Below are positions 1 through 64,000 of a DNA stretch of 64,000 bases, in pieces; position 1 is the first letter of the stretch; every line of letters starts with the position of its first letter. Below the pieces are notes generated by a model. The model saw only the letters and a program-made list of their open reading frames with translations, ran no database searches and had not been told where the DNA came from. Both the position numbers and the translations under genes were made by a program. The stretch spans positions 352,001 to 416,000 of the forward strand of contig CAVPSJ010000004.1 in the NCBI GenBank assembly GCA_963708295.1, written 5' to 3'. The stretch is from an uncultured delta proteobacterium. Its GTDB lineage: Bacteria; Desulfobacterota; BSN033; UBA1163.

Positions 1-842
1 TCATGGGCCAGTACGGCGAGCATCTCTTCCTCGGTGTGAGAGGCCAAAAGGGTGTCAAAGAGAACAATCCGTTTTGTCCTCCCCACACCGATGAAGAAAG
101 CATTGGTATGCTTGCTTCGCTTGCTCGCATCCATCTTGAAGATTCCCTTAGCCCGGAGGCCGACTTTTTCCATCAATGCCCGGATCCGGTTCTCCAATCC
201 TGTGTTTTCAATCGGATCAAATTTGTTGAACAGAGGGAGAATGACCACCGGGTACAACCAGAGCAAAAGCAACTCAAACCCGCCGACCAAAATCCACGCC
301 CATACCCACCAGACGTTCCCTCCATAAAGGACCAGGACCAGGAGAAGGCCAAGAAGCAGCCCTCCCATGATGGCTCCAATCACGATGCTTTTAAACAGAT
401 CCGAAATCCACACCTTGAAACTCATGACGTTAAACCCGTAACGCTCCTCAATCACAAACGCCTCATAAAGGCTGAAAGGGATCCGAAGCAGATTGCTAAA
501 TATCGAGAGCGCAGCAAAGAAAATCAAACCACTCACAACCTGTCCGTATTCCCACAGGGTGATGGTCTTTGCCAACCAGGGCAAGAACCCGGAGAGCAAA
601 ATAACCAGGAAAAGTCCCTGGTTGGCGAGGGTGACAACCGTGCTGAAATTCTCAGAATCCACCGTATAAGCAGAAATTTTCCCCAGCCTCTCCGGGTCAA
701 TGCTATCCTGGAACATTTCCGGAACAGTTGTTCCGTGCTGGCGGAGGTAGGAAATATTAAGCCAGCTCAGATAGACCTGGATCCCGGACCGCAATAAAAA
801 CACGGCAAGAAAAATTTGAAGCAAAAGATTAAAATGAATCAT
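1..842 (-). CDS. M48 family Zn metallopeptidase (Ste24p/CAAX protease-like), 3' end runs off the window
   Basis: Manual translation from ATG 842: MIHFNLLLQIFLAVFLL...YEAFVIEERYGFNVM...KRIVLFDTLL...EEMLAVLAHE (start of HExxH at the window edge). Not in the ORF track because it has no stop in the window. Confidence 0.9.
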   Translation of the reverse strand, partial: MIHFNLLLQIFLAVFLLRSGIQVYLSWLNISYLRQHGTTVPEMFQDSIDPERLGKISAYTVDSENFSTVVTLANQGLFLVILLSGFLPWLAKTITLWEYGQVVSGLIFFAALSIFSNLLRIPFSLYEAFVIEERYGFNVMSFKVWISDLFKSIVIGAIMGGLLLGLLLVLVLYGGNVWWVWAWILVGGFELLLLWLYPVVILPLFNKFDPIENTGLENRIRALMEKVGLRAKGIFKMDASKRSKHTNAFFIGVGRTKRIVLFDTLLASHTEEEMLAVLAH

Positions 843-854
843 GAGACGGGGATG

Positions 855-1364
855 CTATTGACGCGATCTCTTCTTCTTCCCTCTCCGCTTGGAACGGGAG
901 GGACGGACGGGTTGCGTCACCCTGCCTGCACCCTTCTTTTCAACGAGGTTCCTGACCTCACGGCGGCCGAGTTTTCGAAGAGCCACTATCACGGCCTTCT
1001 TCTTCTCGCTTGGCTTAAACTGTCCGCTTTCCCACAGGTGTACTGCGCCAACGGTAACCCCCGTCAGAATGGCCAGCTCTTTCTGGGTGATGCCCAGATG
1101 CCCGCGAAGGCTTCGAATCAGGCGGGGAGAGAATCTCGACACCTTCACCTCTTCCGGGGCCGCCTCCAATGGCATCTCTCCCTTTTCCAGCTGTTTTTGC
1201 TGCTGGGCGGTGATCCGCTGAAGCGTTAAAACGGCTTTGCGAAGCTGCGAGACCGTACTCTTCAATGACCGGACATCCCGCCCCAGGGGAACAGATATTT
1301 TCCGCACTTCCCTTTTTGCCAAACGTACGATTTCAGATTTGATGATCCCTTCGAACTTGCCCAT
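855..1364 (-). CDS. XRE-family helix-turn-helix protein with N-terminal coiled coil
   Basis: IRSLRGHLGITQKELAILTGVTVGAVHLWESG is an HTH_3-like motif; RBS AGGAGGAGG upstream. Confidence 0.8.
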   Translation of the reverse strand: MGKFEGIIKSEIVRLAKREVRKISVPLGRDVRSLKSTVSQLRKAVLTLQRITAQQQKQLEKGEMPLEAAPEEVKVSRFSPRLIRSLRGHLGITQKELAILTGVTVGAVHLWESGQFKPSEKKKAVIVALRKLGRREVRNLVEKKGAGRVTQPVRPSRSKRRGKKKRSRQ

Positions 1365-1397
1365 AGGTCCCTCCTCCTAAGATGAATTAAACTCTGA

Positions 1398-1522
1398 CAG
1401 GCTTCTGAAAAATGCCCATCTGCTGCGTTTCCCTCATCCTTCGTCCTTGCGGAGTACGTCAAAGTACGCCTCACTCCTCAGGATATCGGGTGCCTTGCAT
1501 CTAGACATTTTTGAGCAGCCTG
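1398..1522. repeat. ~125-bp MITE/REP-like palindromic element
   Basis: Imperfect terminal inverted repeats CAGGCTTCTGAAAAATG ... CATTTTTGAGCAGCCTG with further internal symmetry; intergenic. Confidence 0.65.
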
Positions 1523-1804
1523 GAAAATGTTACTTCTTCACCAACCTTCCAAATCCCAAGTCACAAATAAAGGGCTTTAAAACCTAAACCCTAAAACCCA
1601 AAACCGGGATCCCGAAAGAAGTTCGGGATGACCAAGAGACTAGAACCGAATCGGGATGTCATGTTGAGCTTGTTTCAGCATCTGATTTATTTTTTCTGCT
1701 TCCAGAAAACGTACGTTTGACCTCCATCCATCCCGTCAAGAGGGGATAGACATCACGGGTTTTCAGATGCGGTCTAAATAAAACACGATTTTACGTTGAT
1801 GCGG

Positions 1805-3190
1805 TCAGTCAAATATTTTGCCCGGGTTCATGATTCCATTGGGGTCGAGGAGCTTTTTGATCTGTTTCATCAACAGGAGGCTCTCGCCGTGCTCTTTCTG
1901 CATGAACTTCTTCTTTCCGATCCCAATGCCATGCTCTCCGGTCGCTGTTCCGCCGCATTCCAGGGCGAAATAGACAATTTCCTCCTCTGCTTCCCCAACC
2001 TTCTGCCATTGTGCCTTTTCCTCGGGAATCCCCATGATCTCCATATGGAGGTTGCCGCTTCCCGCATGGCCAAAGGCATATCCCTTTAAACCCTTCTTTT
2101 CAATCGTCTTCTGACCCCATTCCACCATATCCGAATATTTCGAGATGGGTACAGCCGTATCGATCACCAGAGGGTGAAAACCAGGATTGTTTGCCTTGAT
2201 GGATTCGCGGACTCCATACCGCGCCTCCCAGAGGCGGTTTCGTTCTTCCCTCCCAATTCCTGAATCGAACTGAAGGGATTGGTGCTCGCCGCAAATCCCT
2301 TTCACGATCTCCAGCTCTTCTTTCAATCCCGCTGCGCTTGCGCCGTGAAACTCGATGAAAAGAGTGGGTCTTTCTTCCAGGGAGAGTTTTTTGAACTGGT
2401 TAACGACCCTGACCGTCGGACCATCCAGGAATTCCAGAGCTGCGGGATACAGGCCCGATCGCATAATCTGAACAACCGTATCGGTGGCATCACGAATGCG
2501 GCTGAATTGCACGACAGCAGCCATGAATTCCGCCGGGAGACCAATCAAGCGAAGGGTGACCTCAGAGACGACACCCAGTGTCCCTTCCGACCCAACAAAG
2601 AGACGGCAAAGATCGTAGCCCGATGAGCTTTTGATCGCATTCGTTCCAACCCGGATCACCTCCCCGGAAGGCAAAATGATCACCATGCTGAGGACATAAT
2701 CTTTCGTAGCCCCGTACTTAACCGTCCTGACCCCGCTGGCATTATTTCCCACCATCCCCCCAAGGGTAGCCGCGGCTCCGGGGTCCGGCGGGAAGAATAA
2801 GCCAAAACGGGAAAGGGATTGATTCAACTCTTTATAAATGACTCCTGCTTCCACACGGACCTGAAGATCGTCTGTCCTCAATTCCAAGATGTGGTTCATT
2901 TGCTGAAGATTCAAAACGATCCCCCCCTCTGACGGGATGGGATTGCCTTCGAGACTCGTCCCGGCTCCCCAGGGAGTAACGGGAATCCGTTTCTCATTGG
3001 CCATTTTGAGAATCTGGCTGATCTCCTCTGTGCGGAGCGGCCAAACGACCACGTCGGGTTTTCGCCTCTGATGAAAAGATTCATCCTTACTGTGGAGTTC
3101 GAGAACGGATTCACCCGCGGACACCCTCTCCGAACCAACGAGAGACTGGATGAACTCTATTTCTTTGTGCGTCACCTTCGTGTATTTCAC
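1805..3190 (-). CDS. FAD-linked oxidase, GlcD/D-lactate dehydrogenase family
   Basis: FAD-binding PCMH motifs GAGTSLEG, PPDPG, GSEGTLG; C-terminal GHAGSGNLH, GEHGIG, DPNGIMNPGK. Confidence 0.9.
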   Translation of the reverse strand: MKYTKVTHKEIEFIQSLVGSERVSAGESVLELHSKDESFHQRRKPDVVVWPLRTEEISQILKMANEKRIPVTPWGAGTSLEGNPIPSEGGIVLNLQQMNHILELRTDDLQVRVEAGVIYKELNQSLSRFGLFFPPDPGAAATLGGMVGNNASGVRTVKYGATKDYVLSMVIILPSGEVIRVGTNAIKSSSGYDLCRLFVGSEGTLGVVSEVTLRLIGLPAEFMAAVVQFSRIRDATDTVVQIMRSGLYPAALEFLDGPTVRVVNQFKKLSLEERPTLFIEFHGASAAGLKEELEIVKGICGEHQSLQFDSGIGREERNRLWEARYGVRESIKANNPGFHPLVIDTAVPISKYSDMVEWGQKTIEKKGLKGYAFGHAGSGNLHMEIMGIPEEKAQWQKVGEAEEEIVYFALECGGTATGEHGIGIGKKKFMQKEHGESLLLMKQIKKLLDPNGIMNPGKIFD

Positions 3191-3253
3191 TGATCACCCC
3201 ATCCGCCCCAGCGGGGAGAGAGGACAGGTCAAGGGTATTCCATTCAAAGAGTA

Positions 3254-4768
3254 TTAGGTGGGGGAAAATAACTTTTTCTCCATGGTGGAAATCAATGCCC
3301 TTGCCTTCTCGATCCCCTTTCGCTTATGGATGAGCCAATTCTTGTCGGCCTGAACCCTCTTCTGAAGGGATGCGATATTTTCTTTTACCCTTCTTTCTGA
3401 AGGCGCCCCCACCGATAGAGCCTGTGCCAATATTCTCTCCGGGTTCTGCATTTTCTCAACATCTTTTTCTCTAATCAAAATATCAACCTTCATCTCCGCC
3501 AGGGCCTTCTTTAAGCTCTGATAGGAGACCTTTCCTCTCCCTTCTTTCTCTGAATATTTCACGGCTTTCTCCATCACCATCTTTGCCTTCCGCATGGGAA
3601 GAGATCCGTGACGGACCAACCCCTCCATCAAGGCGGTCGCTCCGAGAAACTCCTCCTGAGCTTGCTCGGACATCTGGGCCTGATTGACCTGGAGGAGCCG
3701 AAGGACATCGGTCATGACGGATAGGGCAGGTTTCGATTCGTCGACCAAGTCCATGATCCAATACTTTGTCCACTGCGTATCCCGGTTATACCCGATAAAG
3801 AGAGCCTTGCCGACAGAGAGAAGGCTGACGACCATGCCATGGACGAAGGACGTCTTTGCCTTGATCACTTCCAAGGAACAGGGGTTTCGTTTCTGAGGCA
3901 TGATCGAGCTGCCTGAGCAATGGCGATCATTCAATCGCACCATATTGAATTCACGAGTCGATAAAAGGATCAGAGTCTGGGCCATGGTAGAGAGATGATC
4001 CATCATCATGGCCGCATCATAGGCGAGCTCTGCCTCAGGTTCCCATCGCTGGGTGATGGGATCGGTCACATTTTCTGTCGGCCCGTCAAACCCCAAGAGC
4101 CTTGACGTCAGCCGCCGGTCCAGATTGAAAGTAGTCCCGTACCCGGCTGCTGCGCCAAGAGGGTTCTTGTTGAAGAGATCAAACCAGTGCGTAAATCTCT
4201 GGACATCCCGCTCGAGGGCTTCGGCAAAAGAAAGGAGGAGGTGACCGAAGGTGGTGGGTACGGCATGCTGGTGGTGGGTATAGCCCGGCATGACCGTCGA
4301 ACGATGTTCCTCAGCCTTTTGGAGAAGTGTCACGATGAGAAAGATTAATCCTTCAACAAACTCCAAAACCTGATCCCTAAGATAAAGACGCATGTCGAGG
4401 ACAATCTGGTCATTCCGACTTCGACCCGTATGGACTTTTCCTCCGGATTCGATTCCTACTCGTTCAATGAGGTAACTCTCAATGTTCGAGTGGACGTCTT
4501 CCTTCGATGCATCCAATCGAAATCTCCCTTTTGGGTGGAGTTTTTCTATTTCCTTTAATCCCTTCAGGATCCTTTTCCCATCCCGTTTCGACAGGATGCC
4601 CTGACGGCAGAGCATGAGAATATGAGCGCGGTCTCCCCAAAGATCATAAGGGATCAGCCGTTCATCGCACGGAGGAATCCCTCTGACATCTCTCCCCGAA
4701 AGAAATTCGACCATTTCCCGGGAGGGCAGGTCTTCAAACCGACCTCCCCATAACTTTTCAATCTTCAT
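3254..4768 (-). CDS. argH: argininosuccinate lyase
   Basis: KLWGGRF N-terminus, HTGRSRNDQ, PGYTH, SGSSIMPQKRNP fumarate-lyase signature; adjacent to argG. Confidence 0.95.
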   Translation of the reverse strand: MKIEKLWGGRFEDLPSREMVEFLSGRDVRGIPPCDERLIPYDLWGDRAHILMLCRQGILSKRDGKRILKGLKEIEKLHPKGRFRLDASKEDVHSNIESYLIERVGIESGGKVHTGRSRNDQIVLDMRLYLRDQVLEFVEGLIFLIVTLLQKAEEHRSTVMPGYTHHQHAVPTTFGHLLLSFAEALERDVQRFTHWFDLFNKNPLGAAAGYGTTFNLDRRLTSRLLGFDGPTENVTDPITQRWEPEAELAYDAAMMMDHLSTMAQTLILLSTREFNMVRLNDRHCSGSSIMPQKRNPCSLEVIKAKTSFVHGMVVSLLSVGKALFIGYNRDTQWTKYWIMDLVDESKPALSVMTDVLRLLQVNQAQMSEQAQEEFLGATALMEGLVRHGSLPMRKAKMVMEKAVKYSEKEGRGKVSYQSLKKALAEMKVDILIREKDVEKMQNPERILAQALSVGAPSERRVKENIASLQKRVQADKNWLIHKRKGIEKARALISTMEKKLFSPT

Positions 4769-5022
4769 CGCCTATCCCCTAATCCATCAGAATTAGAAAT
4801 GGACCGTCATTAATATTTCCGAACCTTTCCAGATTCCGAATTACAATTTCCAAATCCCAAATAAATCCAAGCTCCAATTTCCAATGACTGCCCCTCACCC
4901 TCCCCTCTCTCCGGCCGGGGAGAGGGTGAGGGGGAAACGCGCTTTGGATTTTGTGCTTACCCCAAATATGCACAAGTACAGTAAACAATGTCTCGATATA
5001 AACCAATCTAACTCATAAGATC

Positions 5023-6262
5023 CTACTTCATTCTCCGCTTGGCTAAAATCTCGAAGGGGAGCCCCCGGATAAAAGCGGCATCCGCGCAGCGCCTCTGGTC
5101 AAAACCCGTGGCTTTAATCGAACGGATCTCCGGCGAGAAGAGACTCGTTTTCGATTCTCGCTGGACGATCTCGATATTTCCTTTGTAGAGTTTGACTTTG
5201 TATTTCCCGCTGACCACTTTCTGAGATGTCTGGATAAAGGCCTCCAGATCATATCTCAGAGGATGGTAGGCCATCCCATGATAAATCAAATAGGCCCACT
5301 TCTGATCGATCTCTTTCTTAAACTGGACCTCGTCCTTGGTCAGGCAGAACTGCTCCAGGTCTCTGTGGAGCTTGAGAATGATCGTCGCCGCAGGCGCTTC
5401 ATAGATCTCCCTGCTCTTGAGATCCATGATCCCGTCCTCAAACATATCGATCCTTCCGATGGAGTGCGCTCCTCCGAGAGTGTTCAGCTCGGGGATCATC
5501 TCCCCCAGGGGCTTTTTTCTTCCATTCAGACTGACCGGGATGCCGTTCTCAAACCCCAACGTGAATAAGGCGGCTCGTTCGGGGGCTTTCTCCGGCGGCT
5601 GATACCACATCCAGATATTATCGGGGAGGGGCTGATTCAAGTCGATTGCCCCACTGGCGATCGAACGGCACCACATCGTCTTGTCATCGCCCCCGGTAAC
5701 GATCTCGGTTACCGGAACACCCCATGCCTTGCACAGTTCCTCTTCTTCCAGCCGGGTCAGATCGAAATCCCGCACCGGGACGAGTATCTTCAATTTTGGC
5801 GCAAACAGTTTGAAGACATTGTGCATGCGGTATTGATCATTCCCTTTTCCGCTCGACCCCTCGAGAATAGCATCACACCCATGGGCCAGAGCAATTTCTG
5901 CAACCTTCTTCGCCACAACCTGCCTCGTCATGGAAGTAGAAACAGGGTAACCCAGGTAGTCGGAATTCGCCTGAATGGCCCGTGCGATCCAGTACCTCTG
6001 TGAACTCTTTTCGGAGGTCAAAGAAGAGAGGCTTGATTTTCAGGGCTCTTGCTTTCCTTTTCCCCTCTAACACTTCTTCTTCTCCCTGGCCGACATCAAT
6101 CGTGATGGGAAGAATCTTTTTCGCCTTATACTTTCTTCTGAGCAATTCGATGGCGAGTGAAGAATCCAAGCCTCCAGAGTAGGCGACAGCAACTTTGTCG
6201 ACTCTTGGGGTTTCGGTTTTTTGAATTTTTTTCAATATCTTCCGCATGTCCATAAGACGCAT
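5023..6262 (-). CDS. argG: argininosuccinate synthase (one frameshift near 5995)
   Basis: VAVAYSGGLDSS in the upstream frame; GKGNDQYR, KSREIYEAPA in the downstream frame; RBS AAGGAGG before ATG 6262. Confidence 0.9.
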
Positions 6263-6445
6263 ACCTCCTTGGAATTTAGTTAGGGATGTTAGCATAAATC
6301 GGCCGTTTAAACAATGTTTTAAACTATAGTCTCCCGACGAGATTGCGGATGGGGCGGGAAGTGAGAGAAGGATTGAGAAACGGATGTGAAGATAGCTCTG
6401 AAGGGTTCTGAAATGGTTTTGTCTCTGCAGAGAGCAGAAGAAAGC

Positions 6446-6469
6446 GGGGTCGCGGTCAACCGCGGCCCC
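6446..6469. terminator. intrinsic terminator-like hairpin downstream of the porin gene
   Basis: GGGGTCGCGG-TCAA-CCGCGGCCCC stem with T-rich flanks on both strands. Confidence 0.55.
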
Positions 6470-6520
6470 ATTTTCTTCAACACACACGAAGAAAGGACTC
6501 GAAAGGGAGATGAACCTTAA

Positions 6521-8643
6521 TTAAAACTTGTAGGTCACACCTCCAAATACCAAATGAGCCTTATAGGACTGGTCTTTATAAGCCCCGGTCAGATAGCCAG
6601 CGTTTCCGCCCGTAACAGGGCCACCGGCGGGATTGACAAACAGGTAGTTGTCCAACTGGACATCATTATACTTAAATCTTTCATAGACATAGCCTGCCGA
6701 TACGATAACGGATTTTGTGAAATGATAAGCTGCCTTGAATTTGAAAGGCATATTTCGTATAGTCATCCAAGTTGGTGATATCAATATTATCATTGTTCGC
6801 TCCGGATGCAGGACCAAGTCCAGTTCCAGCAACAAACAATGAAGGATCAAGGGTAAAGTCAACGTTTCCATTCGATTTCACATAGTCAAATTGGAACATG
6901 AATGTCAGCTTCTGAGGGATCGCATAGATTTCAGTCCCGATGCCATACCCGTAGGTTCTTTCCTTCTGATCCTCACTAAAAGCACCAAGGGGAGACGAAT
7001 TTTGCACGTCCTGAATGAACTTAATCCATTCGAGAGTTAAAAAATCCATACAACTTTGCGATCTTTCCTATCAGGTAGTCTGCACTTGTTTCAAATTCGT
7101 GCCTCTTATCCTTCTTGAGCCCAAAAATTTCGTCGTAATCTGTTCTTTTGTACAGGTACCCAAAACCGAGATTGAGGTTCTCTATCGGGTATAAATCAAC
7201 CGATGTCCTGAAGGTATCACGATCGAACGATGCGTAGGCAGATCTCCTGTTAAACGGGACAAAGGAGTCGGTGAAATCCGCACTTTCTATCCAATCTTTC
7301 GTATCCTGCCTTGAAAGCCATAAAATCGAGTCCGGTCCACCTTAAATCGGCCGAATAGATATTGTCCTTCGTATCCGGTGGGATTTACTCTGCTTCTGTC
7401 GCATCGGTGATCTCAGTGGGTTCTACCCCTTTTAGTCTTTCTATCTGTCTTGATATATTTATAGCCACCGCTGAGATACAGATTTGCAGGAAGTTTTAAT
7501 CCGAGGTCTATCCCGGCTGCGTTCTTTTTGTAATCAAAAGGCTTGTTGAACTCGATTGTCCCTACGGTTGCTGATCCTGGAATATCACATCGTTTTTGTT
7601 CTCTCGTTTGTAAAAGCTGTAAAAGATCTTACCGTCGAGAAAACGCAGAGGATTCGAAGTTAAGACAAAGGAATAGTTTTGGGTGTTGATTTTCCCATCA
7701 AAGTCTGATTTGCTCAGGGTGATGGGGTTAATCGCCCCGGTATCGACAAACGAGTTCAAGAGGTCTGCATCCGATCTTGCACTCGAATATCCAGCGTTAA
7801 CATTAAATTTACTGTTCAGGGGGAGTTTCACAGCGCCTTTAAAATAGCCTTTATAATATCTGTTATCAGGAGGAAGGGTGAGTGTATCCATCGGGAAGGG
7901 GGTGACCGGATGGGTGAAATTCAGCTTGTCATTGTTGTCATTAAAGTCGCTGTAAATGAACCCCACGGACAAGAAGAGAGGATTCTTGGCATATCCCCCT
8001 TCAACCTTCAGGTTGTTCGTCGTGTAATCAACCGGTTCAGGAAGCTCAAGAACAATGCCACCGGGGCTTCCCGGCGCTATCCCTGCCGGCTTTATCCCAT
8101 CCCTGTCCTCCCTTTGGAATGAGACATCGAAAAAGAAGGGCTTAATCAAGTGCAGCTTTAAAGCCTCCTCCATATTGTCGTCTCTCGATGGAATAGTCAA
8201 ACGTATTCCAAGTGCTAAAATTTGTATTTGGGGTACCAATCAGGGTATGGTGGCCTGCTCCCGAAGAGAAAGGTTCTGGCATCAAAGGTAAGGTTATGAG
8301 GGATTTCATCGTAAAATAGGTCAAACTTGAATTTTCCCCACATGCCCCCGTCGAGCCTGTAACTCTGGGTATCATAACCCATGTCGCTTGCCCTGAACTT
8401 CAGGAAGTATTTTTCCGAATCCAATCTCAGGCTCGACCTTTCCGAAAACGCTGACGCCTTGCTCGAGATCTCTGTATTCGGTAAATTTTGCTCTACCTCC
8501 TTCTCCTCCCTGTCACGCCGGCATAAACTCCTTTGACACCAACTTCACCTTCAAGCTGAACCTCCTCGGAAAAGGCATTGGAAAACGCGCATGAGGCCTA
8601 TCATCAACAAAGATATGAAAACATGGATCATCCTTGATTTCAT
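6521..8643 (-). CDS. MtrB/PioB-family decaheme-associated outer-membrane beta-barrel (multiple frameshifts)
   Basis: Fragments in several frames: KFTEYRDL-like N-terminus, ELPEPVDYTT, TLPPDNRYY, C-terminal GVTYKF (terminal Phe). Lies immediately downstream of the decaheme cytochrome; RBS AGGAGG before ATG 8643. Confidence 0.8.
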
Positions 8644-8656
8644 GATTTCACACCTC

Positions 8657-9642
8657 CTATCGTAAGAAAGCTTCTCCTCTTTCACCAGGACCGTTGCTTC
8701 CATGAATATTTGTATGGCAGTTCAGACATGAGCGCGCGAAAAACTTGTTTTTGTTAGCCGTAGCAGAACCTGTGAAATGAATGGAGATTAGTGTATGGCC
8801 TTCTGGGATGACTTCCTTGCACGCTATGGCAATTCTGACAAAGGAGAGGTACCCTACTTGTTAGAAGCTTCCCATGGTTGCTCCCATGGGCCTCATGGCA
8901 GATCAAGCAGCTCTCATCCACCGGGGGATGCTGCCACATAAAAGGCCCTCTTTTTTCGGCGTGGCATTTGTAACAAAGGTCGTTGACAGAATCAGCCTTT
9001 ATCATCTTATCCGTGCCGGACCTGCGGGAACCGCTAAAACTGACTACAGGCTCGGTGCTAAAACTGCCCATCGTATCGTGGCAGCTGGAGCACTTGAGCG
9101 CCTGTCTTCCGACAAACGCTTCCTTTATCGGATGATGGGACTGTTTATTTACCTGAGCCCTGATATTCCGATGACAGTTGAAGCAAAGGTCCGGCTCGGA
9201 GGCCACCAACAGCTTTTCCACTCCCTTGTGGATGGAATGGCAGCTATCACAAGAATTGCCCGCAAACTTGTGCCGGTTCATATTCCAGAATGCCAAAACC
9301 TTCGATTCTTCGTGGCAGGCCATGCATTTTGCAGACTTTTCCTGTGGGTCTCATTCTTTCTGCCAAAGGCAATAGATGGCAACGCCTCTGCCTCCGCCTT
9401 TTTCAACGTGCTGAGCACCGGGACCATGACAGGATTCACACCCTTCCCTATTCGCGGGATTCCCGGGAACTGCCTTTCTTGCCATGAACGGATTTGACAA
9501 ACTTGTTGTAATAGGCCTCATGGCAATCCTTGCAGGCTTCAGAGCCGGCATACTCTGAATCCCCTCTTACAATGTTCCAAGTCATGAGGATGAGTGAAAA
9601 AGTGACTCCCATAAACAAAAGAACAAAGGTTCCCTTCTTCAT
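8657..9642 (-). CDS. periplasmic decaheme c-type cytochrome, DmsE/MtrA/PioA family (frameshifted)
   Basis: Signal peptide plus 10 CxxCH across the frames: CKDCH, CESCH, CMACH, CDSCH, CFNCH, CSSCH, CYKCH, CLICH, CQNCH, CLNCH. Family motifs HAEKRGPF and HGSN; ends ...GEAFLR-stop at 8657. Confidence 0.9.
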
Positions 9643-9937
9643 AATATGTTCACCTCCTGTTTTTTTGTTCTAACAGAAATCTCACCTTTATCGTCGTCTG
9701 CCTACAAATCCGCCCTTTCCATTGATTAGAGATAGAGTCGGTGAAGCGAAATAGGATTTCTCTCCTAAATTCCAGCTTCAGGCCACGTACGAATGGAGAG
9801 CTTGCGATTTCTGGCTGAAACAAATTTCTCTGTAAAATAGATCGAGCGAAGAGGGAAAGTGAATGGGGTGAGTACTGTATTTTAATGGAAAAAAGACTGT
9901 ATATTTGGAAAGGCTGGCACGACAGGCTTATTCTGAA

Positions 9938-10952
9938 TCAATCCTTGAGGGTCCAACAATGGGGGTCTTCTCCAAACAAATCGCCCGTCAAAGAAAAAGC
10001 TAAGCTTCGGCATCCGCGGCATTCTCTCATCTCGCAAGTTCCACATTTTCCCTTGAGGTTCTTCTTTTTTCTCAGCTTCTCCAATAGGTCTGATTCTTCC
10101 CATATCTGTTTCAAGGGAGTTTCCAGAAGATTCCCTATTGAAATGGGAAGCCTTCGGCAAGGAAAAACGTTTCCCTCCGGCATGATGCAAAGACCGTCCA
10201 CTCCGATGACACAGGGAGCCCCCAATAGTTCGGGCTCCTCTCCAGAAAAACTGATCTGAAAGGCTTGATAGGGGAGGACCGAATGATCTTCCCCTTCGAT
10301 TGAGAAAAAACGGGTGAGCATTCCTATCATTTCGCTTCCATTCTTCCTTGTGGAGGACCTCGTTCATGACTCCTTTTCCCTTGCCCAAAGGGATGAACCG
10401 TTCGATGATCAATCCGTTGATGCCGCTGTCCTGGCACAGTTTAAACAGGGAGGGAAGGTTTCTTAAATTCTTTTTCATCACCGTAAACATCACGATGATT
10501 TCAAATCGCTTCTCCTTTCTTGCCAATGAAATATTCTGCATGACCTTCTCAAAAACCCCTTTTGAGCGAATGGCATCATTCGTCTCTGCGTCGGCTCCGT
10601 CCAGAGAGATCTTTATCTTCTTCAATTTTGAAAAATCGGATAATCTTCTCATCTTCTCTCGATCCACGAGAAGACCGTTGGTAATGATTCCCAATTCTTC
10701 GACGACGGATTGCTGGTCCAGATGATCCAGGAGGGGAAGTAGCTCAGGTTTTAATAAAGGCTCGCCGCCAGTGACATGGATACAGGCTTTTTGATCCCAT
10801 TCCTTAATCGTATTGAGGAGGTTATCAGATACTTTCCTCAGTCCCGACCAATCCAGATCTCTCTTCGTCGAAAAATCGTCTTGATAGCAGTGCTCGCAAT
10901 GAAGATTGCAGAGGTTGGTAATATGCCATTGGAAATGGAACGGATCTTTCAT
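9938..10952 (-). CDS. radical SAM/SPASM domain protein (frameshift near 10335)
   Basis: FQWHITNLCNLHCEHC (Cx3Cx2C), TGGEPLL; SPASM Cys pattern in the second frame (APC...GNVFPC...CGTC...CRGCR...DPHC). Confidence 0.85.
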
Positions 10953-11031
10953 CGAACCCGGTAAACAGGTAAAAGAGGTGATGGAAATATTTTAAAATTA
11001 TTTTAGGAGGAAAGCCAGACGGCTCTCGGCC

Positions 11032-12174
11032 TCATTCAATCCCCTTTAGCCGTAAGGCATCGTGAAGCAACGAATTTCCGTCGCATCGGTAGCAATGATT
11101 TTCTGTTCCCGAAGGGACATGCGCCCTGTGGACGATCTCCGAAGCCTCGAGAATCGTCTCAACGAACCATTGGCTCGTAGGAGCTCGGTGGCCCTCAAGT
11201 TTTGACCCCGGATTAGGCGACCAGACAAAGGGAACGACATTTGCTCCCAGGGCTGTCATTTCCTTGACCCCTTCCAGGAATGTCTTTTTAGGTTCCAATC
11301 CCATCACAAAAACCCCGTAGACGTTTCCTTCCCCAAAGATTTTAGCCGCAGTCCGTATGGAACGAATAAAGTTCCCATGACTGACATTCTTCGATTTTCC
11401 CGGGCAGATTGCCTCGTATAATTTCTCGTCCCATATTTCCATACTGAACCCAATGGCCTTTATCCCGGTATCGTAATATCTCTTTATTTCATCCTCCTCT
11501 CTTGCCGGCGAGGGAAGAATCGTCCCAGGAACACGGTCCAGGCCCGTTTGTTCCCGCATGGACTTTAGAATGTCGGCTACCCGTTCAATCTCTTTTTGAT
11601 GATTGAAGCATCCTCCGGTCAGAAGGACATGCTTCACCCTGCCCTCGGCGAAAGCGGCCTTCGCCACCTCACCGATATCTTCGGTCTCCTTCTTTTTTAA
11701 GACCGAGTCATAGGTTTTTGAAGTAGACACGAGATTGCAGAAGAGACATTCCTCTTTCTTAGAAAAATGACTGCAATAATTCTGATAACAGAAAAAGAGA
11801 CAATCCTCTCCTCCGATCTGTCCGATCTTCACCATGGGATGGTGGTTAACCGTCTCTTCCGTGTAATAGGCCGGCCTGGGAATCCATTCGACCTTGCATA
11901 TTCCTTCCTTGCCGTCGGATAACATCAGGTCGTTTTCTTCCACCGTCACCTGATAGGGTGAACGGCTATTCTTCCTGAACTGGACCACGGTTCCATCCGG
12001 AAGAAGGAAATCATCCGGCAGGGGTATCCCGGCATGATCCTCAAAATCCCAGCCAAAGAGACCGTGATTCTGCTCCTTATACTTCTTCCCTATCCCTTTA
12101 AGGGCCTTTGGAGTCGCCTGAATTCCCTCGACCAGCAGTTCTGCCTTGAGTTTTAGGAATCGGAGATCTGTCAT
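11032..12174 (-). CDS. radical SAM protein with non-canonical Cx8Cx2C motif
   Basis: CSHFSKKEECLFC, LLTGG, EAICPGK, C-terminal HCYRC. Confidence 0.75.
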   Translation of the reverse strand: MTDLRFLKLKAELLVEGIQATPKALKGIGKKYKEQNHGLFGWDFEDHAGIPLPDDFLLPDGTVVQFRKNSRSPYQVTVEENDLMLSDGKEGICKVEWIPRPAYYTEETVNHHPMVKIGQIGGEDCLFFCYQNYCSHFSKKEECLFCNLVSTSKTYDSVLKKKETEDIGEVAKAAFAEGRVKHVLLTGGCFNHQKEIERVADILKSMREQTGLDRVPGTILPSPAREEDEIKRYYDTGIKAIGFSMEIWDEKLYEAICPGKSKNVSHGNFIRSIRTAAKIFGEGNVYGVFVMGLEPKKTFLEGVKEMTALGANVVPFVWSPNPGSKLEGHRAPTSQWFVETILEASEIVHRAHVPSGTENHCYRCDGNSLLHDALRLKGIE

Positions 12175-12192
12175 GCTTTCACCTCCCTCTTC

Positions 12193-12807
12193 TTATGAGT
12201 CTTTGTCATGGGCCTCTCTGTTGGAAATGAGAAATATCCCTGTCAAACCGAAAAGGTTGGGGAGTATTCTTATCCTCCTCTTTTTACCAGCAAAGGCGGC
12301 CCTTTCTATCTTGATTTTTCTCTGATGACAATATCCGATGAAGTCTGAAATACTTAGGAAATGGAGGTTGGGGGTATCTTGCCATTCATAAGGCAAAGAC
12401 GGCGTAACCGGAGTCCTTCCCCTGAAAAATATCTGCAGACGTGCCTGATAGTGCGCAAAATTAGGGAATCCAACGATAACTTCACTTCCTACTCTCAACG
12501 CTTCCCTTAAAACAATATCGGGTTTCTTGACCTGCTGAAAACTTTGATTGAGTATCACGTAATCAAAGGACTGATCAGCGTAATCGGATAATCCATTGTC
12601 AATATCCTCATGGAATACACTTAACCCTTTAGCCACACATTGATAGATGGCCTGCTCATCAATCTCGATACCTTGGGCCTTCACGTGCCTTTCCCGGACG
12701 AGTAATGCCAACAATTCTCCATCGCCGCAACCAAGGTCTAAAACGGATGCACCTTCATGAATCCATTCAAGAATAGCCTTGTGGTCCAAGGAAGGGTTAG
12801 ATTGCAT
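12193..12807 (-). CDS. metW: methionine biosynthesis protein MetW
   Basis: VLDLGCGDG SAM-binding motif, GFPNFAH, LPYEWQDTPNLH; overlaps the end of metX. Confidence 0.9.
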   Translation of the reverse strand: MQSNPSLDHKAILEWIHEGASVLDLGCGDGELLALLVRERHVKAQGIEIDEQAIYQCVAKGLSVFHEDIDNGLSDYADQSFDYVILNQSFQQVKKPDIVLREALRVGSEVIVGFPNFAHYQARLQIFFRGRTPVTPSLPYEWQDTPNLHFLSISDFIGYCHQRKIKIERAAFAGKKRRIRILPNLFGLTGIFLISNREAHDKDS

Positions 12808-14065
12808 ACTCTGTTATCCTGCTTTCACCCGTCACTCCGTTTTCAAGGGTTACCTTTTGTAAGAAGTGCTTAACCATGTGTGTTTCCTCCTCAACCTCGA
12901 GGAGAAAGGCATCGTGGCCATAGGTCGAATCGATTTCGCAATAGGTCGTATCTACCCCTGCCCATTTGCATGCCTTTACAATTTCTTTAGATTGGGAAGC
13001 CGGATAGAGCCAATCCGATTTGAATGCCAGAACCAGGACTTTGGCTTTTGTCTCCTTAAATACCTCATGAAGATTTTTCCCCTTCGAAGCATCGAAAGAA
13101 TCGATCGCCCGGGTGATATAGAGATAGGAATTGGCATCAAATCGCTTCACGAAATGATCTCCTCGGTTGTGAAGGTATTCTTCCACCTCAAAATCAATGC
13201 TAAATTTGCGGGGGCTCCCGTTGTGACTCAAACGTCTTCCGAATTTCTCAGCCATCGAGATTTCGCTCATATAGGTGATATGGCCGATCATACGAGCGAC
13301 GGCGAGCCCCTTGGCCGGGGAATGCCCGCCGTAGTAGTGACCGTTTTTCCAAAGGGGATCCGCCATAATGGCTTGCCGTCCGACCTCATGAAATGCAATC
13401 TGCTGGGGCGAATGCTTTGTCGCCGTGGCAATAACGATGGCACTATTCAGCCGCTCCGGATGAGCGGTCAGCCACTCTAAGGCTTGCATGCCACCCATCG
13501 AGCCGCCTGCAACCGAAAGCAGGCGGTCAATTTCCAGATGATCGATCAAGTGCTTTTGCACATTGACCATATCCGGGATACTGATGATCGGGAAATCGAG
13601 GCCATAGGGCTTTCCTGTCCCTGGGTTGACGGAAGATGGACCGGTTGTGCCCCTGCAACCCCCGAGTACATTTGAGCAGATCACGAAGTACTTATCCGTA
13701 TCAAAGGCTTTACCCGGCCCGATCATATCGTCCCACCACCCCGGTTTTTCATCTCCTTTGTGAAGGCCTGCGGCATGGGCGTCTCCGGTAAGGGCATGAA
13801 GGATTAAAACAGCGTTGGACCGCTGTTGATTCAGCTGACCATAAGTTTCATAGGCGATGGTAATGGGCCCGAGCTTTTCGCCGTTTTCCAGGATAAGTTC
13901 GTTAGGGGGAAATGCCAATTGAAAATAGTTTGTTTTCACCACCCCCGCGCAATGATTCTTTTCTAAAACGAAAATCTGCTCGGGAATATCGGCACTTCGA
14001 TTGAATGGTTGTCCGGCTCTTTTGACTCGCTTGGCAATGAGATTAACCTCTGGCATTTTTTTCAC
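12797..14065 (-). CDS. metX: homoserine O-acetyltransferase
   Basis: HALTGD, GGSMGG nucleophile motif, FDANSYL, GHDAFL. Confidence 0.95.
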   Translation of the reverse strand: MKKMPEVNLIAKRVKRAGQPFNRSADIPEQIFVLEKNHCAGVVKTNYFQLAFPPNELILENGEKLGPITIAYETYGQLNQQRSNAVLILHALTGDAHAAGLHKGDEKPGWWDDMIGPGKAFDTDKYFVICSNVLGGCRGTTGPSSVNPGTGKPYGLDFPIISIPDMVNVQKHLIDHLEIDRLLSVAGGSMGGMQALEWLTAHPERLNSAIVIATATKHSPQQIAFHEVGRQAIMADPLWKNGHYYGGHSPAKGLAVARMIGHITYMSEISMAEKFGRRLSHNGSPRKFSIDFEVEEYLHNRGDHFVKRFDANSYLYITRAIDSFDASKGKNLHEVFKETKAKVLVLAFKSDWLYPASQSKEIVKACKWAGVDTTYCEIDSTYGHDAFLLEVEEETHMVKHFLQKVTLENGVTGESRITEYAI

Positions 14066-14153
14066 CTCATCGGGTTTCTCTGGTCCTTCTTTCCTAATCG
14101 CCCGGTACTCAGGAAAGAAGGCTTTTATTTTAATGGGCCCTTTGATGAGAAAA

Positions 14154-15491
<1,338 letters not shown>

Positions 15492-15498
15492 TCATTAC

Positions 15499-15543
15499 AA
15501 AAAACAAAAAAGCCCACTGCCAGTCTCTCTCTTGGCAGCGGGC
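15499..15543 (-). terminator. intrinsic terminator (putative attenuator) in the metY leader
   Basis: Minus strand GCCCGCTGCCA-N10-TGGCAGTGGGC (11-bp stem, one G-U pair) followed by TTTTTTGTTTTTT, ~47 nt before the metY ATG. Confidence 0.85.
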
Positions 15544-15575
15544 CTTTGGGTGCCGTAATATTTATCCGATGGTGC

Positions 15576-15689
15576 TTACATGGGCGCCCCTCCCCTGTCA
15601 AGATGACGACACATGGACATGCAGCACATCATCATTGATTTGCCATCTCTTCGCTCGGAATATGCGATCTTCGACAGTCTGCCCATCAT
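15576..15689 (-). CDS. 37-aa Met/Cys-rich leader peptide (putative attenuator peptide)
   Basis: Manual translation MMGRLSKIAYSERRDGKSMMMCCMSMCRHLDRGGAPM-TAA, located between a sigma70-like promoter and the terminator. Confidence 0.7.
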   Translation of the reverse strand: MMGRLSKIAYSERRDGKSMMMCCMSMCRHLDRGGAPM

Positions 15690-15740
15690 TCTCACTTTTC
15701 CCAAAAAAGTCAGTCTAATTAACTCCCACATTGTGGTACT

Positions 15741-15768
15741 AATTTAACATATGAATAAATTTTGTCAA
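15741..15768 (-). promoter_or_regulatory. sigma70-like promoter of the met leader/operon
   Basis: TTGACA-16 nt-TAAATT with a TG extension on the minus strand. Confidence 0.55.
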
Positions 15769-15908
15769 GTCTTTTTTCAAAAAAATTTTGATCCCTTTCA
15801 GATGGTAAACTAAAAAACCGCATTCAAATACTCACGACACCCTGCATCCACGGGGAAAAGTTTTCCAGGTCTTCAGTTTAGAACCCCGAAGCCCACCCGT
15901 CTGGAGTA

Positions 15909-18566
15909 CTACCCCTTCTCCCTTTTGAGCCTCTTGATCTTCACTTTGGGGCTCAGCTCAATCGTGCCGCTCAGGGGATCCACGCCTACGTTGTCCTTTG
16001 CAGTAATCAATGCATTGTAATTTATCCCCTTTTTCGAAACGGGGTCCATGTGGATCGTGCCTTTTCCATAGCACGCTGGAATCCCGACTACCTCCGGGTG
16101 AATGAGTTCGGTCAACTTCACTCTCCCCCTCGACTTCCCATACCGTGATTCCACCTCTATCCAGTCCCCGTCCCTGATCCCTTTCTTTTTCGCCGTCTCC
16201 TTGTTGATATGGATGAACATCTCATAGGCGTCCCTCTCGCGAAGCTCTGCTAACCAAGGATTTTCCTGAGTTCCCCCTGTGGCAAAGGGCATGAGGGAGG
16301 TCTTCCAGTTGACCACCCAGAGATCGAATTCAGGAGGAGCGTTAAGCTCATTGTTTGGAATCCAGTGGGGGATAGGTTTGAAGTAGGCAAAGAAGTCTTC
16401 CGTCTCGTCTTTCCTCCATCCCGGAATCTTTACGTTATCTTTCTTTAGGTTTTCCCGAAGCGTGTCTCCCGTTTTTTTTGTTTGTTCAAAATAAATGGGA
16501 TGCCGGGTCTTATTGTCAGGCCAATAGTAGTAGTTATAGCCTTCCTTCCCTGTCTTGGAGTATTTATAGATAAGGCCTTTTTTGAGGCCTTCTTCAAAGC
16601 TGTGTTCATCTCCGAAGATCTGTTTGATTCTGCGGTCGATGATCTCATCCAGTGTATACCTCTCGCCGAGGTCGAGCTTCCGATGATCTGTCAGCATGAA
16701 GGTCCGGTTGATGACGTCATTCAACCCTCCCTTTCCTTTGAGGAATCCCGCCCGGTCGGCCAGCTCGAGCATGATATCATCGATCTGCATCGTATTGAAC
16801 ATGGGCTTGACAGGGTTTCGGCAGAGGGCCATCTCCAGACCGCGCACATCGTCTGCAATGGACTGATGGACGACCAGATAAAATCGGCAGAACTTTCTTT
16901 CAAGGAAATAGGATTCCGGAAGAACGATGTCGGCCATCATTGTTGTTTCATCAAATTGTGTGGAGACGGTCACAATGAAGGGAACCTTCTTAAAGGCCTC
17001 GATGAAGATCTCCCGGTCGGTGATGGCCCGGATAGGGTTCCCGCCGCAGATTAAAAAAGCCTCTATCGGAAAATCGAGATAATACTCTTTCGGATCGACA
17101 ATGGCCCTGACGGCCAGATGGGGCGCCGTATGTTTTGTCGGATAGAACTCCGCCATATCGACATGGTCAGGCGGAAACTTCCAGGGGACGCCGATGGCTT
17201 CGAGGATGGGCGTCACGATCCCGTCCTCATTAGGCATGAGGGTTTCGGCACAGGGGCCAGGATTTCGATTCCCGGTAGCCCCACCCGGAACCTCCATCGC
17301 TCCCACCAGCATGTTGATGATCTTCGTGGCCAGGTCGAAGTACATGCCGCCTTTGTGTGAAACAGCCCCCCGCCCGGAGCCCGCAATCTGTGCGGGTCTG
17401 TATGGAAAAGTGAACCCGTCGATCACAATCGTAGAGCCGATCATAGCGTGGTCAATAAATTCTCTCGTCGTGAGACGAATGATCTCAGGCGGGACGGAAG
17501 TGATCTTCTCAGACCATTCCGGCGTATACTCTTTCACTCGTTCTTTGATCAGCTGAAATGCGGGCTTAGTCCGGACACCTCCGACTTCGTATTCTCCTTC
17601 CAGGACATAGTCGCTGATCGAGGGGTCGTCAAAGGTTTTCGCCTTCCCTTCTACGGAGTCCCAAAGAAGGGGCTTCCTTGACTTCGGATCTCGCACGTAG
17701 TAGCCATCCGGTCCGATCAGATAGGGACCATTCGTCCGGTTCTTCACAAACCACTCATCGAACTTGCCGATCTCATAAAGGATCGTGTGGATCATCGACA
17801 ACGCAAAGGCCAGTTCGGTCCCCGGACGGATGGGAATCCATCGGTACCCCTTGGAAGTCTCCACAGAAGAGCGCGGATCAAGGGTTACCAACTTCATCCC
17901 CCTTCCAATGGCTTCGAGGAACCGCCGGGTCGATCCGGGAGTCGCAACGTTGGGCCCTACGGTCCTTCCGGGAGCGATGAGATAATTGCAGTACTGAAGG
18001 TCTGAAATGTATTCGGGGTTCTGGCCATGGACCAGGTTAGACGCATAATGGATGGAGCAGAGGGGGCCGTGGGAGCCCACCACATTGGGCGTCCCGAAGG
18101 CGTCTGCGAAGATCTGTCCCGGCACCTTGTAGTTCGTCGCCTTCTCCACCTCCTTGGGCGTAATAAAGAGGCTCTCAGCGCACCCCCAGCCTTCCCAGAC
18201 GAGAAGTTTTCGGGGGTCTTCCTCGCGAATCTTTTTGAATTTTTCTGCAACCGTGTTCAATGCCTCTTCCCACGGTATTTCCACCCAGCCGGGGTCGATA
18301 TCCGGTCCCTTCTCCGGGTTTGTCCGCTTCAGAGGACCTTTGACGCGGTACGGGTTATACAATCCCATGATCGAAGAGATGGAGCGAATACAGATCTTAC
18401 CCCGATTGGTGGGGCAGTCAGGGTTACCCACGATATTGGTAATGACGCCATCTTCAACATGAACAAGCGTGCCGTCATCGGCCTGCATGCACATCATACA
18501 AAAACTGGGGATCCACCGATCCTCGGACTCCCTCGGGGCCTCTTGAATTAGATTTGGCAAGCTCAA
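15909..18566 (-). CDS. molybdopterin (bis-MGD) oxidoreductase catalytic subunit, DMSO reductase superfamily
   Basis: N-terminal Fe-S motif CMMCMQADD...KIC, RVKGPLKRTNP, ADIVLP, C-terminal molybdopterin-binding domain; TTG start after AGGAGGA; no Tat signal visible. Confidence 0.9.
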   Translation of the reverse strand: MSLPNLIQEAPRESEDRWIPSFCMMCMQADDGTLVHVEDGVITNIVGNPDCPTNRGKICIRSISSIMGLYNPYRVKGPLKRTNPEKGPDIDPGWVEIPWEEALNTVAEKFKKIREEDPRKLLVWEGWGCAESLFITPKEVEKATNYKVPGQIFADAFGTPNVVGSHGPLCSIHYASNLVHGQNPEYISDLQYCNYLIAPGRTVGPNVATPGSTRRFLEAIGRGMKLVTLDPRSSVETSKGYRWIPIRPGTELAFALSMIHTILYEIGKFDEWFVKNRTNGPYLIGPDGYYVRDPKSRKPLLWDSVEGKAKTFDDPSISDYVLEGEYEVGGVRTKPAFQLIKERVKEYTPEWSEKITSVPPEIIRLTTREFIDHAMIGSTIVIDGFTFPYRPAQIAGSGRGAVSHKGGMYFDLATKIINMLVGAMEVPGGATGNRNPGPCAETLMPNEDGIVTPILEAIGVPWKFPPDHVDMAEFYPTKHTAPHLAVRAIVDPKEYYLDFPIEAFLICGGNPIRAITDREIFIEAFKKVPFIVTVSTQFDETTMMADIVLPESYFLERKFCRFYLVVHQSIADDVRGLEMALCRNPVKPMFNTMQIDDIMLELADRAGFLKGKGGLNDVINRTFMLTDHRKLDLGERYTLDEIIDRRIKQIFGDEHSFEEGLKKGLIYKYSKTGKEGYNYYYWPDNKTRHPIYFEQTKKTGDTLRENLKKDNVKIPGWRKDETEDFFAYFKPIPHWIPNNELNAPPEFDLWVVNWKTSLMPFATGGTQENPWLAELRERDAYEMFIHINKETAKKKGIRDGDWIEVESRYGKSRGRVKLTELIHPEVVGIPACYGKGTIHMDPVSKKGINYNALITAKDNVGVDPLSGTIELSPKVKIKRLKREKG

Positions 18567-18665
18567 TCCTCCTCCTAAGCATCGCTTGTGTTGGTCAGCT
18601 AAGAATCGCCCGTGTCCGGTCGGATATGGAATACTTCACAGAAACCACCTCCAGCGGAGAGAAAG

Positions 18666-19082
18666 TTAAGCATCCCTTCGCTTGGAAATCCTTCTTAAGG
18701 CAGTCGTGCCAAAATTCTTTGTAAAGACTTCACACTTCCGGCAGACCTTCATCTTATGGCCCCAGTTATTTTGAGGTTTTCCGAGGCAAATGGTCCCGTT
18801 GATAAACCAGCAAAGGCTGCCCGCATTGAATTCCCATGCCGGACAACCTTGACGAGCCTGTACGGAACAGTTCTGAATTTCCCAGCAGGGCCGGGCATCT
18901 TTCGCTTTTCCTTTTTTCATATTCAGCAAGAAAAACATTTGACGTTCGATGTGTACAGGAACCTTCCGCCATCCCTGTTCAAAACTCTGAACGGTCTTGA
19001 GAGAAGTCCCCAGAAGTTCCGCCATCTGTTTCTGCGTCTTCTGGAGCTCCTGGCGAAACATGGAGAACTCTTGATTGTCCAT
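18666..19082 (-). CDS. XRE-type HTH transcriptional regulator with Cys-rich two-CW domain
   Basis: TQKQMAELLGTSLKTVQSFEQG HTH; CWEIQNC...CPAW...CWFINGTIC...CRKC. Confidence 0.8.
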   Translation of the reverse strand: MDNQEFSMFRQELQKTQKQMAELLGTSLKTVQSFEQGWRKVPVHIERQMFFLLNMKKGKAKDARPCWEIQNCSVQARQGCPAWEFNAGSLCWFINGTICLGKPQNNWGHKMKVCRKCEVFTKNFGTTALRRISKRRDA

Positions 19083-19844
19083 GGGCCTATCCTCCTTGTC
19101 GAAAAGAAAAAAATAATTCTAATACAATATACCACATACCACATTGTGGCATATGCCGTCAATAGTTCTGAGTCTGCCGGGGAGTCTTATTCATCGCAAA
19201 AAGATCAGAAGATGGGAGGAAAAGATGAATGCTTATTTGGGCAGAGCAACCAAGCGTCAAAACGCCGCGGAACAAGCGGAGGGAGTGATAGAGAGAAGAA
19301 GATCCAGATCGATAGAGGGTTAACTTTGAAAGGAAAAGTCCGCCCTTTTACAGGTTTCTCGAAACCACGCTTACCTTGAAAGAAATGAAAATAGATGAAA
19401 GCCCGAATGGATCTCTTCAATAGGAAATTCCAATATTGCAGCGGGCGATTATTGAAAATTCCAATTTGACATGTAGAAGCTCTTGATATAGTTTGGTTAT
19501 ACTTGATTTTATGAGGAACAGCGAGGGGCAAGAGGCGGTGGACATTCGTTCCATGTTTCGCTATCGCCCATGATCTGTCTCTTGGGATGCCCCTCGGTTT
19601 GGGCTGCGATCGTTTACGGGACGGATTGAGCCCGATTGGATTTGAAGGAGGCTCCCTTTCCATAGAAAGAAAGGTCTTCCCGAACTTCCTTCACAAGTCG
19701 ATTTCATCCCTTTTTGCTAGGGTGTGACAGTCGCGTGAAATTCTTAAAACGAAAACCGTTGCCGAACGATGACACGGGCGGCCTTGCAGTTACCGCTGGA
19801 CGAATGGACTGAACCTATTTTTTATGTAAATGCCCAGGGGCAAA

Positions 19845-20897
19845 ATGTGGGATTTTTTCAAAAAGAGAACATTAACCGGGCTCTCCCGCACCTGTGGCTG
19901 AGCGGCGAAAATTGGTCCGACGGATCTGTCGGACGCACTCAAGGCACTGCATTCCTCGCACGATCCCAACCTATTGGTAGGTTTTGAAACCTGCGATGAT
20001 GCAGCTGTTTATCGCCTGTCGGATAATATTGCCTTTATCAGCACAGTGGACTTCATCACACCCCCGATGGATGACCCTTACTGGTTTGGACAGATCGCCG
20101 CTGCCAATGCATTATCGGATGTCTATGCCATGGGAGGCAAACCTCTCACAGCTCTGAATCTTGTTATGTTTCCGACGAAGAAACTCGATTCGAGTCTTCT
20201 TAAGGAGATACTGCGGGGAGGATGCGATAAGGTATCCGAGGCAGGGGCTTCTATCGCAGGCGGACATTCGGTAGATGACAATGAACCGAAGTATGGTCTG
20301 GCGGTAACAGGAGTGGTTCATCCGGACCGCATCCTGACGAATTGCGACGCGAGAGAAGGCGACGTATTGATCCTGACCAAACCTATTGGTACAGGTGTCT
20401 TGTTTAATGCCTGCCGATCTAAGAAACTACCCTGGCATGATTTAGAAGTGATTCTCCCCGAGGTGGCTTCTCTCAATAAGAAAGCGATAGAAATCGGCTT
20501 GAACTTTGAAGTCCATGCCTGCACCGATATCACGGGTTTTGGGATCCTTGGACATTCTCTGGAGATGGCAAAAGGGAGTGGAGTCCAAATCAATCTTTTC
20601 TATGACAAGCTTCCGCTCTATCCAAATGCCCTTCAGATGTATCGCAAGGGCCAGACAACGGGAAGCAATAAGGCCAACAGAAGATTGGCTGAAGGGCTCT
20701 TTAAGAAAAAAAGAGAGCTTTCCGAAGAAGAAGAGGAATTACTCTTTGATCCTCAGACTTCCGGGGGACTTCTGCTTTCTGTTCCTTCAACCGAGGCGGA
20801 CCGGCTCGTCACTGAATTGAAAAGAGCCGGTATAGAGGCTGCTGCCCGGGTCGGTGAAGTGGTTTCGGGCCCACCGCCGTGCATTTGCATTATTTGA
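19845..20897 (+). CDS. selD: selenide, water dikinase (selenophosphate synthetase), selenoprotein with Sec at codon 19
   Basis: ATG 19845 reads MWDFFKKRTLTGLSRTCG-U(TGA 19899)-AAKIGP in frame with ORF 19974..20897 (DDAAVY, DFITP, NALSDVYAMGG, DPQTSGGLL). Confidence 0.93.
19915..19934 (+). promoter_or_regulatory. SECIS-like hairpin of selD
   Basis: GTCCGAC-GGATCT-GTCGGAC, 13 nt after the in-frame TGA. Confidence 0.7.
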
Positions 20898-21062
20898 GAG
20901 GACTTGGCCTCCCTAGGTGTTGGCTCTTCGCAACGGCTAGCTGAATAATATAACACTGCCCCGCAAAAAATACAGGATTCACCTTATTTACTTTTGAACA
21001 GAGATTCGATATGCTAGGCAAAAAGGGAGTTTTGAAATTCTTGAACGTGAGGAGGCAGATCC

Positions 21063-21338
21063 ATGGGAGGAAAAATCAAAACGAAGAAGGTTTCATTTGA
21101 ATTCGTGGCACCGGACGCACAGAAAGTCTACCTGGCGGGTGACTTCAATAACTGGGATCCCAAGACGAACCCGATGAAGAAGGACAAGAAAGGGGTATGG
21201 AAGGCAACCGTATCCTTGAAGCCAGGCAGATATGAATACCGTTTTCTCAAGGACGGCAGCTGGGAAAATGACCCTTTTTGTTGCGACTGCGTCCCCAACG
21301 AATTCGGAAGCCAGAATTGTGTGAGAATTGTTGAGTGA
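21063..21338 (+). CDS. CBM48/isoamylase early-set (glycogen-binding) domain protein
   Basis: APDAQKVYLAGDFNNW...LKPGRYEYRF...W.ND pattern. Confidence 0.85.
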   Translation: MGGKIKTKKVSFEFVAPDAQKVYLAGDFNNWDPKTNPMKKDKKGVWKATVSLKPGRYEYRFLKDGSWENDPFCCDCVPNEFGSQNCVRIVE

Positions 21339-21390
21339 TTGTTAGGGGCCAGTGTTTTTCTTCAATTGAAGCTATACCTTCACGGAACAG

Positions 21391-22491
21391 TTACTTGCTC
21401 CTCGGTCTTTCGCTGAGGGTCACTTTCACGTCTACAAAAACATCCTTTCGAAACACCTTGAGAAGAATCGTATCTCCCGGCTTCTTCTCACGAATATAAC
21501 GGATCAACTCATCATTTGTTTTAACGTCATGTTGGTCCGCCTTCACCACAATATCTCCACCCACGAGCACAATCATATTGCCAACCTGAACCCTTTGATT
21601 ACCCCCTTTCAAACCCGCCTTATCCGCGGGGCCACCCTTTACCACCTCTGCAATCATTGCTCCTCGTTCTATTTTAAGTTTGCGATACTTTGCTATTTCA
21701 GGGATGAGCGATTGAATGGTTGCACCGATCCAGGGATAGGTCACATACCCTTTGGTGAGGAGTTCCGGGACGACTCGCTTTGCCGTATTAACGGGAATGG
21801 CAAAGCCAATCCCCACATTTCCACCAGACGGACTGATGATGGCACTATTGATTCCGATGATCTCTCCATCAGAATTGAGGAGTGGCCCGCCGGAATTTCC
21901 CGGATTAATGGCAGCATCCGTCTGAATCACATCTTCGATTAATGTCCCAGCCCCAGACCGGATGGTTCTGCCGAGAGAGCTGATGATTCCCGTTGTCAAT
22001 GTTCTTTGCAGACCGAAAGGATTCCCGATAGCCAGAACTTTCTGCCCGATCTTTAAATTCTTTGAATCCCCCATGGAAATGACTTTCAACCGATCCCTCG
22101 GGGCCTCAATTTTGATCACTGCCAGATCGTTATCCGGATCTGACCCCGCTAATGTAGCAGGCCACTTGGATCCGTCTCCCAAGGTCACCTCTAATTTTTG
22201 GGCCTCCGCCACGACATGATGGTTGGTCAGGATATGGCCCTTTGTATCGATGACAGACCCGGACCCGGATCCCTGGGTCGGAAAGGCGTTGAAGAAAAAG
22301 TCTAATTGCATGGCCGTACTGGTAACGTTAACAACCCCTTCTGCAACCTTCTCGTAAACCGCAATATTATTTCTCTCGTCTTCTGTCAAAGCAGCAGAAA
22401 AAACCTGCTCGGTGACGAAAAGAGCGAGGAACAAAATAAGAACTGAAATGAAAATGCTCCCGGACATCAATTTTTTTCCCAAAACCATCAT
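21391..22491 (-). CDS. HtrA/DegP-like trypsin serine protease with one PDZ domain
   Basis: TNHHV, DLAVIK, AAINPGNSGGPL, C-terminal PDZ. Confidence 0.92.
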   Translation of the reverse strand: MMVLGKKLMSGSIFISVLILFLALFVTEQVFSAALTEDERNNIAVYEKVAEGVVNVTSTAMQLDFFFNAFPTQGSGSGSVIDTKGHILTNHHVVAEAQKLEVTLGDGSKWPATLAGSDPDNDLAVIKIEAPRDRLKVISMGDSKNLKIGQKVLAIGNPFGLQRTLTTGIISSLGRTIRSGAGTLIEDVIQTDAAINPGNSGGPLLNSDGEIIGINSAIISPSGGNVGIGFAIPVNTAKRVVPELLTKGYVTYPWIGATIQSLIPEIAKYRKLKIERGAMIAEVVKGGPADKAGLKGGNQRVQVGNMIVLVGGDIVVKADQHDVKTNDELIRYIREKKPGDTILLKVFRKDVFVDVKVTLSERPRSK

Positions 22492-22524
22492 CCTTCCCCC
22501 TAACTCTTAATCAAACATGACTCA

Positions 22525-22687
22525 ACTGTAGTGAATCTGACACTTCTTCACAGTGATCTGAAAGGTGTCATTCCGGCCCCGATTTCAATCGGGATAAACT
22601 CCGGCGGGAATCCAGGTAGAAAGACTGGATTCCGGATCAAGTCCGGAATGACAAAACGTGTGAAGTGATTTTTGAAGCACTACAGTG
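22525..22687. repeat. nested palindromic REP-like element
   Basis: Outer ACTGTAGTG...CACTACAGT; inner GTCATTCCGG...GGAATCCAG...CTGGATTCCGGATCAAGTCCGGAATGAC. A related copy lies at ~29253-29315. Confidence 0.65.
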
Positions 22688-22710
22688 ATTATTGTATCTT
22701 CAGATTTCTC

Positions 22711-22926
22711 CTACAGGCCTTTAGAGACTTTGTCGATAACTCTTTTCAACTTTTCCGTAACTTCCTCGGCTATTTTCCTCAGCTCCTCCTTCTTGATCAC
22801 TTCTAAGGCAGAAACTGGATTGATGGCAGAAATATAGGCCTTTTTGTCATCCGTTTCATAGGCAATCACATCGCACGGAAGGAGAAGCCCCACATCGAGA
22901 TCGGCCTGAAGGGTACGGTGGGCTAC
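22711..22926 (-). pseudogene. DUF302-family protein, 5'-truncated remnant
   Basis: AHRTLQADLDVGLLLPCDVIAYE...ISAINP resembles the C-terminal half of DUF302; the N-terminal half including the ACNP motif is absent. Confidence 0.65.
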
Positions 22927-22976
22927 CGGGCTAACCTCCTCGTGCCAAAAAGCCCAAGACTTGCCGAGATGTTACT

Positions 22977-23954
22977 CTATATCTTCGGAAGGCCGGCATC
23001 GTCGAAAACTCCTTCGAAAAGCGGTCCCGTCAGATATCGCTCTCCCGCGTCGGGCAGGATGGCCACAATCGTTTTCCCTTCGAATTCTTTTGCGTTCGCA
23101 AGCCTTAGCGCTACAGCGATCGCAGCACCACAGCTGACCCCGGAAAGTATCCCTTCTTCACGAGCCAACCTTCTCGCGTGCTCGATCGCCTCTCCACTCG
23201 TGACCTGCTCCACTCGGTCCACCATCGACAGGTCAAGTGTGTCCGGAATGAATCCGGCACCGATCCCCTGAATCTTGTGGGGCCCGGGCTTAAGCTCCTG
23301 CCCTGCAAGCCGCTGCGTGATCACCGGACTCTCTGCGGGTTCCACTGCCACGCTGATAATCTTTTTCTTCTTCTCTCCCTTAATATACCGTGACACACCC
23401 GTAATCGTCCCCCCCGTCCCCACCCCCGAGACAAGGACATCGATCCCGCCCTTCGTCTGCTCCCAGATCTCAGGCCCGGTCGTCTTGAAATGAATCTCCG
23501 GGTTGGCAGGATTCTTAAACTGCTGGGGCATATAGTAATTGGGACTCGATCCCGCAATCTTTTCTGCTTCTTCAATCGCCCCCTTCATTCCCTTAGCTCC
23601 TGGTGTCAGGAGGATGTTTGCGCCGAGGATGGCCAGCACCTTCCGCCGTTCCATCGACATCGTCTCAGGCATCGTGACGTTCAGTTTATACCCTCTCGCT
23701 GCAGCCACAAAGGCCAACGCAATGCCCGTATTTCCGCTTGTCGGCTCAATGATCTCCATCCCGGGTTTGAGCAGTCCTTGCTTCTCTGCCGCCCAGATCA
23801 TATTCGCCCCTATCCGACACTTCACCGAATACGAAGGGTTACGACCCTCGATCTTGCCAAGGATCGTCGCTTTGAGCCCCTGAGCCATCCGATTGATCCG
23901 AACCATCGGAGTACTGCCGATGGACAATGAATTGTCATCAAAAAATTGAACCAT
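22977..23954 (-). CDS. cysK: cysteine synthase A
   Basis: [11 protein letters not shown] (PLP Lys), [30 protein letters not shown]. Confidence 0.95.
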
Positions 23955-24033
23955 GTTATTCTCCTTTCCAACATCTAAATTTAGGAATTTAGGGATTGAG
24001 GAATTCCAAGCTTCTTAATTCGCAATGACTTAA

Positions 24034-26502
24034 TTACAAAGGAGGTTTGAACCCCCGAAGTCGTAGGGCGTTTGAGACGACGGTGACCGATGAAATCGCC
24101 ATGGCCCCAGCGGCGAAAATAGGGTTTAGCAGGATACCGAAAAATGGGAAAAGAACGCCCGCAGCCACGGGGATGAGAACCGTATTATATGCAAAAGCCC
24201 AAAAGAGGTTCTGTTTGATATTCCGAATCGTTGCCTTGCTTAAGGCAATGGCTGTCACGACCCCTCTCAAATCTCCACCAATTAAAGTGATATCCGAGGA
24301 CTCCATCGCCACGTCGGTTCCTGTTCCGATCGCAATCCCCACATCGGCTTGAGCTAAGGCAGGGGCATCATTGATACCATCCCCCACCATTCCTACTTTT
24401 TTGCCTTCCGACTGAAGCCGCCGGACCTCTTCTGCCTTCATCTCAGGAAGAACTTCTGCCAGGACCCGGTCGACTCCAATCTGATTCGCAATGGCTTTGG
24501 CGGTTCGCTGGTTATCACCCGTAAGCATTACTACTTCCAATCCCATCCGGTGAAAGGCTTCTACAGCTTTCTTTGAATTCTCCTTTAAGGTATCTGCGAC
24601 GGCAATGATCCCGGCCACTTCTCCTTCTACTGCCAAAAACATAGGGGTCTTTCCTTCATTGGAAAGCTGTTCCGCCTTTTCTAACAATCCATTGAGAAAT
24701 ACTTTTCGCTCTTCCATCAATCTCAAATTTCCAAGGAGGATTCTTTTTGAATCAAGCGCTGCCTCAATCCCTTGACCCGCAATGGCCTCAAAGTCCTTCG
24801 CAACTAAAAGATTTAAACCCTCCTCTCTTGCCTTTTTCACGATTGCCTCGCCCAAAGGATGCTCTGATCCTTTTTCAGCGGAGGCAGCGAAAGTCAAGAT
24901 CTCTTTCTTAGTAAACTTGCCAGATTCAATGACATCCGTTACGGATGGTTCTCCCTTGGTTAAGGTTCCTGTCTTATCCAAAACAATCGTATTCAATTGA
25001 TGCGCTATCTCCAGGGCCTCTGCTCCTCGAATTAGAATTCCATTTTCTGCGCCCTTCCCCGTTCCCACCATGATAGAGGTGGGGGTCGCCAATCCCAACG
25101 CGCAAGGGCAGGCGATGATCAGAACCGCCACGAAGTTGAGAAAGGCATAAGTAAGTGCTGGATGAGGGCCGAACAAATACCAGACGATGAATGTGACGAT
25201 CGCGATAGAGATGACGACCGGAACAAAATAGCTTGCAATGACATCCACCATTCGGGCAATCGGGGGTTTCGATCCCTGAGCCTCCTGAACCAGCCGGACA
25301 ATCTGGGCAAGCACCGTATCCTTTCCAACCTTGGTTGCCTCGAATTTAAACGTCCCGGTCTTATTCATCGTTGCACCGATCACCGGATCCCCTGTCTTCT
25401 TCTCAACGGGCAGGGATTCTCCCGTCACCATGGATTCATCGACAAAGGAGTAACCTTCTTTGACAACCCCGTCTACAGGGATTTTCTCCCCCGGACGAAC
25501 GAGTATCCTATCTCCCGAGACAACTTCTTCTATCGGAATATCGGCTTCGTTTCCGTTCCGGAGAACCCTCGCCGTCTTGGGTTGAAGGCCGATCAGCTTC
25601 TTAATCGCCTCGGAGGTCTTTCCCTTTGCCCGCGCCTCCAAAAATCTTCCAAGAAGAATGAGGACGATGATCGCTGCAGAGGTATCAAAATAGACATCCA
25701 TCATCAGGCCTTTGACCATAATCCGGTGAGGAACAAAAGTCACGATGAGACTATAGAGGTAAGCTGCAGAGGTCCCGACGGCGATCAGTGTGTTCATATC
25801 GCTGGTCTTATGTTTCGTTGCCTTCCAGAACCCCACATAAAACTGCCATCCGGCCCAGAACTGGACAGGGGTCGCCAGCAAGAATTGAAGGAAAAAATTA
25901 ACCCCCTGTGGCAATCCAAGCCATCTTTCTAGGTAGGGGGCACCATACATGAGCAATAGAATCGGAGCGAGTAGGATTGCCCCTAAGATGAACTTCAGCT
26001 TTAATCGAGAGAGTTCGGCCTCCCTGGCAAGCCTTTCCTTCTCAACAATGTCTTCCTCTCTCACCTCGAGAACCTGGTAGCCTGCTTCTTCAACGGCCTT
26101 CTTAAGGTCCCTGATCGTCACCTCTGCAGGAATATACTCAACCGATGCCCTTTCTGTGGCGAAGTTAACGTCTGCGTGAACTACCCCTTTGACAGCGTTG
26201 AGAGCCTTCTGGACTTTGTTCACACAGGAGGCACAGGTCATTCCCTGAATGGGCAAAAGAACTTTCTCCGACCGGGCGTCGTAACCCAGGTCTTTTACTT
26301 TATCGATGAGATGGGAAAGACCGGTTTGCTCAGGATGAAAGACAACCGTGGCCTTCTCTGCGGCAAAGTTAACGGTCGCTTTGGAAACTCCTTCTACGCT
26401 CGCCAACCCTTTTTCAATCTTTAACGCGCAGCTGGCACACGACATTCCCGCGATGGGAAGATCAATGCGCTGTAACCCTTCATTGGGATTTTTTGATTCC
26501 AT
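24034..26502 (-). CDS. copA: Cu(I)-exporting P1B-type ATPase
   Basis: Two GMxCASC HMA domains, CPC motif, DKTGT, HP, GDGIND, YN/MxxSS Cu(I) ligands. Confidence 0.95.
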
Positions 26503-26598
26503 GACAATCCTTGATGCGGAGAAATCCTTGCTCTTCCATTAAAAAGAAGGATCCGATTTGATTCCCTCCCTTTATCAATCGGAAGAAAAGCGAATGAA

Positions 26599-27078
26599 TT
26601 ATTTTACATCATAATAGATACCGGCAGTTATTTTTTTCTCTCCACTCTTTGCGAGAATCATGACCTGATACTTTCCCTTCTCCGGAAGATTAAAATAGGC
26701 ATCATAGCTTTTCATCTCACCATCATATTTTAGGGGTTTGATCTGATCTTTCCCTTTGGGATCAACCACTTTCATGCTGATCTGAGCATTGGTCATCTCT
26801 TTTTGAGTCTTTTCATCTTTCAGCGTCACCGTGATGTTGTGAGTCGTTCCAGGCTCGATATCCTCTTTCATCTTCATGTCCTTCAGCATCTTCTGATGCT
26901 CATCATTGGCCATCATCTGAAATGTGACCTTTACTCCTTCAACAAGAACTTCCTTCGTGTCCATCTTCATCGGTGTTCCCATCGACATTCCCCCGTGTGA
27001 ATGCTGGGCCACAGGGGCCGATACAAATGCAAACAAACAAAGAACAAATACACTCGTAACCGAAATCACCCTTTTCAT
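26599..27078 (-). CDS. secreted His/Met-rich protein, putative periplasmic copper-binding protein
   Basis: Signal peptide, QHSHGGMSMGTPMKM, Met-rich body; directly upstream of copA. Confidence 0.55.
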   Translation of the reverse strand: MKRVISVTSVFVLCLFAFVSAPVAQHSHGGMSMGTPMKMDTKEVLVEGVKVTFQMMANDEHQKMLKDMKMKEDIEPGTTHNITVTLKDEKTQKEMTNAQISMKVVDPKGKDQIKPLKYDGEMKSYDAYFNLPEKGKYQVMILAKSGEKKITAGIYYDVK

Positions 27079-27111
27079 CGCATAAACCTCCTTTAAAGAA
27101 TGTTCACAAAC

Positions 27112-27651
27112 CTAATCAAGCCAGGCGGGATCCGCCTTTGTCTCTTTTGCCTCCTTGGAAAGTTTTTCTAACATTTCATTCGCCTCAGAGATTTGGGCCT
27201 GATACTTCTCCTTCTCTTCTCTCAATTTATCCAACTCAATAATATTCATTTATCTGAGTCGGCTTCGCGAAGTCTTCTCCGGCTCAACTCATCAGATTTT
27301 TTCGTATACCTCTTCTCTGGCAGCCTCATATTTTTCAGTCGCTTCCCTTAATTGTTCCTTCCATGGACGCACCTTTTCCCGCCACCAGGTCTCATCGCGG
27401 CCATAAAGATCTGTCTTGATCTCCTCAGGTTCGTTCTCACGAGTTGCTGCCTGGGGAGATCGTGGAATCACGTTTTCTTTGACATCCTTTCTTTCTTCCT
27501 TCTCAACCCGATCGCGATAGGAAGGAGGAACTTTACTCAGGTCATCCGTAAAGTTCACTACCCCGTCTTTATCGACCCATTTGTAAACAGTAGCTGAGTA
27601 TGCCGGTAGAGAAAACATTAACAGAATCAGAAAGATAGACAAAATCTTCAT
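27112..27651 (-). CDS. DUF4124 domain secreted protein (frameshifted near 27250-27310)
   Basis: Signal peptide, VYKWVDKDGVVNFTD; coiled-coil tail continues in another frame to ...KADPAWLD-TAG at 27112. Confidence 0.7.
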
Positions 27652-27868
27652 CCCACATACCTCCTTGCTTTAATAGGCATAATTACACACCCCTAATATG
27701 ATCACGAAAATCCGTAATTCAAGGGATTCGGACAGGAAAATGGGTCCTCCTCTCCGGATAGAAGGCTTTTATGGCTTGATCGGATTTTCCTTGCTCTAAG
27801 ATTTCGGCGATTCACTTTCAGCAAATTCCCTCCCTGAATTCCCTTTACTTAAGAGGGACTGAGCAGGA

Positions 27869-29165
27869 TCATTCCTTTATTGAGACCAAACGATGCCTTG
27901 GATCGCTCCCGTTAAATGAGGGCGCACCATCCAGTTCCTTTTTGTTCAGCCGGGTAGAAACCATCCCCATCAAGAAGGGTGAGACCATGGTCAACCCGGC
28001 TCCCACGAGGACCGCAATGCTAAAGAACTGAGGAGTCAACACACCGCGCGAAAATAGGTACGCAGCAATCACGATCCCCATTTCGCCTTGAGCCAAAACT
28101 CCAAACAGGATGAAGACCCGCTCGCGCGATGATGAATACTCTTTATTTGCAGCTATCCGGCATCCGATCAGTTTTGTACCAATGACAACGATTAGTAGAA
28201 CTATCAAAAAAAGGGTGAAACCTTGGATCGCTTTGACATTCACCTCCAGGCCAATGACCACGAGCAGAATTGCCACTGGGATCGAAGCCAGAACGGATTC
28301 AAATCCCTTGGCAAGTTTTTCTTTTGCCCCCGGGTTTGACGCTCCAAGCAGCCCTCCTCCCAGGGAGGCAACTCCCACAGCAGCAAAACTTCCAAAATGC
28401 ATCGCTGCCCATGCATACAACGAAGCGACCAACAAGAGATATCCAATGAGTATTTGTCTGGGTCTTTTTTGAAAACCAGATTTCGAAGATAGTTTCAGAA
28501 ATCGTGAAGTCAGAAAGTATGCGACAGCAAAAAACATAATGAGCTTCGCTAAGAACCATGACACAGCGATGGTCATCTTAAATGGTCCATAGGTCACAGC
28601 ATAATTCGTCGCCTGGCTGGCAATCATCAACAGAATTGCCAACAAGCCACTCGAAGATGGCCGCTCCCGATACGAGGACCGCAGCCCGCGAACCAAGGAT
28701 CTTCATCTCACTGAAGTAATAAATTGAAATTCCAAAACTTGAGGCTGATAGGATCGCGCTCATTGCCAGGGCTTCTGACCAGCGATCCACAAACAGTCGT
28801 GTGAGGATCGCAACACTCACCGCAGTCAAACCAAATTCCCAAGCACCCACGGAAAAAGAAAGTTTCAGTATTTTTTTCAGCTCACGCCAATCCACCTCCA
28901 GACCGGCCAGAAACATCAGTTGAATCAGCCCAATCTCGGCAAGGATTTTCAAAGCGCTATGGAGCGGACCGGAAGAAGGGCTTCCCCAGGTCCCAAGAAC
29001 CATGGGAACTCCTAAAACATTAAACACAGAGGGGCCGAGAAGAATCCCGATCAGGAGTTGAATACTGATGCTGGACAGGCCAAATCGCCTTGCCAGGATG
29101 GCTGCTATCCTTGCTACCACGATGACGACAATCAAAATAATGATCCACAGGGGAAATGCTTCCAT
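27869..29165 (-). CDS. cation:proton antiporter (CPA2/Na+-H+ exchanger family), frameshift near 28655
   Basis: GILLGPS, LAEIGLIQLMFLAGLE, and QGEMGIVIA in the second frame; multiple TM segments. Confidence 0.75.
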
Positions 29166-29252
29166 AGCTTTAGACTTCTCCGTCCCCAACCGCGCCGTCG
29201 CCAAAGCGCCTATCTGCATCAAGCGCTTCGGCCAAGTCAGGTTGTGGCTGTT

Positions 29253-29315
29253 TCATTCCGGTGAAGCGGGAATCCAGTTCAGGAACACTGGATTCCGGGT
29301 CAAGCCCGGAATGAC
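29253..29315. repeat. REP-like palindrome
   Basis: TCATTCCGG...GGAATCCAG...CTGGATTCCGGGTCAAGCCCGGAATGAC, same family as the inner element at ~22566. Confidence 0.65.
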
Positions 29316-29347
29316 AAACAAAGCAACGGGACTCGTTACGCACCAAG

Positions 29348-32300
29348 CTATGTTGGGCTGCCAGCTGCTCGATCTAATTGTTTCTTCAATCCAAAGTTCC
29401 ATTTCCAGATGGCGTAGATGGCAGGATAAACACATAATTCCATAATGAACGATGTGAAGATTCCGCCGATCATCGGCGCGGCAATACGCTTCATGGTATC
29501 GGCGCCGCTGCCCACTGACCACATGATCGGAACGAGACCCATGAACATCACACCCACGGTCATCACCTTAGGCCGAAGTCGCTTCACCGCACCTTCGACA
29601 ATCGCCTCCCGGAGATCATTCCAATTCCTCATCTTCCCTTTCGCTCGGGCCTCGTCGAAGGCGAGATCAAGGTAGAGGAGCATGAACATTCCGGTTTCTG
29701 CATCGACACCCATTAAAGCGATCAGACCCACCCAGACGGCAATACTCGTGTTGTATCCGAGCCAATAGAGAAACCAGATCGCCCCGACGGCTGAGAAGGG
29801 AACAGCCAGGAAGATGATAATCGTTTTAGTGATCGACCGGGTATTGAAATAGAGAAGCAGAAAGATTAGGAAAATGGTGATAGGAACAACAACCATGAGA
29901 CGCTCATTGACGCGCTCCATCAACTCAAATTGGCCGCTCCAGATCAGTTCGTAGCCGGGTGGAACCTGTAAATTCGCTCTGACCACTTTTTTGGCATCTG
30001 CCACGTAGCTGCCAACATCGCGTTTCGAGGTGTCGAGATCAATCCTTACATAACCTGAAAGTCGCCCATTCTCGTCGCGGATCATACCAGGGCCTGTCTT
30101 CATAGAGATTTCAGCGATCTCTGTAATGGGCACATGGGCCACCCCTGGGCCGGCTGTTCCTCCTGCCCCTCCCATCCCACCGCTTATGCCTCCTGATGGA
30201 CTTGGACCACCCGGCCGGATAGGGACAAGAACCCTTCTGAGCTTTTCTATATCATCCCGAAGCCCCCTGAAATACCGAACATTGACCGGATACCGTTCTC
30301 GTGCCTTCGATCGTGGTCGTGACGTTTTCACCCCCTATCGCCGACATCACAATGCTGTTGGCTTGGTCGATGGTTAGACCATAGCGAGCCAGTTCCGGGC
30401 GTTTGAGCGTAAAGTCGAGGAAGTAGCCGCCGGCAGTCCGTTCAGCAAAAACACTTTTTGTACCCGGCACATCTTTCAATAACATCTCAATGTGCTCACC
30501 CAACTGCTGGATTTTCTCTAAATCCGCTCCCATAATTTTGATCCCAACCGCCGTTGGAATCCCTGTTGAAAGCATGTCAATGCGGGCTTTGATGGGATAC
30601 GTCCAGCTGTTGGTGACCCCTGGAAATCTCATCTTTTCGTCGAGACCCCCTGGACCATAAATCAATTCGTCGGGAGTCTTGCGATCTCGCCAGAACCTGC
30701 CAAGGATTTTCTTCAGCCATTCGGGCGCCCAAGAAGAATACCATCGAGCCTTGATTGGCCATTTCGATTCGGGCTTGAGAAGGATCACCGTTTCCATCAT
30801 CGAAAAGGGAGCTGGATCGGTCGCTGTTTCTGCGCGCCCCGCCTTCCCAAAAACAAGATCGACTTCGGGAAACGTCTTTAATACCTTATCCTGAACCTGG
30901 AGCAATTTTTGTGCTTCGGTGACAGAGATGCCGGGGAGTGTCATCGGCATGTAAAGCAAGTCACCCTCGAAGAGGGGAGGCATAAATTCCTTACCGAGCT
31001 TTTTATAGATTGGATAGGTGGCGATCACGATGAGCACCGCAATAATCACTGTGACCCATCTGAATTTGAGCACAAACTCGCAAACGGGATGGTAGACCTT
31101 CATCAACGGCCGGCTGATGGGATGGGTCTCTTCGCTGTGGATCTTCCCGACTAAGAAGGCATTGACGATCCGGCACAGGAAGTTGGGCTTAAACTTGTAA
31201 GGGTCCATATGGGTAAAGAGCAATCGGATCGCCGGGTCGAGCGTAATCGCCAGAACGGCAGCGATGGCCATGGAGAAATTCTTCGTAAAAGCCAGGGGCT
31301 TGAAGAGACGACCCTCCTGCCCTGCCAGGGTGAAGACTGGCATGAATGAGACGGCAATGACCAGAAGGGCAAAAAAGCTCGGTCCACCTACTTCTTTGAC
31401 TGCGTTGATCACCACATCTTTGTAACTGCCCGGTCTGCCGGCTGCGTCCCAGTGTTCCAGTTTCTTATGGGTTTGCTCGACGACGACAATGGCTGCATCA
31501 ACCATGGCGCCGATCGCAATAGCAATGCCGCCGAGGCTCATGATGTTGGCCGTCAGTCCCATCAAATACATCGGGACGAAGGCGATGATGATCGTAATCG
31601 GGATGGTGATAATGGGAACAAGGGCAGAGGGGATGTGCCAGAGGAAGATCATGATCACGATGCTGACAATTATGAGTTCTTCAAGCAGAGTATCTTTGAG
31701 TGTCTCAATCGCACGCTCGATCAACGAGGCGCGATCATAGGTGGTAACGATTTCGACCCCGGGAGGAAGCGATGTCTTCATCTCTTCAAGTTTTTCTCGG
31801 ACTCGTTCAATGACCTTGAGCGCGTTCTCTCCAAAACGCATGATGACGATGCCACCAACAACCTCCCCTTCTCCATTGAGGTCAGCAACCCCCCGCCTGA
31901 TGTCAGGGCCCAACCCAACCATTCCGAGGTCCTTCACGAGTATCGGAGTACCGCCCGTTCGACTGGTGCCCACGACGATGTTTTCGACATCGGAAACCTT
32001 CTTAATGTAGCCGATGCCACGGACCATATATTCCAGCCCGGAAAACTCAACCAACCTTCCACCGACATCATTGTTTCCTGCCCGTACCGCTTCGATCACT
32101 CGATCGATGGAAATGTTGTAAGCCACCAGTTTATTGGGGTCCACGTTCACCTGATACTGCTTGACAAACCCGCCGACGGGTGCAACCTCGGCCACTCCCG
32201 GCACCGCCTGCAACGCATACCGAAGATGCCAATCTTGAAAAGAGCGCAACTGGGAGAGATCGTTCTTACCTGTCTTGTCGACGAGGGCATACTGGAACAC

Positions 32301-32711
32301 CCATCCAATGGCTGTCTCGTCGCGAGCCAGCTCGACGTTGACCCCCTGGGGAAGGCGAGGCAGGATGTTACTCAAATATTCGAGGGTTCGTGAGCGGGCC
32401 CAGTAGATATCCGTTCCATCCTCAAAGATGATATAGACGTAAGAGTAGCCGAAATCGGAAAATCCCCGGATGTCCTTAACCTTCGGTACGCCCAGGAGGG
32501 CCGAGACGATCGGATAAGTGACCTGATCTTCCATGATATCAGGGCTGCGGTCCCATCGAGAGTAAATGATGACCTGGGTATCTGAAAGATCAGGGATTGC
32601 ATCGAGCCTGATATTCTTGATGGAGTACAATCCCCATAACACGGCCATTCCAATAAAGAGGAAAACGATGAATTTATTATGGGCACACCACTCAATCAGC
32701 TTGTTGATCAT
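29348..32711 (-). CDS. cusA: CusA/CzcA-family heavy-metal RND efflux permease (frameshift near 30300)
   Basis: DAIPDLSDTQVI, GAMVDAAIV, Met triad region (EFMP...LYMP, FSMMET, RIDML), KRLRPKVMT. Confidence 0.9.
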
Positions 32712-32867
32712 TAAAGCCTCCAAAGAAGAGAAACAGTTCGGAGTGATTCGTCCGCCTGCCTGCAACAGGGAGGGAGTTCGGAGTGTTTAGTTTCAAAGAT
32801 CCGAACTCTGACAGAATTTCAAATTCCAAAATCCGCAATTGTTCATCTATTTTCCGTATCCCGCATG

Positions 32868-34106
32868 CTACATGCCCGGCATACCAGCCATCCCTCCCAC
32901 TGCCTCTTTTAACTTTGATTCGGAGTCGATGAGGAAATTGGCGCTCGTCACCACCCGCTCTCCAGCCTTGAGCCCTTTGATCACCTCATAGTAATTATCC
33001 ACCTTGGAACCAACCTTTACCTCTCTCGGTTCAAAATATCCATTGCCTTTGTCGATGATGGCTAACTGTCGAAGACCGGTATCGATGATTGCTCCCTCTG
33101 GAACAGTCAGCTTTTGTCCCAGGTGAACTTTGATTTCCACATTGGCATACATTTCCGGTTTCAATTTTCCATGAGGATTCGGAATTTCAAACCTTACCTT
33201 TGCGGTTCGAGTTTCCGGATTGAGGGAAGGATAGATGTAGATCGCTCTCCCGGTAAACGTCTCCCCGGGCATAGAAGCGAGTTGAACCGAGGCCTGCTGT
33301 CCCAAACGCACAAAAGGCAGTTCATATTCGTAGACATCCGCATAGAGCCAGACGACCGAGAGATCAGCAAGTTTGAACAAAGCCACTCCTGGCATCACAT
33401 TCATCCCTTTGTTGGCGGCTTTTTCCAAAACAAATCCGCTGAAAGGAGAGTATAAGGTAAGTGTCTTCTTAGCCTGGCCACTCTCCTCTAAAGCCTTGAT
33501 TTGATCATCGCTGATATCCCAGAGTTTTAGACGCCGCTTGGCAGATTCTGCCAAAGAGTCTCCACTCCTGGCCACTTCGGGAAATGGACTTTTGGACAAG
33601 TCCCTTTTGGCTCGAAGAGCAATGAGATACTCCTCCTGTGTGGAGACCAGTTCGGGGCTATAAATCGTGAGAAGAGGTTCGCCTTGTTTGACAAATCTGC
33701 CTGTGAAATCGACATAGAGGTCTTCAATCCAGCCCCCAATTTTGGGTGAGACCGTAACGATCCTCTTTTCGTCATAGTCGATCCTCCCTACGGTCCGGAT
33801 CACCTTCTGAAGAGGTCTCATTTCTACGGTTCCGAACTTTACTCCGATCAGTTGTTGTTTCTGTGGAGAAATTTGAACCGTTCCAGGAGCCACCTCTTGA
33901 ACCTTTCCTTCTTTCTGGATCGACTCCATGGTCAATCCCTTCATCTCCATATCCATTTCACTGGGCTTTTTTGCGGCTTCGGTCGTGGAGGCCTTTGCTC
34001 CGGATCTCATGCCTTCTTTAGGGGCAGCCGTCTCCTTCCCTTTTCCGCACCCGGAGATCAACCAGAAAAGAACCAGCGATAAGATGAGCCACGTCAATCT
34101 TCTCAT
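32868..34106 (-). CDS. cusB: CusB-family RND periplasmic adaptor
   Basis: Lipoprotein-like signal (ISGC), IYSPELVSTQEEY, LKPEMYA, FLIDSES; Met-rich termini. Confidence 0.88.
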   Translation of the reverse strand: MRRLTWLILSLVLFWLISGCGKGKETAAPKEGMRSGAKASTTEAAKKPSEMDMEMKGLTMESIQKEGKVQEVAPGTVQISPQKQQLIGVKFGTVEMRPLQKVIRTVGRIDYDEKRIVTVSPKIGGWIEDLYVDFTGRFVKQGEPLLTIYSPELVSTQEEYLIALRAKRDLSKSPFPEVARSGDSLAESAKRRLKLWDISDDQIKALEESGQAKKTLTLYSPFSGFVLEKAANKGMNVMPGVALFKLADLSVVWLYADVYEYELPFVRLGQQASVQLASMPGETFTGRAIYIYPSLNPETRTAKVRFEIPNPHGKLKPEMYANVEIKVHLGQKLTVPEGAIIDTGLRQLAIIDKGNGYFEPREVKVGSKVDNYYEVIKGLKAGERVVTSANFLIDSESKLKEAVGGMAGMPGM

Positions 34107-35408
34107 TTCCCTTCCCCCCCTTCGAGGATTTGTTTTCCAATCGCCGCTCCTAAACTCGCCACGTTCTTCTCATATTCAGTCAAGGCCTGGTGATACTCCA
34201 ATTCATATTTGTAGAGCGTCATCTGACTATCCAACAGGGTCATAAAATCGGCCTTATTCACTCGATAGGAACTCATGGCTGAATTGATTTGAAGACTCGT
34301 CTGCGGGAGTATTCCTGTTTTATAGAGCTCGATTTGTCTTTCCCCCCGCTGGATCATGGAAGCCATATCGGTAATCATGAAAAGGACCTCATTCTTCATG
34401 GCTCGATATTGGGCTTCTGTGGCAAGAATCTCAGCTTTTGTCTCCGCCACTTTTCGATCCTGCTTCGACTTAAAGTATATCGGAATATTGAGTTCCATCA
34501 TCCCTGTAAGCATGTCACGGCGTTTCATGTCGGGACCATTATCTCTCTGACCATAGGCAAACCTAAAATTGATGTCAGGGTAGTATTCTCTCTTGGCAAG
34601 GGCGTAGGCCTTTTCCTTTGCTTCAATCATTTTCCTCATTCCCTTTAGAGTCGGGTTCATCTCTAGGGCCATTTTCTGGAGTTCTTCAATGGTGAAGGGA
34701 AATTCTCTAAGAACAACTTCTTCAGGTTCCCCCAAGGGCATTTCCGGAGGCCGATTGAGCAAGGCATTCAACTTTGCTTCCAGGGCCCTTTTCCGTTGCC
34801 CCAGCATAATCAGGTCATCCACCATTTTGGAGACTTCTACATGAGCCTTGAACACATCCTGCTGTATTCCCTCTCCGACGGCATAGCGTGTTTCGGCAAT
34901 CTTTGCAAAATCTTCCAGAATCCTTTTGTTCCTTTGGGTGACTTCTGTTGTCCGGTAGTTGTGAGAGAGCTCATAATAGGCCGTCTTCACGTCCTTAATA
35001 ATTTGATGGACTTTTCCTTGAATCTCGGCGGAAACTGCCTCTGCCTCCTTGGATGCCATCTCCTTCATCAATGGTCTCTTACCAGGAAATGGAAACTTCT
35101 GGGAGATGGAAAATTCCTTCATCGTCATATCTTCATCTTTAAAACTAAAGTTGGTAGGGAGGTTGACGATTCCAAAACCGAACATCGGGTCTTCCAACGC
35201 ATAGGACTGGGGGATTTTTTCCTTATAAATCTCCCACTTTATCTTTACCGCTGAAATTTCCGGATTGTTCTGAAGAGCCTCATCCACCAATCGATCTACA
35301 TTCAACCTCGGTTTTTCCGACTGAGCTGATGAGGAATAAGGCAATAACACCAAAGATGAAAGAAAAGAAGAAAATCCCCTTTACCAACCCAAATAACCTT
35401 AACCCCAT
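34103..35408 (-). CDS. cusC: TolC/CusC-family outer membrane efflux protein (signal-peptide region frameshifted)
   Basis: ALQNNPEI, SQKFPFPGKR, YYPD motifs; ATG at 35408 after GAAGGTG, out of frame with the ORF by an apparent indel. Confidence 0.8.
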
Positions 35409-35689
35409 TTAATCACCTTCCTTCTGTAAAATTGTCCAGTTTTCAATGAGACTATTTAGATAATCTCTTTTACGGTAATAAGAATGTGTTGACAAGTAAA
35501 TACTCACAACTTGTTATTTTAACTGGAAAAAGACAGTACATTCTCCCATTTTCAACTCATTCAAGAGCTAAGACTAGCGATGCCGGAGCGTGCCCTATAA
35601 ACTCTTTTGATTTTAAAGAATTGAATCCATGAATATTTTAGAACCCATTCGTGCTCAAAATTAAGACAAAAAAGCTCTTGACCTTTCCG

Positions 35690-35719
35690 GTTAAACCTTT
35701 AGGGGGGTAAAGGTTTAAC
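35690..35719. promoter_or_regulatory. palindromic G6-tract operator (CsoR/RcnR-type architecture), copy 1
   Basis: Perfect 12-bp inverted repeat GTTAAACCTTTA-GGGGGG-TAAAGGTTTAAC upstream of cusC. Confidence 0.6.
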
Positions 35720-35880
35720 GATTCGGGGACCTAACTTCAATCAGGTCCTTGGCCAAGAGCTTTTTCTTATTAATTGAAATTATAAACTTATAAGCTTTTC
35801 TTTTAGACTAAACTGACGGTGAATCCCAATTCAAGAAACTTGCATTCCTTATAAAAATAATAAGTTCTTTAACTTTAATC

Positions 35881-35896
35881 AGCAATCCTTGTGCCA
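35881..35896 (-). promoter_or_regulatory. sigma54 (-24/-12) promoter facing cusCBA
   Basis: Minus strand TGGCAC-AAGGA-TTGCT, exact consensus spacing. Confidence 0.65.
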
Positions 35897-35925
35897 AGGT
35901 CCCGCACCTAATGATTCGTCCCCCT

Positions 35926-36219
35926 TCATCCCCGGGGAATAAAGTTTGGACTTAAATATTCAGGAGGATGAAAGATCGAATTTACCAACCCATCGCTTAA
36001 CAGCAGCATTTTGGCTGGAATGAGAAGGCCGTTAAATGGAAGGCTTGAAATTTCTGAGACAACGATATCCACAATCATCGGACAGTGAAATGGAACTCCG
36101 CAATCCATCTTCATATTCCCCGAGTGATTTTCCTCCGGGCATCCATCCATGTGAAACACGGGGGCATAGGACAAAAGGATTCCGATAACAAGGAGGCATC
36201 CTATGGTTTTCATATCCAT
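35926..36219 (-). CDS. small secreted Cys/His/Met protein with C-terminal IFHPP motif
   Basis: Hydrophobic N-terminus, HMDGC...H...MKMDC...FHC, SIFHPP; RBS GGGAGA. Confidence 0.6.
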   Translation of the reverse strand: MDMKTIGCLLVIGILLSYAPVFHMDGCPEENHSGNMKMDCGVPFHCPMIVDIVVSEISSLPFNGLLIPAKMLLLSDGLVNSIFHPPEYLSPNFIPRG

Positions 36220-36259
36220 TTTCTCCCATCCAAAAGGAGATAGCCTTTGACCGACCTGC

Positions 36260-36282
36260 TAAACCTTTAGGGGGGTGAAGGT
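36260..36282. promoter_or_regulatory. G6-tract operator, copy 2
   Basis: TAAACCTTTAGGGGGGTGAAGGT, 22/23 identical to copy 1; overlaps the cysM stop codon. Confidence 0.55.
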
Positions 36283-37313
36283 GTTAACTTCGGGTGTTCA
36301 ACGGAGAACCGTATTTTCTGTCTTTCACAACCAGGGCAGTACTCAGGATATCGCTCCCCTCCATCCGGAAAAATTGTTACAATCACACCCCGGTCAATCG
36401 ACTCTGCCAACTTCAATGAGGCCCAGAAAGCAGCACCCGAAGAAGGCCCTACCCAGAGACCTTCCTCCTTTGTCAGACGGATCATCATCTCGTAAGCATC
36501 TTCTGTTTTAACAAAGAATGTCCCATCCAGGATGGATTCGTCATAAATCCCCGGACGGATGGCGGTTTCAATATGCTTCAACCCTTCTATCCCATGGAAA
36601 CCGCTGTCCGGTTGAACCCCGAAGACTCTCATTTTGGAGTTATACTCCTTCAACCTTCTCCCTGTGCCCATCACTGTACCCCCTGTCCCAACACCTGCGA
36701 TGAAATGGGTCACTCGCCTCTTGCTCTGATGCAGAATCTCCAATCCTGTGCTTTCATAGTGGGCCCGCCAGTTGGATGGGTTATTATACTGGTCTGCCTT
36801 AAAGTACTGATTGGGATTTGATTCATAGATTTCTCTGGCTTTCAGAAGAGCTCCATCTGAACCCATCAAAGGATCTGTGAAGATCAGTCTCACACCATAG
36901 GCTTCCAGAGCTTTCTTTCTCTCCTCGCTCACATTGGCAGGAACGACCAGTTCCACGCGATACCCTTTGATCGCCCCAATCATCGCATAAGCGATCCCTG
37001 TGTTCCCCGAAGTGGAATCAAGGATGATCTTTCCCCGGGTCAGCTCGCCAGATCGTTCTCCATCTTCGATAATCCTCAGGCCGGCCCGATCCTTGACAGA
37101 CCCTCCAGGATTGAGCCATTCCGCTTTTGCAAAAATCTGAACTCCTCTCAGGTGCTTGGTCACGCGGCAGATCTGTATCAGAGGTGTATTTCCAATGAAG
37201 GTAAGCAGGGAATCTGGATTTGCACTCCTTATATCTTTTCGGTCCTGCAAGACATCCCTGATTTGAAGGGCTTCCATCAATCCATCCTTTGTCTGCAATC
37301 CGGCGTTAGCCAA
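36267..37313 (-). CDS. cysM: PLP-dependent cysteine synthase, CysM type (probably sulfur-carrier dependent)
   Basis: NPGGSVKDR, STSGNTG, GVGTGGT, GIEGLK, GERY; operonic with mec/moeB/cysO. Confidence 0.85.
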   Translation of the reverse strand: MANAGLQTKDGLMEALQIRDVLQDRKDIRSANPDSLLTFIGNTPLIQICRVTKHLRGVQIFAKAEWLNPGGSVKDRAGLRIIEDGERSGELTRGKIILDSTSGNTGIAYAMIGAIKGYRVELVVPANVSEERKKALEAYGVRLIFTDPLMGSDGALLKAREIYESNPNQYFKADQYNNPSNWRAHYESTGLEILHQSKRRVTHFIAGVGTGGTVMGTGRRLKEYNSKMRVFGVQPDSGFHGIEGLKHIETAIRPGIYDESILDGTFFVKTEDAYEMMIRLTKEEGLWVGPSSGAAFWASLKLAESIDRGVIVTIFPDGGERYPEYCPGCERQKIRFSVEHPKLTPSPP

Positions 37314-37707
37314 TCACGTCGATCTCCTCAAGGTAGATGGCTTCTTTCTCAATCTGGAAAGCTTTCACCACTGGATTTTTCTCCTCTTTTAAAGAGATGA
37401 TGATGGAGGAGACATCCGGATAGAAAGTCAATTTCACATCGGTCTCAGACGGGAATGGAATCGTATGAGGATGGGAATGATAGATGGCAACCATTCTCAT
37501 CGATTCCTTTTCCATTTCCTCAAAGACCTTCATTTGCTCTTGTGGAGACATGGAATAGAGAACCGGACTTTCCTCCGTATTCCGAAGTTCGAAAGACTTT
37601 TGGACGGTTTTATCCTTCCCGCTTAAAATCCCGCAGCACTCTAAGGGCCACTCCCTTTTCGCATGGTCCACCATTTCTTGAAAAATCGTTTTGGGAATGC
37701 GAATCAT
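37306..37707 (-). CDS. mec: JAMM/M67 metallopeptidase (Mec-like, sulfur-carrier processing)
   Basis: PLECCG, YHSHP...PSETD JAMM motif. Confidence 0.88.
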   Translation of the reverse strand: MIRIPKTIFQEMVDHAKREWPLECCGILSGKDKTVQKSFELRNTEESPVLYSMSPQEQMKVFEEMEKESMRMVAIYHSHPHTIPFPSETDVKLTFYPDVSSIIISLKEEKNPVVKAFQIEKEAIYLEEIDVIG

Positions 37708-37721
37708 TGAAAAACCCTTTT

Positions 37722-38705
37722 CTAATGGCCGGGCGGCGGACCTGTTTCAATACTCTCGCTTGCCCTGCTCCACTCGATCCATGAACCATCATAGTTATGG
37801 AGCTTCTCCAAGGGATAACCGACCAAATAGAGGCTCACCAAACTGTGAGCCGAGCGCACCCCGGAGTGTCAGTAGAGGTAAATGTCTTTTTCCGGTGTGA
37901 CTCCTCTGGCGGAAAAGGTTTTCTTAATCTCTTCTGCCGATTTCCAGTAGCCCTTATAAGGCCCTTCCTCCAAAATCGCCTCTTTCCATTCAATCCAGGT
38001 AACCCCGGGAATGCGGCCACCTTGGGTAGCACCTTTCTTTATCTCTTCGCCCACATATTCCTTCTTGGTGCGGACATCTAAGACAATTCTACCGGGTCTT
38101 TTCAATGCCGACTTGACCTCCGGCAAGGTGCAAAACAACGGTTTTCGTCCTTCCGTCTCCCCCTGGAGCTTGAATCTCGTCTTCTCCAGTTGGGCGGGTA
38201 TTACCTCAAGGGGATGGCCCTTTGCTTTCCAACCATCAATGCCCCCATCAAGAAGTTTCATCTGTTTCAGGGGAAATCCATAGTAGGCAAGAATCCACCA
38301 AAGCCTCGCATGGTCATACAGATCCGAATAGATGATCAGGGTATTCTTCTCACGGATCCCCAGGTTTCCCAAAAGCGCTTCCATCTGGGGTTGGGGAGCC
38401 ATCATCCCGGGGATGGGATGATTTTTATCCTCCATATCCGGACGCCACACCTGGACGGCTCCTGGAATATGGCCGCTGAGATACTGAAGTTTCTCGCGTA
38501 CGTCGATGATTCGAATTTTGGGGTCTTTTTTCTGAACAAGGGCATTAAGTTCATCGGGCTGGATAATCATTTCTGGATGAGCATATCCTCCGTTGGGAAC
38601 GGCATGGGAGGCTTGGGTTAAGGAGATAAGAAACAAGGCTAGGGCGAATATCAAAGCAAATGTCCTGGTCCGTTTTATAGGCGTCTTAGATTCCTCGCCA
38701 ATCAT
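37722..38705 (-). CDS. two-domain rhodanese/sulfurtransferase, selenoprotein (Sec279), with N-terminal signal peptide
   Basis: GHIPGA, LDGG, GRIPG; DIYLY-U(TGA 37869-37871)-HSGVRSA continues in frame to YDGSWIEWS...PPGH-TAG at 37722 (327 aa). Confidence 0.88.
37832..37851 (-). promoter_or_regulatory. SECIS-like hairpin of the sulfurtransferase
   Basis: GGCUCAC-AGUUUG-GUGAGCC, 17 nt after the UGA. Confidence 0.65.
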
Positions 38706-38724
38706 TGAACCCGTCCCGATTTCC

Positions 38725-39936
38725 TTAAACGGCCGCCTGGCTTGTCGTCTCCAAGCTGCATGTATGCTGATAATCGGCCAGTCCCGTTATTTTCGGTTTC
38801 CCATTACAAAGGGGGCATGATGGATTTTTTCTGATCTGAAACGTTTTGAATTCCATTTCCAGGGATTGGTACATCAAGAATTGGCCGATCAGGGGTTTCC
38901 CTTTTTTCAAAATCAACTTGATCGCTTCGGTAGCCTGAATCAATCCGACTTGCCCGGGCACAACTCCCAGGACACCTGCTTCGTCTCAGCTGGGGACCAG
39001 ACCCGGCGGGGGAGGTTCAGGAAAGAGACAGCGCAAACACGGCCCTCCCTCTTTTGGAAAAAAGACACTGGCCTGGCCTTCAAATTGAAAGACGCCTCCA
39101 TAAATATAAGGCTTCCCGGTAAAGAAAGAAGCGTCGTTGACGAGATATTTCGTTGGGAAATTATCAGATCCATCAATGATGATATCGTACCCTTGAAAAA
39201 TCTCGAGAGCATTCTCCGGAGTCAATCGCTTTTGATAAGTCTCAACTTTTACATCGGGATTAATTCGATGAATGGCCTCTTTGGCTGATTCAGTCTTTGG
39301 CCTTCCCACATCAGACAAGCCGTGCAATATCTGCCGCTGGAGGTTGGTCAAATCCACTTTGTCCGAATCAATAATCCCAAGGGTTCCTACTCCCGCAGCA
39401 GCCAGATAAAGAGCGGCCGGACACCCCAGCCCTCCCGCACCGACCAGAAGGACTTTTGCATTTAACAGTCGAATCTGTCCTTCCATCCCGACGTCTTTAA
39501 GCAGAAGGTGCCGGCTATACCGGCTGAGTTGATCGGGCGTTAATTCGGAATCGCTCACCACTTCATAGCCAGCCGCCTTCCAACCATCGATCCCTTTGGC
39601 CATGGACAAGACATGGGTATACCCTTTTTCCTTCATCAACTTGGCAGCGGCGAGTGAACGGATACCTCCTGCGCAGTAAACGACCACGGAGGCATTCTTA
39701 TCAGGCAGCAGGGTCTCCACCTTTTCGCCTAAGAGGGCTTGAGCAAGGAAAGTTGCTCCCTGAATATATCCAAGCGCTATCTCCTCCTTCTCCCGGATAT
39801 CGAGGAGGACAACGGGCCCCTTTTTTTGAAGGAGTTGACGGGCCTCCTCAACAGAGACTTCGGAACCTTGTCTCTTGGCCTTGATGATAAACCAATCTTT
39901 GAAGGCAGTGATTGTCTTCAACGTTCCTATTTTCAT
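38725..39936 (-). CDS. moeB: rhodanese-MoeB/ThiF (E1-like) adenylyltransferase fusion, selenoprotein (Sec317)
   Basis: N-terminal rhodanese (YCAGGIRS), RYSRH, GAGGLG, NLQRQ, CLRC; PPPGLVPS-U(TGA 38986-38988)-DEAGVLG joins ORFs 38986..39936 and 38725..38961 in frame; distal CPLC. Confidence 0.9.
38951..38974 (-). promoter_or_regulatory. SECIS-like hairpin of moeB
   Basis: UGUCCUGGG-AGUUGUG-CCCGGGCA (one bulge), 11 nt after the UGA. Confidence 0.55.
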
Positions 39937-39972
39937 TTGATACCCTCGTTTCTCTCCGTATGATGCGGAGAG

Positions 39973-40263
39973 TCACCTTTCCACCGAAGAACCACCGGCA
40001 ATGGCCGGGATGATAGAAATCTGATCCCCTTCTTTCAAAGGGGTCTCCAAGTTCCGGATGAATCGGATATCTTCGTCATTGACATAGATGTTGATGAATC
40101 GCCTCACCTCGCCCTTTTCATCCCTGAGTCTTTCTTCAAGCCCAGGATAAGTGTCCGTCAACGATCGAAGCACTTCTCCAACTGTATTCCCTTGCGACCT
40201 AATCACATCCTGTTCCCCGGCCAATTTCTTCAACGGGGCAGGGATTCGAACATGGACTTGCAT
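39973..40263 (-). CDS. MoaD/ThiS/CysO-type ubiquitin-like sulfur carrier with C-terminal extension
   Basis: MQVHVRIPAPL...FINIYVNDEDIRF...IIPAIAGG-SSVER; RBS GGAGGA before ATG 40263. Confidence 0.9.
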   Translation of the reverse strand: MQVHVRIPAPLKKLAGEQDVIRSQGNTVGEVLRSLTDTYPGLEERLRDEKGEVRRFINIYVNDEDIRFIRNLETPLKEGDQISIIPAIAGGSSVER

Positions 40264-40517
40264 GCTTTCCTCCATCATAGACTTGGTTTCAGTCAATTTT
40301 CTTAGAGTTTTGCTTTCTTGATTTCTCATTCAAAGCACGCTGTGACTTCATATTGTTTCATTTTTTATTTCGAATTCTAAAAAAAGTACTTTATAAAAAT
40401 TATCAAGAAATAGCTTACAAAAAATGGGAAATTACAAATTTCCCCCTTTAATTTACACAAAAGTAACCGCAACTATTTAGAATATAAGAAGTTATAAATA
40501 ATTCATATCTTTTTTTT

Positions 40518-40546
40518 ATGCTACCATTGTTTATAAAATATGTCAA
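40518..40546 (-). promoter_or_regulatory. sigma70-like promoter of the sulfur-carrier operon
   Basis: TTGACA-17 nt-TAGCAT with a TG extension. Confidence 0.55.
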
Positions 40547-40554
40547 GAAGAAAA

Positions 40555-41019
40555 CTAAATATAATACATAAACCTCTTATCAAAATCCTTCTTAATTCCC
40601 ATTTCTTTAGCCAGGTTGCAAAGGTCCCTAACCGTTACAGAATCAAAATATTCTCTTAATCTTTTTCCTGCTTCATTCCAAACAATTTGAGTCACGCATT
40701 CACCTGATCTTTCACATGGTTGGGATGAGCCCCCTTCGTCAACGCAACGAACCGGGTTTATACTACCCTCTGTGATTTGGACGATTTCGCGAATGGTAAT
40801 ATCTTCGGGTTTTTTCCCCAAAAAATAGCCACCCGAAGGGCCCCTTTTGCTCCGAACTACTCCCGCTCTTTTTAGTTTCTGGAAGATCTGTTCCAAATAG
40901 CGCTGAGATATTCCCTGTCTTCGAGAGATGTCCTTGACCTGCGTTTCTAATCCTTCGGAATGATAGGCAATATCGAAAATAGCTCTTACCCCATATCGGC
41001 TTTGCGTGGATAGTCTCAT
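40555..41019 (-). CDS. Rrf2-family regulator (IscR/CymR-like, three Cys)
   Basis: MRLSTQSRYG, YLEQIF, SKRGPSGGY, C...C...C cluster ligands. Confidence 0.9.
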   Translation of the reverse strand: MRLSTQSRYGVRAIFDIAYHSEGLETQVKDISRRQGISQRYLEQIFQKLKRAGVVRSKRGPSGGYFLGKKPEDITIREIVQITEGSINPVRCVDEGGSSQPCERSGECVTQIVWNEAGKRLREYFDSVTVRDLCNLAKEMGIKKDFDKRFMYYI

Positions 41020-41043
41020 TCTACGTAAAACCTTTCAGATTTC

Positions 41044-41075
41044 CTTATAATATTCCTGATGAAAATTGTCAAGAA
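41044..41075 (-). promoter_or_regulatory. sigma70 promoter overlapped by an Rrf2/IscR-like inverted repeat
   Basis: TTGACA-17-TATAAG; inverted repeat TTCTTGA-N9-TCAGGAA (41053-41075). Confidence 0.6.
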
Positions 41076-41162
41076 AAATCTTTTCTGGGAAAGGTGAGCA
41101 CATTTTTCAAAAGGGAGTAAAAAAGGGTTGTTTACAGGGCCATCCTTTTTTATAATGATTGT

Positions 41163-41366
41163 ATGCGGAAACCTGATTTCGAACAGTTCGAAGCAACCTC
41201 TCTTTACTGTCCTCGGTGCAAAGCAGCGGTCCCCGTGAGGAAGAGGTTGCTTCTGGTCTTACCCGAAGGGGACGAATACGAGTATCTGTGTGCCTATTGC
41301 TCCTCGTCGGTAGGGACCAAAACTGACAAGAATGCCCCCCAGATCGATATGATTATAAAACCCTGA
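41163..41366 (+). CDS. small zinc-ribbon protein
   Basis: CPRC...CAYC in 67 aa. Confidence 0.6.
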   Translation: MRKPDFEQFEATSLYCPRCKAAVPVRKRLLLVLPEGDEYEYLCAYCSSSVGTKTDKNAPQIDMIIKP

Positions 41367-41572
41367 CCTTTTGAATAACGTTCTTACGAGAATCAATTCA
41401 CCGGTGACCCATCTCTCCCGGGACAGGATTCGCATGGAGCGGTTAATCAAACCACCCTCCGCCGTGCACGGAGTGGGGTCGCGAGTTAAGGGCAGAGTGA
41501 GAAAAGGGCCGGTGAGCCGCCGTACAAAGCCTCGGAGAGTAATGGGAAGGGTCGTCCTTCGTCCGACCCTCT

Positions 41573-42709
41573 TTATTCCATCAACGCAGAGAGGGAAACG
41601 ACTTCAATTCCCTTCTCCTTCAGCTCAGGAATCATTTCTTTTATTGCCTTGAGCGTGGAGGGGTGCGGGTGGCCAATCCCGATCGCCTTCCCTTTGGAGA
41701 GGGAGATCTGAATCAGCTGCTCCAGCTGCCGCTTGATGTCTTCTTCAGTCGATGAATTGTCGATAAACACGCTCCTCTCCATAGCTTTCAAACCGACAGA
41801 CTGAGCAACTTGAAGACCGACGGTTTGGGGAGTGGTCCGGCTGTCTAAAAAGAAAAGCCCTCTTCTTTTCAATTCCGAAAAGATGACCTTTATCTTTTGC
41901 GGCTCTTCCATCAATCGAGACCCCATATGATTGCTTACCCCCGTGATGTAAGGAACCCCTTCAATATCTCTCGCGAGCTGGCGAAGTAATTTTGTCTCAT
42001 TCATCTCTTCGAGAAGAACCCCTTCCCCCGGCCGGATCTGAGGATAGCCCCGAGGCTCCATCGGAAGATGAAGAATGATCTCTTTTCCAAGTCGGTGGGC
42101 CTCTTCGGCAAGGGTCTTCGCGAAGGGAGTGAAGGGAAGAATGGCAAAAGTGACGGGGAGATCCCACCGAAGAAGTTCTTGAGAGATTTTGTCTTTGCTC
42201 CCAAGGTCATCAATCACAATAGCAATCCTGGGGTGGAAAACGGTTTTCGGAGTCGAGGGGGTAGAGAAGACAAAGGTGAGTTGATGGGTTACTCGATTCA
42301 GAACCCTGATTTCCAGTTGCAAGGAATCCTTGGATTTGGAGGACTGAATCGAAACGGTTTTCCCTAGGGGTGCGAGACTCCGTCTAAAATCTCTTTCGAT
42401 CGAAGAGAAAGTACGGGGTGAGAAAACCCGGACCTTCAGGGAGGATTTTTCCCAGGTCAGACCTCCGGCTTTTCTGGATGAGGACTGCTGAAGCAGGATA
42501 TTTTTCTTCTGGATCCCCATCTCATAAAGTTGGCCTTGGATGATTTGATCGGTCAGGGAAACTTTTTTGGAAAAATCCTCTTGGGAGGGAGGTTTTTCTC
42601 GCGTCAGATAGACATATCCGCCAAATATCAGAAGGACAGCGAGAAGGAAAAGGAAAAAATAACGCATCCATTTTCTTGACCTTCCTCGCCTCTTTGGCTG
42701 TTTGGCCAT
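41573..42709 (-). CDS. divergent polysaccharide deacetylase (YibQ family)
   Basis: IAIVIDDLG, HLPMEP, NHMGS, FLDSRT, IGHP. Confidence 0.9.
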   Translation of the reverse strand: MAKQPKRRGRSRKWMRYFFLFLLAVLLIFGGYVYLTREKPPSQEDFSKKVSLTDQIIQGQLYEMGIQKKNILLQQSSSRKAGGLTWEKSSLKVRVFSPRTFSSIERDFRRSLAPLGKTVSIQSSKSKDSLQLEIRVLNRVTHQLTFVFSTPSTPKTVFHPRIAIVIDDLGSKDKISQELLRWDLPVTFAILPFTPFAKTLAEEAHRLGKEIILHLPMEPRGYPQIRPGEGVLLEEMNETKLLRQLARDIEGVPYITGVSNHMGSRLMEEPQKIKVIFSELKRRGLFFLDSRTTPQTVGLQVAQSVGLKAMERSVFIDNSSTEEDIKRQLEQLIQISLSKGKAIGIGHPHPSTLKAIKEMIPELKEKGIEVVSLSALME

Positions 42710-42799
42710 TCAACCCCGTAAAACCCATGCTTGATGTCTTCTAGGGAACGGTTTCAAGCCCTGCCTACCGCGGACAGGCAGGCGTTCCGTTCTGACTGA

Positions 42800-44134
42800 C
42801 TATTTGTTCTCTCCGCTGATGCTTTTGAAAATGTCCCAACTCTTGAGGAGCTCAAGCGCTCGTTCCAGTTGATTATCCACTGGCTTTTTCTCTTTGACCT
42901 CTTCTTTCTTGGGCTTCTCTTTCTCTTTGGTTCCCCCCTTTTCTACGTCCATCAGATGTCTCTCCAGATCCTTTTCCGCGGGGAGCTTGGGGGGAATGAT
43001 TTCCTTCTCCTCCTCGGGTTTTGAAAGTTTAACGATGATATCAGGGACAATCCCTTTGGCTTGGATGGAGCGGCCGCTGGGAGTATAGTATCTTGCGGTC
43101 GTCAGCCTCAACCCTGATCCGTCCTTCAATGGGATGATGGTTTGGACCGACCCCTTTCCAAAGGTCTGAGTTCCGACGAGGATGCCACGGCCATGGTCTT
43201 GAAGGGCTCCTGCCACGATCTCCGCACCACTCGCGCTTCCGCCGTTGATCAAGACGACCAGAGGATAGTGAGAAACGTTCCCATCCGCGCGGGCATTGAA
43301 TTTCATTTTCTGATCCTCTTTTCTGCCCTCCACTGAAACAATCAGTCCAGATTCGATGAACCGATCTGATATTTTGACGGCCTGGTCCAAGAGGCCTCCA
43401 GGGTTATTTCGAAGATCGAGAATCAGACCCTTCAGGGCTCCCTTGCCCTCTTCCTCCAAGCCCTTCATCGCCTTCTCGAATTCAGCGTCTGTTTTCTCCT
43501 GAAACTGTGAGAGGCGAATATAGCCATATTTTTTTTCTAGTAATTCATAGCGGACACTTCGGACGGGGATGACATCCCGGACTAACGTGAAGTCTTTAGG
43601 TTTCGCCAGGCCCTCACGCATGATGGTGATCGTGACTTTGGTTCCTCTCGGGCCTCGCAATCGTTTTACACTATCCATGAGGGTGAAATTTTTTGTCATC
43701 TCTCCATCGATCTTAATAATTTGATCCCCCGCCAGGACCCCGGCCCGATACGCCGGAGTACCTTCAATGGGAGAGACCACGGTGAGAACGCCTTCCTTTG
43801 CGGTGATCTCGATTCCCAATCCTTCAAACCGGCCTCTCGTTTCCTCCTGCATTTCTTTATACGTATTAGGCGGCATGAAACCGGAATGAGGGTCTAAGGT
43901 TTCCAGCATCCCTTTGATCGCTCCGTAAACCAGGTCCTTTGATTTCGTCTCTTCGACATAATCCTTCTGGATGAGACCGATGACATCCGTAAAAACTTTC
44001 AGGTCTTCATACATATCGTTAGAAAGGGCTGAAACCTTTTGAGATTGACCCGATCCGATGAGGACCCCGATGAGGAAGACCGCAAAGACTACCGAAACGA
44101 TTTTTAAATTTCCCACTCTTTTCCACTGAGACAT
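42800..44134 (-). CDS. ctpA: S41 carboxy-terminal processing protease (CtpA)
   Basis: LDPHS, PDZ domain, DLRNNPGG, SASGAEI, TFGKGSVQ; start at ATG 44134 after GGAGG. Confidence 0.92.
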   Translation of the reverse strand: MSQWKRVGNLKIVSVVFAVFLIGVLIGSGQSQKVSALSNDMYEDLKVFTDVIGLIQKDYVEETKSKDLVYGAIKGMLETLDPHSGFMPPNTYKEMQEETRGRFEGLGIEITAKEGVLTVVSPIEGTPAYRAGVLAGDQIIKIDGEMTKNFTLMDSVKRLRGPRGTKVTITIMREGLAKPKDFTLVRDVIPVRSVRYELLEKKYGYIRLSQFQEKTDAEFEKAMKGLEEEGKGALKGLILDLRNNPGGLLDQAVKISDRFIESGLIVSVEGRKEDQKMKFNARADGNVSHYPLVVLINGGSASGAEIVAGALQDHGRGILVGTQTFGKGSVQTIIPLKDGSGLRLTTARYYTPSGRSIQAKGIVPDIIVKLSKPEEEKEIIPPKLPAEKDLERHLMDVEKGGTKEKEKPKKEEVKEKKPVDNQLERALELLKSWDIFKSISGENK

Positions 44135-44145
44135 ATAACCCTCCT

Positions 44146-45354
44146 TTAGTGTCCTTTCTTCCCCTCCTCTGGGAGGGAAACGACTCGATCGGACTGACCG
44201 AGCCATTCCATCGGATCTTGAGGTTTCCCGTGACGCCGAATCTCGAAGTAGAGACACGGACCTTTCAACGATCCCGAGCTTCCGACTAACGCGATCGTTT
44301 CCCCCTGGGAGACAGCGTCCCCCGACTTCTTCAAGAGTTCGGAACAGTAACCCGAGACGGTGAAGGTGTGATCCCCATGGTCGATGATCACAATGTTTCC
44401 AAACCCCTTGAACCAGTCCGCATAGAGAACTTTTCCGGAGAGGACCGCCCGAATCTTGGCTCCTATCGCAGCCTTGATTTCAACTCCATTCTGCCCTTTC
44501 TCCTTGAACGAACTGATCACTTTTCCCTGGACGGGCGGCGTCAATTTTCCCCTGAGGATCTCGTGTTTTTGCTTCCCGTAAGCCAGGAGGCTTTTCTCCT
44601 GTTCGAGTTTATCGACAAAAGTTTGAAGCTCTTTCGCTCTCTCCTCTAATTCCAATATCACCTTCTGGTAAACCACCTTCTGGTTCTGAATAGACTTAAG
44701 CAATACCCTTTTCTCCCCGCTGACCTCGGTCATCTCCTTCTTCTTTTTCTCTATTTCAGAAATACTGCGTTGCCATTGCAACTGATCCTGAATCAACTCC
44801 TCCTGATATCGTTCTTTCAAAACCACTTGATAACGATAGGTCTCCACCAGGCGGGCGTCGTAATCAATAATCACCCTTAAATATTTATCAAGCCTCAATA
44901 GATCGGGGTAAGACTGTGAAGTGAGAAGGAGTCCCTCTTTCCGAACCCTTCCCATCTTATAAAGCGCAATCAGCCTCGAAAAAAGTTCCTCTTTGGTTCG
45001 TTCCATTCCCGCGCCAAGGAGGACGATCTGGCGTTTTGTCTGATGAAGTCTCTCACGGGTTCGGGACAAAGGCGTCTCCATCTGTTTTAATTCCTTTTCC
45101 TTCTGGTAGAGCTCTGCTTCCAGGAGATGGAGATTCTCAAGGATGGAGGATTCTTTTCCCCGAACCTCTTTTTCCTTCTTCTTGGTCAAGGTGATTTCTT
45201 TCTTAATGTCCTTAAGGTCCTTCTTCTTTTGAGTGATGTCCTTTTCCATCTGATCAGCCTGGACGGCCCAGGCGTCAGGCGTCCCGAAGAAAAGCATCCC
45301 TCCGATCAGGAAGCATCCAATCGCCATCCATCTCCAACTCAACCACTCTTTCAT
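44146..45354 (-). CDS. envC: murein hydrolase activator EnvC (coiled coil plus degenerate M23)
   Basis: Signal peptide, long coiled coil, LYFEIR C-terminal M23 domain; ATG overlaps the ftsX stop. Confidence 0.85.
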   Translation of the reverse strand: MKEWLSWRWMAIGCFLIGGMLFFGTPDAWAVQADQMEKDITQKKKDLKDIKKEITLTKKKEKEVRGKESSILENLHLLEAELYQKEKELKQMETPLSRTRERLHQTKRQIVLLGAGMERTKEELFSRLIALYKMGRVRKEGLLLTSQSYPDLLRLDKYLRVIIDYDARLVETYRYQVVLKERYQEELIQDQLQWQRSISEIEKKKKEMTEVSGEKRVLLKSIQNQKVVYQKVILELEERAKELQTFVDKLEQEKSLLAYGKQKHEILRGKLTPPVQGKVISSFKEKGQNGVEIKAAIGAKIRAVLSGKVLYADWFKGFGNIVIIDHGDHTFTVSGYCSELLKKSGDAVSQGETIALVGSSGSLKGPCLYFEIRRHGKPQDPMEWLGQSDRVVSLPEEGKKGH

Positions 45355-46250
45355 TTGTATCTCAGAACCCTCATCGAAGCGACGAAACTGCCGAAAAAAC
45401 CGAGGACCATTCCCCCCGATAATATCCAGGCAATCGTCTCCGGTGGTAGAAAAAGGACCGGGATCTTTTCCAACCACGCTTGCATCGACGGAGGGATGTA
45501 AAGGAAAAGCCCTCGATGTAATAAAAAGAGAAAAAGAATCGCGAATCCTCCTCCGAGGAGGCCTTGAAGAAGTCCTTCCACGTAAAAAGGGACCCGGATA
45601 AATCCGGAACTCGCTCCCACCCAGTGCATGACTTCGATCTCTTCCCGACGGGAGGAGATGGATAATTGCAGCGCGTTGGAAATGATGAATACAATCCCGA
45701 TGAGGAGAAGCCCTCCGAGTATCCATTGGGTGAGACGAAGGATGTGGACGAGCACGGAAAATGTCTCTACCCACTCTTGGCCGTACTGAATCTCCTCGAA
45801 CTGGGGAATTTTTTCTAAATCCCTGACCACCTCTTTGATCTTTGTAGAATTCCGATAATCCTTCTTCAACTGAATTTCGAAAGAAGGGGGAAGGACCGTG
45901 GGTTGAATCCCCTGGAGCAGGCTCTTTTGTCTGCCCAATTTCGTTCCCATAAAATCCATCGCATCATAGGGGGAGACATATCTTACGACCTCTATCCCTT
46001 CAAGAAGACGAGTTTTATTTAGCAGAGGTTCCACCTCGCGTGAGGACGTCCCTTGCTTCAGGTAGGCAAGGATCTCGATCTTGTCTTCCCAGATTTTGAG
46101 GACGTTGGTCAGATTGAAGGCGATCAACGTAAATGCCGAGAAGATGAGCATGGAGACGACGATGATGCTGATGGTGATGAAATTTGGGAATAAGTTCTCC
46201 CTCATGTTTTGAAAAGTCCGTCTGATCGCATACAGGAAAGAAAACCTCAT
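45351..46250 (-). CDS. ftsX: cell division permease FtsX
   Basis: 4-TM topology, RREEIEVM..VGA...IRVPF..EG; operon context. Confidence 0.88.
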   Translation of the reverse strand: MRFSFLYAIRRTFQNMRENLFPNFITISIIVVSMLIFSAFTLIAFNLTNVLKIWEDKIEILAYLKQGTSSREVEPLLNKTRLLEGIEVVRYVSPYDAMDFMGTKLGRQKSLLQGIQPTVLPPSFEIQLKKDYRNSTKIKEVVRDLEKIPQFEEIQYGQEWVETFSVLVHILRLTQWILGGLLLIGIVFIISNALQLSISSRREEIEVMHWVGASSGFIRVPFYVEGLLQGLLGGGFAILFLFLLHRGLFLYIPPSMQAWLEKIPVLFLPPETIAWILSGGMVLGFFGSFVASMRVLRYK

Positions 46251-46960
46251 TCCCCTGGTTTCACCTCTGCAGTTGGAGTGATCTCCACCTTTCTCCCGTT
46301 CAGGATTTGCCCGTTGACAATTCGAATGATACGATAAGTATAACGTTTCACCAGCCCTGTAAATTGAGTTGCAAACACGATCGTGGTTCCCTTTTGTTGC
46401 AGACCGGTGAAGATCTCCATCATGTCAAGGGTCATCTTGGCGTCTAAATTCCCGGTGGGCTCATCGGCGAGAATGAGGGGCGGGGAATTGACCAGTGCCC
46501 TTGCGATCGCCACTCGCTGCTGCTCACCGGCGGAGAGCGCGAGAATCGGGGCCTCCTCCCTCTCTCCCAGCCCGACTCGGCTCAACATTTCCGAGGCTCG
46601 AAGTTTCGATTCCTTCCGGGTATGACCCGTAACTTCGAGAGCGAAGGCGACATTTTCATTTACGGTCCGGTCCCTGAGCAGTTTGAAATCTTGGGAAATG
46701 ATTCCCATCGTCCTCCTCAATTGATAGATTTTCTTGAAATTGGGCCCGGTAAGATGCATTCCACAAACGATTACCTCGCCACTCGTCGGCTTTTCCGCGT
46801 AGGAGAGGAGTCGAAGAAGCGTACTTTTCCCGGAACCGCTGGGACCGGCAATGAACGTGAATTCTCCTGGTGGGATTTCCAGGGTAATCTCCGAAAGCGC
46901 ACAGATCTGGCTTGGATAGATCTTAGAAACATGATCCATCACAATGATCGCTTCACTCAT
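46247..46960 (-). CDS. ftsE: cell division ATP-binding protein FtsE
   Basis: GPSGSGKS, QDFKLL, LSAGEQQR, ADEPTGNLD; upstream of ftsX. Confidence 0.85.
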   Translation of the reverse strand: MSEAIIVMDHVSKIYPSQICALSEITLEIPPGEFTFIAGPSGSGKSTLLRLLSYAEKPTSGEVIVCGMHLTGPNFKKIYQLRRTMGIISQDFKLLRDRTVNENVAFALEVTGHTRKESKLRASEMLSRVGLGEREEAPILALSAGEQQRVAIARALVNSPPLILADEPTGNLDAKMTLDMMEIFTGLQQKGTTIVFATQFTGLVKRYTYRIIRIVNGQILNGRKVEITPTAEVKPGE

Positions 46961-47145
46961 GATTTAAACAAAACTAACACGACTCCTCATTTTTTTCAAG
47001 AAAATTAGGGGGTTAATAATTTAGAGTTGAAGTTTCTTAACAAGTTCATGGCCTTGACAAGAAAGGTTTTCACGATTAATTATATAAGTAGAGATACCGA
47101 ATTGGATTTGCAGGCAACCCTTTGCGGGGAAGCTGAGTGAAAGAG

Positions 47146-47182
47146 AGAGCGCTTTGGGTTGCCGGGGCGCTTTTCGTTTTTG
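47146..47182 (+). terminator. terminator-like hairpin in the leader of the SPW-repeat gene
   Basis: AGAGCGCTTTGG-GTTG-CCGGGGCGCTTT followed by TCGTTTTT directly before the RBS. Confidence 0.5.
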
Positions 47183-47197
47183 AGGAGGTGAATTCAT

Positions 47198-47431
47198 ATG
47201 AAAAGCCTATTCTACTCATGGATGGTTTTTCAATTGCTCATAGGCATCTGGTTATTCATTTCGCCCTTTGTTTTTGGTTTCGGAGACACTGATTTTGCGA
47301 CGAGTAATATGATCTTCGGGGCGATTGTAGTCATCCTTGGAGTCGGAACTTTCTTTTATGAGCTGTACCACAAGGAGAGGTTTGAGAGGGAAACAGTGGC
47401 CGGGATGGAACATGCCAAGGAGAAGGCTTGA
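47198..47431 (+). CDS. SPW-repeat small membrane protein
   Basis: LLIGIWLFISPFVFGF motif, two TM helices; RBS GAGGAGGTG. Confidence 0.75.
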   Translation: MKSLFYSWMVFQLLIGIWLFISPFVFGFGDTDFATSNMIFGAIVVILGVGTFFYELYHKERFERETVAGMEHAKEKA

Positions 47432-47577
47432 CCCTCGGATAAAGAGGGGATGCTCCCCCGAAACCCAAGATTAAAACCTTCGAGCTAAAGCTCGAAGGTT
47501 TTTTATTCCAATGTCCTAAAACCATCAGGCGGCCAAATATTTCACTTCGCAATGGCCTGAAAACCATCCTGTCTTCT

Positions 47578-48270
47578 CTATTTCTTATTTTCCTGTTTAT
47601 TCTCTTGCTTATTCTCCTGGACAGAGATCAGCTCGATTTCAAAAATCAGGGTAGCATTGGGTCCGATGAGGCCGCCCGCTCCGCGCTCGCCATACGCAAG
47701 ATTCGGTGGGATGAACAGCTCCCATTTCGCGCCCTCGGCCATAAGTTGCATCGCTTCCGTCCAGCCGGGAATCACTCCCGAAACAGGAAAGTTCGCGGGT
47801 TGCCCGCGGCGGAAAGAGCTATCAAATTCGGTGCCATCAATCAGAGTTCCTCGATAATTCACCGTTACAGCATCGTTCAACTTGGGCTTCTTGCCGGTTC
47901 CTGCTTTGATGACCTTATACTGCAGGCCGCTTGGCAGGGTTTTGACGCCTTCCTTCTTTTTGTTTTCAGAAAGGAAAGTTTCTCCCCGTTGCTTCTGCTT
48001 TTCCGCTATTTCTTTCTGAAAGGCAGCCATGGTTCCCTGAATTTCCTCTTTGCTCAATAGGGGTTTCTCCCCGGAAAGGGCATCCTGAATCCCCCTTGCA
48101 AGACTATTCGGATCGACATCGACCGATTGTCTCTTGAGATTACTCCCGATGTCCATGCCGATGATGTAGCTCACTTTTTCCTTCTGGTTCTTCAACGCCG
48201 GCTTCTCCTGTGCATTCACCTGGGTTGCCAAAAACAGAATCCCTAGGATCACGACCATTCTTAATTTCAT
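47578..48270 (-). CDS. FKBP-type peptidyl-prolyl isomerase (Mip/FkpA)
   Basis: SYIIG, LPSGLQY, YRGTLIDGTEFDSS, VIPGW, LAYG. Confidence 0.95.
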   Translation of the reverse strand: MKLRMVVILGILFLATQVNAQEKPALKNQKEKVSYIIGMDIGSNLKRQSVDVDPNSLARGIQDALSGEKPLLSKEEIQGTMAAFQKEIAEKQKQRGETFLSENKKKEGVKTLPSGLQYKVIKAGTGKKPKLNDAVTVNYRGTLIDGTEFDSSFRRGQPANFPVSGVIPGWTEAMQLMAEGAKWELFIPPNLAYGERGAGGLIGPNATLIFEIELISVQENKQENKQENKK

Positions 48271-48454
48271 TCAAATTCCTTCCCTTTCATTTATTTCTTC
48301 TTTAGAAAACCAATCCACTTCATCATAACCCACCCCATCCCCTTCGTGTCAAACTGATACGGACGCAACTAAATCCTTCATATTTGCGCCCCCCACTCTT
48401 CCCTTCCTCCCCACCTAGATTGTGTCATGATGGGGAGAAGAGGCGGAAATTCTA

Positions 48455-48626
48455 AGAAACGGTACAAACAGGCGGGTGAAAAAGCTTTAGAGCGCAACCT
48501 TTGAAGCATGAGACTCAGGTCTTCAAGTCCATGAAAAGAGTGACTTTCTTGTGGCAACGATAATGTCCTCTGACCTTAAACGTGGGCATTCTAAAGCTTT
48601 GGAATCCGGTTGTTTGTACCGTTTCT
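48455..48626. repeat. ~170-bp MITE-like element
   Basis: Perfect 16-bp terminal inverted repeat AGAAACGGTACAAACA...TGTTTGTACCGTTTCT and inner AAAGCTTTAGA...TCTAAAGCTTT. Confidence 0.65.
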
Positions 48627-48710
48627 CCCTTCCGCCGATGACAACACAGTCTCCTAGGGAGAGGGCGGGGTAAGCCAAATGTCAAGGTTGTTTCTACGCT
48701 TGTATTAAGT

Positions 48711-49187
48711 TTATCTCGATTTGGTGATCGTGCAGACCGTCATATCGAGGGCTTTAATCAAATTCCCCGGGGAGATAAAAATTTGGGAGCCCCGAACCCC
48801 GGCACTGATCGAAACAAAGGGAAACCTCATCGCACTCTCATCCAAGAAAATGGGATAGCGTTTCTTGGCCCCAATCGGCGAGACACCTCCCCGGATATAG
48901 CCTGTTAATGGCTGGATCTCTCCGAGATGAACCATTTCTACGTTTTTATTACCGCTCACCGTCGCCATCGCTTTCAAATCGAGCTCTGCATTCCCCGGAA
49001 TGCAGGCCATGAACACTCCTGTCCTGTCTCCGCGGGCGACCAAAGTTTTAAATACTTGCTCTAAAGGGAGATTCACCTTTCTCGCAACGCTTTCAGCGCT
49101 GAGATCAGACTCATCGACGTCATATTCCATAAGCTTGTAATCGATCCTAAGACTATCCAGATATCTTGCTGCATTCGTTTTTTTCAT
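48711..49187 (-). CDS. ybaK: Cys-tRNA(Pro) deacylase
   Basis: KTNAARYL, VFKTL, TGYIRGGVSPIG, SAGVRG. Confidence 0.92.
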   Translation of the reverse strand: MKKTNAARYLDSLRIDYKLMEYDVDESDLSAESVARKVNLPLEQVFKTLVARGDRTGVFMACIPGNAELDLKAMATVSGNKNVEMVHLGEIQPLTGYIRGGVSPIGAKKRYPIFLDESAMRFPFVSISAGVRGSQIFISPGNLIKALDMTVCTITKSR

Positions 49188-49294
49188 GGTCTGAAACCGT
49201 GGTATTCTGAATCAGAAATACCCTCGCCTAAAACCTTTCCTATTCCTATGATATCCATCGTTGGAGTTTTTAACATCATTTCTGAGATCAGCTA

Positions 49295-50110
49295 CTAGCG
49301 AAAGAGTTGTCTGATCTCCTCAACATATTCGGGGAAGGGAGCAGGGGTGAAGGAAAGAAAAAATGCCAGGAACGCGACACCCCCCATTATTTTTCTTTTC
49401 CAATCCAGAGGCGTAATGTCATCGATTGGGGGTGGATGCCGAAAGCCGAACAGGATAATCAGAATGAGGAGGAGGAACCAGCCCGGATTGTAAAATACGG
49501 TGATAAAGGCCATCACAACAATTGCGATCAGGAAGATGACCCGGCTCTTTCTTCCAAAGAGACCATAAGCGATGTGGCCTCCGTCTAACTGTCCGATTGG
49601 AAGGAGGTTCAGTGAAGTGACAAAGAGGCCAACCCACCCGGCAAAACCAATTGGGTGAAGAAAAATCTCATAATTCTCTGAGACCTCTCCTAAGACGAAA
49701 CGCTGGATGAAGGAGAAGAGGAGAGGATCTGCCAGGCGGAGCGCTCCTTCCTTTATGTGAGAGACAGGAACCGCGTTGGAAAGCTTCAATCCGACTATAA
49801 TTGCAGGGATGCTGAGGATAAAACTGGCGAGAGGTCCTGCGACACCGGTGTCGAAAAGGGCCTTTCGAGAAGACACCGTGCTTTCCATGCGAATGACTGC
49901 ACCCAGTGTCCCGAAAGGGGGAAGGGGAAAAGGCAAAAAAAAGGGTAAGGTGGCCCTTACCCCATACCTTCGCGAGATCAAATAATGGCCCATTTCGTGT
50001 CCAAGGAGGATGAGAATAATGGTCAAAGAATAGGCAGGGCCTCCAACGATCCACGTGGAGGCCACTGTCAGGATGAAAAGTATGATGTGGATGGTATATC
50101 TTCGCATCAA
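49295..50110 (-). CDS. site-2 protease (M50)
   Basis: HEMGH, NLLPIGQLDGGH. Confidence 0.92.
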   Translation of the reverse strand: MMRRYTIHIILFILTVASTWIVGGPAYSLTIILILLGHEMGHYLISRRYGVRATLPFFLPFPLPPFGTLGAVIRMESTVSSRKALFDTGVAGPLASFILSIPAIIVGLKLSNAVPVSHIKEGALRLADPLLFSFIQRFVLGEVSENYEIFLHPIGFAGWVGLFVTSLNLLPIGQLDGGHIAYGLFGRKSRVIFLIAIVVMAFITVFYNPGWFLLLILIILFGFRHPPPIDDITPLDWKRKIMGGVAFLAFFLSFTPAPFPEYVEEIRQLFR

Positions 50111-50116
50111 AAACGA

Positions 50117-50206
50117 TTATTTCTTCTTATGGCGATCCCGGTCGAGCTGTTTTTTGTGTTTGTGCTTTCGCATCTTCTTTCGGCGTTTCTTGACCACGCT
50201 TCCCAT
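50117..50206 (-). CDS. small ribosomal protein bS22 (AURKAIP1/COX24/mS38 domain)
   Basis: Manual translation MGSVVKKRRKKMRKHKHKKQLDRDRHKKK; RBS GGGAGGG. Confidence 0.85.
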   Translation of the reverse strand: MGSVVKKRRKKMRKHKHKKQLDRDRHKKK

Positions 50207-50264
50207 GATCTTCCCTCCCTTCTATTCTCCAAACGATCTTTGAAATCATTCCAAACGCATACGA

Positions 50265-50498
50265 TTAATCCACGATCACATTGGTCTGAGTTCTGATCAC
50301 GCCGGAGAGCCCTTGAATCTTGGTGACGATGAAATCCCCAAGAATATTGATATCCGGAGCCTCCACCAGAACGATGACATCATAGGGGCCCGTCGTCGCA
50401 TTGGCTCGCTTCACCCCTTGTATCTTTGACGCTTCCTTCGCCACATCCCTGGCCGCTCCCGCCGTACACTCAATAAAGACATATGCTGAAATCGGCAT
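50265..50498 (-). CDS. Lrp/AsnC ligand-binding domain protein
   Basis: Stand-alone 77-aa domain with TTGPYDVI...IQGLSGVIRTQT. Confidence 0.85.
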   Translation of the reverse strand: MPISAYVFIECTAGAARDVAKEASKIQGVKRANATTGPYDVIVLVEAPDINILGDFIVTKIQGLSGVIRTQTNVIVD

Positions 50499-50584
50499 GC
50501 CCCACCTCCTCCCTGAAGAAGATTATATCAAACCTCATCCGATTTCAAGTCTAAAATGTCTAAAATGTTGTGAAAACGAAAAGA

Positions 50585-50869
50585 CTATTTGAAGAGCAAG
50601 TTCGGTATCCACATCGTTAACCCGGGCCAGTAAGTAATTAAGAGGACGGCGGCAAAATTCACTCCCAAATAAGGAAGGAGGGGTTTGGCGACCTCAGACA
50701 CGTCAACCTTCCCAATGCTGCAGCCGATAAAGACTCCGAGACCGATGGGAGGCAAGAAAAGGCCGATCCCCATATTGGCAATCAGGATGATACCGAAATG
50801 GATCGGATTAATTCCAAACTGGGTCGCGATGGGAAGAAGTATGGGGACGGTCATGATGAGGGCAGGCAC
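50585..50869 (-). pseudogene. TRAP transporter large permease (DctM) C-terminal fragment
   Basis: VPILLP...GINPIHFG...IGLFLPPIG...PGLTMWIP; only ~94 aa, no dctPQ nearby. Confidence 0.75.
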
Positions 50870-50885
50870 TCCTTCCTCCCTCTTT

Positions 50886-51722
50886 CTATTTTACCTTGCT
50901 GAGTTCCTCCTCATCCATGTGGAAACTATGTTGGTCCGTCGGAAAGGTCCCTTTCGACACTTCCTCTCTGTATGAGTCGAAGGCCTTGAGCATCAGTTCA
51001 CTCAGATTGACATAGCGTTTGGCGAATTTAGGGGTAAAACGGTCGAAGAGCCCCAGCATATCATGGACAACCAATACCTGGCCGCCACAATGGACGCCCG
51101 CACCGATGCCAATGGTTGGAACGTTCAGGCGCTCTGTCACCCTCTTTGCAATCGGCGCCGGAACGGCTTCGAGGAGAACCGAGAAAGCCCCGGCATCTTC
51201 CAGCGACAGGGCGTCATCGATGATCTTCTGCGCCGCCCGGGCATCTTTGCCTTGAACCTTAAACCCCCCAAGCATGGAAATCGTCTGAGGTGTCAGCCCG
51301 ATATGGCCCATCACCGGAATGCCCGCTTTGACGATGGCTCTCACGGTTTCCTTGACGCTGGCGCCTCCCTCCAACTTCACCGCATCGGCGCCTCCCTCTT
51401 TCATAAACCGGCCAGCATTGAGAATGGCCTCCCTCTCAGAAGCGTTATAGGACATAAACGGCATATCGCCGATGATCAGAGCAATCTTGGCCCCCCGGGA
51501 GACAGCTTTGGTATGGTGAATCATCTCCTCCATGGTGACCGGAACGGTATTCTCGTAACCCAGCACGGTCATCCCCAAGGAGTCTCCTACCAGAATGATC
51601 TCAATTCCCGCCCGGTCTTCGAGAAGGGCCGTGGGATAGTCGTAAGCCGTCAGCATGGCGATTCTCTTTCCCTCTCTTTTCATGGCCTGAACATCTACCG
51701 GGGTGATCTTTTTACGGTCCAT
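50886..51722 (-). CDS. panB: 3-methyl-2-oxobutanoate hydroxymethyltransferase
   Basis: MLTAYD, LVGDSLG, DMPF, KLEGG, GHIGLTPQ. Confidence 0.95.
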   Translation of the reverse strand: MDRKKITPVDVQAMKREGKRIAMLTAYDYPTALLEDRAGIEIILVGDSLGMTVLGYENTVPVTMEEMIHHTKAVSRGAKIALIIGDMPFMSYNASEREAILNAGRFMKEGGADAVKLEGGASVKETVRAIVKAGIPVMGHIGLTPQTISMLGGFKVQGKDARAAQKIIDDALSLEDAGAFSVLLEAVPAPIAKRVTERLNVPTIGIGAGVHCGGQVLVVHDMLGLFDRFTPKFAKRYVNLSELMLKAFDSYREEVSKGTFPTDQHSFHMDEEELSKVK

Positions 51723-51741
51723 CTTGTCCTCCCTTTTTTTC

Positions 51742-52040
51742 AAATCCGAAATTCGAAGCACGAAATCCGAAACAAATCTGAATTTTCAAACGAATGCAAG
51801 CGCGTTAAATAATTTGTCATTGCGAGGAAGGAATTGCGAGGCGAAGCCGTGGCAAACCCGGAGATTCTTCACTTTGTTCGGAACAGGCTCTCAATCCCAA
51901 GAAAATCGAGATTGCCACGCCCTTTGGCTCGCAATGACATGTCAATAGTTCAAATGCGTTTGTATCAGCAACAATTTAAACAAACAGAAACGTTTATTAC
52001 TTTGATATTTGAATTTGTTTCGAGCTTCGAATTTCGAATT
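51742..52040. repeat. nested inverted-repeat composite (heptamer arms around a REP-like core)
   Basis: AAATCCG/AAATTCG-type heptamers on the left, TTCGAAT/TTTCGAG on the right; core TGTCATTGCGAG...CTCGCAATGACA at ~51815-51939. Confidence 0.6.
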
Positions 52041-52951
52041 TAAAAGCTCTTCTCTATGGCCTTTACCAACTCGGTCACTGCTTGGTTAAAAGGGGCAGGG
52101 ATCCCCAAGCGTTGAGCTTCTCTCACCACGGCTCCGTTGATGGCGTCGATCTCCGTTTTCTGCCTGTGGTCAAAATCCTGACCCATGGAAGAACGGTTTG
52201 CCTGGGTCGCTTCTATCACTTTTCGGACTTTCTCAATGGGATCTCCTTCAAGAGGAACCCCTTTTCTTCTGGCGACCTCCGACGCTTCCATCACCAGCTT
52301 CTCCATCAGTCTAACGGTTTCGGGATAATCCAGGAGCTGACCGTTCTTGAACCCAGTTAATGCCGTTAAAGCGTTGATACCTACGTTGGCCAGCAGTTTC
52401 CTCCACACATGATCGTGGATATTCAAGGAAACCTCTGTTTCGATCCCTGCCTCACAAAACGTCTGAGCGATTCGACTCGTCCGATCGGTGATTCGATGAT
52501 CCAGCTCTCCGATCAACGTCTTCCCCCATCCCGCATGGCGAATATGACCCAGCCCTGCTAAGGTCGCCCCATGGCCTGTGACCCCCAGCATCACCTTCGT
52601 TCGATCAATCTTCCGGCAGAGGGCCTCCTCATTGCCCAGGCCATTCTGAAGGGTGAGAAATATCGTATCCTCCTTCTCAAGAACCAGGGCATCTGAAACC
52701 GCCACCTCGATATCGTAGGTTTTGACAAAGAAAATCACCAAGTCAGCTTTTCCAACGGAGGTAACATCGGAGGTGGCGTTCATCCGAATGATCCGGAGCT
52801 CTCCTTTTTCCTCAAGCGTGAGACCGGCTGAGCAGATCGCATCGATCTGGTCCTTTCGGTTACCGACCAGCCAGACCTCCCCTCCCGATAGGGTGAGGAG
52901 GCCTCCGAAAAGACTTCCCATGGCTCCCGCGCCTATGATCACCGTTTTCAC
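52040..52951 (-). CDS. panE: 2-dehydropantoate 2-reductase
   Basis: GAGAMG, LQNGLG, WRKL..N, SSMGQD, TEIDAING. Confidence 0.92.
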   Translation of the reverse strand: MKTVIIGAGAMGSLFGGLLTLSGGEVWLVGNRKDQIDAICSAGLTLEEKGELRIIRMNATSDVTSVGKADLVIFFVKTYDIEVAVSDALVLEKEDTIFLTLQNGLGNEEALCRKIDRTKVMLGVTGHGATLAGLGHIRHAGWGKTLIGELDHRITDRTSRIAQTFCEAGIETEVSLNIHDHVWRKLLANVGINALTALTGFKNGQLLDYPETVRLMEKLVMEASEVARRKGVPLEGDPIEKVRKVIEATQANRSSMGQDFDHRQKTEIDAINGAVVREAQRLGIPAPFNQAVTELVKAIEKSF

Positions 52952-53032
52952 GATCTTTCCTCAATTCGTAGCCAATGAAAGTTAATCAAGATCGGTTCGA
53001 AAATCAAGATTCGGCGTTCCCCTCCGCAGCGT

Positions 53033-54289
53033 TCAAAACATTTGAACGATCAGAAGAAGCGTGAGGCCGATCATCACGATCGATGTGACCCAGGCGATGA
53101 CATTGAAGACAGGGCCGTTGGTATAATTCATCATCAGCTTCTTATCGTTGATGAGGAGAAGCATGAAAATGAGTACAAAAGGAAGAACCATTCCATTCAG
53201 GACCTGTGAAAAGTACATGATCGGGATGAGAGGGAAGTTCGGGAAAAGGATGATCCCCGCCCCCAAGAAGATGATCAAGGAGTAAAATCCATAGAACTGA
53301 GGGGCCTCGACGAATTTTTTGTCAATTCCAGCCTCCCAGCCTAACCCCTCACAGATGAGATAGGTCGTCGAAAGGGGAAGAATGGATGCCGCAAAGAGAG
53401 AGGCATTGATTAGCCCGGCGGCGAAAAGATAGGTACAGTATTTACCCGCTAAGGGAGAAAGGGAAAGGGCTGCATCCTTGGCTGTCTCAATCTTGACGCC
53501 GTGTTTAAAAAGAGTCTCCGCACAGACGAGGATAATAAAGAAGGCGACGATATGGACGCCGATGGCTCCGAAGACGACATCAAAACGGGCAAACTTATAA
53601 TCTTCAGTTTTTATCCCTTTCTCGATAATCGAAGCCTGGAGGTAGAATTGCATCCAGGGAGCAATCGTCGTCCCCACAATACCGATCAGCATCGTCATCT
53701 CCGAAGGCTGAAGGCTCAAACGGGGATGCAGAAATTGTTCAAAGACATTTCCCCAGTCCGGCTTCACAATGACACCCGTAACGACATAGGAGATATAAAA
53801 CACACAGGCAATCAGAAATACCTTCTCCACGGACTTGTAGGATCCCTTGACCACCATGAGCCACACCAGAAAGGCGCTGATCGGGACAGAGATGAATTTA
53901 TTGACTCCAAAGACCTCCCATCCCGCCGCCACTCCTGCAAATTCGGAAAGGACGTTGCCCATATTGGTTAGAAACACACCGATGACCAGATAAAAAGTAA
54001 TCTTGGCGCCAAATTTTTCACGGATGAGGTCTGAAAGACCTTTTCCGGTCACCACGCCCATGCGAGCACACATCTCTTGGATGACGATCAGGGCGATCAT
54101 GATCGGAATCAGGGACCAGATCAGCTTGAGTCCATATTGCGCCCCGGCCAAAGAATAGGTGGTAATCCCGCCGGCATCGTTATCCACATTGGAAGTGATG
54201 ATGCCGGGCCCCATCAGAATGAAGAAGAGCCCCGCGGTTCTCCATAACGACTGCTTCGAACTCGAAACCCATTTTACATAATCTGCCAT
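53033..54289 (-). CDS. Nramp-related divalent metal (likely Mg2+) transporter
   Basis: GPGIITSNVDNDAGGI, GTTIAPW motifs of the Nramp-related clade. Confidence 0.85.
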   Translation of the reverse strand: MADYVKWVSSSKQSLWRTAGLFFILMGPGIITSNVDNDAGGITTYSLAGAQYGLKLIWSLIPIMIALIVIQEMCARMGVVTGKGLSDLIREKFGAKITFYLVIGVFLTNMGNVLSEFAGVAAGWEVFGVNKFISVPISAFLVWLMVVKGSYKSVEKVFLIACVFYISYVVTGVIVKPDWGNVFEQFLHPRLSLQPSEMTMLIGIVGTTIAPWMQFYLQASIIEKGIKTEDYKFARFDVVFGAIGVHIVAFFIILVCAETLFKHGVKIETAKDAALSLSPLAGKYCTYLFAAGLINASLFAASILPLSTTYLICEGLGWEAGIDKKFVEAPQFYGFYSLIIFLGAGIILFPNFPLIPIMYFSQVLNGMVLPFVLIFMLLLINDKKLMMNYTNGPVFNVIAWVTSIVMIGLTLLLIVQMF

Positions 54290-54534
54290 GATGCCTTCAT
54301 CACCGCACGGATGGAATGATAGAATAACCTGATTTCATGCTGAAAATAAATCCCATATTCAACGACCTCATGACGGGAGGGTGTTTGACTTTTGCAGGTT
54401 GGTAATCGGTTATTGTTTGGATATTGGAGCTTGGCTATGCTGCTCTGGAACCATCCCCACGGATTTCTTGAAAACGAAATTCAGTTGTCCCTGCCAAGAA
54501 GCGGGCAGAAAACGGGCGGGGAAAAGGCCCACCG

Positions 54535-55770
54535 TCAGGTTCCGATGCCCAGGACGCTCCGGAAGCTGATCACTCCTCTGAGATGACCTTCTTCGTCCAC
54601 AACGGGCAGGGCCCGGAATCCGTATTTCGCAAAGGCCTCCACCACCTCATTCTGGTCTTCATCCACCTTGACGCTCACCACCCTTGAGGGCTGAATTTCA
54701 GCAAGCGTTTGATGGGGGTGGGCTGTGAGAAGATCTCGAATGCTGACCACCCCTTGAAGGATCTCCGCTTCATCCAGTAAAAAAATATAGTCCATGATGT
54801 CTAAATGAGAAGCCCCCGCCTTCAAACGTGCGACGGCCGTCTCTACGGTCACGCTAGGAGAGAGGCTAAGGTAGGCGGTCGTCATCAAACCACCTGCCGT
54901 CTCATCGGGGTGGACGAGAAGTTCTCTCAAATCCTCTGCTTTTTCCTGTTCCATCCCTTCCAGGATCTCTTCAGCTCTCTCCTCAGGAAGATCACCGAGA
55001 AGGTCGGCGGCATCACTGGGAGACATCTCCTCGACGATATCCGAGGCCTTCTCCACGGGAATGGTCTCCATGATGGCCTTCTGGATCTTTGGATCGATCT
55101 CCTCCAGGGTTTCCGCAGCGGTCTCGGTATCCAGGACATGGAAGACGGCAGATCGGTCACGACCACTGAGGTCCTCGATGATATCCGCCAAATCGGCGGG
55201 GTGAAGATGGGAAAGTTTCTTCTGCGAGACACTGAGGTGGAGGAGATCCGAACCCGAAAGGAGTTGAACGTATTTCCACGAGATGAATTGATTGGGAAGG
55301 ACATAGGAGAAGAACCATCGGAGGGCCTGATCCACCAACTTCTCCCATCCGACCCTCCGCATCAAACCACGAAATCCCACATCGACATGAACCAACCTGA
55401 GACGGGAATCTACTCGAAGAAAGTGAAGGTCATTCACCCTCACCACCTTTGCTCCAAAGGTATCCACGATCTGCTTATCCATGACCTCTTCCCTCAAGAG
55501 AATGATATCCTTTTCAGGAAGGGTCGATTTGAGGTCAATGAGTTCCCTCTCGGAAAGGGCGAACCGGGGCTCGATTTGAATAATCTTCTCCCAGGGAATG
55601 AGCATCTTTTTTCCCCTGGTCCGGACCACGATCCCTGTAATCATGGGATAGGGTTCCGCCCTCTCGGCTACCAAATCCGATATTTTGCCGACCCTCAGTC
55701 CGGCGGGATTGTAGACCCTCCGGTTCAAAAATTCACTGAAGAAGTAAAATTCTTTGAGTCCTTGATCCAT
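54535..55770 (-). CDS. soluble MgtE-like protein (PRC-barrel, MgtE_N, CBS pair; no membrane domain)
   Basis: DKQIVD...RVND, LHPADLADI, TAGGLMT, LPVVD. Confidence 0.8.
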   Translation of the reverse strand: MDQGLKEFYFFSEFLNRRVYNPAGLRVGKISDLVAERAEPYPMITGIVVRTRGKKMLIPWEKIIQIEPRFALSERELIDLKSTLPEKDIILLREEVMDKQIVDTFGAKVVRVNDLHFLRVDSRLRLVHVDVGFRGLMRRVGWEKLVDQALRWFFSYVLPNQFISWKYVQLLSGSDLLHLSVSQKKLSHLHPADLADIIEDLSGRDRSAVFHVLDTETAAETLEEIDPKIQKAIMETIPVEKASDIVEEMSPSDAADLLGDLPEERAEEILEGMEQEKAEDLRELLVHPDETAGGLMTTAYLSLSPSVTVETAVARLKAGASHLDIMDYIFLLDEAEILQGVVSIRDLLTAHPHQTLAEIQPSRVVSVKVDEDQNEVVEAFAKYGFRALPVVDEEGHLRGVISFRSVLGIGT

Positions 55771-55983
55771 ACTTCTTTCCGATGATTCCTGTTCACCGCT
55801 AGCCTCCTCTTCATCAAAGCGGGAGGGCGGGATTCAAGGTTCCCGTTCTTTATAACGATTTCAGGAGAAGCTGTCAAACCTAAAAGGATCGGTCGCTCTG
55901 CCCTTCTCTGGATCCCTGTCTTGCCGGAAAGAGCAGGGGCACCTTGCTCTCTGCGCCATGCAGGTCTGAATTTAGAAAAGCGG

Positions 55984-56829
55984 TCAAATCGAAAGTGTTC
56001 TCGTTTTTCCTTCAGCCATCTCGTGCAAAGCTGCCTTGATTGAACTCAACAGATGTCCTTCAAGATCTTTTGAAGACTGAATCGGTAGGAGGAGGCATTT
56101 GAGCTTGGATAACCCTTTGCTCTCCAGGAATTGTTGAAACTTCTTTTCCAGGTCGGATACGTCAACCTTTCTCAAATGAGCCAAGACCCCACGGATTTCC
56201 TCGGGGCTATATCGCTCGATGATATCGTGTTCTCGAAATTGGATCTGGGATTGAAGCTGGTCGAGAGAAGCAGAATCCCCGCCGAATAAGAAAAGGGTTA
56301 GGGTTCGATTCCCAACGAGATCGCGTCTCTCCTCTCCGATTTTTTCGGGGGGAAGCTCATAATCCAACTCCGCAAGTACCCTCAAATTCTTCGTAAAGGC
56401 GACCTGGTTCTCTTTGGAGCGAAACCATGGGAGAGGGGCATCCGGAGGATTCGCTTTCGCAGGGTGTTCTTTCAGCCGTTTTATCGTCTCGATCTGCACC
56501 ATCGTATATTCGAATTTAGAGTAACAATTCTTTACGACGAATCCGAATTCCATAATTTCCTTGTCCCGTACGCTGTCCCGGCGATAGTGCTGTCGATATT
56601 TCCCCTGAAGCAGTTGTTCAACGGCTTTGATCTCTGTCAGACGATTCCGGATCTCCTTATACATCTCCCGGATATCGACGGCAATCCCCGGTGGAACATG
56701 CTTCTCGGGACTGACCACGCGACACATCTCCTGAAAGTCCTTTACGGATTCCTTCAGGTAATGATAGTTGTTTTGGATGGTCCTTTCTAAACTTTTGACA
56801 TACCTTTGATCGCGGTCTTGTGGTTCCAT
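55984..56829 (-). CDS. hypothetical protein
   Basis: 281-aa uninterrupted ORF with protein-like composition; no family recognised. Confidence 0.6.
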   Translation of the reverse strand: MEPQDRDQRYVKSLERTIQNNYHYLKESVKDFQEMCRVVSPEKHVPPGIAVDIREMYKEIRNRLTEIKAVEQLLQGKYRQHYRRDSVRDKEIMEFGFVVKNCYSKFEYTMVQIETIKRLKEHPAKANPPDAPLPWFRSKENQVAFTKNLRVLAELDYELPPEKIGEERRDLVGNRTLTLFLFGGDSASLDQLQSQIQFREHDIIERYSPEEIRGVLAHLRKVDVSDLEKKFQQFLESKGLSKLKCLLLPIQSSKDLEGHLLSSIKAALHEMAEGKTRTLSI

Positions 56830-56991
56830 TGTTTTATCCCAGCCCTATTCTACTCCAACTTGTCCCATTCTCCAATATGAATAAAAGATTGATTCATCAT
56901 TTTGAGGTTCATTGCCATAACGAAACGGGCATCCCTTCCAGCGCCTTCCTGCCCCGCCCTCAGTCGGAACCGGGGCCGGCAGGCGGGGCAC

Positions 56992-57411
56992 CTATTCCGC
57001 TTTGGCGGGGCGAGGCACGTCTCGGTCAAAAGAGTCTAACTGTTTACGGATGGGATCATCCGCGGGAGGCATGGCCAATTTTCCCAGCTCCCCGGGGGTC
57101 ACCCATCGAAGGGCGTGACATCCGATCGGTTTGAGAGAACCTTTTTCAACCCGACAGCGATAGATCAGAAGAAGGATGGGATAGGCTGGATAGAAATGGA
57201 AGACTGCATCGAACAGCCCCCCCACTTCCACTTCAACATCTAATTCTTCCCTGAGCTCTCTTCGCAACGCTTCCCTCGGATCCTCGCCCTCCTCCACCTT
57301 TCCTCCCGGAAATTCCCAGAGGAGTCCGTAGGAGGAATCCTTCTTTCGCTGGGTAACGAGAAGCTTCCCCTGTTCGATGGTCAAGGCCGCGACGACGATC
57401 ATGGTCTTCAT
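56992..57411 (-). CDS. NUDIX hydrolase, MutT/NudG-like
   Basis: WEFPGGKVEEGEDPREALRRELREELD Nudix box, PPAD. Confidence 0.9.
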   Translation of the reverse strand: MKTMIVVAALTIEQGKLLVTQRKKDSSYGLLWEFPGGKVEEGEDPREALRRELREELDVEVEVGGLFDAVFHFYPAYPILLLIYRCRVEKGSLKPIGCHALRWVTPGELGKLAMPPADDPIRKQLDSFDRDVPRPAKAE

Positions 57412-57412
57412 C

Positions 57413-58446
57413 TCATCCCTCAATGCAATTCCGTCCAGCCTTCTTGGCCCGATAGAGGGCATGATCTGCTTCACGGATCAAATCCGTCAGTGTGGAGATA
57501 GACGAGGAGAAGGTGGCCACTCCGATACTCACGGTTAAATTCTTATTCGGCTGGGCGCCCTCGTTGGGCATACGGGTATCGGCAACATTTCTTCTCACCC
57601 TTTCCGCAATCTCAAAGGCCTTTTCCCTTCCCGCATTGATTAAGATGGCGGAGAACTCCTCCCCTCCGTACCGGGCCACGATATCGGTCTGCCGGACTCC
57701 TCGCTGAATGAGGAAGGCAATCGCCTTTAACACCTGGTCTCCGGCGAGATGGCCGTTCGCGTCGTTGTAATGTTTGAAATAGTCAATATCGATCATGAGA
57801 AGGGCGAGGGGGGAAGCGTAGCGCTTTTGGCGTTCCACTTCCAAGGTGAGTTGTTGAATAAAAAAACGGTGGTTATAGATGCCCGTGAGGTCGTCGGTAT
57901 AAGAGAGAAGCAACGCCTCCTCTTTCATCACCTCGATCTCCTTCATCCTTTCCTTGTAGAGGTCCCGGATCACCTGAAGTTCCCGGGCGTATAGATCTCT
58001 TTCTCGAATCTTCTCCGTGAACTCTTTCTTCATCCTTTCAAATTCCCCTTCGATCTCGGCCCTCTCTCTCAAGTCTCTCAGCACGACGAAAAAGGCATCC
58101 TCCCTGTGGACCCCGAAAAGCTCGACAGGAATCCGTTCTCCCAACCGACTGATCATCTGTGTCCTGAATCGAACCTTCTTCCCTCGTCCCATCTCCTCAA
58201 ACCCCTCCCGGATTCTGCTGAGGTCTTCGAGGGGAACGACGTCCATCAAGACCCTCTTCCGCAACTCTTCCGGAGGATATCCCAATAGTTCCATCCCCTT
58301 TGGGTTGACCTTTAGAAAGTTCTCCCTCTCGGTCAAGGATAAGGAAAGGTTCTGGGATGGCTTCGAGGATGGATCTCTGGAGCACGGATCTCCTTCTCCA
58401 GCGCCTCCACCTTTGTCCGTATTTCTTTAAGAGAGACGGTTCCCAT
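57413..58446 (-). CDS. PAS-GGDEF diguanylate cyclase (5' part frameshifted)
   Basis: PAS segment, TDDLTG, DIDYFK, RQTD I-site, RYGGEEF; PAS start ILEAIPEPFLILD lies in another frame. Confidence 0.85.
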
Positions 58447-58842
58447 GCCTCGCCCTGCAAATCACAAAGACCGCATAGAGAAGAGGTTTTGACGCGCATG
58501 CGCCAATCGCCTGCTGCATCGCTATACGGCTTCTCAAATACGGGCGATCCGACACTTGTCGATGTATACCAAATTTCCGGGACTGTCAGTGCCGGCAGAT
58601 CGCAGTGGCAATGGATCTATCGAAAGCAATAGAACAAGATCATCCGCCTTCCGCAGGCAAGAGGATTCAAGTATCGTCGGGCAGATCGATATTGTTTGAG
58701 ATTTGACAAGGCATTCATGACGTGCGAGCCATTAGGAAAGCACGATCTGTCAAGATTCGGGCTGCAGAGTCTCGATTGTTGTTCATCAACAAGAGGGATG
58801 AAAGAAGCGGCTGTCGAAAATACACCATGAAGAAGATGTTCA

Positions 58843-61146
58843 TTATCCACAGTCTGAGTAGCCGCAGGGGCACTTGGCACAGCCTTCTTCGAAATGAAGG
58901 GGACCTCCGCACTCAGGGCATGCCCCCCTGAAAAAGGGCGAACCCGATTCATTCTCACCTGCTGGTTTGGCAGCAAGAGAGGGGCCAAATGCTTCTTTTT
59001 CAAGCCAGGTTAGGGTTTTACCGGTGGGCGTGTTGGACGGTGCCCCAATTCTTTTGCTCTCTATATGCCATTCTATTGATTTGGCAATGGCATCGGCACA
59101 AGAGAGCACCTTTCCCGCTTGATGCCAGACAGGTATATGGCAACTTATTCCTTTCAATTGTTTAATCACGTCCTCCGGCTCAACTCCTGATCGAAAAGCC
59201 AGGGAAACCAGGCGACCGATCGCCTCGGATTGTGAGGCGACACAGCCACCCGCCTTTCCGATTTGATTGAAGATTTCGAAAAGTTTTCCCTCGCCATCTT
59301 CATTCACCGTTACATAGAGGTTTCCACACCCAGTCCGAATCTTCCGCGTAGAACCATGGATCGCGTCCTCTCGGGCCTTTGGCTTCTTTTCGATGGTTTG
59401 CGACTCTTCTTCTTTTTCCTTTCGATCTGTATGGAGTGGGACGACGCCTTTATAGAGAACCTGTTCTGTCCGACTCCCATCACGATAGATGGTTACTCCC
59501 TTACAGCCCAATTCATAAGCCAATAGATAAACCTTGGCCACATCCTCTATTGTAGCATCATGGGGAAAATTAACTGTTTTTGAGACCGCGTTATCTGTAT
59601 ATTTTTGAAATGCCGCCTGCATGCGGATATGATCCTCGGGAGAAATATCATGAGCTATGACAAAGAGTTTTCTGACTTTTTCTGGGACCTCCTGAAGATC
59701 TTGGGTACTGCCTTTTTGAGCAATTTTTTTCATGAGGTCTTCAGAATAGAAACCCTCCTGCTTGGCTGCTGTTTCGAAAAAAGGATTAACCTCCATGAGT
59801 TGCTTGCCATCCAGGACATGCCGTGTATAGGCCAATGCAAAGATGGGTTCAATCCCTGATGAAGCCCCTGCGATGATTGAGATGGTTCCTGTTGGGGCAA
59901 TCGTAGTGACAGTGGCATTTCGCATTGCATCCCAATGCTTTCTCAAAATGCTACCGCTGAAATTGGGAAAAGATCCTCTTTTCAAAGCCAATTCTCTCGA
60001 GGCCTTTCTTCCAATTTCTTGGATAAGTGCCATTATCTTCTCCCCGATGTTCAAGGCCTCGGGGGAGTTATATGGAATTCCCAATTGGATAAGGAGGTCG
60101 GCAAAACCCATAACTCCCAGGCCGATCTTCCTGTTCGCTTTGGTCATGGCATCAATCTGGGGAAGGGTGTAACAATTCATATCGATTACATTGTCCATAA
60201 AATGGACTGCTTTTGCTGTTACAGAGGCTAGCCTTTCCCAATGGATGCCCCCATCCTTTTTCATATTGGAGAGGTTGATTGAACCGAGGTTGCAAGACTC
60301 ATAAGGCAGCAGTGGCTGCTCACCACAAGGGTTGGTGCTTTCAATTTCTCCATGTTGCGGTGTGGGGTTATCTCGATTGATCCGGTCGATGAAGATAATG
60401 CCAGGATCCCCATTCTTCCATGCGTAATGGATAATCTTATCAAAGACCTCACGGGCATTAAGCCTGCGAACAATCTCCTTTGTCCTCGGATTCCGGAGAG
60501 GATACTCATTGTTCTTGGTCACTGCTTCCATAAATTCGTCAGTCGCGGCTACAGAAATATTAAAATTATTGAAAAGTTTGTCTCCCTCTTTGCATTGCAC
60601 GAAATCAAGGATATCGGGATGGTCCACTCGAAGAATACCCATATTCGCCCCTCTTCGAGTTCCTCCTTGTTTCACAGTCTCTGTTGCTGCATTGAAAACT
60701 CCCATGAATGAGACAGGTCCGCTGGAGACTCCCTTGGTAGAGCCAACCACGTCATTTTTTGGACGGAGCCTTGAAAAGGAAAAACCTGTTCCCCCACCGC
60801 TTTTCTGGATCAGAGCCATCTGTTTAACGGCATCGAAGATCTCCTCCATTGAATCCCCAACAGGAAGAACAAAACAAGCTGAGAGTTGTTGGAGTTCTCT
60901 TCCCGCATTCATTAATGTAGGTGAATTGGGCACGAAGTCTAACGATGCCATCAGGGAGTAGAATGCCTCCTCTGTCTCAATGATATTGGATTGGGGATCA
61001 TAATTAAGATCGGCCTGAGCGATGTTTCGTGCCACCCGGCGAAAAAGCTCCTTGGGCGTCTCGGTCACCTTTCCTTGGGTATCCTTTTTGAGGTACCGTT
61101 TTTCAAGCACGGTCATAGCATTCTGAGTGATGTGAGCCAATTCCAT
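58843..61146 (-). CDS. nrdJ: class II (B12-dependent) ribonucleotide reductase
   Basis: PNSPTLMNAG, SACFV, TNPCGEQ, APTGT, C-terminal TSCPD-like domain and Zn ribbon. Confidence 0.93.
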   Translation of the reverse strand: MELAHITQNAMTVLEKRYLKKDTQGKVTETPKELFRRVARNIAQADLNYDPQSNIIETEEAFYSLMASLDFVPNSPTLMNAGRELQQLSACFVLPVGDSMEEIFDAVKQMALIQKSGGGTGFSFSRLRPKNDVVGSTKGVSSGPVSFMGVFNAATETVKQGGTRRGANMGILRVDHPDILDFVQCKEGDKLFNNFNISVAATDEFMEAVTKNNEYPLRNPRTKEIVRRLNAREVFDKIIHYAWKNGDPGIIFIDRINRDNPTPQHGEIESTNPCGEQPLLPYESCNLGSINLSNMKKDGGIHWERLASVTAKAVHFMDNVIDMNCYTLPQIDAMTKANRKIGLGVMGFADLLIQLGIPYNSPEALNIGEKIMALIQEIGRKASRELALKRGSFPNFSGSILRKHWDAMRNATVTTIAPTGTISIIAGASSGIEPIFALAYTRHVLDGKQLMEVNPFFETAAKQEGFYSEDLMKKIAQKGSTQDLQEVPEKVRKLFVIAHDISPEDHIRMQAAFQKYTDNAVSKTVNFPHDATIEDVAKVYLLAYELGCKGVTIYRDGSRTEQVLYKGVVPLHTDRKEKEEESQTIEKKPKAREDAIHGSTRKIRTGCGNLYVTVNEDGEGKLFEIFNQIGKAGGCVASQSEAIGRLVSLAFRSGVEPEDVIKQLKGISCHIPVWHQAGKVLSCADAIAKSIEWHIESKRIGAPSNTPTGKTLTWLEKEAFGPSLAAKPAGENESGSPFFRGACPECGGPLHFEEGCAKCPCGYSDCG

Positions 61147-61245
61147 TTTCCGCTCCTTTATTAACTTTGAAAAGAGAGAGATAACACCGTCTACAATCCT
61201 GACGGAGAACTCAAAACCTTCAGGAAATTTCTTCAAAGATACATA

Positions 61246-63407
61246 TCAACATTTACATGATTCACCTATTTCCAAGGCTACTCCATCTTCGTTTTCTTTC
61301 ATGAAGTCATGGTTCCGGTACCGATTCTGTAACTCCCCGATCTTCCCTTTATTCCAGCTGGAGAGTTTAGTGAAATAGCCGGTGATCCGTGTAATGCCAT
61401 CGACATCCTCCGATCCACAGTAAGCACAAGAGGAGCGAAGCCCCCGGTTCGTCCGATTGCAGTCGTTGCAGGTGGTGAACTCCGGAGAGAAAGCGATCTG
61501 GTCGTTTTGAGTCAATCGAAAAGTTTTGACCACAAAATTAGCCAGAGACGCCTTCGAAGGCCTTGCCTCGCCCAGCCAAATGTGCGTCAAGGCGCCCGCC
61601 TCGATCAGAGGATGAAAGAGACCCTCCTGCCTCACTCGTTCAATGGGATTGAGGACCGCAGAATTGTTCAAGTAGGTGGAGTTCGTATAGTAGATTTCTC
61701 CCTTGGAGATATCCCCTTTAACAATGTGTCCCGATTTCGGCGAGTGATATTTAAGGTCTAATTTCGCAAATCGGTAGGCCGTGGATTCGGCGGGTGTCTG
61801 TTCCAGAACAAAACGCATCCCATAGCGCTGGCTGAATTTGTCTACCAGTAATTTCATATGGGCAATCACCTTGAGGCCGAATTTAAAGGCCTGCTTCGAT
61901 TGATGCATTTCCTGCCCGGTATGAATTTGGACCAGTTCATTGAGTCCCACCATACCGACTAAAAAACTGGCACGGTGCATTCTCAAATAAGGAGAGCCAT
62001 CCCGATCCATGGCCAGCAACGCCAGGGGCCCTTTCTCCCCTAAAGAAAGAAGTTTTTCAATGAAGCGTTTCTTTTCCAGATGGGCCTTCACCGCCATCTC
62101 AACAAACTCAGCGATTTTAGAAAAGAGCGTCGCGTCTTCCCCCTTGGCCAGGTAAGCGATTCTTGGAAGATTGAGTGTCACGTTCTGGAGGGCACAGTAT
62201 CGCATCTTCCAGGGCTGTTTGGCGTCTTCGAGGTCTGTTTGATCCAGTTTAAAACTGAGGCGGCAGCACTCGGAGATTTTGGCCGTCTCGCCACGATCGA
62301 AGACGAAGTAGGTATTCCCTTTCTCAGAGGCGACCTCACAGATGTGGTCAAGAAAATCTGCATGACCGGGGGTTTGAAAGAATTTCTCCGTGATATGGAC
62401 CAGCGGTTTTGGAAAGAAGAAGGGCCTTCCAGACCCGTCTCCTTCTTGGTAGACATCGAAGAGCGCTTTGGCAAATCGTTGGGATTCGTTCAAATAGTCG
62501 CTGATAGGTCTTTCCTGTAAATTCCCCGCCCGGACCGATGGCAGGGACATTTTCAAAATGTTTGGGGATCTCCCAATAAAGGTTGAGGTCGGTGAAGATC
62601 GCCTGTCCCCCTCGGGCGACCGCTTGTTGGGAGAATTCGAAGATCATCATCTGGGCCAATTGTTCCAGTTCTTGATCCGACATCCCCACCAGATAGGGTG
62701 CAAAAAAGAGATTGATGGAATCCCAGCCAATCGCCCCGGCAATATGGTTCTTAAGGGCCGCAGTAAATCTAACCATGTGGGCGAGCAACACCTCCGGATG
62801 TTTGGCAGGCTTGGCCATCGCGATTAAGTTAGGAAGGCTCAGGCCAAAGCGTTTGACGTATTCGAGGGATTGATGGCAACAGTAAGGCCGGTCAACAGAG
62901 CCGAGACTATGAAGATGGATATCCCCACGCATATGGGCATCGGCGATGTCCTGCGAGAAGACACTGAGCAGGGCGTATTCCTTCTTGATTCTCTCGGCTA
63001 AGGTGAGGTTGGTGGCTTCAGGGCCATGAGGAACATTGGCATTCTCTTTATTGGGATGGAGGATGAGCTGATCGACATCGTAAAGAGGCATTCCTAAGCG
63101 GGCATGCATCTTGCGGGCTTGTTCCAGTCCCCTTTCAACCAGCTTGGTGTCCACGAGTTCGCGGATGAGAGGGGTAGTGATCAATTTGATCTTGGAGGTG
63201 GCAATTAAATCTTCTACCTCCCGGGCGATCTCCTTCGCTGTTTCAAAATCCACATACGTCTCGCGCATGAGGGCATCGACGATTCGCTGCCGATCCCAGC
63301 CCAACATCGCTTCATCCGAAGTGCGGACGAAGAGAGCCATATCCGTGGTTTCGACTTCTTTTTTGAAGTTCTTGAGGATTCTCTTTCATCTCGATTACGG
63401 TTGCCAT
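61246..63407 (-). CDS. nrdD: class III anaerobic ribonucleoside-triphosphate reductase (frameshifts near 62500 and near the 5' end)
   Basis: ATP-cone-like N-terminus, NKENAN, RPYCC, SECCRL, EQTPAES, CxxC..CxxC, RITGY glycyl-radical motif. Confidence 0.9.
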
Positions 63408-63456
63408 TTAATCTCGCCTTTTATCTTACGGTAGAAGGGTAAAAAGATGTTCAGAA

Positions 63457-63503
63457 GGGCTATATTTAGTGCGACCAAAGATGTTTACAACAAGATATTG
63501 TGA
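63457..63503 (-). promoter_or_regulatory. tandem NrdR boxes
   Basis: GGGCTATATTTAGTGC (63457-63472) and CAACAAGATATTGTGA (63488-63503), 31 bp apart, next to minus-strand TTGACA at 63506-63511; they resemble the acaCwAtATaTwGtgt consensus. Confidence 0.75.
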
Positions 63504-63554
63504 CTTGTCAAGAGAAAACCCTGCTTGTGAAAAAAAATATTTGTCCCGATTTCT

Positions 63555-64000
63555 TCATGGGCTTTGCTCCGAACTCCGAGTTCCTGACCCTTTGCTATTT
63601 TTTTCCTTATGATTGGAGGAAGGGGCCTTTTGGAATGGTCTCAGAGGCGTTCCGAGGAGGCGTTTGATGATCCCCCAGGTACTCTCTTCCACAATTTTAA
63701 AAGGGATGGCTTCAATCTTTGGATCATCCAGGTTTCCTTTCACCCGATAGAAATAAGAGATGAAACCCTTGTCTTCCCCCGTGATAATGTAGCCGGCAAT
63801 GGGAACGCTGCTTAGTATCGTATCAATCGTTACCAGAGGATGAACTCCTATCCTCAGATCAATTAAGTTTTTCCCCAGGTCGATTTTCCCGAGAAGCGTG
63901 ATTCTCATGGCGTCACTATCAACCAGAAAATCGTCTGTGGTGGCCACCCCGTCCATCACATGAAAATTTCCCAGGATCTGACGATAGGGAAGCCCCTTCG
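63555..64000 (-). CDS. AsmA-like/YhdP C-terminal domain protein, 5' part outside the window
   Basis: G...T.DF.VDS.AMRIT..GKIDL...PL.TID.ILS.VPIAG...VKGNLDDP pattern. Confidence 0.7.
   Translation of the reverse strand, partial: KGLPYRQILGNFHVMDGVATTDDFLVDSDAMRITLLGKIDLGKNLIDLRIGVHPLVTIDTILSSVPIAGYIITGEDKGFISYFYRVKGNLDDPKIEAIPFKIVEESTWGIIKRLLGTPLRPFQKAPSSNHKEKNSKGSGTRSSEQSP

Follow-up and report, generated by a model that had tools for sequence, protein, structure and literature searches.

The window, that is, the whole stretch of 64,000 nucleotides that was analysed, carries an operon on its minus strand in which rrf2 is followed by a ThiS/MoaD-type carrier gene, a rhodanese-MoeB fusion, a two-domain rhodanese, a JAMM peptidase and CysM, as assigned with Pfam and NCBIfam. 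The gene order, the coordinates and the positions of two in-frame TGA codons had been proposed in a first-pass annotation of the same DNA; profile searches and translations reproduced all of them. The genes and the elements preceding the carrier are as follows.

40555..41019, minus strand: Rrf2-family regulator, IscR/CymR-like (Pfam Rrf2, 134 bits)
40546..40518, minus strand: promoter-like site TTGACA-17-TAGCAT, between rrf2 and the carrier gene (consensus scan)
40444..40426, minus strand: perfect 8+8 palindrome GGGAAATTTGTAATTTCCC, between rrf2 and the carrier gene (whole element 40426..40546)
39973..40329, minus strand: ThiS/MoaD-family sulfur-carrier protein (Pfam ThiS, 68 bits)
38725..39936, minus strand: rhodanese-E1 fusion, MoeB/MoeZ-like adenylyltransferase/sulfurtransferase, predicted selenoprotein (Pfam ThiF, 288 bits; Rhodanese, 62 bits)
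37722..38705, minus strand: two-domain (SseA/TST/MST-type) rhodanese, predicted selenoprotein (Pfam Rhodanese, two stretches, 107 bits)
37306..37707, minus strand: JAMM/Mec-type zinc metallopeptidase (Pfam Prok-JAB, 83.7 bits)
36267..37313, minus strand: CysM-like PLP-dependent (O-phospho/acetyl)serine sulfhydrylase (Pfam PALP, 226 bits)

The regulator contains a C-x-C-x-C motif resembling a cluster ligand (CVDEGGSSQPCERSGEC); it scores above the cut-off of the NCBIfam model rrf2_super and below those of IscR (128 bits) and CymR (94 bits). Twelve promoter-like sites were counted between rrf2 and the carrier gene, against 7.8 ± 2.7 in shuffled sequences, and because these counts are close the promoter call is weak. 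The conserved portion of the carrier begins near Met18 (40278). Its Gly-Gly pair (39996..39991) is followed by a five-residue tail, SSVER, and a TGA stop (39975..39973). The carrier passes the NCBIfam models SAMP1 (72 bits, cut-off 60) and moaD_arch (53.7 bits, cut-off 49.5). The JAMM peptidase displays the HxHx7SxxD motif, HSHPHTIPFPSETD, from residue 77. The CysM-like protein has the PLP-lysine motif SVKDR at residue 72 and reaches 365 bits with NCBIfam cysM TIGR01138, just below the cut-off of 394. Its best solved relatives are the E. coli and Salmonella CysM (221 bits), ahead of M. tuberculosis CysM (3dki/3dwg, 193-194 bits). Because it is nearer to the enterobacterial than to the mycobacterial enzyme and stays under the cysM cut-off, its use of a thiocarboxylate is suggested by gene context only.

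The features that concern selenocysteine and protein export are located as follows.

38986..38988, minus strand: TGA read as Sec317 (PS-U-DEAGVLG), at the Cys position of the E1 adenylation domain (alignment; single in-frame TGA)
38953..38971, minus strand: SECIS-like hairpin in the E1 gene, with the loop AGUUGUG closed by a 6-bp stem (CCUGGG/CCCGGG) that begins 14 nt past the UGA
37869..37871, minus strand: TGA read as Sec279 (LY-U-HSGVRS), at the active-site Cys position of the C-terminal rhodanese domain (alignment; single in-frame TGA)
37832..37851, minus strand: SECIS-like hairpin in the two-domain rhodanese gene, with the loop AGUUUG closed by a 7-bp stem (GGCUCAC/GUGAGCC) that begins 17 nt past the UGA
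38705..38601, minus strand: signal-peptide-like N-terminus of the two-domain rhodanese, residues 1-35 (...LTQASHA/VPNGGY; custom script)
19845..20897, plus strand: Sec-type selenophosphate synthetase selD (TIGR00476, 375 bits, one TGA within the match)

The E1 protein consists of an N-terminal rhodanese domain (residues 28-122), with Cys88 encoded at 39675..39673, and a ThiF domain (residues 140-375) with CxxC motifs at residues 300 and 374. In the column of its TGA, U is found in 15 orthologues and C in all five more distant homologues aligned, while rhodanese-MoeB genes of other families have U in five cases and C in 11. The TGA is retained in 15 of the 25 genomes of the family, these 15 being independent genome bins; contigs from RNA libraries that cover it derive from relatives and could reflect DNA carry-over. 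In one other family (G072), the rhodanese-domain Cys of E1 is also encoded by TGA, hence either catalytic position of the enzyme can be Sec. In Chaetomium Uba4 (CtUba4, PDB 6yub), the residue aligned to U317 is the Cys in TSCGEAG, and we infer that position 200 of the 6yub_A SEQRES is the 'Cys202' of PMC11662940. As described there, Cys202 is the only thioester site of the Uba4 adenylation domain, and thiocarboxylation needs both Cys202 and the rhodanese-domain Cys (PMC11662940). By this alignment, U317 corresponds to the Cys with which Uba4 forms its thioester.

The column of the TGA in the two-domain rhodanese contains U in six orthologues, whereas the 13 paralogues have C in 12 cases and S in one; a further orthologue is frameshifted and lacks a residue at this position. 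The correspondence between TGA and Cys anticipated by the first-pass annotation is therefore borne out in both proteins. This TGA is kept in 6-7 related genomes, and the gene, wherever present, adjoins that of Sec-MoeB. It occurs at only six of the 14 related Sec-MoeB loci, one of the other eight being cut by a contig end. As an add-on, the two-domain rhodanese is optional, and its gene is in tight linkage with that of E1. Its best NCBIfam matches, 3-mercaptopyruvate sulfurtransferase (3-MST, 108 bits) and ExtH (81 bits), are both below cut-off. The N-termini were scored by a custom script for n-region charge, core hydropathy and a small-x-small site, rather than by a trained predictor. All six orthologues combine a basic n-region (net charge +1 to +6), a 12-residue hydrophobic core (mean hydropathy 1.6-3.2) and small-x-small sites such as SHA/VP and AHA/VP, followed by a conserved mature start, (V/I)PNGGY. 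In addition, 12 of the 13 Cys paralogues have a signal-peptide-like N-terminus, in which the leader varies while the start of the mature protein is conserved. Judging from these features, the protein most likely reaches the periplasm by export, and it probably collects sulfane sulfur, as thiosulfate or polysulfide, outside the cytoplasm.

Both selenoprotein frames stay open past the TGA with family motifs, as previously noted, and the essential second Zn-binding CxxC of E1 (residue 374) is located downstream of U317. The loops of both SECIS-like hairpins begin with AGUU. Across 14 orthologues the E1 stem is invariant while adjacent synonymous sites vary, and the rhodanese hairpin is invariant across six orthologues except for one loop base. 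Codon entropy among orthologues averages 0.185 over the E1 hairpin, against a median of 1.21, and 0.093 over the rhodanese hairpin, against a median of 0.955; these are the lowest values of 45 and 20 windows of codons, respectively. The genome to which the window belongs (91% complete) encodes selA, selB, tRNA-Sec (selC, 81 bits) and two Sec-type selD, all above family cut-offs. The selD in the window has its own TGA at 19899..19901 (SRTCG-U-AAKIGP) with a hairpin downstream, and lies ~15-18 kb from the operon. The first-pass annotation had seen a SECIS-like hairpin in both genes and a nearby selD, and had named selA/selB/selC as genes to check for. Taken together, the two genes very probably encode real selenoproteins.

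Comparison with the 14 related loci indicates how the window operon may have arisen. The rrf2 gene is found at 13 of them, and the remaining one (L068) begins within the cluster. Nine of the 14 encode a ThiS-NIL fusion as the carrier and, ahead of it, a MetM-like paralogue of threonine synthase. Relative to these, the window operon has lost both the NIL domain and the MetM-like gene, by clean deletions. The window contains no MetM-like gene, and the best match in its genome is only 31% identical, with no close copy. The window operon is a cut-down form of the relatives' cluster, and the SSVER tail is not a designed one but the scar left where the NIL domain was deleted in frame. The NCBIfam models cannot separate the threonine-synthase-family gene from ThrC, so that the name MetM-like rests on its context, beside a sulfur-carrier gene. 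Since nine of the 14 loci share the ThiS-NIL carrier and the MetM-like gene, the ancestral cluster probably had a part in both homocysteine and cysteine synthesis, and the present cluster of the relatives probably makes homocysteine too. Three related loci retain only rrf2 and Sec-MoeB, without carrier, JAMM peptidase or CysM. The E1 is therefore not tied to CysM alone. The sole carriers found in the genomes of these three loci are 27-32% identical, which implies that the E1 either has a different partner or is able to use one. In another family, an E1 of the same type (Sec or Cys) lies behind Rrf2-MetY-MetX-MetW at four of 16 loci.

Thiocarboxylate-dependent cysteine synthesis in Mycobacterium tuberculosis uses CysO, MoeZ(R), Mec and CysM, and the gene set of the window is consistent with this logic. 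We consider it probable that the operon is an Rrf2-controlled system of the same kind, making cysteine via a protein thiocarboxylate, with a selenoester on the Sec of E1 and an exported, optional rhodanese. Starting from the observed gene content, recoding signals, residue homology, deletions and distribution among relatives, we infer the following chemistry. Both TGA codons would be decoded as selenocysteine by SelB and the downstream hairpins. The JAMM peptidase would cut SSVER off the ThiS-like carrier and expose Gly-Gly, after which the rhodanese-E1 fusion would adenylate the carrier. Attack of Sec317 on the adenylate would yield a selenoester; Cys88, in the rhodanese domain of the E1 itself, would carry a persulfide that resolves this ester, giving the carrier thiocarboxylate. 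CysM would convert the latter into a carrier-cysteine adduct, from which the JAMM peptidase would release cysteine. Overall, the context of a cysteine operon suggests a role for the previously unstudied "selenoprotein MoeB".

The place of the two-domain rhodanese is the point at which another reading has the most to offer. The protein could be cytoplasmic, or face the cytoplasm at the inner membrane, and pass sulfane sulfur to E1 as Tum1/MPST does to Uba4/MOCS3, so that both Sec residues would act on one carrier-charging path. Its best NCBIfam match, although below cut-off, is a 3-mercaptopyruvate sulfurtransferase, and Tum1 either supplies the rhodanese domain of Uba4 with sulfur or stands in for that domain (PMC11662940). 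The constant adjacency to the E1 gene and the feeding of Uba4 by Tum1 count against a periplasmic location and in favour of such a direct relay. It is nevertheless unlikely, as it has to accommodate the signal-peptide-like N-termini of all six orthologues and of 12 of the 13 Cys paralogues. Because of these N-termini, the presence of the gene at just six of 14 loci (one of the other eight being cut by a contig end) and the E1's own rhodanese domain with Cys88, carrier charging is unlikely to depend strictly on the Sec-rhodanese, which is probably not a direct sulfur donor to E1. Of the complete selenium relay put forward in the first-pass annotation, the selenoproteins and the pathway gene set are supported, whereas the part assigned to the Sec-rhodanese is unlikely. 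It is very unlikely that the carrier, E1 and JAMM peptidase form a ubiquitin-like conjugation system of the SAMP/UbaA/desampylase type, beside or instead of a sulfur-carrier role, with Sec317 as the (seleno)ester site. In its favour, the carrier passes SAMP1, the JAMM peptidase matches desampylase (77.8 bits, cut-off 130) and E1 matches the SAMP-activating E1 model, both below cut-off, and the Sec residue is the one through which E1 enzymes form a thioester (PMC11662940). However, the cluster is bound to CysM, the MetM-like gene and an Rrf2 regulator, neither conjugation targets nor E2-like genes turned up, and the rhodanese domain of E1 points to sulfur transfer.

Databases label the E1 as a MoeB for molybdopterin synthase, which would make the CysM neighbourhood incidental. 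This agrees with its NCBIfam assignment (PRK08762 MoeB, 514 bits, cut-off 449) and with the selenoprotein surveys, which place the family under molybdopterin synthesis (PMC1088965, PMC9312934, PMC13188914). Yet none of the 84 neighbouring ORFs scanned at 16 loci of other families matches a Moco-synthesis Pfam family, and the window operon contains no Moco-synthesis gene. One family instead repeatedly has CysM and the MetM-like gene as neighbours, another MetY/MetX/MetW, and the genome has a second, Cys-type MoeB/ThiF gene (41% identity), all of which renders the label highly improbable as a function. As for the TGAs being stops, pseudogene lesions or sequencing errors that leave truncated proteins, the best 120 database matches of E1 are 308-328 residues long and 117 of them end at 315-316, in line with the truncation by standard gene callers that the first-pass annotation expected. 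Moreover, single-sequence folds of the hairpins are no better than those of shuffled sequences (z = 0.66 for E1, -0.02 for the rhodanese), and an Rfam search gave no SECIS match for either. Against this, the TGA recurs at the same codon in 15 independent bins for MoeB and 6-7 for the rhodanese with conserved frames intact downstream, synonymous sites are frozen in both hairpins, the second CxxC of E1 follows the TGA and the genome holds a complete Sec machinery. Truncation is scarcely credible.

The preferred reading, cysteine synthesis through a carrier thiocarboxylate, can be set against known systems. Like the CysO-MoeZ-Mec-CysM system, the window groups in a single cluster a Gly-Gly carrier, a rhodanese-fused E1, a JAMM peptidase and a PLP enzyme of the CysM type. 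In contrast to MoeZ, where the rhodanese domain is C-terminal, that of the window E1 is N-terminal, and the protein falls outside the MoeZ equivalog (NF005902, 414 bits, cut-off 647); by analogy, it may nevertheless work like MoeZ. Other differences from the CysO system are the selenocysteine in place of the adenylation-domain Cys, the predicted trimming of the carrier, the additional Rrf2 regulator and Sec-rhodanese (predicted to be exported), and the host, an anaerobic Syntrophaceae-like bacterium instead of M. tuberculosis.

In Streptomyces, thiocarboxylate-dependent homocysteine synthesis relies on MetM/MetO/Mec/MoeZ (Table 2 of PMC13759103). In the relatives of the window, similarly, the gene just ahead of the carrier encodes a threonine-synthase paralogue, and E1 and JAMM peptidase are present as well. 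The NIL domain at the C-terminus of their carrier may set it apart from MetO, and in the window the MetM-like gene has been lost. The window E1 also resembles Uba4 of the Uba4-Urm1 system in having both an adenylation-domain Cys/Sec position and a persulfide-type rhodanese-domain Cys (PMC11662940), but its domain order is reversed and Sec replaces Cys. Eukaryotic Tum1, a two-domain rhodanese, acts upstream by feeding Uba4 (PMC11662940), whereas that of the window looks exported; the product of the window system would feed amino-acid synthesis, and that of Uba4-Urm1 serves tRNA thiolation.

Sec-MoeB and Sec-rhodanese themselves have been listed selenoprotein families since 2005, in line with the first-pass annotation: the Sargasso Sea survey and later reviews include 'molybdopterin biosynthesis MoeB' and 'rhodanese-related sulfurtransferase (UxxG)' (PMC1088965, PMC9312934, PMC13188914). 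The window proteins resemble these Sec-containing ThiF/MoeB proteins and PF00581 rhodaneses with a U-x-x-G active site. The passages of these papers that list MoeB, under molybdopterin synthesis, give no Sec motif, residue role or gene context. In agreement with the earlier statement that no characterised example is known, our literature search found no paper tying a Sec-MoeB to a thiocarboxylate pathway. Compared with the listed families, the new elements are the proposed link of Sec-MoeB to thiocarboxylate-dependent cysteine and homocysteine synthesis, the mapping by alignment of its Sec to the nucleophile position of E1, and the predicted export of the Sec-rhodanese.

Six minus-strand genes are arranged head to tail between 41019 and 36267 of the window, and the names they receive in Pfam and NCBIfam agree with the set proposed in the first-pass annotation (rrf2, carrier, MoeB, rhodanese, JAMM and CysM):

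41019..40555, minus strand, Rrf2 regulator (Pfam and NCBIfam agree)
40329..39973, minus strand, ThiS/MoaD-family carrier (above cut-off in the SAMP1 and archaeal MoaD models)
39936..38725, minus strand, rhodanese-ThiF/MoeB fusion, hereafter MoeB or E1 (Pfam and NCBIfam agree)
38705..37722, minus strand, two-domain rhodanese (Pfam and NCBIfam agree)
37707..37306, minus strand, Prok-JAB/JAMM peptidase (motif HSHPHTIPFPSETD)
37313..36267, minus strand, CysM-like PLP enzyme (SVKDR motif present)

The E1 passed the MoeB model PRK08762 with 514 bits (cut-off 449) and scored 414 bits against the MoeZ model, under its cut-off of 647; the CysM-like gene, at 365 bits, stays below the cysM cut-off of 394. 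The Rrf2 protein carries a three-Cys motif resembling that of the cluster-binding members of its family, and it probably ties expression of the operon to sulfur or Fe-S status. Between a promoter-like site and the carrier gene there is a perfect palindrome, GGGAAATTTGTAATTTCCC (40426-40444), with a T-run after it, which may serve as an Rrf2 operator or an attenuator; a promoter and terminator scan gave counts close to those of shuffles. Divergent from rrf2, an ORF of 67 aa (41163-41366, plus strand) without a Pfam match has two CxxC pairs (CPRC...CAYC) and is zinc-ribbon-like.

The flanks are unrelated to the operon. Upstream is a cell-division and peptidase cluster; downstream, a small Cys/His/Met-rich ORF precedes a CusCBA-type efflux system. 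This ORF (35926-36219, minus strand, 97 aa) starts 47 nt after CysM with a signal-peptide-like sequence and has no match in Pfam or NCBIfam; its counterpart trails the Sec-MoeB cluster (MoeB with a TGA-encoded selenocysteine) in 9 of 14 related loci, directly after MoeB where the locus is reduced to rrf2 and Sec-MoeB. Further on, an AcrB/CusA-type RND pump (29348-32765, minus strand) is split into two ORFs of 837 and 327 aa, and a Na+/H+ exchanger (27869-29222, minus strand) into two overlapping ORFs of 214 and 275 aa, which may reflect frameshifts, assembly errors or decay.

Two of the operon genes contain a single in-frame TGA, at 38988..38986 in MoeB (U317, where U is selenocysteine) and at 37871..37869 in the rhodanese (U279). 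A six-frame search for both genes over 40 related genomes found a MoeB copy of at least 68% identity with one in-frame TGA in 15 of the 25 family genomes, counting the window's own and the frameshifted copy of G008. A TGA-bearing rhodanese copy of at least 60% identity was found in 7 genomes, one copy being broken, and MoeB adjoins it in every case. The correspondence between TGA and Cys claimed earlier was recovered in both alignments: the MoeB column holds U in 15 rows and C in all 5 more distant homologues, and the rhodanese column U in 6 rows and, among 13 paralogues, C in 12 and S in 1, the residue being missing from the frameshifted copy. The rhodanese column marks the active site of the C-terminal domain (U-H-S-G-V-R-S). 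At the equivalent position the N-terminal domain is without a Cys, and two-domain rhodaneses usually lack one there. Beyond the TGA, conserved family sequence goes on in both proteins, as their open frames had indicated. A MoeB product ending at the TGA would miss a structural motif, the second Zn-binding CxxC, which is found past it at aa 374. The suspicion that gene callers fail here is borne out for MoeB, whose annotation is thereby corrected: 117 of the best 120 database matches stop at the Sec codon (315-316 aa).

A hairpin follows each TGA, and a selD gene lies in the window, as the first-pass annotation had reported for both:

38971..38953, minus strand, hairpin after the MoeB TGA, CCUGGG-AGUUGUG-CCCGGG
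37851..37832, minus strand, hairpin after the rhodanese TGA, GGCUCAC-AGUUUG-GUGAGCC
19845..20897, selD, with one TGA

Folding of the 64 nt past each TGA as single sequences was no better than shuffles (z 0.66 and -0.02), and Rfam, scanned over 36000..41500 with E up to 1, gave no SECIS family; its one match, ylbH at 20 bits, is put down to chance. At the codon level, the seven codons of the MoeB hairpin have a mean entropy of 0.185, where the median over windows of the whole gene is 1.21 (14 orthologues), the hairpin value being the lowest among 45 comparable windows; the rhodanese hairpin has 0.093 against 0.955, the lowest of 20 windows (6 orthologues). Base variation is confined to the loops. 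This codon conservation reflects selection on the RNA, as expected of a SelB-binding element. In addition, the genome contains selA, selB, tRNA-Sec (81 bits) and two selD genes with one TGA each, so that the selA/selB/selC set sought in the wake of the annotation is present. An alternative genetic code is ruled against by the TGA codons that end the carrier gene and other ORFs here. Given the hairpin selection, the sel genes and the conserved TGA columns, a sequencing error, a pseudogene or a plain stop at these codons is very unlikely. Regarding public runs, the fraction of sampled window words present in any run was at most 0.26. Contigs from two DNA-library and two RNA-library runs, which belong to relatives and not to the host, were compared at 85% likeness; among the listed differences of these relatives' contigs none falls at either TGA, and 287 more lie outside the list. 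RNA-library contigs span the MoeB TGA and not the rhodanese TGA; DNA carry-over is possible. None of these run data are taken as evidence of expression or habitat.

U317 aligns with the Cys of TSCGEAG in Chaetomium Uba4 (6yub), the best solved relative; we take this Cys (SEQRES position 200) to be the Cys202 of the papers. According to the available part of PMC11662940, the adenylation-domain Cys of Uba4 is the residue that attacks the adenylate of Urm1, no other site forms the thioester under physiological conditions, and thiocarboxylation needs both this residue and the rhodanese-domain Cys. The second catalytic residue is matched in the window E1 by Cys88 of the N-terminal rhodanese domain (VVYCAGGIRS). 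Hence, as judged from the alignment, the selenocysteine of the E1 occupies the nucleophile position, which is thioester-forming in Uba4. Across 400 further genomes, sampled evenly from the phylum, there were 30 matches to the whole rhodanese-E1 architecture, 14 with an in-frame TGA (9 from the window's family, 5 from three other families) and 16 without. The TGA falls in the same column in all 5 other-family E1s and in G011, G020 and G023, the three of the eight non-window family members in the sample whose column was looked at. In one other-family genome, G072, the rhodanese-domain Cys of the E1 is encoded by TGA too: this locus (L084, G072:C67:1238-2374), where TGA stands both at the rhodanese active site (VVY-U-ASGLRS) and in place of the E1 Cys, may encode a double selenoprotein.

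The named relatives are Syntrophaceae/Thermodesulfobacteriota genome bins, and Sec-MoeB is present in all 14 related loci. Of the other genes, JAMM occurs in 10, CysM in 7 and Sec-rhodanese in 6; rrf2 and Sec-MoeB stand alone in 3 loci and are joined by JAMM only in 2, and one locus, L063, stops at a contig edge just past MoeB, with its downstream genes outside the contig. In 9 loci, the place between rrf2 and the carrier is taken by a gene of the threonine-synthase family whose product has an N-terminal zinc ribbon, and the carrier of the same loci is a ThiS domain fused past Gly-Gly to a NIL domain (for example L061:1843-2355 and L064:4400-4936, Pfam ThiS and NIL). DNA comparison with these relatives revealed two clean deletions in the window. 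The first leaves ~68 nt in place of ~1257 nt holding the threonine-synthase paralogue, of which the genome has no close copy (best match 31% identical). The second leaves ~40-65 nt in place of ~264 nt holding the NIL domain. The carrier ending GG-SSVER described earlier is indeed present, but its tail is a deletion scar, since its codons GTG GAA AGG (VER) correspond to a VER close to the C-terminal end of the L061 NIL domain:

39976-39990, minus strand, deletion scar in the carrier tail

By these comparisons, the cluster is under remodelling within a single genus. Elsewhere, the NIL domain is familiar from MetN, the methionine importer. As JAMM would need to remove it from the carrier, methionine-dependent control of carrier maturation is conceivable. 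The TGA stop of the window carrier (39973-39975, minus strand) shares its frame with the MoeB start, which comes 37 nt later, and read-through would give a 537-aa carrier-E1 fusion; no hairpin follows this TGA and the carrier gene of relatives ends in TAA, so the frame match is probably a coincidence.

The available portions of the Sargasso Sea selenoprotein survey and of later reviews (PMC1088965, PMC9312934, PMC13188914) place Sec-MoeB under molybdopterin synthesis. The gene contexts say otherwise. In the window's family, CysM and MetM-like genes (the latter being the threonine-synthase paralogues) cluster with the E1, and in 4 of 16 other-family loci an E1 of the same type (2 Sec, 2 Cys) lies directly behind Rrf2-MetY-MetX-MetW; ThiC is beside the E1 in 2 of the 16. 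None of 84 scanned neighbour ORFs matches a Moco-synthesis Pfam family; these comprise 69 of 133 picked ORFs, a set leaving out the picks from L080 and L091 and the ORFs farthest from the E1, and our own selection of 15 from those two loci. Furthermore, the window's genome has another, ordinary Cys-type MoeB/ThiF (41% identity). Against this reading, the E1 is not tied solely to this carrier and CysM, because the three reduced loci keep Sec-MoeB intact with its hairpin, and carriers only 27-32% identical were found elsewhere in their genomes (G004, G006 and G009), as in G003 and G010, where no Sec-MoeB was found. The search for CysM elsewhere in these five genomes, all from the genus, yielded only CysK/M paralogues of at most 48% identity.

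The free-standing Sec-rhodanese, encoded between MoeB and JAMM, is predicted to be exported. By sequence features, not a trained predictor, all 6 orthologues begin with a tripartite signal peptide: a basic n-region (net charge +1 to +6), a hydrophobic core of 12 residues (mean hydropathy 1.6-3.2) and a small-x-small site (SHA|VP, THA|VP, AQA|VP, AHA|VP, AHA|IP or SWG|IP). The leader is variable and conservation begins at (V/I)PNGGY. A signal-peptide-like start is also found in 12 of 13 Cys paralogues. An exported enzyme cannot pass sulfur directly to a cytoplasmic E1, which makes doubtful the complete relay put forward initially, in which both selenoproteins charge the carrier. Although the rhodanese gene is strictly adjacent to that of the E1, and a two-domain rhodanese, Tum1, is able to supply the rhodanese domain of Uba4 or to stand in for it (available part of PMC11662940), we consider direct transfer from Sec-rhodanese to E1 unlikely in view of the predicted export. 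In three genomes of the genus (G004:C18, G006:C33 and G010:C2), a Cys-type, signal-peptide-bearing paralogue of the two-domain rhodanese has a CysK/M paralogue ~7 kb away that shares 45-48% identity with the window CysM, and the two form a second rhodanese-cysteine synthase neighbourhood.

What is shown is the parts of the operon; the chemistry that we infer for them runs as follows. JAMM would trim the carrier tail, the E1 would adenylate Gly-Gly and Sec317 would form a selenoester; the Cys88 persulfide would then attack it to give an acyl disulfide, resolved to the thiocarboxylate. CysM would make a carrier-cysteine adduct, from which JAMM would release cysteine. Selenocysteine surpasses Cys both as a nucleophile and as a leaving group, and at position 317 it would speed both of its steps. 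Once exported, the Sec-rhodanese would act beyond the cytoplasm to mobilise sulfane sulfur. Whether this is the first natural E1-type enzyme to work through a selenoester is, in our estimate, evenly balanced. It is highly improbable that the cargo is selenium and not sulfur, handed on by Sec-rhodanese and Sec-E1 through Se-Se or Se-S intermediates to a carrier selenocarboxylate that CysM (in relatives also the MetM-like enzyme) would convert to free selenocysteine or selenohomocysteine; if true, selenium amino acids would have a dedicated, protein-bound route of their own, apart from tRNA-bound Sec synthesis.

Both Sec-MoeB and Sec-rhodanese are listed in the surveys, as stated at the outset, and "selenoprotein MoeB" has figured in selenoproteome lists since 2005, in their available portions without a mapped residue role. 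Within titles and abstract openings, we found no published account of a Sec-E1 in a thiocarboxylate amino-acid pathway (survey supplements may hold gene-context tables), of Sec mapped to the E1 thioester position, of two neighbouring selenoprotein genes in a thiocarboxylate operon or of Sec-rhodanese export, nor, in the NIL, ThiS, sulfur-carrier and homocysteine literature, of a ThiS-NIL fusion. The E1 gene sits in Rrf2-controlled cysteine/homocysteine clusters in one family and next to MetY/MetX/MetW in another. Together, Sec at the nucleophile position, these cysteine and homocysteine contexts and the remodelling raise a list entry to a hypothesis open to test, namely that anaerobic syntrophs in wetlands and sediments make amino acids with a sulfur carrier loaded by a selenoester-forming E1. 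The ThiS-NIL pro-carrier and the predicted exported Sec-rhodanese are themselves worth study. The CysO thiocarboxylate pathway is already in print. So is the MetO pathway (available part of PMC13759103), and the threonine-synthase paralogue beside carrier, E1 and JAMM in the relatives recalls its Streptomyces MetM/MetO/Mec/MoeZ route to homocysteine (Table 2 of that paper), a likeness that rests on context since NCBIfam models do not separate the MetM-like gene from ThrC.
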